Source: Camelus ferus
Lineage: Eukaryota
Assembly (NCBI RefSeq): GCF_009834535.1
Contig: NC_045696.1
Span: 39,496,001-39,560,000 of the forward strand
DNA: 64,000 nt
Reading direction: 5' to 3'
Shown piece by piece: positions 1 through 64,000 of this stretch. Positions within the stretch are counted from its first letter, which is position 1. Every line of letters begins with the position of its first letter. The notes under the pieces were generated by a model. That model searched no databases and was not told the DNA's origin. It saw nothing but the letters and a program-made list of their open reading frames with translations. The translations under genes were made by a program, and so were the position numbers.

Positions 1-1609
1 ATTCTTTGAGGATATCTGCCAAATTAGTTATTTTTAATAGTTAAACTATAACCTGAATTGTAATAAATCGATAAATTGGTTTGAAACTCTGCATGTAATA
101 CCCAGGGTTAGAAAGATGGCAAGCAGTAGGCATGGAGGATTCTAAAAGCCTCAGGCTGCCTCGTCAAATCAGAAAATGGAAGCAACGCTGACCAGCACTA
201 AGCGCAAATAAGCATAGATAAATCACTATGAAGATTTTCATTTACAAATGCATTATTCATTTGTTGCTAGGTAACAGAGGTGTTCGACTGGTACAACTTG
301 ATTGTGAACTTTAGTTTGGTACCTCCCTACCCACTTCATAAGCACATACATCCACGAGAGTCAATGCTGTATCTCTAGATGATCACAAAACCAGCTCGCT
401 TTCCTAAGTGACTGTCAACTCATTGAAACCATGATGGATTAGATTATGCCTAGTTTTATGTTCAAACATGTTTTGAAATGTGAACAGGAATAGGTGAAGG
501 ATACTTTAAAATACTAACGAGTTTAACTTCTAGAATCAAAACCAAGTACACTTATTGGAAGACAGAATGCAGTTTAATTACCTTGCTCTGCTGGTATATG
601 CTGGTGTGTATCTGGCATAAAACCACCTGCAGAAACAAGTCTGTGAGGTTTTACGTTGCATGACCCATGACTCGGATTCAGGTTATAATACAAAGGTATT
701 TAGTGAAGCAATATTGTAAATGTCCAAGCTCCCTAACTTAAATGTGGTAGTACAGGTTTACTGTGAAATTGGAACTTACACATGTGTGTCTTTGGAAAGA
801 AGGACCAACTTTTTTTAAATGTAGGATTTCAAACACATAGTTAATACTTGTGGCAGAGATAGTACAAACATCCTTAAAATTTTTTCTAAATGGGCTCTTA
901 AGAGATGTATACTGGGAACCTCAGTCTTCACAGACCAGGAATGAGACAGTTATATAGAAAGTCAAACAATATTGCAAAACAATGTTGGAATACAAAGGTT
1001 AACAGGTCATTCATAAGGTAGCAGACTTTATATATGAGAAAAAGACCCACCTTAAATATTTTGAAATAAGTGTAGTGTGCACTGAATGACTATGAAGCCA
1101 GACTGTGATGATAGCAATACCAAAGGTAAAATGCACTGAGAGGGATGATAAGAGATTCCAAGCAGAGAAAGCAGCCACCTGAGCAAAGGTCAGATGGAAG
1201 AGAATTAAGGGAATGTTCAGGAAAACGGTGAGTGATGAGCAGGGGAGGAATGAAGGAGAAGATAAGGCTGAAAAGCGAGGTTTGGGTTCAAATGGTAGAT
1301 TGCTTTCAAAGTCAGGCTTAATTCAGAAAGTTTTCTGTAGGAGAAGGGAGGATGCTTAGAGTATTAGAGGAGGGCAATAATAATGGGATTTGGGGAAGAA
1401 ATTCTGAAGGGAGAGAATGGAGGTCATAGTGACCAAAGGCAAGTAGGGAATTGCAAATATTCAGGTGAGAGGGAATGTGGGACCTAAGTAGTGGGTGGCG
1501 GGCAGAGGCAGGAAATAAGGAACACTTCAAAGGTAGACTCAATGGGATTTGATTTGAGCAATGAAGGAGAGAAAGTCAAATTATTTTGTGGTTTTGGTCG
1601 TGAAAGGCT

Positions 1610-1950
1610 ACGTGGTGGTTTTCATGATGACCACAAATCCTTGACACTCCTCCCATTGAGAAACTCTGGGATCTAATTCCTTCTCTTTGAATTGGGAGCT
1701 GGTCTTAATGACTCACTTGTAACCAATGGAATGTGAAGGAAGTGACATTACATAATCCCTGGGATTAGATCAGAAGGCAACCGCCTCTGCCTTGATGGGT
1801 AGAATGCGTGTTGTGAGCCACCTGTAGGCACTAGGTCCACAGTCCAAGCTAAGCCTAGCCTTCCCACAGACATGTAAGTAAAAAACCAGCAGATGATTCC
1901 AGCATTGATAAATTTTAACAGCAAAAGACTCCTGGAAGGATAAATCATTA
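1610..1950. mobile_element. MaLR (MLT1-type) LTR relic
   Basis: Typical MLT1 phrases (cttgacactcctcccattgag; gactcacttgtaaccaatggaatgtg..gaagtgac); bounds approximate. Confidence 0.55.
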
Positions 1951-2509
1951 AAAAAAAAAAAAAAACATTATTTGGCCTTCTATTCTGGTGCTCTTTAGCA
2001 GAAGTTTTTATCTCATTAATTACTCAGTTGAATAGGTGGGTAAGTAGAGAACAGTGATGGGTATAAAGTGGTAGTTAGAAATTTGCTCCAAAGCATTTAT
2101 GTCCCACCCCCAAAATTTCCATGCCTTATGACCACCAATACACGTGTTCAAGGCATTTGGAGGTGTACGCTGTGCCTCTAGTAGACTCAGACATCAATAT
2201 AAATTTGGAAGAGAAATTTAAGTTTGGATAACAGCAGAATGATTTTCCAATAGTTACACAATGCTGTCATTTTTTCCCCATAGTCTCATCTGTAAGAAAA
2301 AGACATGATTATTGAAGAGTATGAAAAACAATATGCACAGAAAAGTTTTGAAATTTCTTCTTAGTCCAATGTCCAGACCCCAATAGCCCTAAACACGACT
2401 AAATAGGCTGGCAAAACTATATGATAGGGACTTACTCTGTAAAAGGTAAATTGAAGTTTATTTGAACATTTGTTCCCACATGTGTGTATTATGGGATCAT
2501 TGGGGTATT

Positions 2510-3020
2510 TTTCCCATTTAATCAGCTTTGTTGAAGTATAAATCATAAAACCATGGAATTTTATTGTGCGTAAGTGTCAAGTTCCATGAGTTCTGATAAA
2601 TGTATACAGTCTGGTACCCACTACAATCAATACATAGGACACTTCTACCACCTCAAGGTATTTTGTTCCGTCACAGTCAATTCCCCAGCCCCAGACCCTG
2701 GCAACCACTGATCTGCCTTCTGTTTCTAGGGTTTTAACTTTTCTAGGTTTTCATGAAAGGAGTTACACAGTGAGTGCTATTGTGTCTGACTTCCTTCATT
2801 TGCAATAATGCTTTTTTGATATTCACCCACGTTATTGCATTTATCAATGAATGTTCTTTCTCATTGCTGAGTACTATTTTAACGTATGGATGTATCATAA
2901 TTTATTTACCTATTTATCTGCTAATGGGCATTTGTATTATATCTACATTTTGGCTATTATGAATAAAGCACCTATGAAAATTCAAATGCAAAACTTGTAT
3001 GTTTCTTGGATAAAATATTT
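2510..3020 (-). mobile_element. Old L1 3' end fragment
   Basis: ggcaaccactgatctg / ttctcattgctgagtactat / tggctattatgaataaagc are L1M 3' UTR signatures in antisense. Confidence 0.7.
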
Positions 3021-3114
3021 AGAAATGAGGAACAGCAGTTTTAGTACTAAGAAATATTCATCTTCCCTATATCAATTATTCTGAAAAAAAAAAAAGAAAA
3101 ATACAAACATTTCT

Positions 3115-4366
3115 TAGTCATAGTTCAAAATAAAATTTATCAGCACATCTGGGGGAAGACAGTTAAAGAATTCACACATTTTCTAGCCCTAACAAGTCAC
3201 ACAAAACCATACATTCAACATATTCCAAGAAAATGCTTAATAATATGTACAAAGATACTATTCCTTACAAATTTCAATGTTATGAATAAAATAAAATACA
3301 TTTCATATTATTACATGAACAAAGAACTTTAATGTGATTTTCTCTTAAGAGCAGACTTACAGAATCTCTAATTTTAAAAAGGGATAATTTCAATTAATCC
3401 ATCTTCAAAGAAATGTATTTATACAAAGCCTACAAGCTTCTCACACTAGCTGTCTGCTTTAATTAAAGAAATGTTTCCCAAATGAGAAACAGCTCCTAAA
3501 TTCACAACATCCCCAGGACTGTTCCTAGTTTAAACCTCCACATAGAAATGTCTGCAACAGAAATTTTTAGATATTAGAATCCAAGGTTACAAGCTTTCCC
3601 ATTCAAAAGTGCAGAGAATTCCAACATTAACAAATTATAGTTCTACAAAAATCAAAATTACAACTTAGATGTCCCTTGTTTAAGTAACAGTGATGTCACT
3701 TTAGGGTTTAACTATAGGTTATCATTGAATTGTAACACATGCAGAGATTAAGAAAATTTCAAGTATTCTTAAATATCTATCAATATAAAAATGAGTGTTT
3801 TACAATAATATGATCTCTAGAGAAAGACATATAAAGATTATGATCAAAGAAACTTCAGTAATGACAATGTAGAATTTTCATCTTCATTTCCAGTTGCTTT
3901 CTAAAATTACTAGTAAGTCTCAACTTCACTGAATTAGTGAAAATTAAATTTATCCCACAGATTTTTGTGGCAGAACCTTTATAAAACACATGAAACAAAA
4001 ATAACATGAGAAGTTTCCTGATAAAAATTATAATATCTAGATCTCTTTAACCAGTTCTTGGAAACTTAATGTCATTGTTTGTAAACGAGTCATATAAAAT
4101 GATTCTAAAAGTATGAATGAGTTTTCATCAAGCAACTGACTTTGACAAGCTGCCATCTCACCAGCCATCACTGACAGCACCTAATGGAAACTTGCAGTGC
4201 TTAAAACACATTTCACCACCTGCCAAGGAGGCAGACTCCAGGTAGAGAAGACTGGAGTTCTAACACATAGCTAAGTGCCACATAGTGGCAGTGGTGCTGG
4301 CCAGTGGAATGAGAGGAAAAAGGTGCACGCATTCTGTTTCCCCCAAGGAAGGGTGTTCTACCTGCA
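3115..4366 (-). other. CPOX: Probable CPOX 3' UTR (3' end uncertain)
   Basis: AT-rich stretch without obvious repeats after the stop. Variant hexamer GATAAA (3141-3136) is followed by a GU/U-rich tract (3110-3085); ATTAAA candidates also lie near 3330 and 3460. Confidence 0.5.
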
Positions 4367-15829
<11,463 letters not shown>

Positions 15830-15982
15830 GCTCCCGTGCTGTCACCCTGGGCAGTGCCCGCGTCCCAGAGACCGGCCCCTGAGCCGCTGGAGTCCCGAGC
15901 GGTGAGCGGCGGACCACACTAGGAGAGGGAACCTTTGCGGGGTAAGAGCTACTACCGGGTCGGCTCCCCGAGGGGTGCGAGG

Positions 15983-16006
15983 CGGGGCATGCTGGGAGCT
16001 GTAGTC
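15983..16006 (-). promoter_or_regulatory. ZNF143/THAP11-type ACTACA-SBS composite motif in the CPOX promoter
   Basis: Minus strand reads GACTACAGCTCCCAGCATGCCCCG, matching ACTACAnnTCCCAnnATGC. Confidence 0.75.
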
Positions 16007-17759
16007 GCCGCTCCTATCGACGCCTGCAGGAGCGCCGCGCCTAGGAGATAAACAGAAGAATCCACGGTTCCCAGGGGCAAGGCCGACGGGGAGAGAGCTG
16101 CGGTGCGGAGGTAGGAGAGGGCAGTGGAAGCGAAGGCGGAGATAAAAGAGGCTTTTTTGTCACGTACAACCTCTGGTCTGCGGTGCAACCAAACAGAGGG
16201 AGAACACAAAGTAGAGCTGGATTCTGAGGACTAACTGGGGCAGAAATCTGGCCAGAGACCCCAGCCTCGACTTACATTTTAAAACACAGGTGCAAATCCT
16301 GGCATGTGTATGGATAGCCAGCCCTTTGGTCCCCGGTTCCAGCCCTCTGGAGCTTCTAGAAAGCTCGTAGGCTTGGTGGGGGCGGAGCCTGGGAAACTCC
16401 TTCCCGTGGGCGGCTTTTTACAGGGAGTCAAAAAAGTTGGTTAAAGGGCTCCTTAGAAAATCCTAGGAAAAGACTTTCTGGAATCAACTCCACAGCACAG
16501 TTCTATCATTAAAACCTTCCCAGGCTGTGCTCCTACAGCGCCCATTTATTTTAGAACTAGGAAAGCAAAGATTGTTTTACTAAACCAGCAGAAAACTCAT
16601 GACTTGGTGTGTTTGACCAAAGAGTAAGATTTAAAAATACTTATTATCCTACAGTTGTAGGATGCTGCCAAGTATTTCCCACCTTTAGTACTTCCAACAA
16701 CTCCTGTAGACTAGGCAGTACAAACATTCACACTCCTCCTCGCCCCACTCCCTCCCCTCCCCCCGCAACCCCCCCCACCGGCCCCCAGCCACCCTGCGCT
16801 TCTCCTCACTTTAAAGAAACGAGGAAGAAAGCTAACATTTAATAGATTTTTTGTTGTTGTTCCTGTAACCATACCACAGTTCCATGTTGTCTGGAAATAC
16901 AAGTTTAAGAATAATTCGTGAGCTAATTTGCCCCCTAAGTCTCCCGGATGATTTTAATGTCTAGTAGTGAATAATAATTAAAGCCACTGGTGTTGGTTTC
17001 TACAAGTTTTTTCTTAGTGGCTAGATGCAGTGATGGAACTTCCACGGCTATGGGTCAGACCAGTTGTTCAGGGCAGTGTGTTTTATCTGTCCATACCTGC
17101 ACCAGTAGCTCTCATGCAGGAGCACCTTGTTAGCTGGGTGGACAAGCTTGACTCTCTAGCAGATTCAATGAATGGTAAAGTCCTGGATTAATAAGTGAAT
17201 AAACTACTTTGGAGGAAGTTTTAGCCATGGTGGAACTTGCTGGGATGCTGAGTTGGCAAAGGAGAGGAAAGATAAGCTCTATCGCTCTATATTATGGCCC
17301 ACTGCAAGGAATGTAGGGGCTGACTGAGCACCAGAGGGACCAAACCCAGCCAGAAGCCTGGCAGGTCTTTTGGCAGGGGAGACACCAGCACTGAGGAACC
17401 TGGAGAAAGTTTGGCTCTCAACAGGGAGAGGGAGGGTCTGGGAGCCCCATGTGCCTTTCAGAACAAGGATGGCTTCACCTCCCGCCATTGCCATCCCTAA
17501 CACTCCTGGGCTGACTTAGCATCTTCTCCACCTCACAGCCCCATGCTCACCCCACCTAACACTTGTCCTACAGACAGCATGTCTGTCCACCCTGCTAGGC
17601 TGTGAGCTTCCTGAGAACAGGGTCTTTTTATCCCCAGAACCCACCACAGAGCCTGGCTTGTGACGGGCTCTGAATGTTTATAGAATGAATGAATGGAGGG
17701 CAGTCTGAGCAGGAGAAACTTCCAGGTGTTTGAAAAAAATCAAGAAGAAAGTGCTGTGA

Positions 17760-18078
17760 AGCAGTGAGATGTAGGGGTGGGCAAAATGGACAAAAGGGAT
17801 CAAAAGGTACAAACTTCCAGTAATAAGATAAATAAGTCATGGAGATGTCATGTACAACATGATGACTGTAGTTAACAATACTGAATTGTATATTTGGAAG
17901 TTGCTAAGAGCATAGATCTTAAAAGATCTCATCACAAGAAAAAAATTTTTACTGTATGGTGATGGGTATTAACTAAATATTGTAGTTATCATTTTGCAAT
18001 ATATACATATATCAAATCATTATGTTGTATGCTTAAAACTAATGTATATGCCAATTATACCTCAATTAGAAAAAAACA
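17760..18078 (+). mobile_element. L1MA-type 3' end
   Basis: aaaggtacaaacttccag...ttaacaatactgaattgtatatttggaagttgctaagag...caattatacctcaat followed by an A tail. Confidence 0.8.
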
Positions 18079-21000
18079 GCAAAAAAGACCAATCACTCTA
18101 CGAAGGGTTTGTTTGCCTCTTGTAGAAGGCTTGATAAGGTTTGACTGAGCCTGGTGGTGATAAATGAACCTCATTAATGAGAAGGAACCTCTGTGGCCCA
18201 TTTTTCTTTAAGAACTCCCTTAATTATCTTGCTCCAATTCTGAGAATATTCATACAGTTCATAAAAGATAAGCAGGCACAAGCTGTTTTGAACATTTGCC
18301 AAGTCAGATAGGTTGGTCTGGAGCCTGCTGTGTACTAGTTTCCAGGCTTCCATCCCCCCATCCTTACCCTCTCTGTGCACATGGTCTCTCTCATTTCCTC
18401 CTCTGGTTTCCAGTGTCTTCCCTATCCTCCCCATATTATGCTACATTTAAGAAAGACATTAAGAGCCTGGTTAGTGTGAGTTTAAATCACACTTCCTAGG
18501 GGTTCAAATTGTCCCCAAGGAATTTACTTGTATTTAAGCCTTATTTGTCAGCGTGGAGTAAAAGGCATCCCCTACTCAAGCAATTTCAAGCATCAGAAAG
18601 CCAGCAGGGACCAATCATAAGTTTACGGTAAGTTGTAAAACAAGGTGTATAGTAGAGTTTCTGTTCCTTTTTGGACCCAGTTTCTTGCTTTGCTTTATGT
18701 TCTGGTGACCCTATCAGCCAAAAAGATTTTGACTAGCCTTGTACAAACTGACAAGGAATATTAAGTATCATTGTTCAAACTCCACTGGCTTTCCAGAATG
18801 CTTATGAATTTGACTCCTCCTCTCTGCCCCAAAGCCCTGTTGAACCTTTAGCCTACTGATGGTATATTAGTCTGCCCTTTTCTAAAAAATTAATTAGAAG
18901 GGATTCTAACATCCTTCTGATAGCTTTACTGCCTTCTAACCATGCACACACACATAATTCCCACTACCTTTACTAAATTGTACTATTTTCACCAACTCCC
19001 AAGTTTTAAGAGCCAAACTTAAGAAATATTTTATAAAATGACTTAGTTCTGTTACTTTCAGCTAGATACAGAATGTCAGGCTAATTATTAACAAAGTACT
19101 GTATTACCAAATAGATATGTTTACCTTGGCACACTGCTGCCAGTTTATCAGAACTTCTAGTGGGAATGGTTGTGGGGTGATAATAGATTAGCAAAGAAGT
19201 GGAATTTTTGAGTTTTTTTTACTCTATTTTGTCCTAGAATTTGCATTTTAAACTTTTGAATCTTCAGAGGCAAATATTTACATAGATCATTCATATAATT
19301 GGTTTTCAAAGCTAAATGTAGCCTAATATCCAATTCAATTTTGTGTTGCTGACTTGCTTTTTCTTTAACTGGAGTAATTTTAAAACTAGCTTTTCATAGA
19401 GGTATAGATACCACTCAAATATTCCAGAAAAGTTTTATAAAAGAGAAAAATCCATGGTGCCTGCCCCTTAAGTCCTTTATGTTCTGCCTTTAGCGCTTCC
19501 TTTATTCTTCCCTATAGTAATATGCATGTGATATCTGGAGCTGCAGCAACCATTTTGTGACCAAGATTAGGAAAGTCTCATGAAAAAAGTTTGCAGAGCA
19601 ATAAGATAGAAGATGGCTCGGTCCTGATGAGATTCTTGAGCAGATACATCAGCCCTCAGCTGCCTACCATTAGAGTTGTTGTTACAGGAGAAGAAATAAA
19701 TTAAGGTACTGGTTGTCAGGTTTTCTTTCACTTGCAGCTTAGGTCTTTCTAATACTCTATTTCTTCTTTGTTCAGATGTCCACCCTGGAACCAGTCAAAA
19801 ATGGCTAGGGGTAGGAGATGGGATCATGTTAGAACACAAGGAAACTCCCACTGTAATTAGTGTTGGAGAGGATGAGTGGTGATTGTGGGATGTGTAAGAA
19901 AAGGGAGATACGATGAACAGACAATATCATAAATGCCTACTTTAAAGAGAAATTTTTAAGATGATTCCAGGTATTGAGCCTGTAGATCTAAGATTACCAA
20001 AAATATGAAATGCATAAAGAAGAACTAGCAAGTATAGGGGGGACAGGAGGGAATCACTTTGATCCAGACAGTTTTTTAAAAGAGTTGTTTCCACCAATTT
20101 AGCCAAAGCTCTCCAAATGTCCATTTGCCTGGGTACAGGGTTTTCCTGGCCACCCAGCCCTTCACTATACAGTGCTCTCCACACCCATTCTAGGAGGCTT
20201 AAGAATATCGTGGGTCAACTGATAAGGGTGGGGGTCATTTGGCAAAATATTAGGGACAAAGCTTTGGGATATATGCAGGTGTTTTCTGTTAGACAATCAA
20301 GAAACCATGGGCATTGGGCTCTGTTGAGTAGGGCTTATCATACAGAAATAAGAAGACATGTAACATTGCCCCTGGGTACCGCCTCCATGACAATTTCATG
20401 GCACTTGCAACCAGTGATATTTGCAGAAGAAATGCAAAGCTGCTTCCACTTGTGGCATGGAGAATTCATCTCATCTGGTGGACTAGGATGCTCTCCTGGA
20501 AAATACACATTTAAAACCTATTAACTTAAACTCATCAACACCTTTTTAAGCTTAGGAGTCAAGAAGTTGGTTCTCTTTGTTCTTTGTATCTATCTAGAGT
20601 GGCCTTTTCTCCCATGTCTAACTGTTTAGCTAGGACCAGGACTTGGTTCTAGAAGTGATGGGGAGGAATAAATGCAAAGGAAGGGAAAAACACATTTATA
20701 ATACTTTCTCGTACTGCAGACACATTGAACTTGAGATGCTGGTGGGTTGTGTAAATCTAAGTGTGGATCCGGAGAGAGGTAGGGACTAGAAGAGGGAATT
20801 TGTGAGATATCCACAGCTGGAATGATGAAAAGGCCACCGAACTTTTAGAACAAAAAGGTAAAGAGTTCAAAGTCAGAAGACAGGGCACCAGACACATTTA
20901 GGGACAAAAGAAACAAGAAGTCTTAGGACCTTTGGTTCTATGTCCCAGAAGCATGGGGGAGTAGGGGGCATCAAGGAGAAGAGTGTAGCCAGTGGGCAAA

Positions 21001-21202
21001 GAGCTGCAATTTCTGATCAGAGAACGTAAGTGCTGAGTACTTGTTACTAGAAATTATGAAGTCACTGGCTGCCTTGGAATCAGAGCTTCAGAAAACCAGA
21101 GAGGTGGCAGCTAAATTGAAAGAATATGTAGAACAATAGTAGCTCAGGGTGGGCAGTTATAAGATTGATCTTTTGTCTGAGTTGGAAGACTTGAGCATGT
21201 TT

Positions 21203-21237
21203 TTGGTTTTGGTTTTGGTTTGGTTTGGTTTGGTTTG
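21203..21237. repeat. (GTTTT)n/(GTTTG)n pentanucleotide microsatellite
   Basis: Seen directly. Confidence 0.85.
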
Positions 21238-21619
21238 CTGAAAGGAGTGAGGGAACACTGAGAACCTAAAAATGCAAGAATGTGCGCTACTAGGAGACCT
21301 CATGGCCAGCCCAAGTTTTATTTTCTCCGCTCCTTTTCCCAAATGGAACCATTCAGCCTCCATTCTGAGTGCACAAAGGTCAAGGGGAATGGGAATGTGG
21401 ACTGGGGCAAAAGATTTAACACTTTTGGTCCTAATATATGTGCCTTCAAGGGACCTGGCTTTCTTGCTCCAAATATTTGGCCTCACCGTCATCCTAACCA
21501 GCTCCCGGGCAGCCTTAATGTCCTAGCCTCAGTTGTTATCAAAGGGTTATGAGAACTTTGTGGGGTAATTATTCTTGGTCAGACTGAGTTCTGGATCATT
21601 CATCCTTCCTATGGACACT

Positions 21620-22500
21620 TATTTAGCACTTTCTTTGTGCTGTGTTCAAAACAACCTCATAAAAGATGGAAACACCATTACTACCCTCACATGATGGATC
21701 AGAAACTGGAAGTTTAGGCATAGACCAAGCATAGACCCTGTTTCTAATGCTGTTAACATTACTCCACTGTTCTTCATCTGACCCAGAAGCACTGTCCACT
21801 AAAACAATGAAACCAATGTTTTCTAAATACCTACACCTTACTAGGAACTTCAGAGCCCACAAAGGAGCTAGTAGCCTTCTCCTATCCTCCTAGAAACAGA
21901 GATTCCATTTGAGTTGCCAGATAATCTCTTTAAATGAAATACCACGTAGGCAGTCCCCATTTTGCATGGTACTTTGGGATCATAAAAATGACCATACAAA
22001 CAGAAGATAGAAAAATCAATCTTAAGAATCAGTGTAAAAAATGATTGTTCTGTGATCTTTAAAAACATTTTGTCAAAACAGTAAAGATTTAGTTACTGTA
22101 AGTTATAAGTGAAAATATATCAAAACTGATATTTATTCAGTACACTGCAATTTAAAGCATTAGGAACATTCAGAATTAAAGTGTTTTATTTATTTGTACT
22201 TACCAAGAATAGTTTCAACAGTGCTTGCCTTTTTCTCATTGCATTGCTTACAATATGGAGTAAGTATCTTTTCTATGCCTTGGTGAATTGTCATGCTCCT
22301 TTATAAATTTGTAATCTAATATTTTATCCTTTGTGCTTTCAATGTTGTGAAATAGTCCAAGAGTTCCTTCAATGTGAAGCTTTTTGGTTTTTGGTCTTTG
22401 GTTTTTGTTTTTACCAGCATCACTTCCTCTGGGACATCTTTATTTAGCTTATCATAACCACTTTCTTCATTATGTCAGTAAGTTCACATTCACTAAGTAC
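21620..22500. mobile_element. Probable hAT-Charlie DNA transposon internal relic
   Basis: Decayed AT-rich segment resembling Charlie1 (tatttattcagtacactgca, tttcaacagtgcttgcc); assigned by eye. Confidence 0.45.
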
Positions 22501-22519
22501 CTGTGCTTCACTTTATGTA

Positions 22520-22735
22520 TCTACTCGGTTGGGCTATAGTGTCCAGATACTTGGTTAAATTTTGAACCACGGCATCAGCTTTCCCCTGGATCATCAGCCT
22601 GCTGGTCCACTCTGCAGATTTTGGATTTGCCAGCCTCTGTAATCATGTGAGTCGATTCCTTAAAATGTTTCTCCCTATGTATATGCACACATATCCTGTT
22701 GGTTCTGTTTGTCTGGAGAACCCGGACTAATACAA
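22520..22735 (+). mobile_element. MLT2 (ERVL) LTR fragment
   Basis: cagcctctgtaatcatgtgagtcgattcctt...ggttctgtttgtctggagaacccggactaataca is the MLT2 3' end. Confidence 0.75.
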
Positions 22736-23140
22736 TTCCTCTGGCTGAGTAAGTGTCTCAAATGGTGGCAGTGATGACATTTCCATGGTCAGCTGTTTCT
22801 TTCCTAGTTCCATTTATATTCAATTAGAATTTTACGTATAGTATTATTACTTCTTGTTTCTTTGCTGTACTTGCATCTCTGTTGCCCAGTTACCTCTTTC
22901 AGTTATCCATTTTTGTAAAATGTCATGGGGTTTATTTATCACAGGTAGACAAGGAAGCCACATAGCTACATACTTTGCTCTCTGCATAAACTGAGTAACA
23001 GACGTGCAGTAACCTATCATCAACAGACTTTTGAGAGGGTATTGTGATTGGTCAGTGAACATTATACGCACCTATTATTTATGTGGTGATCTGTGGACTG
23101 AAGAGCTAGCATAAAGTTTGCACTTAAATATCTCTACCCC

Positions 23141-23142
23141 TA

Positions 23143-23197
<55 letters not shown>

Positions 23198-23241
23198 GTC
23201 TATCTATCTATCTCTCTACATATCTATCTGTCTGTCTATCT
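23141..23241. repeat. Compound (TCTG)n(TCTA)n microsatellite
   Basis: Seen directly. Confidence 0.92.
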
Positions 23242-26200
23242 AATGTGGTAACTGAAATTTGAATCGTTTGGGGGAACTGGTATTGTTTAACTAAACATGG
23301 TAATTAACTGAAATTTGTGTATATCAAAGTCCATGAAATGGAAGAACTGCGTGTGTTTACTTTTGAACTGATTGTCTAGGTCCATAATTTATAAATCCAT
23401 ACCATGAAGGACCATAAAGCAAAGAAAATAGGTTCTCAGCTGAATTAGCAGCATCTTGGTAAAAATTCTATCATTTCATTAACCAATATTCTTGAAATAC
23501 TTGATATTTGTTTCCTTGCTTACTTTCAGTGAATAACTGGCTGCTGAGAGAATCACATTTAAAATGTCCGAATATAGAAAGTGGTTTGTGGCAGAGACAA
23601 CTAGTTTTCCACTGAAAGTCCATTCTCCCCTTCTTCCTTTGTTGATAGTTCTCCAGGTTTTGGTGGGGCAAACAGCTGCCTCACTAAAGACTCCATTCCC
23701 GCCCTCTCCTGAAGCTTATGGCCAGACTCTGGCCAGTGGGATGTGAGCACAGCTATTCCTCTGGGCCACTTCTAGGTTTGTCCTTAAAAGGAATGGATGT
23801 GTTCTTCCCTGGCCTTTTCTCACTGGCTGGGATACAGATGTGAGCCAGGAAGTGGAGCAGCTATTTTGAACTCAGAATGGAATATGTGTGTTGAGTGTAC
23901 TATCTCTGGATAGTTATATCAGAGAGAATCAACTTCAATTTGTTTTAGTCACTACATTTTGAGGTCTTTTGTTCCAGACAGTTAAGTCTAACCTAAAAAA
24001 ATAACATGGATGGTGTCCTGTTGGGAAATAAACAATAGCCTATCAGAATAATACAAAGATTTATATACATCACACTGAAGAGTTAATGAATTCTCCTCCC
24101 TTCCAATTCTAATCTAAAAAGAATAAGAGAAAACCAGAAGACTCTAAGTTTAATCCCCTTCTGAGAATAAGTTGAGCAGAACATGCTGAAGACAATTAAT
24201 GATATAATGAAGCCACTATAGATAGGATGGTAAACTCTGCCACTTTTACAAAGTGGATTTGGTGTTTCAGATTTATCAGTTACTTTGCACCAAGGCCGTG
24301 AGCCTCTGTTCCTAGTAATCAGACATGCTGGGATAGACTGCCAATAACTAAATTGAATTTCCAGGAGCTGCTGAGATCTTATGAGAGACAGTTACCTGGC
24401 AATATTTATATAATTCTTTTTGTAACAAAGTAAATTTAGGATAGGGTTAATTAGTTAAGTCATTGACCTTGAAATAATTTATTCCAATATAGTTCTTAAA
24501 TTGCACATCTTGAAATGTGGCTCTTTTGTAACGAACAGATTAAAAAGGTCTGATTCAACGCCTACAAATGTGTAGGACTCATGTGTATACACTAGAGGGC
24601 ACTCACCTCCTATTTTCTTTTTGAACAAAATTTATAATATGGTTTTCAAACAAGTGTGTGAAAGAATCAGCTCAGAATCTTCTTTAAAATGTATACCCTT
24701 AGGCTATGAAGGGGCCTGTGAATCTGCATTTTGTTAAGAGTCTATAAGGGAGCGTGGTTGAGAGGCTGGCTTGTGGAGCCTGATTGCTAGGGTTTGAAAC
24801 CAGGCTTTGCCACTTGTGAACTTAAATAATTATTTAACTGCAATGGGCCATGGTTTCCTTATTTATCAGATGAAGTTAGAAATAACACCTGCCTCTTAGG
24901 ATTGCTGTAATGACTAAAAGAGTTAGCCCAGAACATACTAGTTCCTGGCAATAAAGATTCACTCCTTTCTTATTTTTTAAGAAAGTCGTTCATTAATTTT
25001 GTTGCAGGGTGACTTGAGGACCACCCTTGAGAAACACAGGACTGTTTAAAAAAGAAAAATGGAGATATTCTCAGTATTCTACCCAGCCAGGCTAAGACTT
25101 CAGGTTCTGACCCCCAGCTGGAGTGATAGCAGAATGGCAGGAACTGAAGTTGCAGGGTGGAGAACAGAGCACAAAGAGGCTGGTCTTTATATGTTCTGTC
25201 AGAGAGCTTGTACTTTATTCAGAAGTCAGTGGAAATTCTTCTAAGGCATTAAGGCAGAAGATGGCATGATCAGACTTACGTGAGATGATCACTCTGCAGG
25301 CAGAGCCGGGGACAGAATATGAGGGGTGAGGCTGGAGGTAGATGGTTGGCGAAGCTCAGGTTGATACAGTGCTCTTCCTTTTCCATCCTAAGGAATGGAC
25401 TCCAGAAAGCATTACAATTATTCACATTAGTGATTCCAGTATTAACAATTTGGACCTTATAAATTCTTTCTTCTTAGGTCAAAATAGAGTTGAGTTTATG
25501 ATGAAACTCTGCCCCCACCCTGTTCCATGCTTTACATACACTGTAGAGTTCATAGTAGCAAGCAGGCATCCTCCCTAGGTTTTGAGGCAGCCAGTCCTGC
25601 AAGTAGTCTTGTGAGCTATGCACTCACTATGTAAAAACTGAACTGCTGTCCACAGCACCAGAAGCTGAGAGGGGGGCACAGTCTGCATCTTGACTGGTGA
25701 TCCTGTGGAGGTTGGGGTAGATTTCCAGGAACTGTGGCAGCTTTGAAGTGTCTGACCTACAAGATACTGAAATAAACTTCAGTTCTGCTCTATCACATCT
25801 GCAGCCGGAATGGGAGGAGCTGCCGGGGGGGTGGGAGAGGGTGGAGGAGGAGGAGGAGAGAGCTAAGGTCACACTGTCTTCATTTGCCTAAATTCACCAA
25901 CATGGTTCTGCTGCCATCAAATCAGCAGGGTCAGCGGTGCTAGGGAAAATAGCTACGTGAGTCTTTAGTTCCTGAGAGGTGACTGTGAATGCTTTTACAA
26001 GAAAAGAATCCATCCCTGGGATCCCCCTCTGCCAGGGTCAGTTCCCACTTGTGCACTCAGCCAAGTCTTATACGTAAATCACCCACTTATCTAGTCACTG
26101 AGTTTCTTAGAAACATATCTGTTTCTAAGCCTCTCAAAACATGCAAAATGTAAGCAGATAAAACAGCTCTTCCCTCTGCTGTTAAGATTTCAGAATCACA

Positions 26201-27689
26201 AGATACTATCCTAGACTGTTTAGAGCTAGAAAGAATCTAATCCAGTGGTTTTCAAATTTGTTTTAGTATCAGATTCCTTCAAATGAAATTTTAGTAAGAA
26301 ATTCAAACAAAATAAGAGCAGAAAGCAGAGCTGCTTCTATTGAAGAGAACTTCTGGCTGGCAGTGCTCCTCCTGTTTGTCATACCTCCTACACCCTATCA
26401 TGTGAGGTAATTCTTCGAATGCCTGGAACTTAGAGGAGCAAAATCTGAAAGTCATGATTAAACCAATTCTTCCATTTTACAGAGGGCAAAAGTGAGCCCC
26501 AGAGAGTTAGTAATTATTTGACTAGCGTGTAAAAGCAATTGGGAGATGCAGAGAAATAAAATTGAAGATGGTTGTTCAAATTCATGGTAGAGGATAGAGT
26601 TTGGAAAGGATTTTCTCAATGGTTTCTTCAGAGTTGGATCAGTGAGTCAAGAAGAACAAGACAAACTGGAATGTGTGAGGGGCAAGAAGAAGGTTTAATT
26701 TAGATCCAGAGTAGGATTTCCAATAGAAAGAGGTGCAAACTTTGGAACTTTGAAATCTCTGGCCCAGAATTTGTTCAATGTAGCAAAGCTGCTTATCTGT
26801 CTAGAGAGAATCAAAGGTACTTTTAATTACAGTCCCGCATTGTGGTGAAGACCTTCAGTCCTGCCAACCGTTAGTCATCATCATCCTTGGCATTATCAGA
26901 CATCCATTACAGGTCTTTACAAGTTTAACCCAGGGCTACTTTACCCCACTGGATATGGTTTGTGCAGATCAATAGTTTAGACAGGCAACAACATGGCAAT
27001 TTCCTGATGACTCACAGGAGAAAAATACCCAACCTTTCTTGCTTCTGTTTCTGCATTTAAAAAATCAAACTCACAACTTAACCTGGTCCAGGAAATGTCT
27101 GCCCACATGACTTGGTTCACTGTTGTGCTCAGCAACTTCTGTTGTTAACTTACATCACTGAATCTCTGTTCCTCACCTGTAAGGTGGAGATAATGAGAAA
27201 GATTTCTCTGTATTTGTGTGAATAAAAGAAATTAGATACATGAGCTGTTTAGCACAGTGCCTGGCACATGGCACATAGTGTTTTCTCTGACATGGATCTC
27301 TGATAGACCAAGGTCAAATTAATAAGAATTTGAAACAAGTTAAATTTCTCTTTAAGTATCCTCCTGTATTTTAGAATCTGTTCTAATTTCTGGGTTCTGT
27401 TAATTTTTTTTTTTCTTCCCTTTTCCTCTTCCTTTTTCTTTTTTATTCTGGAATACAATGATCAACTTTCATTAGTGTGTAATCAAAATGTGTAGTTTGT
27501 CTTTAGCCACACAATTTTTAGGATTGCTTTCCCTTAGACATTCACAGCAGAGGTGCTTGTTTCTCATGCCTCTTTCGTCTCTAGATGGTTAGAGAACATT
27601 TTTAATTTTTAGTTAATACATTCTATAGTATTGGTCAAGGAAAATATCTCTGGAAATGAGCATATAATCAATCCAGGACAGCTGAAATG

Positions 27690-28015
27690 AACCCACATTA
27701 TTCAAGTGGAAATTCTAGGACTGAAAAGTTCAGTATCTGAAGTGAAAAATTCAATGGACAGGCTTAACAACGGATTGAAGATTTCAGAAGAAAGTTATTG
27801 AACTTGAAGACAAATCAATAGAAATTATTCAACCTGAATAACAGAGAAGAGAAAAATGATTGAAATAAGAATGGAAAGAGTCTCAGTGACCTGTGGGATA
27901 ATATCAAGAGATCTATATATCTTTGTAGTCATGGGAGGGAGGCCCCTAGGGGGACTGAGTGGTACAGAAAAAATATTTGAGGAAATAATGACCCCAACCT
28001 TCCCAAATTTGCTAA

Positions 28016-28048
<33 letters not shown>

Positions 28049-28450
28049 AAAACCAGTTCATAATTATAAGAAACTTAGCAAATGCCAGTTAACAAAGTGA
28101 GATAAATACAAAGAAAACCACATACTGAAACATTAGCATCAAACTGACTATAATAAGCACCAAAGATAAAGTCTGGGGGAAAAAGCAGTAATAAAGTACA
28201 ATACAAAGGGGAATGTAATGTAGATAATGGCTAACTTCTAAAAAAGGCCAGAAGACAATGGATTTATATAGTCCTGAAAGAAAAAAATCTACCAATACAG
28301 GTATCTTTTTCTATATATCTGTGTCTATTCTATATCCAATGAACATATTCCTGAAAAATCAGGGTAAAATAAAGACATTTTCAGATGAAAACAAGCTGAA
28401 AGAATTAATCACTATTAGACTATCAAAGACTACTCTTTCTTTCATTAATT
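27690..28450 (+). mobile_element. Decayed L1 ORF1 region with an (ACA)n tract near 28018-28047
   Basis: Residual ORF1p-like phrases (EKIFEEIM..FPNL; KNQGKIKTFSD) broken by stops. Confidence 0.7.
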
Positions 28451-29859
28451 AAAAATGTAACTGCTTAAAGAAAAATAACTTTAAAGAATCATATGGTATT
28501 CCTGTTTTTTCTGATTTATGTATTCTTTGTGAAGGTAAAAATTTTTTTTACTTCACAGTAAGCATTTCTTTCTGGCCTGAAAAGCCTTAATATTTTCTTA
28601 TCATCTAATCTTATAATAAAGTCAGTCATAGACCCGTAAAATAAACAAACAAACAAATAAATAACCTTGTTCTATTGTTTTTTAACATACTATATGTTTT
28701 ATATATATATATATGTATGTATTTGACAACAGTAGCAGAAAGAATAAGGGAGGAGTTATATGGGGTTATGTTATTTTAATGTTCTTAACTTTACATATAA
28801 AGCATTGCAATATTATCTCTAAATAGACTGTAATAATTACAGAATGGATAATGTAATTACTAGACTATCACGTAAAAAAGCCAAAGAGGTACAGCTAAAG
28901 ATGCAGGAATTAAGATAGAATACTGAAATTTTTGATTAATTCAAAAGAGGGAATCAAAGGTTAGAATAACTGAACCTACATTAAACAAACAACAACAACA
29001 AAACCCCCAGCAATATGGCCTTTCCTGGTCATCACAGCTAGGAAGGACCTACTCCCTTTTCTGAACACCCTAACCATTCTCACAGAATTTTTTTCACATT
29101 ATACTTAGCATAACAGTTACTAGTTTACTTTTTCCCTCTTAGAAGATAAATATCCTTTGAGGATGAGGACCATGGTCAAATGTAAGAAGAGATGAAAACT
29201 GCCGACGTGCAGATTCACTAGCGATTCAGCTTAAGTTTCTTCTGGATGTCTACTATTCTTCTATGTGAATTTAAAAAAGAGTAGCAGAGAGTAAGTTTGA
29301 GTAATCTTTACAAGTTCTTGTCATATTTCAAATAAATTTTTTGTCCCACTGGCCAACTGGCTTAATCATTTCTACATGGTGCCAACTGATGAAGAGGTCA
29401 CACAAACTATACCTAACCCAGATGGCAAAGAGTTTTCTTGTGGTTGAGGGTCATCTCCAACTAATTGGTTGTAAGGCCAGATCACCCTCAGCAGTGAAGA
29501 CTGTCATAAATGGAAATGTGTGGGGGAAGTAATAGCACACCTAGTGTGTAACCATGAACTGATTTAGAGTGTCATGACATTAATGGTTACTGTGACCACG
29601 TTCCTGGATTTTCCAGAACAATCCCATAAATACATTCTGAGTTATCAGATAATGTGTCCAAATTTGAGGTTCAGAGAATAGGATTATCATATTTATGGTA
29701 ATATTATTAACATAAATTAACATGGAGATTCCTAAAAAAACTCTTCTTAAAAGCTCATTGATTCTTCCTAAAGCTTACCAAGAAGAAAATTTAACCTAAA
29801 GTCATAATCAAATGTTTTAGACTTTGAGAAAATCAGAAAAATTCAAAATTACAACTATC

Positions 29860-30180
29860 TACAGAGCAACTACTGATGAGAATGACCTGAAGACTAGCAG
29901 AAAGGATCTTCTACATCGAGACGGGTAAGAGGGGCAGAGAAGTGATAGTCTCCAGACCCACACCCCTGGGTAGGCAGCTCACGAATGGAAAGATAATCAC
30001 AATTGCAGAGGTTTTCCGCAAGGAGCTAGGAGTCTGAGCCCCACCTGGGGATCCCTAGCCTAGGGGATTTGCAGAACAGATCTTGCAGGATGAGCCCCCA
30101 GAACAGTTGGCTTGGAAGGCCAGTGGGTTTGCTTTTGGTAAAGCTAGAGGATTATAGGAAACAGAGACTCTACTCTTAAA
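29860..30180 (+). mobile_element. L1 5' UTR-like fragment
   Basis: gagaatgacctgaagactagcagaa...gagtctgagccccac resembles old L1M 5' ends. Confidence 0.5.
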
Positions 30181-30817
30181 AGAAAAGAAAAGAAAAGAAA
30201 AAACAACCCATAAAAATGGAACCATAGATGAACCTGGCAATTTGGTTACTTTTGTTATAAGGGAATCTGCCAACTGTGGAAGAGAAAAATAAGTTGAGCA
30301 GAGTTTTTGATACCGTCATTTGGATGGAGGACAAAAGCTAAATAACAGGGCCAACCAAAGGATGGGGGAGTGGTCCTGGAAAATACTCCAGTACTTTGGG
30401 TTCATAAAAGGCTAAACCATAAGAGTATGGAGATTAAGAGAGCCTAGTTTTATAATATCTCAATCCCTGGTATTATACCAAAGTGATCTCTCATTGCTAG
30501 TAGTTCTAGACATTCTTTAGACAAATTTAAATTCACATAAGAAGAATTCAAAAGCCTTATGAATCCCATGCAGGGTAAAAAAATTTTTTTAATCTAACCA
30601 CATAATAGTAAATTGATGAAAATGAAAGAGAAAATATTAAAAACAACAAATAAAAGTGAGATTACCTCCAAAAGGGCAACAATTCAACCAGAAGCTGACT
30701 TAGTAATACAAATAATGACATCCAGAGCACACTGAAATGATCTGTAGCCTTCTGAAAAACAAATACTGCCAATCTAGAATTCTACATCGAGCAAAATACC
30801 CTTCAAGAAAGGAGACT

Positions 30818-31390
30818 GAATGATTTTCTATTGCTGTGTAACAAATTACCACAAACTTAATGGCTTCAAACAATACCATTTTCAATTGCTGTATGTCAGA
30901 AGTCTATGCACAGCTTAACTGGATGCTCAGATCAAGGTCCCCACAGGGCTGAAATCAAGTTTTTCCCAGCCTGTATTCTCATTTGAAGGCTCATCTAGGG
31001 AAGGATCGCCTTCTAATTTCCCTCAGGGTTTTGGCAGAATTAATTTTCTACCAACTGGAGACACCATGACAGCTTGCTTCTTCATAGTTAGCTACAGAGA
31101 GTCTGCTGCTTCAAGTCTCTGACCTCTGGACTCTTTTTTTAAGTGGCTTATGTGATTAGGTCAGAGCCAGCCAGAACAATCTTCCTTTTAATGAACTTAA
31201 AGTCAATTGATTAGGGACTTTAATTACCTTTGCAAAATTCTTCACCTTTTGCCATATAACAGACTCTAACCAAAAAAGTGGCATCCTGTCAACTTTTCCA
31301 TATTCTGTTGGTTAGAAGCAAGACATAGGTTCTATTTGTACTCAAGGAAATGGCTTTATACAAGGGAAAGACTCACCAGGGATCACTTTA
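30818..31390. mobile_element. MaLR (MLT1-type) LTR inserted in an L1 relic
   Basis: ttctattgctgtgtaacaaattaccacaaacttaatggct terminus; tgattaggtcag; L1 ORF1-like sequence on both sides. Confidence 0.7.
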
Positions 31391-32224
31391 GAGTGCACTG
31401 AAGCAAAATAAAGACATTTTCAAACAAATGAAAACTGAAATGTATTCTTCATGTAGAAAAAAAGATGTTTTCTATATGAAAACCTGGACACGCAGGAAGG
31501 AGTGAAAAACATTGAAAAGAATAAATGTACAGATAAATATAAAAGAATATTGACCCTGTAAGATAATTGTAATATCTATGGATAATATATAGAATTAAAA
31601 TGTATGAAACAATAGCAGGTAGGTGGGTTTTAAAGGGCAGTATATGAATTTAGAGTGTTTTAATGTACTTGTATTTTTAAGAAGATATGTAACAAATACA
31701 AAATGTATAACAAGTATACAAATGCAACAAATAATATTAGACTTTGTTGCTGATGTTAATCTCTAAGATAAGCATTAAAATATTTTTTGAAAGTTTAACT
31801 GCCCAACTAATAGAGCATTAAATGGAATAGGAATAATAATAATAATGAAATCAATCTGAAGATGGCAAGAAAGGGAGATCCCAATAAGTTTTTGTTACAG
31901 TTGAAATTGACACGGTGGTTATGTAATTCATATTGAAATGTAAAGAGGTAAGGAAAGCCAGCTCACTGTTAAAGAACATCTCGGGAAAATGTGTTCTACT
32001 GACAATTATTTAAACAGAATTATTAAGTTATTTTAAAACATTAAAAAGTTATGAAAGTTAAAGGAGTGCAGTACTGGCACAAAAAAATGGACCCAAAGAC
32101 CCCTGGAACAGAATAGAAAATGCAGAAACAGACAATGACTAGGTGGACACATAATTATGACAAAAGTGGAGCTGCAGAAAAGTGGGTAAAAAATGGCCTT
32201 TTCAGTAAACAGTGCTGGGTCAAT

Positions 32225-32750
32225 GTATTCATTTTCTGTAGCTGTCGTAACAAATAACCACAAACTCAGCAGCTTAAAACAATACAAATTTATTATCTTA
32301 CAGTTTTTTTTGTTTTGTTTTTTTTTTTTTGGTCAACAGTTCAACACGGGCAGGCCTCACTGGGATAAGATCAAAGAATTGGCAGGACCATGCTTTTTTC
32401 TGGAGGCTCTCAGAAAGAATCTGTCTCTTTGCCCTAGCCAGATTCGTGAGGCCACTCATGTTCCCCACTCAACACTGGCCCATGGCTCCTTCCTCATCTT
32501 CAAAGCCAGCAATGTTGCATCGCTCTGACTCTTCTTCCCTAATTAAAAGTCTCGCTTTGACCACAGCCTGGAAAGATTCTATTTTAGGGATCCATTTGGT
32601 GAGGCTGGGCCCACTCAGAAAATCCAGGATAATCTCCTCACCTCAGAGTCACATCTGCAAAGTCTCTTTTGCCTTGGAAGGTAACATATTCTCAGGTTTC
32701 AGGGGTTAGGACTTGGGTGTGGTTGCCGGGCCATCATTCTGTCCACCACC
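32225..32750. mobile_element. MaLR (MLT1-type) LTR inserted in an L1 relic
   Basis: gctgtcgtaacaaataaccacaaactcagcagcttaaaacaa...cacatctgcaaagtc...ccatcattctgtccaccac. Confidence 0.75.
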
Positions 32751-35019
32751 ATCAACTAGTTACCTGACGTAAAAATCAGAAACTTTTCTTTACCACTCGC
32801 CATACACGAAATCAATTCCAGATAGGCTATAACTCTACATATAAGAGTTTTAAAAAAAAGTTTTTGGAAGGAAATATAGAAGAACAGCCTTGTGATATTG
32901 GGGTAGTGAAGGATTTCATGACCAGTACACAAAACACACTTAAGATTGAGAAACTGATCTAGATTAAAATTAAGAACTTCTTGTCATCAAAAGAGTCTGT
33001 TAAAAGAATGAAATGCAAGCCAGAGAGTGGGAGAAGATATGTGGAACGTGTATCGTCAGTGAAGGGCTGTGTCAAAATTTGGTTTCCCCTGAAAAGCAAA
33101 GCCTGAGAAAAAGACTTGGGTAACAGGAGCTTCTGGTGATCGTCCTGTGTGTTATGCTTCACAATAAGACACGTTAACAACAGTAACAACAAAGGTCTTA
33201 AATGTAATAGCTAATATTTATTAAATGCTTTTTATGTGCTAAACTCTGTTCTAAACATTTTATGTGAATCAACTCAGCTAACACGTAAAACATGCCCCAA
33301 AAGTATGTACCTTTATAACCCCCATTGAGGAGGACACTAAATTACAGTGCAGTTAATGTCCTAAAGCTACTAGGTATGGTTTGTGATGGCAGGGATTGTT
33401 GTCTGTTTTGCCGACTGCTACATTCCCAGTGCCTAGAAAATGCCTCTTATTTGTATAAAGTGGCAAAGACAGGACTCAAACCCATGCTGCCTTTGGGAAA
33501 GCCTACGTTCTGTTAGCATGGTACAGCTAATAATGTTACTCATTTAAAATCTTTTATTCAGGTCCAGGCTGTAAGAATGAAGATAATAAAAATATAGGAA
33601 AATAAAACCTAATACATTTTTTTTTAATTTTAAAAATAAGTATTTTTTTAAATGTTAAAAAATAAAACTAATTTAAAAATATTATCTATCAATCTAGATT
33701 TTTTTGGAGGAAAGGGGGATGGGAGAAACTAAAGGCCTAAAGAATGTTTTAAAATACTTTTCTTCCCCACAAGGTTAAAATCATATTCCCATCATTGCCA
33801 GCCAACATTTTAGTCCTTGAATGTCACAGATTACAGAAACCCACTTTCATAACCCTTCTCCCAACGCCTGAGCCTAATCGCTGCATAGCCATCTCCTGGC
33901 GGAAAGGCACGTTCGTGTTGGCTGCTAGTTCAGTAGTCATGTTTCCAGCCACTAAAGCACGTTAAGCTGAAATCAAAACCAAACACATGTTCCTCTAAGA
34001 AACAGCCAAGGCTTCATGCTAAATACTGAGCATTTCCCCAGCAGTCCAGGAGCCCTAGCACTTCAGGATGCTGATCAAGAATTGTCCAGACTACAGATCA
34101 TGGTGTAAAAGTTTTTTGTTGCTGTTGGTTGTGGTGGTGGTGTGTGTTTGTGTGTGTTTCTGAAACCAATGTAGAAAAGTTCATGTGATGGTCTGCTCTC
34201 AGTTTTAAAAAAATGATTACAGCCTAATTTCGTGTAATAAAGATACTACAGTCTTTTCTGAGAGATCACGATTTCCCTTCTGTTGGACGATGGCCAGGTT
34301 GTTTTCAGTAGACAAGAGAAATATTCAAAAGTAGTGTTTATGTTTTTTCAATGAAACATGCATTTAAGTAAACCACAGATCAATATTTGTCAATTGAAGG
34401 TATGGAAGTGGCTGTTATAGTGACTTTAGATACACGATCTTGGCACTTGTGATAATGTCTCCAGAGAAACTATGCAGTCTAAAATACCAATGTATTCCTA
34501 CTCTTTGTGCAGTTAATTTTCTGTGAAATATGTTTGTGTATCTATCCATTATCATATCAAATCACAATGCCTACTTATTGCTATTTCCTTAAGCCTATTA
34601 AATGATTTATATTTTCCTAGTTCATATATAGTGATTTTTTTTATTCAGTCACAAAACCCATATTTATTTTGAAAGCTATAATTACACATACTCTTACTAG
34701 AATTATATATAATAAAGTTCCAGCCTATAGGGAACAATTAGACCCTACAGACTGGAACTTTATTACTTACAAAGTTCCGTATCTGAAGAACCAAAGAACA
34801 AATTTCAAATATACACAGAATCAATTGTTATTTATCAAATTTTATATTTTGTTTACTGTATTTTCCCTTTTTTGATATAACAGAGTCCATAAGTATAACT
34901 AAATGTATTTTAACTATTTATATCCTTATAGGTTTTTTCATATTCTTACATAAATAAATCAGGAAAAGAAACCATTTATTTGAATACAATGGGATTATTG
35001 GCACATTGGAAAAAGCCTG

Positions 35020-35172
35020 GATTTTTGGAGTCAAACAGAGATGAGTTCAAATTCAGACTTGGCCACTAATTAGCTGTATGACCATTGGTGGGTGACTTGA
35101 CCTCTCTTAGATCGTATTTTTCACCTTCCTAAGAAGGAATAATAACATCTGCTTTGCGGGGTTGTTGTAAAG
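35020..35172. mobile_element. MIR SINE
   Basis: ggagtcaaacag..gagttcaaatt..ccactaattagctgtatgacc. Confidence 0.7.
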
Positions 35173-35901
35173 AATTTTTACCCACTCGTTTCATCAACAT
35201 TTAAGCATTTCTAAATCCTATTACTTCACAACAAAAATACTGAAATAAATAAACCTCTCTTTCAGTTATGCTACAGTTTATCAATATCTCAAAAATGTGG
35301 CTCCAGAATTAAATACATATGATAAAATGTTAGACAAAAAGCTCAAGTTTTTGTTTACCTTTGTTACTATGTAGCACTTATCAGGTACTTCGGGAAGTGC
35401 TAGGTAAGTGTGTGTTGGATGGGTGGACCCTGCAAACAAGACTCACTGCAGAGTTACAATAGGACTAGTTATCTCCTGTGGTCTGGTCACTAAAAAGAAT
35501 TATTGAAAACTGAATTGCAGCCTTGAGGCTTCGGAAGAGGCTCACCTCCACCATCCTTCACTATATAGCAAAAAGAAAACCTGGTCGGACCCAAATGAGA
35601 TCAATGAAATCACCAGCAGTGGATCTGGAAGCTGATCTAAGATGAGTTGGTCATTTGGAAGCCTGTGACTGTCCATTCCTGGGCTCAATGCTGGAAAAAC
35701 AACTTAGCCTGTCTTAAAAGCAGGCACAGGGACACAGGCATGCAAAAGGCACTATCAAAGCTCAAATGCCTGAGACAGTAACCTAGATGAAAATTCTGTG
35801 TTGGCGTTCAGAAGATACAGTGAATCTAAGATTGGCCTCGACATGTACCACACCCTGTACCTGAAGGTGAAGGGGAACATATCTGAAAACAGGCAGATTC
35901 T

Positions 35902-36002
35902 TCTTTTATTTTTTTTTTTTTAAATGGAGGTACTGGGGACTGAATCCAGGACCTCATGCATGCTAAGCATGCACTCTACCACTGAGCTATGCCCTCCCCT
36001 CG
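35902..36002 (-). mobile_element. Short tRNA-derived SINE (camelid Vic-type)
   Basis: Minus strand GGGGAGGGCATAGCTCAGTGGTAGAGTGCATGCTTAGCATGCATGAGGTCCTGGATTCAGTCCCCAGTACCTCC plus A tail; 13-bp TSD ACA(G/A)GCAGATTCT at 35889-35901 and 36003-36015. Confidence 0.88.
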
Positions 36003-39000
36003 ACAAGCAGATTCTCATGGAACACACCCACAAGCTGAAAATAGACCAGCCCAGCAAGCAGCTGCTGGCTGATGTGACTGAGACCTGCAGGTCTAAGATC
36101 AAGGATGCACATTAACACCCAGAAGAGTGACTCCAGGCCAAGCAGGAGGAGACTGTGAGGAATGAGGCCAACAGCTAAAGCTCCCCATCTCTTGTCTGTA
36201 CACAGTGGCCTCCGAGATTGCATAGATCCATCATTCCTTAGCACTGGCCTTTATCTGCCTGAGAGGGAAAAAGTGAATTGCATTTATTTTTCTGTCAACT
36301 CTTTGGTCATGTTGAACATTTAACCAATTAAAAATCTAAGTCTTTTTTCACATAAGTACTGTTCAATAAGATCTCTCTCCCTCCATTAACGGGTTACTGA
36401 TTTACTGAAATACAGGATTTTACATTCATCGTTAGCTACATTTCATCATATTAGCTTCCACCAATTTGATTTAACCTTCGTCTATCATTATGCATGCTAA
36501 TTACTATTTTCGGATTTGTGACACTTGTAAATTTGATTACAGTGTAAATCTCTATTCATCTAAATTGTTGACTTAAGAAAGATAAATGAAAAAGAAGAGA
36601 AGGTAGAGTGTAATGCCTTGTAATATGTCACCAGAGCCTTGTGCTAAATTGTTCCTAATCTGATAGATGGCCAGCTTTGATTTTCAGATGCCAATTGGCA
36701 TAACTATTATGTACTATCATCTAGTGCAAATTTCTGCATCTTTTCTACCAAGATATAAAAGTCTTTAGTTGTATTTTGGCATTTCTCTCCAAATTCTTTA
36801 AATTACCAGTAGCACTTCCTAAGTCACTTGTAGATGTCATTATTCCAACCAAAGTATAAAGTTCACCTAAATCTGGATGTGTACCTGATGTAAATTACCT
36901 AGGACTCTTTTATTACCTACTACTCTTTGGGGGCTTCCCTCTACTTCCTACTGCCCTATTACTTGTATTTCTCTATTAATATTTGAGATTTGGCTTGTTT
37001 ACATATGTTTCTCTTTGATTTACCACTTTAGTTGCTCTGCTTTCTCTGTCCTTGTCTAACATTGCATTTTTTTGTCCCATTGATGTCTCTCTTTCCCTAC
37101 CTTACTTTTTTCAGTCAAGAACTTCTGCATCTCCTAACCCTACCAGGTTCTTCTCTTCTCAAGAGATTTTTTTTGTTGGTATTAGCTTTAAAAATACGTA
37201 TATGCAATGTATAACTGAATCACTTTGCTGTACACCTGAAACTAACATTATAAATCAACTGAACTTCAACAAAAAATAAGAATTAAGAATAAGAAGAAAA
37301 GTATGCATAACCTCAACATACATGAAAGTTTATATTTCCTGATATTTCTTTTATATTTCCAATCACTACCCCCCCACCGTGTATTTGTCTTCCATCTTTG
37401 CCCTTTAAATGCTTGACCATTTATTCATTCATTCATTCATAGTAAATGGATATCTATTGACGACCTTCTATGTCCTTGTCGGTGCTAGATGATGCCAATA
37501 CTGAGTCATGACCCAGCAAATGCCTTTAAGGAGCTCATGAACTAGTACAGAATTTACACAGGTAAGCAAGCGTGTGGAAAGGTGTGGAAAGAATTACTAT
37601 GGCCAAGGAGCGCAAAGGTAGGGATACCAAACCCAGACTGTGAAAGTCAGAAAACATGTCTGGAGGATGTGCTAGCCATGCTAAGTCTGGAAGTAGAGGC
37701 TGTAGGATATGTGTGCTGGTGCATGGACTTCTGTAGATGCCATCTCTCTCTTTTTCATCAAAATCACTCTTAACAGCTTGGCTTATAGGGTTTACCATTG
37801 AGCTATCTTGATAAATGACTTCTCACTTTTTCATCCATAAACATGTTTTCAGGACCCACTCAATGCCAGGATCATGTTATATGACACCTTTTCTTTTAAA
37901 GATGCATTTTAAAGATTCAGGGAATTCCCTGCTTTCTCGCTCCCTCATGATTTTTGGGAACTTTTGAAATCGGCTTTCCAAAGTAAAAAAGTATTCATCT
38001 GGCTCTGCCCATTGTTTCTTCCTTGACAACCAACAACTTTAAACTTTTAGGTTCATTTTTACTTTGAAATAGTTGTAAAAATAATATATTGAGTGCTTTC
38101 TATGGGCACTATATTAAATGCTCTGGGAGATACACAAAGATGACTAAGATTTAGGCCCTTTCCTCATGAAGCCTGTAAACTAATAGTGGAAACATGCACA
38201 CCGAACACAATAAAGATAATAATAAATGCTCTACTAAAGATATTTTACATTTAAAGAATTTCTTGGTTAGAATTAAGTTTACAAGAGAGCCCCTTGTTTC
38301 TTCCTTAATTATTAGAGGCTTGATAAGATAAAGTAACACTGTAAGGATAGAAAGTTTGGATTAATTCAAAAATTTTTTGAGAAGAGCTGTATAATTTTTT
38401 CTTAAGTGTTTTTGTGTTTTCAGCATATTCCATGCAAGAGAGTGCATGGACCAATCTAATCGTATCCAGTAATTCAAAAGTCAATTCATCAGGTTAACAA
38501 AATGTAATAATTGTATAATGGATCAAATTAGACTTTAAAATATACATTGAAGAGTCAGTGTTACCTATGGGCTTTCATGTTCTACATTATATTTTTCTGT
38601 AATTTTGGAATACTTTTTGGTAATGATCATGCATTACCTTTTTAATTAGAAAATATATGTTCATAAATATGTATGTGGAGCTTCTATTAGGAAAAGACAT
38701 TATGCTAATTCTCTAGAAAGTTATTTGTTAGGTTTCTTTTCCAAAATGAAAAAATACATATATGATTATAAGAGTTTGAAAAATATGGAAAATAGATAAA
38801 AGAAAAAAATTACCTATAAATCTATCTCACTAACTCAAATGTTAGTGACGTTAATGGTGTGTTTCTTTCCTCTCTCTTTTTTTAAGTGACTAGATAGCAA
38901 CATTTTTAATAATATTTAACCCACAAGAACAGGAATATTTTCTTCATGTGTATCCAATTCTGTACTTCAACCCAGATGAAATGGTAGAATCATGGAATAT

Positions 39001-39469
39001 TTACATGAAAGATCTTACAATTTATCCAGAAATATCTAAACTCTCATATCATCTCCCAATAAGTAAAATCTTTATCTTCTAGATTTACCACCTTGTAGAC
39101 AGGGTCATATTAACAGTAATAATCCAGATTTTATTGGCACTTGTCCCCACCCACTCACATAGGACCCTAATCTCCAGCAAAGTTCCCCCAAATTCTTTTG
39201 GGAGTTCAGATAGTGTTTTACGCATACTATGAGTAAACCCAGTTAACTGTCTAGTCAACTACCATCTTCTTTCCTCTTCTCCTGCTCTAACCTACAAGGG
39301 CTAGATGTTGCTGAGTTCCCTGGCACTGCTGCCTCCTCTAGGATGCTGCCATGGAGGTCCTGGAAATGCCAAAGCAGTGCAGTGGTGTGTGGAGTAGCAG
39401 CAAAGAACCCCCTTCTCCTCTCCCGCTAGAGGGTTCCCCAGCACTGCCACTTGTGTCCCATGTCTTGGG

Positions 39470-39615
39470 ACCCTTACTACCCAAAATGTGGTCCATGGAC
39501 CAGCATCATACAGCAGAACTGTGAGAAATGCAGACTCTCAGGCCCTGTGTATCAGCATCTGCATTCTAACAAGAGCCCCAGATGATTCATATACAAATTA
39601 CAGTTTGAGAAACAC
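39470..39615. mobile_element. MER5A-like DNA transposon
   Basis: gtggtccatggaccagca...agaaatgcagactctcaggcc...tctgcattctaacaag...agtttgagaaaca. Confidence 0.7.
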
Positions 39616-40639
39616 ATACTCAAAGTGCCTCCCTGGGACTAAGGCATGAATTCAACTGGGGACAAGAGTAGTGTTGGGTCAGGAAACAAAAATGACTTTT
39701 TATAATGCTTTCTTCTCTTTGAAGACCTTGTCTTTGTGACTGGGCCACACTTCAAATGTATGGCTCCTTCTTGAGGGATGAGCTCTCCCTCAGGAGCTCC
39801 CTCTCTCCTCACAGAGATAGACTTTCAGTGACCTGCAACTTTTCTTTCAGTTCAACCTGCCATGGCTTAGGCTCAAACTAAGAACCCATCAGACTGTGAG
39901 AAATCTTACACACTGCTCTCCACGTGAAAAATATTTTTATTTAACAAATGTTGATTCAGTACCTGTTATTTACAGAACACTCCATTATGGGCTATGCGGA
40001 TACCAAAATAAGTAACACAATCTCTACCCTCAAAGGAGTCATAAGGAGGTGTATGTTGGGGGGCAGGTGGAGACTTTTGGGAAACAGTTTGAAAGAAAAA
40101 ACCAAAAGGTTCCCAGATGGAGCAGTCTCACTGCAGTTTGGAGAAACCAGTCTTCTGTCTTGTCCCTACAGCCTGGTGTGCCTGTTCGCCAGGAGAAACG
40201 CCCCTCTTCCATTTCCATGTCAATACCTTCTTACCTGCCTTCCAAGGCCAATTTCAAATGCCAGCTGATCAATGAACTCTGCCCTAATTCCTTCATCTAA
40301 ATATGCATTTGACACGTCAGAACCCCCATCATATCCTCTCTTAAGATCAGTTACATGTGTTGAGGCCTTATGGGGTGGAGGATATGTCCCTTATAGGCAA
40401 AAAATGTATTTTAGTCAGTCTTAGACTCTCCCTAGGACCTAAGTACATTTTGGGAAAAAAAAAAAAATTAAAGATAATGCACCTACTCTGTTGATGTTCT
40501 CTATTCAGGAAGTATATCAGCCTTCTCAAATCACAGTCAGAGAGAACACAAGGGAGAGTGCTAAACATTCTGGGGTATGTTCATGGGACACCCCATGGCT
40601 GGCTAGGATTGACTTTTTTTTGCATCTTTTCCTCTGGTC

Positions 40640-40800
40640 AGATTGGTTCTATCATTCAGAAACCATGTCCTCATTAGTAGGCTAGTAACTGTTCATCTCA
40701 GCTGCGTGGAATTTTCTCTTGTTTTCAGCTGGATAGAAGTCGGCTGGCTATATGCCTGCTAGTATTTAAGAAGTCTCTTACCTGAATGGGTACCACTTTT
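40640..40800 (+). promoter_or_regulatory. Candidate non-CpG promoter of the ferritin-domain gene
   Basis: Reverse CCAAT (ATTGG 40642-40646), two CAGCTG E-boxes (40699-40704, 40726-40731) and TATA-like TATTTAA (40763-40769) about 60 nt upstream of the ATG. Confidence 0.5.
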
Positions 40801-40826
40801 TATGCCTGGTTTTTCCTGAAGCTGAG

Positions 40827-40928
40827 ATGGAATCCAAGGCAGAGGGCCTTCTCCCTGAAGAATGTAGGGTTGCTCTTAATCAAGTAGCATCTTATGAGCT
40901 GAATGTCAGTGATGCTTATGTATCTATG
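40827..40928 (+). CDS. FTDC1: Ferritin-domain gene exon 1 coding part (helix A)
   Basis: GAGATGG Kozak context; MESKAEGLLPEECRVALNQVASYELNVSDAYVSM|GTCAGT, versus ferritin H [20 protein letters not shown]|. Confidence 0.88.
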
Positions 40929-43900
40929 GTCAGTATAGTTCCTTGAGCCACTATGAGGAATGTTTTGGCGCTAATCTGGATAATGTATCTTCTATATCCT
41001 TACTAATTGTGGTGACGGCCATATTTGTGGTTTGATACTACTTGAAAAAACAATTTAGTGGCTGAGACTTTGCTGCTCTGTGGCCTAGTGATTTAGAGTT
41101 GGGGTTGCAAACTATGGGCTTATATTGGGAGAACTGCAGTTCTTTTCAGATGATTCCCAAAGCTTTTATGCACATCAGACACTGGTATAAATAATTTTTC
41201 AACCATCTGCTATTTTAGAGCCAATGTAGACGTGTTAGGATTAGTGAAATAGATTAACTTTAAAATGTCAATTCATGCTGGACTTCCGCCAATTGTCTGC
41301 ATGATTACTGGACATAGGGCTACCATGTAGGGTTCTCAAATCTGACCCTTGAAGAGGCCTAATAGGCAAATATTGGGCACCAGCATATCACAATCTGGAT
41401 GGTTTCTCTTTGAGGTAGCCTGGGAGGCAACTGGGGCCTTCTGGAAGTCAAAGAACAAACCAAGGACTCTGGACTGAACACAGAAGGCCTCTTTCAGACA
41501 ACCACAGAGACAGCAAAGTGAGTTTGTGTGAGATTACAGTCTTGAAAATCAGCTTCTCTCACCTCCAGTCTCTCCCCATTCTTCTCCCTGTCCCAGACCT
41601 GTTATTACACTGAAGACAAAGAAACACCTGCTTTTCTCACATTCTTCGAAGACCAAGCTGAGGTGAAGAGGGAACATGCGAAGCAGTTCATAAGATATCT
41701 AAAAAAATATAAGTGTAAAGTCTGCCTTCCGGTGATTAAGGTGACTATGTAACTTTGTTCCGGTGATCTCCGTGGGGCCTTTACTGGGTCTAGAGAACTA
41801 AATTATGAGATGCTACCTAACTTGTTAGGTTACTCATGTTCCTACATGAGTATTATAGCAACTGACCTTGAAGGTAAGCATGTGTCTTCTCTGTAGCCTC
41901 TTCATATCATTTTGAGTAAATTTTAGTCTCTAAATGCTTGTTTGGCTTTTCTCAATGAGCCATTCAAAGTGTGGTCTCTGGACTAGCAGCACCAGCAGCA
42001 CCTGGGAATTCATTAGAAATGCAAATTCAGGGACCCCACTCTGATAAACTGAATCAGATTCTCTAAGGCTGGGGCACAACGATCCGTAGTTTACAAGCTC
42101 TCCAGGTGATTCTAATCCTCTGTACAGTTTGAGACTCATTACTCTAATGGTCTCTTCCTAGAGCTGTTAGCATCCTCTGTTAGACCTTAAGTCTAATTCA
42201 GAGACACACTGGGGTGCTTAATATAGCTGTCTCTTCAATGTAGTAAAACAAAATTTTTTTCACTAGAACAGACACTCGAAAGAAACAATGTGAACCTTAG
42301 TTGGGGGGATTACATTTAGAAACATTCCTACCTACCTGAGGGGTTCTTTTAACTCAAGGTCTATAAAGCAAACTAAATATCTGGTGGTACAGAACTCAAC
42401 ACCGTCCAAAGCTAATGAAGTCCCAGAGCTAAAGGCATAGTGCATGCAGCTGTGCTGGTGGTACCCGGGCTTTGTAGAATATTAAAGCCACCTGGAGAGC
42501 TTTTAAAACTCCTGCCCCTCCTTACTAATTAAGTCAGAATGTCTGCAGTTGAAAGCCAGACATCAGTATTTAAGGTGCTCTGCTGAGTCTGTTGTGTCAC
42601 AAAGTGTGGGAACTATTGGCCTCTGCGAACCTAGTTCTAATTCTACCCAGGAAGTAGGAAGTAACCAAGCTATGCCTCAGGTAGGATAGTGACTCCCCTG
42701 TTCCTCTCCAACAGAGGCTGGATATAGAAAACTGGGGAACTGGCAAAAAAGCTATCGAGTCTGCCCTGCAGTTGGAGAATACGTTAAGCAGCCTTCTGCA
42801 AGACCTGAAGGCCTTGGCTTCTCGGAAGAAACAAGCCAGTGTAAGTAGTAAGCTGGTTCTGAAAGCACTGTCATCTTTCCCTTCTAGATAATGACTTGCT
42901 TCTGAGAGATGAGCCTAAGACAGTGGATTATCTAATGTGTTTATTTTCCTCCAAAGAAGTACATGAACTTATTTCTGGGAGTAGGTGGGAGGTGGGAGGA
43001 GTAGGTACCCTGGTAAGGAGGAATGCAATGCAGAACATGATGAATAAGACTTCTCAGGAATAATGGACTCTGGATATTTAAAGAAGCACAGCCTTGAGAT
43101 CTGCTGTCTTAGATTGCCCCTACAAAAGTGAATGTTTAAGGTGACCTATTGTGTAGACTCCTCTGAAGTCTTCCTGGTTAATGGTGAGCACTCTCCCTTG
43201 CAGTGGTAACTTATTTTTCACCAACCTAGCTTCTCTGGAAGTCAAAATGAAGAAAAGGCCCTCGTAGAAAAGTTACTAACCTAGATGCTCATTGGACTCT
43301 CTGAGGAACTCTGAAAAGGATCAAATGGGAGCCCTACACCAGACTACTTTAATCTAAATCCCTGGGAATGGGGTCTGGGAGCCTACTCAAGATTTACACA
43401 TTATTCAAATAGAGTAGAAAACCATTGCTGTAGTAGCTTATTACTTAAATTAATCTGCATTTTTGATGAGATGCCTTAACACTCATATTCATTGAAGGTG
43501 GCTATCTGTATTCATCTGGAGGTCCTGAATGTCATAGGTGGGTGCTCTTTGAACTTCAATATGCATATGAATCACCTAGTCCCTTTTTAAAATGCAGATG
43601 CTGATTTGGTAGGTCTGGAAGGGATTCAATATAATGCATTTCTGACAAGCTCCTAGGACTGCTGGCCCATTAGCTATAATTTGGGTAGCAAGATCTTAGA
43701 TTGCCTCCCATTGCAGACAAAGTCCTTAGTGAGTTGACCCCCATTTTATTTCTGTAGCTCGCACGCTTCATGAAGAAGTTCCTGGATGAACAGATCAGGA
43801 ACATAAGCTATCTGGAATACCAGCTTGGCTATCAGGAGGAATTAGAGAAGATGGCAAAGAATGAAGGACAGGATGAAAAGGCTGCTGTGGCATCTGAAGC

Positions 43901-43973
43901 ATCAGGTAAAGAGACACCTGAAGGCAACACAGCACGTCTTCCCACCCAGCAGGTCCCAAGCCCAGAATCTTGA
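40827..43973 (+). CDS. FTDC1: Divergent ferritin-domain protein (FTDC1/FTDC2-like); whole gene span, 4 coding exons, 588 nt, 195 aa
   Basis: Exons 40827-40928, 41597-41740, 42715-42840 and 43758-43973 have phase-0 GT-AG junctions and no stops or frameshifts. They align to ferritin H exon by exon. The symbol rests on my recollection that mouse Ftdc1/Ftdc2 lie next to Cpox; which paralogue this is cannot be resolved from the sequence. Confidence 0.88.
41597..41740 (+). CDS. FTDC1: Ferritin-domain gene exon 2 (helix B and BC loop)
   Basis: Polypyrimidine tract plus CCCAG; TCYYTEDKETPAFLTFFEDQAEVKREHAKQFIRYLKKYKCKVCLPVIK|GTGACT, versus ferritin H SYYFDRDD...QSHEEREHAEKL...LQDIK|. Confidence 0.9.
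41950..42140. mobile_element. MER5A-like DNA transposon in intron 2 of the ferritin-domain gene
   Basis: caaagtgtggtc..cagcagcacctgggaattcattagaaatgcaaatt...ccaggtgattctaat...agtttgaga. Confidence 0.8.
42715..42840 (+). CDS. FTDC1: Ferritin-domain gene exon 3 (helix C)
   Basis: 126 nt; RLDIENWGTGKKAIESALQLENTLSSLLQDLKALASRKKQAS|GTAAGT, versus ferritin H [42 protein letters not shown] (same 42 codons). Confidence 0.92.
43758..43973 (+). CDS. FTDC1: Ferritin-domain gene exon 4 coding part (helix D plus polar tail)
   Basis: TTTTATTTCTGTAG acceptor; LARFMKKFLDEQIRNISYLEYQLGYQEELEKM...VPSPES*, versus ferritin H [21 protein letters not shown]. Confidence 0.9.
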   Translation, partial: LARFMKKFLDEQIRNISYLEYQLGYQEELEKMAKNEGQDEKAAVASEASGKETPEGNTARLPTQQVPSPES

Positions 43974-44041
43974 TCGTCTCCATTTAACAGAAGACTGCTT
44001 TCCTTTTCATCTAGACTCCTAATCCTCAGTGTTGGCATGCA

Positions 44042-44047
44042 AATAAA
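44042..44047 (+). terminator. Polyadenylation signal of the ferritin-domain gene
   Basis: AATAAA 68 nt after the TGA stop. Confidence 0.75.
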
Positions 44048-45284
44048 CCTGTTTTGCATTATAATCATGTGTAAGGAGATTGCTGTCGGAGTACAAGAAG
44101 GGTTAGTTCCATTAATGTGAGTTTGGTGAAAGCTTCCTGAGGGACAGTAGGTGCATTAGATTAAAAAAAAAAAAAAAAGGGCCTCCTCTGTTTCCAACAA
44201 CACCCAGAGACAGAGGCAGGATTTGGTAAATCTAGCCAATCCAAGTGGATAGAGTAGAAATTAAGTAGTAAAACCTTAGGTTCCTGGCAGGAGGTAGGAG
44301 AAGGGAACAGGAAGGTACATAAGCAAGTAAGACACTACAGACAAGTTTGGATGCCCCTACCTTCTACACTGTAGACCGTCTAGCAGCTACTGGGGTGATT
44401 GCTTTCAGCAGAAAACAGTGAGCATGCAAGCTTGGATCAGACCCAAGGGCTTCAGGTGGCAAGTACCACCTGGGAAGAAAGCAGGCTGTATAGGATTGTG
44501 CCCTGGCTGCAAAACTTACTAGCTCCATGGCCTTGAGTAAGTTTTTATTTACCTCACTCATTGATGCAGTTTAGTCATCTGTAAAGTACGATTAATATTG
44601 TATAGTTCATAAAGTTAACAAGACGATTGAGTAAATTAATATGTAAAGTATCTAAAAACAGCACCTGCTCAGATTGTGTATTTGTATAGTAAGTAGTGCC
44701 ACTTCTGAAACGTGAGGAAAGCCAATACGTAACAGAAACACTTACAACAAGAAAACAGATTACTGAAATTGCGACAGAATCTTAAAACATTTAATCTTAA
44801 AAGAATCTTGTTGGAAACAAGAACAGGTGGTCATAGGAAAGAACTACCTTGGAGAAATTCAAGTTAACAAATGGGTTGATTATTCAAATAAACACAGCTA
44901 ATCAAACAAGTGATCCAGAAGTAAGCCAAAAAATTCTCTGACAAAGCAGTAAAGAAACAGTATTTAAAATGTTAAGACATGGAATTCCAACAAAAGATCT
45001 AACTAGAGCTCCAGGAGGAAAGACATTGAGAAAGAACCACTATGGTGAAATTTTAGAGCATCAAGGATGAAAAAGTTTGCCATAAAAGGCATTACTTAAA
45101 AAGAAAAACTGACATATTAATAAGACCTTCACTGTGAATAACATTATTGTTTTAACAGCAAAATATAAGGGCATGGGCTTTACATGCAAATCCAAAGTAG
45201 CCTGGCTGATTCTAACCTTTTTTGTTATTGTTGAAAAATAAATAGCTGAGATTTTTTCATAATTTTGCTATGCTCTGTACTTCT

Positions 45285-45348
45285 TTTAAATTGAAATGTA
45301 ATTGATTTTAATATTGTGTTAGTTTCAGATGTCCAGCAAAGTGATTTC

Positions 45349-45435
<87 letters not shown>

Positions 45436-45680
45436 TTTTTCAGATTCTTTTCCTTTATAGGTTATTACAAGATACTGAATTGGTTCCCTGTGCTATAAAG
45501 TAGGTCATTGTTGTTTATCTATTTTATATGTAGTAATATGTATATGTTAATCCTGAACTCTTAATTTATCCCTCCCCTGACTTTCCCCTTTCGTAACCAT
45601 AAATTTGTTGTCTATGTCTGGAGTCTTTTTCTGGTTTGTAAATAAATTCACTCGCATTTTTTTTAATTCCACATATACTA
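45285..45680 (-). mobile_element. L1 3' end containing a (CA)n(TA)n microsatellite
   Basis: Same L1 3' UTR family as the copy at 5507-5852. Confidence 0.8.
45353..45432. repeat. (CA)n(TA)n compound microsatellite
   Basis: Seen directly. Confidence 0.95.
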
Positions 45681-46009
45681 ACTAACCTCCTATAGTGCTT
45701 TAAGCTTTAGTAATTCCAGTGGGAAGGGTATGCACTCAGGCAACAGTCAAGCACATAGTAGACTTCTTTTCCAACTTCTGCACACCTTTTCTACAAGTCA
45801 CACATCTTGAAAATCACCGCCAAGACGAGCTTGTCACCACTGGAGAAATACTAGTTTACAAAGCATTCTTAAATAAATTCCTACTTTTATAATTACCAAC
45901 TTATATCCAATTTTATGCTTATTAATCTGAGAGACAATCACATTAAATTGGGAGTAAGACAAGATTACATTTTCCTCCACACTACTTACTGGCTTTCTGG
46001 ACATTCTCA

Positions 46010-46215
46010 AGCAGGGTTTCTCAACCCCAGTACTATTGACATTTTGAGGCAAATGACCTTTGTTATGTGGGGTCATCCTATGCATTGTAAGATATCTAGC
46101 AACATCCCTGGCCTCTACCTACCAAGTAGAACCTTCTCCAGTTGTGACAAACTGTTTCCAGACATTGCCAAGTGTCTCTTGAGAGGTAAAAATTAACCCT
46201 GTTTAAGCACCACTA
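46010..46215. mobile_element. MER20-like hAT DNA transposon
   Basis: cagggtttctcaacc..actattgacatttt...ccagacattgccaagtgtc...gcaccact. Confidence 0.8.
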
Positions 46216-48069
46216 TTAAAGATGATGCAATAGAAAAGCTGAAGGAAAGGAAGATGTATCTGTTTGGAAAAACACTGAATGTGATACGATTATAACAAGA
46301 ACTGAAAAACTGTTATAACTATTATAACCTATAAGAATGTTTAATGATGTGGCTGGATGCAGGATAAATATCTACAATTTAACCTTTCTTATATAGTATC
46401 AATAAATAAAGTATTTTTAAAGATATATTATTTATGATACTCACAAATACATGAAATACCTAGGAATAATCCTCACAGAACTAGCTTGGAATCTATATAA
46501 AGTAAAATTAAAATATTTCCTGAAAGAAAGAAGCTTTGAATAATGGAAATAGGAGAAAAAAGATTAAATACGAAAATTGTGACACCTCCCAAGTCAGAAG
46601 TCTAGAACAATTTTGGTCATAATCCTAACAGAATTTTGAGGGTTTAGACAATTTAGCACTAAAGAGTAAGCTTCAGCCATGAGGAAAAACATGGGAACAT
46701 ACATAAAACTTACTTAACATCGTTAGTCATTGGGAAATGCAAACCAAAATCACAATGAGATACCATTGACTACACACTCAGAATGGCTAAAATTAAAATG
46801 ACTGTCAACACGATAAGCTGGCAAGGTGGTGAGATAACTGAATCTCTCATACACTTTTGGTGAGAATATAAAGTGGTACAAACACTTTGGAAAAAGATAT
46901 GTCATTTTATTATAAAATTAAGCATGTACATGCCTCATGCATTTTGGGAGGACACAAGTCATCCCGTAACAAATAATGATATTGTCTAAAATTGAGTAGA
47001 GAAAGCTATGGAGAAAAGACAGGAAGAAGGTATAAGCTAATTCATTTGATGTTCACAGTAGGAATCAATAGATACTGTCTGAAGAAAGGTCTTAAGAGTA
47101 TTATATAAAAAGTCTAATTATAAAGGCAGTGACTAGAATAAAAATATAAGGACTATAATTTTTAATATAACAGCCTCCATAGTGAAAGTTTATGTAAATA
47201 CAAACATCATATTTACATTGTATTTTGTAACCCTTATGTTAGCCCTTGTTTGTGTCCTAGTTTCACCGAGGAATATATTCAACCTCAGGACTTTTGCTAA
47301 AGTTTCCCTGATCATTTTCTAGTTGGGTCAGTTTTGTTCTTTGGGAGGTTCTTCAGTAAGGCTTAGCGTGGACAGTATTCCCTCAGTCCCTGAGTTGGCA
47401 GGACTTCTTGCCTGTAGCTTCGACACTTGAAGAACATCTTGGATGGATTTAAAATCCTTGGCTCAAACTTCCCTTTAGTGTCTAAGTATTGTTGCATTTC
47501 TGTTAGTATTGACTGTAGCTGTGCCAGCTTGGTTTTCCTTCCCTTGGAAGTGAACGTTTTTGCCCAGATGCCCAGAGTGTGCTTCTAGTGTGAGCAGTCT
47601 CCATCTGGTGTTTGCAGGATGTGTGTTAATAGCATATGTCTTGGTGTTCATCGTTCTGAGACAGTCTTTCCCATGTCTCCAATATGCCTTTTAATATCAA
47701 AATACAAGTCTTATTTCAGAGCATTGTCTAAAGTTTGTGTTACTCCATTCTTTTGGATTTCCTCCAAATGGAAGAACTCCAGTTATTCATATTTTGAATC
47801 ATTTCTGCTTATCTTTTACAACTTTCATTTAAAAAAATCTTTTTGCTTATTTCTCTTTTACTTCATTTTTTCTGCAGGTACTCTGTGTCCTGCTGTGCTC
47901 TCTATAGAATCTATTTCTCCTTATGTTCTTTTAATTTATTTTTTTTATGAAATGATTCTGTCTGTGTATTCTATTTCTTTCCTAAATTTTATTAGGTACC
48001 ATTTCAAATCTTCCTACTGACTGACCATCACCTTCCCTTTGTTGGCCATGTCTTCCCTGGGTTCATGTA

Positions 48070-48420
48070 TTTATTTTTTTTTTAAAGGTTACAGTCTGTT
48101 TACAGTTATTAAAAAATGTTGGCTAAATTTCCTACGCTGTACAGTACGTCCCTATAGTCTGTCTTACAGCCAGTAGGTTGTACCTCCCACTCCTCCAAGC
48201 CGTCCCCACTGGTAACCACTAATTTGTTCTCTATATCTGTGAGTCTGCTTGTTATTATTATTACATTCACCAGTTTCTTGTATTTTTTAGATTTTAAGAT
48301 AAATATCACATCGTATTTGTCTTTCTCTGACTTATGTCATTTGGCATAATGCCCTCCAAGTCATTCCACATTGCTGCAAATGTCAGTATTTCATTCCTTT
48401 TTATGGCTGAGTAGTATTCC

Positions 48421-48466
<46 letters not shown>

Positions 48467-50900
48467 GTGTTGTCTTTATCCAGTCATCTGTTGATGGAAC
48501 TTAGGTTGCTTCTGTACCTTGGCAATTGTAAATAATGCTGCTAGGAACATTAGGGTGCATATATCTTTTCAAATTAGTGTTTTTGTTTTTTTCAGATATA
48601 CCTGGGAGTAGAATTGCTGGGTCATATAGTAGTCTTTGTCTGGTTTTGGTATCAGGGTGAGGCTGGACTCATAGAATGAGTTTGTAAATGTTCCTTCTTC
48701 TGCAATTTTTTGGAATAGTTTAAGAAGGATAAATGTTAACTCTTCACTAAATGTTTGGTAGAATTCACTGTGAAGCCATCTGGTCCTGAACTTTTGTTTG
48801 TTGAGAGTTGTTTAATCACTGATTCATTTTCAATACTGGTAATTAATCTGTTCATATTTTGTACTTCCTCCTTGTTCAGAATTGGGAGATTGTACCTTTC
48901 TAAGAATTTGTCCATTTCTTCTAGGTTGTCTGTTTCCTTGGCATGTAGTTGTTTGTAGTAATTTCTTGTGATCCTGTGTATTTCTGTGATATCAGTTGTG
49001 ACTTCTCCTTTTTTATTTCTGATTTTACTGCTTTGGGCCCTCTCCCTTTTTTCTTGATGAGTCTGGCTACAGGTTTATCAATTTTGTTTATCTTTTCAAA
49101 GAACCAGCTTATAGTTTCACTGATATTTTATATTTTTAAAAAATCTTTATTTCATTTATTTCTGCTCTGATCTTTATGATTTCTTTCCTTCTACTAACTT
49201 TGGGTTTTGTTTGTTCTTTTTTCTCTAGTTGCTTTAGGTGTAAGGTTAGGCTGTTAATTTGAGGTTTTTCTTATTTCCTGAGGTAAACTTTATAGCGATA
49301 AACTTTCCTCTAGAAGTGCTTTTGCTGTGGTACCATAGGTTTTGGATCATTGTATTTTCATTTCCATTTGTCTCTAGGTATTTTTTTATTTCCTTTTTAA
49401 TTTCTTCAGTGGTCCATTGCTTGTTCAGTAGATATTGTTTAGCCTCCACGTGTTTGTATTTTTGCAGTTTTTTTTTCTTGTAGTTGCTTCCTAGTATCAT
49501 AGCATTGTAGTCAGAAAAGATGTTTGACATGATTTCAGTTTTCTTACATTTACTAAGGCTTGTGCTGTAGTCTAGGATGTTATCTATCCTGGAGAATGTT
49601 CCATGTGCACATGAAAAAATTGTGTATTCTGCTGCTTTGGGGTGGAATGTTCTATAAATATCAAGTCTGTTTGGTGTTGTTTAAGGCCAGTGTTTACTTA
49701 CTTGATTTTTTTGTCTGGATGATCTGTCCATTGATGAAGATGGGGTTTTAAAGTCCTCTACTATTATTGTGTTACTACTGATTTCTCCTTCTATGTCTGT
49801 TAATATTTGCCTTATATATTTAGGTGCTCATATGTTGGGTGTATATATATTTACAATTGTTGTATCTTCTTCTTGGATTGATCCTTTGATCATTTTGTAG
49901 TGTTCTTCTTCCTCTCTTGTAACTGGCTTTTTTTAAAAGTCTGTTTTGTCTGATATAAGTATTGCTACACTGGCTTTCTTTTGATTTCCATTTGCTTGGA
50001 ATACCTTTTCCCATCCCCTCGCTTTCAGTCTGTATGTGACTCTAGATCTGAAGTGAGTCTCTCGTAGGCAGCATATATCTGAAGTGAGTCTTTTGTACCC
50101 ATTCAGCCAGTCTGTGTCTTTTGGTTGGAGCATTAAGTCTGTCCTACATTTAAGGTAGTTTTCAATATGTATGTTAGTTGTTTTAGGGTTTTTTTTTGTA
50201 GATCTTTTTGTTTGTTTGTTTTTACCTTCTTATTTTGTTCTCTTCTTTTGTGATTTGATGACAATCATTAGTGTTATGTTTAGATTCCTTTTTCTTTTAT
50301 ATGTGAATATCTGTTGATTTTTGGTTTGTGGTTACCATGAGGTTTTCATATAGGAGTCTGTATACATAATGATCACTTTAAGTTTCTGATCTCTTAATTT
50401 CAAATGCATTTTTTAAATCCTGCATTTTTACTCTCCTCCCCTCATGATTACTGTTTTTGACATCATATTTTACATCTGATTGTTTTGTGTATCCCTTAAC
50501 TGCACATTGTGAATATAGATGATTTTACTACTTCTGTCTTTTAACCTTCTTAGCTTTGTGTGTTGATGATTTCTTACCTTTATGGTATGTTTGCCTTTCC
50601 TGGTGAACTTTTTTATTTCATAATTTTCTTATTTCTAGTTGTGGCCTTTTCTTTTTGCCTCAAGAAGCTCCTTTAACATTTGTTGTAAAGCTGGCTGGAT
50701 GGTGCTGAACTCTTTTAGCTTTTGCTTGTCTCTAAAGCTGCTGATTTCTGCATCAAATCTGAATGAGAGCCTTGCTGAGTAAAGTATTCTTGGTTATAGG
50801 TTTTTCTTTTTTATCACTTTAAATATATCATGCCACTCCCTTTCTGGCCTACAAAGTTTCTGCTGAAAAATCAGCTTATGGGAGTTTCCTTGCATGTTAT
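48070..50900 (-). mobile_element. Large L1 relic (3' UTR joined to a decayed ORF2 endonuclease region), with (TG)n at 48423-48462
   Basis: Minus-strand fragments ICCLRETHF..LKARGWEKVFQANGNQKKASVAILISDKTDF and EEIKKEIKKYLETNGNENTMIQNLW are L1 ORF2p; many stops. Confidence 0.9.
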
Positions 50901-51455
50901 CATGTGGGTTGGTTTTGTTTGTTTGGTTGGTTGGTTGGTTGGTTTTTTGTTTTTGTCTTCCTTCCTGGCGGCACTTGCATCAAGAATTTTTCCCCTTTTA
51001 TTCATGTTGAATGATGTATTATTGTACTTTTCTTTTGCTTTGGAGCGATATTTTTCTAGTGTGTGTTCTTAATCTGTAGGGAAGCTTTGTATCTATTTTC
51101 AGTTCTTTTTTTGCCCTTTTGTTTTCCTAAAGCAGTTTCCTTTGGGTGTTCTGGCTGCACAATACTTTGCCAATTATGTTTGAATAAGTCAGATTTTTCT
51201 CAATTAGAAGGAGGATCTATTGAAGTGAGGGAAAGGGTAGCTTTCCCAGTTTCTCAGCTCACTAGCTCCCTCCTCTATTTCTATAATAAATGCCACTTCT
51301 GGTACTAAGCCTCACCTAAATTTCATATTTTAACTTGGTTCACAAAGGTTTCAATCATCAGTTCCAAACTTACATTGTATCTTCACCATCTCTGGTACAG
51401 AAGTACTTTCACCAAGGTATCCTGTTTCTAATTTCCACTTTCTGACACCACTCCC

Positions 51456-52131
51456 TTTTATTTATTTATTTATTGTTGTCAAATAACAGTTTATTATTTT
51501 CTTTTGTAGTTCTTTTTTAAAATTTTTTTATTGTTTAGGGTTTTTTCTCCTTTTGTAGTCCTTAACCTAGCTAGGCATTGCAGAGCAAAACTGTTGATGT
51601 TATCTGTGATGTGATGGTGGTGGCCATCAACATTGTAGCGCATGGACTGAGAAGTCTCCAGGATCTCTTTAATGGTTCCAGAGAGTTCTCTAGCTAAAGA
51701 TCAGTGCCACATCTGTTGGGCAATATTGACAATCTCATGAAAAGCGATGTTTCCACTCTGCTTACTATTTTTCTGTTTCTTTCTGTCTCCTGGCAGTTCT
51801 TTGAGGGCTTTGATGATCAGGGCAGAAGCAGAAGGTACCACCTCAGTCTAGCCCTATATGTTCTGAATAGTCAATTTCACTGTAATCCTCAGACCCTTCC
51901 TTGGCATAGCCATCACCAGCTCTTTTTTGGAGACAGACCCAAGGGGTCCACCTTGCTGGCCAGGACAGATGTGGCACTGACTTCCCCACCAGTGCACCTC
52001 AGGCATATGACTTTGATCTTCTTGAGGTTGAACTTAGGTGGCAAGGTTGAGGCAGATGGTGTTGCATGATCCTGGATTCAGGCTGTCCCAATAAAGTTGC
52101 ACCTTGGCTGCCTCAAACTAAAAGCTGAAAG
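51456..52131 (-). pseudogene. RPL12: Processed pseudogene of ribosomal protein L12 (uL11)
   Basis: Intronless. Degenerate PPKF.../[59 protein letters not shown] has become TTG (52044-52042), with a frameshift and deletion near 51900 and stops. It retains the 5' UTR (GCCAAGGTGCAACTT), AATAAA and a decayed poly(A) tail near 51456-51475. Confidence 0.95.
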
Positions 52132-53999
52132 CTCCCTCTCTTTCAAAAGTGCTATTTTCTTGCGTCTGCCTCGTCTGTGTGACTCCTCACCCAAACACAT
52201 TCTAAGCCTTCTGTCTCCAACACTCTCACTGCACCTGCCCTCTTTGATCACAGTTCTCACTGATGATGGGACCTCAGCCTTTTGGGAGGAAATATTTACT
52301 GTTGATTTCTGATATCTGCCACATCTAAAACACTTCTGTACATCCTGTTCTTCTCAGAAACACCTGCATCACTGTTGTGGCTTCCTGAATTAAACTTCTT
52401 ACTTCCGATGCCAAAACAGTTATCATCTAGGATACATAAAGGGAGAAAGTGGAAGAGAAAGAATCCAGTAATAATAGATGTCATAAAGCACATCCACTGA
52501 AATGTTTACTTCCTAAATGTGAGCAATACCTCTTGAATGCATAAACCATGTCATTTGTCTGCTAAAGAGCATTAAGGAATAGAGGCTGCGCTGGCAGAAA
52601 ACCCTCCTAGAAACATCAGGTATATAAATGCAAAAAGGCAAGCCTTCATAAAGAATCATGAATTCAACCTAGATTAGAGGAAGCCAATTGATTTTGTAAA
52701 TACAGAAAAGAGAGGTACTGATTTAGGAAAAAAATCAAAATCACTTAGCCTGGATTGTTAACCTCATTCTTTTGCATCTGCAGGAAACTCTTACAAGTAG
52801 ATGATCCAGAAATCTCCAACTCAAACAGCAATGATAAATAAAAAGGAAGAAGGGGTTGGGCGAGGAGAACTGGCTTGACTACAGATGCTATTAGAGAAAA
52901 AGGAGGGGAAATAAATCACAATTTATTAACATATGAGGAGTTCTCTGGCATGGAACAGTTGAAAACTATGAACAAATGTTTTAGTTTTAGCTACCCTAGT
53001 GGGTGTACAGTGCATCCTGCTGAAGTTTTCATTTGCAATTCCCTGATGACTGTGGAAAGCAAATGTCTAAAGCTGTTAGGAAGTAAGTTTGGAGAATAAC
53101 TGTACCTTCTGCCTTGGTCCTCTATAGGAGCAGAACTGAGCCTGATTAAGAGGAATATCACAAATGCAATCTTCTGGGAGGGCAACATACAGACACTGAA
53201 GACTCTCCAGGATCCTGCCTGTTAGCATTAGAGGTATGACCACTGGGTCACTGCATGGAGGTTGCTCACAGACATTATTATTACCAGTATTGTGTTTTCT
53301 TAAATCCTGAGAGACACAAGGGGAACTATGCCTTTGCAAATGATTTATTTGTGCCTCTTTAATTCCTAACAACGTGAAGTTACCAGTAGAAAATAAATTT
53401 CTTAAAAACACTGTGGAGATAGTTTCTTAAACATCAGAAAGCAAAATTGCTAGGTTTTGTACATCTTCAGTCATACTAAATCAGTTCAATTAAACAAGTA
53501 TCTATTGAACACCTTCTAGTTAACATGGACTTAACTTGGATGCTGGGGATACAAAATTAAATGAGCTTTGCCATAAAGATGTGTACTGTCTAGTAAAGAA
53601 CACGTATATATGTAAATAATTAGAATTCAGTGTGGTAAATGCACCCATAAAAGCCTGTGTGAGGCAGAGAAGAACACAGAAAAAGAGTGACCTTCTCTGC
53701 CAGAGTAGGGGGACACAGCATGAAAAACTTCTGATCTGGACCTGGATGGATGACTCAGAGTTCAATAGGATGGGGGAAGCGGGATAGAGCTCTTCAGGCT
53801 TAGCTAGTGGTATCAGGTCAGATCATGTAGTGTCTTTCATGGCATGTTAGCATGCTTGGGTTCTGTTCTTCAGAGGATGGGAAAGCAACAAGTTTAGACA
53901 TAGATATGGCTTGATTAGATTTGCAGTTTAGAGCAAGAGACCTTAGTAGCACAGTAGCTGATGGTGTTGTTCTTATTCTGACTTTGCTATCTGTGTGTA

Positions 54000-55370
54000 T
54001 CATGTGATAAAACAAGTGACTAACTGTGTTGGTGTTTTTGAGAATTGAGATGTCCTGTGTGGGACTGAAGTGTAAGATCAATGAGGTTAAGTAAAAATCC
54101 TGTTGGATATTTAATTGTGAATATCAGAACGAGCTCATGATGTATTTATCTTTTTAAAAGATAAATTGCCCATTGAAAAGATTCAGAGACAAGTAGCAGT
54201 GAGTATCCCGACACCTTCATTTTGATCTCTAAATACCATTTGTCACTAAAAGGAACAAGGGCTCCTTTGAGAATGGCTGCATGTAGCTCTGAGTTAGGAA
54301 ATAGGTTAAATAATCCTGAAACTTGTTATGTTAAAAAGCAAAGCCAACAAAAAGAACTCAGAACAAACTTGAAGGAGCTTCCTTTGGGTAAGGTTAACCA
54401 CTTTGAGAAAAATAACTGCAGTGAATTGAAACATACAAAATATGCTTTAATTTGTGAGTAAAAATTAAATAATAATAAATTATTAATAATTATTATTTTA
54501 AAATTCTAATAAATAATAGTAAAAACAGTGGTCACCTTTGGAGGATAGTAGAGAGCTAACTTGTAACTTAGAAACTGGTAAAGAAAAGGATCAAGGATTT
54601 ATTTTGACCTGTCTTTCCTATATGAACTACCTTAGAGTAACCAAATAGTGATAAGGAATTTTCCTTCTAGAAAATAATACAGTGTGAAATTTACCATTTT
54701 TCCAATCCTTAAAAATAATTAGGTAGTGATCATCATTGGTTGCTATTAACAGAAAGAAAACCACTCAGGCATTGTGTGCTTCCTAGTCTCCTAGTGAAAT
54801 TACACACTATTACATTATGAAGTAATTTTGAAAACAAAAGGTGAAACCACATATCAAGCCTCAAGATTTAACTGCCACCTACAGGAAATACAGAGAAGAA
54901 TCCACTGAACAACAAAATAAGAATGCAACCAACAAAATCCAGAATGTGGGCAACTATAGAACAAATATCCCAGGTTCTCTAACAAATAAATTACATGGGG
55001 AAAAAGAGGGAAGAGGAATGTGGCCTTTGTTTTATTCTGATTAAAACAGATTTTAAAAATTTTTAAATGATAAACATTATAAGATAACCAGTGAAATTTG
55101 AACACTGATAGAATATTTGATGATATTAAGGAGTTATTATGAACTATTTTTAGCTCTGTTCATTGTATTATGGTTATGTATAAAATAAGAATTGTTACCT
55201 TTTAGAGATACTGATTAAAACATTTATGAATGAAATGATTAAATTTTAAAAAGGGGAGAAGAGAGTAGGGTAAAGATGAAGCAAGATTTTGTTATTGTTG
55301 CAACTGAGTGATAGCATCCTTGGGGATTTATTTATTACAGTATTCTGTATAATTTTCAATAATAACTTTT
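54000..55370 (+). mobile_element. Old L1MC-type 3' region
   Basis: ttgatctctaaataccatt..cactaaaaggaac...tttgatgatattaaggagttatt; bounds approximate. Confidence 0.55.
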
Positions 55371-57624
55371 TTTCTTTTACTTGCTTTTGAAGGACAGTCT
55401 TATTTCCCTAATGTCTGATTCAGGACAGGGAGAGGCCAATTTACCATAATCTCCAGGTGCTAATATTGGCACCCTGCATTTTTTGCCCAGTGTCCGTCTT
55501 TCCTTCACAGAGCTCTCTGTGATAGTCACCACATTAATGTTCACCTTGTTGTGCTCTACAGAGAGGTCAGAGTTCCAAGAACCAGTCATTAGTCCTCTTC
55601 AAGTTGCTACATTTATCACTGGGCCAAGGATGTCTGGTTTCTTGTTCCCTTAGGTAAAGCACAGTGCAAATTGCTACTAGTAAATGAGCTACTGGAGTAT
55701 TTAAAAGCCTTTTCTTCTGCTAGTTTTTCTTCAGGACAGAAAGGTTTCCAAAGAAGGAGGCCGAAAAACAACCAAAACACAGACATCCTTGATGTCTCCG
55801 ACTTTCACGTTGAATTGAAAGACTCTCACATAACATCTGCATCAAGCAGGCTTTCTGTGTAGCCTGTGCAGCTGCCAGGATTGTTGGGCTCTCAGTGACT
55901 CCACCTTACATCTGAATATGAGTGCATTACAGATTTTATTGAGATTTGGGGGTAATAAATGAGAAGTCCACAAAGCATAAAAAAAGTTAGCAAATTTAAA
56001 TAGAGTCATAGCTCTTCCACTGCCCAAAGCCTCTCAGCCAACCTGTGATCTCTTAGCAGTTTCTCTTCATAGCTAACCAGGGTATTGTGGGTCCTTGCCT
56101 CTCTGTTCTAAGATTTCTCCAATATCTCAGTACTTGGATCTCCATCATTGACTTATGAAGAAACTAAAAATTATTGCTTCATTAGCATGCAAAGCACTAA
56201 ACGCTTCTTTGTTTGAACCTGATCAAGAGGGCCAAAATCTGTTCACACATCTTCCTAAACAGATGTGCAGCTATCTGGCTGGTAGGTATTCTGCCTTCCT
56301 CCTAAGCTAACGAGCTCAAACTATTGCTTACCTTCCAGGATAACAAGCGTTTAAAATAAACATTTTTTTTTCTTTTCCTTACAGAATATTTCTGTTTAAA
56401 CTACAGTAGGCACTATGATTTGCCTTACACATTGATAGGAAAAAATAAGATTGCCAATGATGTACGTAGAAAGAGAACAGCTAGGTGGGAGCAAACATAC
56501 CCACAATAAATATACCCAGAATCTGTGTAGCTTTTTACTAGTGACGTTGTGTTTTAGGATGCCTGTTGCTTAAAATATTGTCTGGGATGGGGAAAACAAC
56601 CTTCCTGAGTTGTGACTGATTTTTGCATTTTGTTGTGGTAAGCTGACCTACTGCGAAGCTGAAATTGTAAACATATATGGAAAAGCAACTTAAACATGCT
56701 GCTTACTAAAAAGCATAAAATGATGGTAGAAGCATGACATATTTTAAAAGCTACTTTCTGGGGATGAGGTAATGACAGTAACAGCCAGAACTTCCTGAAG
56801 GCATGTGATGTACTCATCCAAGTGCTGCACATTAGTGCACTTGATTTACCTTAACTCATCCTAAGTGTCCTTCAGATTTAAGCCAAGGAACACCACTTTG
56901 GTGGAGGTACTGCTATTAGTCCCAACTATGGTGAGGAACCTAAAAGGTCCAGTAACTCACCCAAGGTAGTCTGGTGAGGTCCTCTTAACCCCAGAACCCC
57001 TACTCCATGATAATGAACTTGATATGAGGATCCTCAGTTATTCAAATTAGAAACAAAGGCAGGTAATCTCTTGGTCCCTTGTTCTCAGGGGACTATATGT
57101 TCTTTTGTCCTGTCTCTATCTGGGTATTGCTTTTTTTTTTTTTTCTCTTTGCAGTTTCTCTGCCTTGTTAGCTCACGGTCAACTGATTCCTCTCAACTTG
57201 ATATGTCCTTCATTTAAGCAACCAGCAAAAACTGACCGCTAGCTTTGAATCACAGTTTTGAAGCACTATGAGAAAGACTTCAATTAGCCTTAGGAGTCAG
57301 GGATCTCTTGCCCCCGGGGACAAAAGCAGTGGCTATGGGAGGAAAGCAAGGTCACACATTATAAATATGGCTGCCAGGGTACATGAAGGTAGTTTTCAGA
57401 GAAGTGTATGGGTTGGCAGAAAACCTAAAATGCATCTGTTATTAGACTGTACATGTGTTCACTGCATTCGTATCCTTTGCATATAGAAGTCAGTTTCGAT
57501 TAAAGTCACAGGAATGTTTGCAGATAAACACACTTTTTCAGCCTACCTTTCTGGAACAAAACTTGTTTGTATTCTTCCATGGCCTGAAAAACACAGAATT
57601 TGTATAAACTTAAGATAGAAATCT

Positions 57625-58057
57625 GTATTCGCTTTCTAGAGCCTCCACAGCAAAGTAGGCAGCTTAAAACGACAGAAATTTATTCTCTCACAGTCCTGTA
57701 GGCCAAAGGTCCAAAGTCAAGGTGTCAGCAGGGCTGGTTCCTTCTGTAGACTCTAAGGGAGAAACTGTCTTATGCCTCTCTACCAGCTTCCGGTGTTTGC
57801 TGGCAATTCTTGGCATTCCTTGGCTTGTTGAAGCATCACTCCAGTCTCTGCCTGCATCTTCACATTGCCTCTCCCTGTGTTTTTCCTCTTCTGTCTCCTA
57901 TAAGGACATTTGCGTTAGATTTAGGACCCACCCTAACCCAGCATGATTTCATTTTGATGCTTATCCTAATTGTATCTGCAAAGACGCTTATTCCAAATCA
58001 GATCACATTTTGAGGTTCTGGGTAGACATGAATTTTGGGGGACACCATCCAACCAAC
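57625..58057. mobile_element. MaLR (MLT1A-type) LTR
   Basis: gcttaaaacgacagaaatttattctctcacagt...ttaggacccaccctaa...ggggacaccatccaacc. Confidence 0.8.
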
Positions 58058-59104
58058 TCCTCACAGCATCCACCCAGAAAGTCTCCTTGCAGCTAAGATA
58101 CTAGCACCCCTACTTATCTCCTCTAAATTGATTTGTTCTTTCATCAAACACTTTCTGTGTGGCAGGCACTGTTCTAAGCATTTCACAAATGGTAACTCAT
58201 TTGATGATTATGAATTGGTGTCGATTTTCTTCTGGGTTAGCTCTCCCATGTGTGAAAGGCTGCCAGCCCTTCCCTTGGCAGCTGGTCCAGGCTCTGTGTT
58301 CTGTGCATGGGGACTTTGATAAAGACTGATCCGAGACCCACCTGCAGCCACCTGACACTGGCAGTCTAGGTGGTCTCTCACCTAAGAGTGAAATGTCACC
58401 TCCTGGAGAGAGCTAAGTAAGAGATTCAGGAAACTGACAGATACAACTTAAGATTCCTTGTGCAAGTATCTCCTTGGAAAATGGGCAACAAGAAAGCTCC
58501 CTAAGGAAAAAAGGATGGTAATGAAGACAGACAAGCAGCCCCAGCAGGAAGCAGAACCAGCTACGTACACCATGCAGTGTTCAGGGATGTTCCCTGAGCT
58601 TCAGTGACAGGGAGGAGATGTCCAGGCCATGTGCCCCACCAAGTTTTTCTAGATTGCCACCTTTTTCTCTTCTCCACTAAAGCCCAGTAAGGCAGCTTCT
58701 AATTAAGGTGCTCAGTTGAACTGAATATTTTTTAATATTCTGTTTGTTTGTTTTGCTTTAAAATACTATGAGGATCTATAATATAGCAAGCTGAGAGCCA
58801 AATAAGAATCCAGCAAATGATGTTTATTTCCTTTTAATGGAATAACCAGTGTAAGAGTTTGCATAAGATTTAAAGCTACTGATTTACTTAGAACTGATAT
58901 GTATCTGCCCGGGTTCAGTGCTGTTCCTTCAGTATCTTTACATCTTCATAAAGCATAGATGAGCTGAAGTCTTTATTTTGTAGGCACTCCATAAAATCTT
59001 ATGGTACTTTGTGATCAGGCAGAAAGATTAACTGCCATCAAATGACAGAACAGTAAGTGTCACAGAACAGTAAAAGGATAAAAATGATACATGTGCTAGA
59101 ATTT

Positions 59105-59975
59105 TTAAAAAAGAATGAAATCTTGCCTTTTGCAACAATATGAAAGGACCTAGAGGGTATTATACTAAGTGAAGTAAGTCAGAGAAAGACAAATACTATA
59201 TGATTTCATTTATATGTGGAATCTAAAAAGCAAAACAAATGGACAAACATTAAAAAAAAAAAAAGAAACAGTTATAGACACAAAGAACAACAGGTGGTTG
59301 CCAGAGGAGAGGGAGATGGGGGAGGAAAGAAATAGGTGAGAGAGGTTAAGAGGTACAAACTTCTAGATGTAAAACAAATGAGTCACACAGGTCTGAAATG
59401 TATAGTGTGGAGAATATAGTCAATAACTAAGTAATATCTTTGTATGGTGATATATCATAACTAGACCTATCATGACGATCATTTTGAAATGTATGAGGAA
59501 AAAAAAATCACTATGTTATGTAACAGAAACTAACATAGTGTTGTAGGTCAATTATACTTCAAAAACAAACAAACAAACATGCAGACAAACTCAGAAAAAG
59601 AGATCACATTTGTGGTTACCAGAGGCAGAGGGTAGGGGAGAGGGGATTGGACGAAGGCAGTCAAAAGATATTACAAACCTCCAGTTATAAGATAGGTAAG
59701 TACTAAGGATATAATGTACAACATGATAAAAATAATTAACACTGCTGTATGTTGCGTATGAATATTAAGAGAGTAAATCCTGTGTTCTCATCACAAGGAA
59801 AACTTTTTTTTCTTTTTCTTTAATTTTGTTTCTATCTGAGATGTTTAATGTTCACTAAACTTATTGTGATAATTATTTCATGATGTATGTAAGTCAAAAC
59901 ATTATGCTGTATACCTTGAACTTCTACAGTGCTGTATGTCAATTATATTTCAATACAACTGGAAGAAAAAAAAAG
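59105..59975 (+). mobile_element. L1MA-type 3' end with a repeated 3' segment
   Basis: aatgaaatcttgccttttgcaacaa...agagaaagacaaatac...caattatatttcaat followed by an A tail. Confidence 0.8.
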
Positions 59976-59999
59976 AAATATTTGCCACAATGAGAAGTA

Positions 60000-61110
60000 C
60001 TGAAAGCTGGAATAAATTATGATGCTATTTATTCCAAAACAAGGAAATGGAAAACTACAACAGTCCCATCCAGGCAGGATTAGTCATGGCCTCCAGCCTT
60101 TAGGAGCAAAGGTTTGTGTCACCTACCAGGTAAAGATAACCAGCTGAGGTGCTTGTTGAAGCCAAAAAGAATACAGAGTGGGTAGTAATAGAAGGTGGTT
60201 ATAAATATCAGCTACAGCCACGTGACCAATCAGAAATGAAGACTATAATGGCCATGAGTATTAACTCATCATTAAGGAATATTAATAAGCAGCATTTCTT
60301 CCTATTGTTTTATTATGAATACATTTGAGGTTTCAACTGTATGGGTTCAAGGTCAACTGTATATCTTTGTTTTCTTTCCTTTCTTAATCCCTCATCACAT
60401 AACATAGATGTATTGACTTTATATTATGGTCAATCTTTATTGATTATATCTGAATATTAACTTAATAGGATTTAAGTTATAGCATTTCAAAGAGAAAAGT
60501 AAACATCAGTCAAGTACTTTACTTTCTCTTCTGGGAAAGGGGTTTGTACATTTTTGATTGTATGCAGAATAGTTGAATCATGTTAGGCAGAATTATGACC
60601 TTGTCATTGTCTTTCTTTTGAGATTAAGTATGGTTTAAGGAGATGGGTATGGGTGCCAAGTTGATAAGAGTTGGACTTGGTTAATTTTGTGTCCGCTTGA
60701 CTGGGTCATACAGTGCCCAGGGATTTAGCTGATGTTTTTCTGGATGTGTCTGTGAGGGTGTTTCTGGATGAGATTAGCACTTGAACTGGTGGGTTCAATA
60801 CAGCAGATTGCCCTCCTCAGTGTGGGTGGGTGTCATCCCATCCACTGAAGGCTTGGAGAATATGAAAGGCAGGAGAAGGGGGAATTCACCCTTTTTGCCT
60901 GACCACTGGAGCTGAACATTTGTCTTCCACCCTCAGACAGACTGACATCTTCAGTTCTCCTGGAATTCAGGTCTTTGGACTTAGACTGAATTACACCACC
61001 AGCTTTCTTGGGTCTCCAGCCTGTAGACAGCAGATTGTGGGACTTCTCAGCCTCCATAATCAAGTGAGCCAGTTCCTCTGTATAGATATATCTGATATCA
61101 TATATATGTA
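60000..61110 (+). mobile_element. ERVL internal 3' fragment followed by an MLT2 LTR (from about 60678)
   Basis: gggtgccaagttgataagagttggact (polypurine-tract-like) then ggttaatttt..cttgactgg...cagcctccataatcaagtgagcca. Confidence 0.75.
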
Positions 61111-63129
61111 TATATATCGTCAAGATTTATTCCTTTCTTGCTTTTTCTTACCTAATATTCCATATAGATATTCACATAATACCTGGTCCCATAAATTGGC
61201 ATAATCCATTAACTACAGATAAGAATAAAATTAGTCCATACCTGAATTTTTATTTGTCTTTTGGATTGTAACAACAACAACAAAGACTTAATGACTAAAT
61301 TTTTCAAATTATACCAAAGCAAGGGAAGTTGCATCGAAATAGATATATACATATCATACTGGTGGCATTTTAAATATATTCCATCTTTTTGGAAATAGCT
61401 TTGGTATCACATGTTTATGGAGCATTTTGAATTATTTTACATGGCTTTAGAAGCTACATATTTTTGGAATTAACCAGACATCTACTAGTGGGCCATGGTT
61501 TTTGTTCCAAGGTCCTTAGATGTTATCAATTAGTTGGTAGATAATTTATCTCACCATTTCATATAAATTGACCAGTTTGGTTTTGAAATCTATCAGGAGA
61601 TCTAAGACTGATAATTTTTAAATAAATTTTACTTGTGAATTTTTCAACTTCTATTTCTCTAAATTATTTTAAAATTTATAAAATGATTTCAAGAAAAAAG
61701 TTCAATCTTAACATAGCTCTAGAACACTTAAGTGAATTAGAAACCTAGTAGATACAAAGAACAACAAGATTTAATGATAGTATATGGTTTTGTTTTTTTT
61801 CAAATTAGCCCTGGAGCAAAAGGAAATAATTTTCCTCCATTGTTTGCCATTAGCTGCTCCTGTCTGCCTACCCCTGACTGCATTCAGGCCATTGCCAGTA
61901 AGTAACCTGCAGTTCTGGCTGGAAAGGGGGAAAAGGAAATGTAGAAACTTGTAGTTCAGAGCTGGCCTCTCCTAAAATTTGTCTTCCTGTGCCTCTCAGC
62001 AGCGTATTTCCTTAAAAGGATACTCATGTATATGCTTCCTCCAAAATCTTGAACTTGTTAATGATGCCCTAGATAGGGTCAAATGGAAGACTCCATAATG
62101 AGAGAGAAAAACCACCACTTGGAACAAAACTCCTGGTGAGATGCTCAACTCTGCCGATGATTTCAGCAAATCATTACCTTTCTAGCATCAGAGTTCTTAC
62201 CTGTAAAAAGAGGAGGGTGTCTAGCTTTTCAGTTCTGAATCTCTTTTCTGCTGTGACACACCTAGTGGATGAAGATCTCATAAACAAAAAATGTCCACTG
62301 AGGAAGCCCCAAAACATTTTCAGAGATAGACAGCAAAGAGCAGGTAGATTTTTAAAAATCTGTTTGTTGGTGGCTTTATTTTAACATAATATGTGAGGCT
62401 ATGATATATATAGTCCACTGAGAGCCAAATAAAGGGTCAGCGAATGAATTTTATTTCCCTCTAGTAGAGTGACTGATATAATGGTTTATGGAGACCTGTT
62501 TGGTTTTGACATAGCATTTCTAAAAGCCTTTATAAACTTGTGAGTTAAGAAGACTGCCATTTATTTCAGAAGCAAAAATAGAACTAAATTCTTAAAATTT
62601 TCTTTTCCAAAATGATATTTGATATATTTAAGTTCCTTACTCCAAGATAAACTAAACTGAATAGATTTCTTTTTGCCTTGGCATATTTCATCTTCTGATG
62701 GGACTCTCTAAAAGGGGAATAGAGCAAAGAGCATGTGCTCCCTGGAGCAATGTTTCTGGGAATAATGGTTTGGAAACGCTTCTGTGATGATGAGTATCAA
62801 AGATTTAGAGAAGGAGACCTTGGTCCTAATTCTGCTGTGATGTTAGGAAAATCATTGAAGTTTCAGTTTCATCCCGTGTAATTACTGGTGCACAGCTGTA
62901 TTTCCAAGAACTAAAGTAAATACAAAATAAATGAGTAAATTCTTAATAATTAATATGTTGTTGGATGAGGACAGATGCTTATTCTTACTATAGACAGAGT
63001 CAGTTCTTGTGACACATTTAAAATTTCTTCCTACTGACTGGAGTCATGGGAATTTGTTCCAAACGGACAATTTAATAAGCACCCATTAAGTGACCTGCTA
63101 TGTACTTTGAAAAATTCCTCTCTCAATTA

Positions 63130-64000
63130 TTACTCCCTCTGCCCCCTCCCCGAATGTAACCACTATCCTGACTTCTAATGCCATCATTTAGTTTGGGGGA
63201 CATTTTTATTCTGGGTTTTTTTAAGATTTGATTGTGATAAGTACACAGCATGAGATATATCCTCTTAAACTTTGAGTGTACATTGTTGTTGACTACAGGT
63301 ACAATGTCGTAGAGTTTATTCACCTTACTTTAACTAATACTTTGTCTGTTGAATAATACCATCATTTAGTTTGGCCTGATTTTCAAGCTTAATACATATT
63401 GAATCATACAGTGTGTATCAGTTTGTATCTGGCTTCTTTCATTCATCATGTTGATGAAATTCATTCATATTTTGCAATAAACAGGAGTTTGTTCATGTTC
63501 ACTGCTGAAGAGTTCTTCCATTGTTTGAATACACCACATTATATTTATCCATGCTTATGTGGGTAAGCATTTGTGGTGTTCCAAGATTGGGGCCATTATG
63601 AGTAGTACCGTGACAATCTGTATTCATGTGTATGCATTTCTGTTCGGAATGTGCATAAGAGCCGAAATTGCTCTGTCATATGGTGTGTGTACAAACCATT
63701 TTCATACACACTGCCAAGCAATTTTCTACAGTGGCTGTGCCAATGTGCTCTCTCACAACCAGTATGAGAGTTCCTCTTCTGTATCTCTGCACTTGGTATT
63801 GACAGTTTTTTCTTTTTCAATTTAGCCTTTCTGTTGGGGATAGGTTATCTGACTGTGGCTTGATTTACATTTCCCTGATAACTAATGGGGTTGAACATCT
63901 TTTCATAAATTTGCTGATCATTTGGCTATCCTCTTTTGTGAAGTACTTGTTTAAAAGCTTTTCTGAGCATATTTTAAATTGGGTTGTCTGTCCTATTGTG
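63130..64000 (-). mobile_element. Old L1 3' region fragments
   Basis: gtaaccactatcctgacttctaa; tttccctgataactaatggggttgaacatcttttcat. Confidence 0.7.

What the first reader, a model, noticed from the sequence alone, without database searches (positions are those of the whole stretch)
40827..43973. Intact, highly divergent four-exon ferritin-fold gene largely missed by the ORF track
Seen: four exons (102, 144, 126, 216 nt) with canonical phase-0 splice sites give an uninterrupted 195-aa protein with Kozak ATG and AATAAA. Established: the three introns fall where they do in vertebrate ferritin H and L (after ..YxSM, ..xIK, and the end of helix C). This points to a genomic duplicate rather than a retrocopy such as FTMT, FTHL17 or the many FTH1 pseudogenes. 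Inference: it is the camelid orthologue of mouse Ftdc1/Ftdc2, which I recall as oocyte-expressed neighbours of Cpox. An intact frame despite strong divergence suggests a functional, poorly characterised branch of the ferritin family outside rodents.
Basis: partly seen in the sequence, partly recalled or inferred. Interest (0 to 1): 0.85.

Follow-up and report, generated by a model that had tools for sequence, protein, structure and literature searches.

The report
Camel Ftdc: ferritin that dropped iron
This is an intact four-exon camel gene beside the haem-enzyme gene CPOX, a member of a placental-mammal-wide ferritin offshoot (named Ftdc in rodents) that has replaced key iron-handling residues and likely serves as an egg-cell binding protein rather than an iron store.

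Summary
In detail: four GT-AG, phase-0 exons give an open 195-aa protein with a Kozak ATG and AATAAA, 25 kb head-to-head from CPOX. It is the camel member of a ferritin clade found in elephants, primates, rodents, bats, carnivores and ungulates. That clade (100/100 support) includes a hamster protein named Ftdc2. Databases mislabel most members 'ferritin heavy subunit-like' or 'soma ferritin'. Added here: the bridging ferroxidase Glu62 is Lys in 64 of 67 members; the three-fold channel acids are mostly gone; helices A-D are kept; helix D is one residue shorter; helix E is replaced by an acidic, predicted-disordered tail; no IRE. So it is likely a pseudoenzyme. Mouse E330017A01Rik, a Cpox neighbour, is ovary-only, oocyte-predominant and FIGLA-dependent; its identity with Ftdc2 and a DNMT1-cofactor role are recalled, not read. 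Trees place the clade away from H chains, beside a conserved marsupial M-type ferritin, but weakly (88/70; AU tests disagree between datasets). Camel splicing and expression were not shown; dN/dS was not computed. Verdict: an orthologue of a known gene with under-described biochemistry and origin.

The parts
40827..40928 (+). Coding exon 1 (34 aa; helix A, Glu24 = H-chain Glu27, Tyr31 = Tyr34)
40929..41596 (+). Intron 1, 668 nt, GT-AG, phase 0
41597..41740 (+). Coding exon 2 (48 aa; helix B with Lys58 at the Glu62 position and His61 = His65; conserved Cys-Leu-Pro-Val loop)
41741..42714 (+). Intron 2, 974 nt, GT-AG, phase 0
42715..42840 (+). Coding exon 3 (42 aa; helix C, invariant Glu103 = Glu107)
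42841..43757 (+). Intron 3, 917 nt, GT-AG, phase 0
43758..43973 (+). Coding exon 4 (71 aa + TGA; helix D with Arg127/Lys130 at the channel positions Asp131/Glu134, a one-residue deletion, no helix E, acidic tail of pI 4.4)
44042..44047 (+). AATAAA polyadenylation signal, 68 nt after the stop codon
40699..40769 (+). Candidate core promoter: two CAGCTG E-boxes (40699, 40726) and a TATA-like TATTTAA (40763); function untested
   Evidence: 28 CAGCTG in the 64 kb window; noticed post hoc
6551..15841 (-). CPOX neighbour, head-to-head: six segments hit PF01218 in order, profile positions 1-269 of 295; the last short exon was not tested

Best explanation
This intact four-exon camel gene is the orthologue of rodent Ftdc, a placental-mammal ferritin offshoot beside CPOX whose protein keeps the four-helix ferritin sequence but has lysine at the bridging ferroxidase glutamate, basic residues at the iron-entry channel and no helix E, so it is likely a catalytically dead, oocyte-made binding protein rather than an iron store. 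Shown here: gene structure, synteny with CPOX, clade membership, the residue changes. Predicted: a four-helix bundle with a long straight helix D and a disordered acidic tail (model of the narwhal orthologue). Inferred: Lys58 pairs with the invariant Glu103 to fill the empty metal site, as in L chains; it has no ferroxidase activity and does not load iron. Inferred from mouse: it is switched on in growing oocytes by FIGLA through upstream E-boxes and stored as maternal protein. Recalled, not read here: mouse FTDC1/2 bind and stabilise DNMT1 and so preserve DNA methylation and imprints in early embryos; the camel protein would do the same. My odds by step: orthology 0.92, ferroxidase-dead 0.85, oocyte expression in camel 0.75, DNMT1-cofactor role conserved 0.5.
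For: Gene anatomy. CPOX head-to-head; mouse Gm813 and E330017A01Rik sit in the Cpox domain (PMC11913378; PMC12026470). Relatives: 65 proteins and 92 by profile; the named ones are all placental mammals. Hamster Ftdc2 found at E 5e-34, 35% identical to the narwhal orthologue and gapless over helices A-D. Clade of 18 of 18 rows at 100/100. Sites in 67 near-full members: Glu62 position K 64, E 1; Glu61 position V/L/M 62; Asp131 position D 4, E 9; Glu134 position E 2; Glu107 67; Gln141 64. In the 18 tree rows the Glu62 position is K 14, R 4, E 0. Helix-D deletion in 17 of 18 family rows and 0 of 32 others; helix-E motif in 0 of 66 family proteins and 27 of 32 others. Model: helices 11-37, 48-71, 92-119, 123-160, tail pLDDT under 50; Z 20.2, rmsd 2.5, 156 aligned to mouse H ferritin 3wnw. 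No IRE in the window. Glu62 is a ferroxidase ligand and Glu134 a channel residue (PMC8395497); the two channel acids guide iron in (PMC7692541). E330017A01Rik is ovary-only by qRT-PCR, oocyte-predominant and nearly absent in Figla-null ovaries (PMC1906760). Short-contig proteins of other mammals read across junctions 1, 2 and 3 in 7, 14 and 16 of 39.
Against: No camel read across any junction was obtained, and no dN/dS. The junction-joined proteins may be retrocopies rather than transcripts and none is shown to be camel. The names Gm813 = Ftdc1 and E330017A01Rik = Ftdc2 and the DNMT1 role are recalled: the paper is not held, and no Mus musculus sequence was in hand. Camel is only 33% identical to hamster Ftdc2 over the core (one of the low values) and muroids have lost residues that other mammals keep, so the function may have diverged. 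Glu27 (56 of 67), His65 (54 of 67), Tyr34, Glu107 and Gln141 are retained, so some metal binding is not excluded. Loss of helix E alone does not stop cage assembly in mutant human L ferritin (PMC7692541). The 67-member set is redundant (several dogs, bovids, bats) and holds some faulty models. The E-boxes were noticed post hoc.
Confidence: 0.65

Rival explanations
1. It is an L-like helper subunit that co-assembles with H chains into ferritin cages in oocytes and tunes iron storage.
For: L-type rows also carry Lys at the Glu62 position (3 of 4). The ferritin fold is kept and the BC-loop stretch that forms the two-fold contact in ferritins (recalled) is well conserved. Helix-E-less L mutants still form 24-mers (PMC7692541).
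Against: Channel acids are replaced, in camel by Arg and Lys. Helix D is one residue shorter at the channel end. Helix D runs on to residue 160 in the model and is followed by a 35-residue tail, which would crowd a four-fold axis (inference). Identity to H and L rows is only 23-29%. No IRE.
Confidence: 0.14
2. It keeps a single-metal site (Glu24, His61, Glu103, Gln136) and acts as an iron or zinc sensor or chaperone in oocytes, possibly linked to haem synthesis by its CPOX neighbour.
For: Those four residues are kept in 56, 54, 67 and 64 of 67 members; the gene is head-to-head with CPOX.
Against: Lys58 sits at the bridging position. Vole, hamster and Mus caroli members have lost both Glu24 and His61 (alignment). 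The 25 kb gap makes a shared promoter unlikely, and the mouse Cpox enhancer RNA knockdown did not alter contacts with Gm813 or E330017A01Rik (PMC12026470).
Confidence: 0.12
3. In camel it is a silent or decaying duplicate whose frame is still open by chance.
For: Members evolve fast (camel-macaque and camel-elephant 54%). Orangutan, gibbon and marmoset models start at internal methionines, hinting at losses elsewhere. No camel junction reads were seen.
Against: The frame, all six splice sites, the Kozak context and AATAAA are intact. Camel is 76% identical to narwhal and 62-69% to ruminants and rhino, with an ordinary end branch (0.21; median 0.2). Camelus ferus has the same exons 2-4.
Confidence: 0.06

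Closest known systems
Rodent Ftdc1/Ftdc2 (ferritin domain containing; hamster Ftdc2 CAH6792432.1; mouse Gm813 and E330017A01Rik, name mapping recalled)
   Same: One clade (100/100), same two one-residue deletions, no helix E, basic residue at the Glu62 position, next to CPOX.
   Different: One copy in this window against two or more in rodents; camel is less diverged, keeps Glu27 and His65, and has the cetartiodactyl tail extension to 195-196 aa. Expression and partners are known only for mouse.
Ferritin H chain and its offshoots (FTH1, FTMT, FTHL17)
   Same: PF00210 four-helix bundle; same three intron positions as FTH1 (exon lengths recalled; consistent); Glu27, Tyr34, His65, Glu107 and Gln141 mostly kept.
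   Different: Glu62 is Lys; channel acids lost; no helix E; no IRE; 24-29% identity; not grouped with H rows in either careful tree. FTMT and FTHL17 are intronless (recalled).
Ferritin L chain (FTL)
   Same: Lys at position 62 with Glu107 kept; 102-nt first coding exon (FTL value recalled).
   Different: 23-27% identity; no helix E; channel acids lost; not grouped with L rows in the best trees.
M (middle)-type ferritins of frogs, fish and reptiles, and a conserved 176-aa marsupial ferritin (P0160 cluster, 11 members)
   Same: Best vertebrate PDB matches of the elephant orthologue are frog M and L chains; nearest neighbours in both careful trees; the marsupial protein also has Lys62 and its best PDB matches are frog ferritins.
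   Different: They keep helix E, the channel acids and full-length helix D; most reptile and frog M chains keep Glu62. Sister support is only 70/33 and 88/70, and 7 of 11 marsupial records are auto-named FTHL17-like.

Membership tests
Ferritin-like domain (PF00210) | Profile match above the curated cut-off | tested here: met
   Partial camel model P0001 48.3 bits and narwhal orthologue 85.9 bits against a cut-off of 24.5; joined camel protein 99.5 bits on a profile of non-family ferritins.
Ferritin-like domain (PF00210) | Four-helix bundle A-D | tested here: met
   Predicted model of the narwhal orthologue (76% identical); Z 20.2 to 3wnw.
Ftdc clade | One clade with a protein named Ftdc | tested here: met
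   18 of 18 rows including hamster Ftdc2, 100/100.
Ftdc clade | Position next to CPOX | tested here: met
   mouse neighbourhood from PMC11913378; gene-name mapping recalled.
Ftdc clade | Oocyte-specific spliced expression | tested here: inconclusive
   No camel reads laid; junction-joined proteins in other mammals; mouse data PMC1906760.
Ftdc clade | DNMT1 binding (recalled for mouse) | not testable with these tools
Catalytic (H/M-type) ferritin | Complete di-iron site including bridging Glu62 | tested here: not met
   Lys58 in camel; K in 64 of 67 members.
Catalytic (H/M-type) ferritin | Acidic three-fold channel (Asp131, Glu134) | tested here: not met
   Arg127 and Lys130 in camel; D 4 of 67 and E 2 of 67.
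24-subunit ferritin cage | C-terminal helix E | tested here: not met
   Motif in 0 of 66 family proteins; absent from the model; PDB alignments end in helix D.
24-subunit ferritin cage | Self-assembly into a 24-mer | not testable with these tools
   A cage cannot be modelled here.
Cytosolic H/L ferritin mRNA | 5' iron-responsive element | tested here: not met
   Rfam scan of the window gave one match, a tRNA-like element; the true 5' end is unknown.
Ferritin retrocopies (FTMT, FTHL17, FTH1 pseudogenes) | Intronless | tested here: not met
   Three introns.
M-type ferritin lineage | Phylogenetic nesting among M-type chains | tested here: inconclusive
   Best trees agree. AU rejects H (p 0.019) and L (p 0.014) on 37 rows but not on 61 rows (p 0.177, 0.301).
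M-type ferritin lineage | Shared synteny with marsupial or reptile M-type loci | not testable with these tools
   No vertebrate genomes are held.

The most novel reading that the evidence does not exclude
Ftdc is what became of the vertebrate M-type ('middle') ferritin in placental mammals, a lineage usually described only for fish and amphibians (recalled). Marsupials would keep an intermediate form: already Lys62, still with helix E. On the placental stem (branch length about 1.05 changes per site) it shed the channel acids, one residue of helix D and helix E, stopped being a cage subunit and became a maternal chromatin cofactor that has been kept from elephants to camels.
Probability: 0.35. 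Interest if true: 0.68.

Novelty: new member of a known kind. Interest (0 to 1): 0.42.

Why it matters
If right, placental mammals carry a third intron-bearing ferritin gene that is a pseudoenzyme, and many database entries called 'ferritin heavy subunit-like', 'soma ferritin' or 'ferroxidase' in cattle, sheep, horses, bats, carnivores and macaques are misnamed. Camel and other ungulates have a less-diverged form than mouse, a better starting point for structure work and for asking whether the maternal methylation role recalled for mouse holds in livestock oocytes, IVF and cloning. An M-type origin would add a case of an iron-storage subunit co-opted for reproduction at the base of placental mammals.

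Tried and rejected
Whole genome: none held, so no search for other camel copies. No junction reads were obtained. DNA of relatives for dN/dS: metagenome scan, 299 pattern matches, none confirmed. Homodimer prediction of the narwhal orthologue, residues 5-162: no answer (0.21 and 0.15 against a mark of 0.32), no evidence either way. Foldseek 'pdb' was busy; VIA-align was used. Literature: 'Ftdc1' gave 1 unrelated paper; FTDC+oocyte+DNMT1 0; 'oocyte-specific cofactors'+DNMT1 0; ferritin+middle subunit+phylogenetic+mammals+synteny 0; ferritin+M subunit+marsupial+phylogen 0; soma ferritin+oocyte+bovine 1 zebrafish paper, listing only; ferritin+DNMT1+oocyte+maternal-effect+imprint from 2025 0; two guessed ids not held. 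The library lacks most subscription papers, so none of this shows absence from print. Earlier findings: none. Rejected: retrocopy origin (introns); Pfam Kp4, TcaA and Rubrerythrin side hits (all under cut-off); shared Lys62 as proof of the marsupial link (it also occurs in L, some reptile M-like, FTHL17-like and invertebrate rows); the Camelus ferus model's first and last exons (they map to 35843 inside a ribosomal-protein pseudogene and to 53133-53219, and look like gene-finder joins).
Full report
1. Observation. The introns are 668, 974 and 917 nt, all GT-AG and phase 0. The ATG has a strong Kozak context and AATAAA lies at 44042. Single exons match Pfam Ferritin only weakly (2 of 4, both under the cut-off). 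The joined protein scores 99.5 bits against a profile made only from 43 non-family ferritin rows, against 6.3 bits for the best of 200 shuffles. Five orthologues used in tblastn find these four exons and no second copy within the 64 kb.

2. Surroundings. Six minus-strand segments between 6551 and 15841 match coproporphyrinogen III oxidase (PF01218) in order, covering profile positions 1-269 of 295, with a CpG island at about 15-17 kb. CPOX therefore lies head-to-head, about 25 kb from the ferritin-like ATG. In mouse, Gm813 and E330017A01Rik lie in the domain bounded by Cpox (PMC11913378, passages; PMC12026470, passages). That these are Ftdc1 and Ftdc2 is recalled. Upstream of the ATG are two CAGCTG E-boxes (40699, 40726) and a TATA-like TATTTAA (40763); the window holds 28 CAGCTG in all, and the pair was noticed after the fact. 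CAGCTG is marked as an E-box in the GDF9 regulatory region (PMC4093997, passages). Rfam finds no iron-responsive element.

3. Family. The narwhal orthologue (196 aa, 76% identical) retrieved 65 proteins and a 29-sequence profile 92. The named ones come from cetartiodactyls, perissodactyls, carnivores, pangolins, bats, mole, primates, squirrels, treeshrew, elephant and manatee, under names such as 'ferritin, heavy subunit-like' and 'soma ferritin'. An index-free profile search (1994 hits at E up to 0.001, best 150 listed) added divergent members. I looked up 20 of them. They include pika, porcupine, mole-rat, shrew, vole, Mus caroli, Arvicanthis and 'Ftdc2 [Phodopus roborovskii]' (E 5e-34). No marsupial or non-mammalian protein with the family's features was among the 20 named, but most of the 150 were not named. 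Several species have more than one copy (Molossus, Eptesicus, sheep, raccoon dog).

4. Tree. I aligned helices A-D (149 columns). Group labels of unnamed rows were given by likeness to PDB and named ferritins, not by curated orthology, and unalignable ends of 16 partial rows were blanked. With 61 rows (bootstrap not fully settled) the 18 family rows form one clade at 100/100 on a stem of 1.05. The clade is sister to four marsupial rows (88/70), inside reptile M-like rows (83/91), on the non-H side (95/88); the 13 H, FTMT-like and FTHL17-like rows group apart (98/86). With 37 rows (the fastest rodent rows and others left out) the family is 100/100, the marsupial sister 70/33. AU tests rejected family+H (p 0.019) and family+amniote L (p 0.014) on 37 rows but not on 61 rows (p 0.177 and 0.301). 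The marsupial protein is a conserved 176-aa ferritin (11 cluster members) whose best PDB matches are frog ferritins, mostly M (245-252 bits against 232 for human H); 7 of 11 records are auto-named FTHL17-like. So orthology to Ftdc is firm; an M-type origin is favoured but not shown. Two one-residue deletions mark the family: AB loop in 16 of 18 family rows against 1 of 43 others, helix D in 17 of 18 against 0 of 32.

5. Protein anatomy. Positions were mapped through alignments to shrimp and frog ferritins; H-chain numbers for Glu27, Glu61, Glu62, His65 and Glu134 follow PMC8395497 (passages), the others are recalled. Among 67 near-full members of 134 aligned (redundant, some faulty models, muroids not yet included): Glu27 E 56; Tyr34 Y 60; Glu61 V/L/M 62; Glu62 K 64; His65 H 54; Glu107 E 67; Gln141 Q 64; Asp131 D 4, E 9; Glu134 E 2. 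Camel has Lys58, Arg127 and Lys130 at the Glu62, Asp131 and Glu134 positions. The channel acids guide iron into the cage (PMC7692541, passages). The AlphaFold2 model of the narwhal orthologue (mean pLDDT 79) has four helices, an unbroken helix D to residue 160, no helix E and a low-confidence tail; it matches ferritins best (Z 19-21). The helix-E motif is found in 0 of 66 family proteins and 27 of 32 other rows. The camel tail has pI 4.4 and the core 8.3. Against a no-cage reading: L ferritin mutants without helix E still assemble into 24-mers.

6. Expression. Not shown for camel. Of 39 proteins from short ENA or Logan contigs of other mammals, 7, 14 and 16 read across junctions 1, 2 and 3. 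P0021, on a 986-nt contig, joins exons 1-3 and runs into what resembles intron 3. These are transcripts or retrocopies; either way the introns are removed at these positions in relatives. Mouse E330017A01Rik is detected only in ovary, predominantly in oocytes, and is virtually absent in Figla-null ovaries (PMC1906760, section 8), and falls in a model of ovarian insufficiency (PMC9513667, passages).

7. How it most likely works. Shown: an intact Ftdc orthologue lacking the bridging ligand, channel acids and helix E. Inferred: Lys58 and invariant Glu103 fill the empty metal site, so the bundle is a stable, ferroxidase-dead scaffold. Inferred from mouse: FIGLA-driven oocyte expression. Recalled and not read here: a 2025 report that mouse FTDC1 and FTDC2 bind and stabilise DNMT1 and are needed for methylation maintenance in early embryos; ten literature searches and two id look-ups did not reach it. 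I put the whole chain at 0.65. Rivals: an L-like cage subunit (0.14), a single-metal sensor (0.12; muroids lack both site-A ligands) and a decaying duplicate (0.06).

8. Novelty. The gene is a new member of a known kind: rodent genes are named, and partial or misnamed models exist in many mammals, camel included. What my searches did not find in print is the placental-wide spread, the pseudoenzyme signature and the possible M-type ancestry; the library lacks most subscription journals, and no supplements were read. Interest 0.42. The most novel reading, M-type ferritin surviving in placental mammals as a maternal cofactor with a marsupial intermediate, has probability 0.35 and would merit 0.68.

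Noticed in passing
window about 35500-36200, + strand: Decayed processed pseudogene resembling ribosomal protein L19 (weak Pfam Ribosomal_L19e_C hit, E 0.0094), interrupted by a tRNA-like element at 35925-35996 on the minus strand with a T-tract and a 9-nt flanking direct repeat at 35893 and 36007; likely a SINE insertion, not a tRNA-Ala gene.
   Followed up: partly
window 40802-40819, + strand: A five-codon upstream ORF ends 8 nt before the main ATG (read); it would lie in the 5' UTR if transcription starts about 30 nt after the TATA-like box.
   Followed up: no
window 43905-43913: A strong donor-like site inside exon 4 at the point where the Camelus ferus model splices away and near where non-cetartiodactyl orthologues end; an alternative last exon is possible.
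   Followed up: partly
window 44004-44010: TTTTCAT, recalled as a non-consensus cytoplasmic polyadenylation element, 38 nt before AATAAA in a very short 3' UTR; 21 such words in the window, so weak.
   Followed up: no
window about 48700-50300, - strand: Broken frames that look like LINE-1 ORF2 (recognised from memory); Pfam gave no LINE hit on 3 of 3 pieces.
   Followed up: partly
proteins P0076, P0129, P0083, P0079: Orangutan, gibbon, marmoset and mouse lemur models begin at an internal methionine in exon 2, while macaque, capuchin and douc models are full length: possible loss or mis-annotation of exon 1 in some primates, including apes.
   Followed up: no
proteins P0160, P0269-P0278: A conserved marsupial ferritin, auto-named FTHL17-like in 7 of 11 records, is M-type-like by tree and PDB match and has Lys at the Glu62 position; worth study in its own right.
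   Followed up: partly
proteins of Molossus, Eptesicus, Cnephaeus, Nyctereutes, Ovis, Marmota: Repeated lineage-specific duplications and fused tandem gene models; many junction-joined short-contig copies in canid-like and ruminant-like records may be retrocopies, which would point to germ-line expression.
   Followed up: partly
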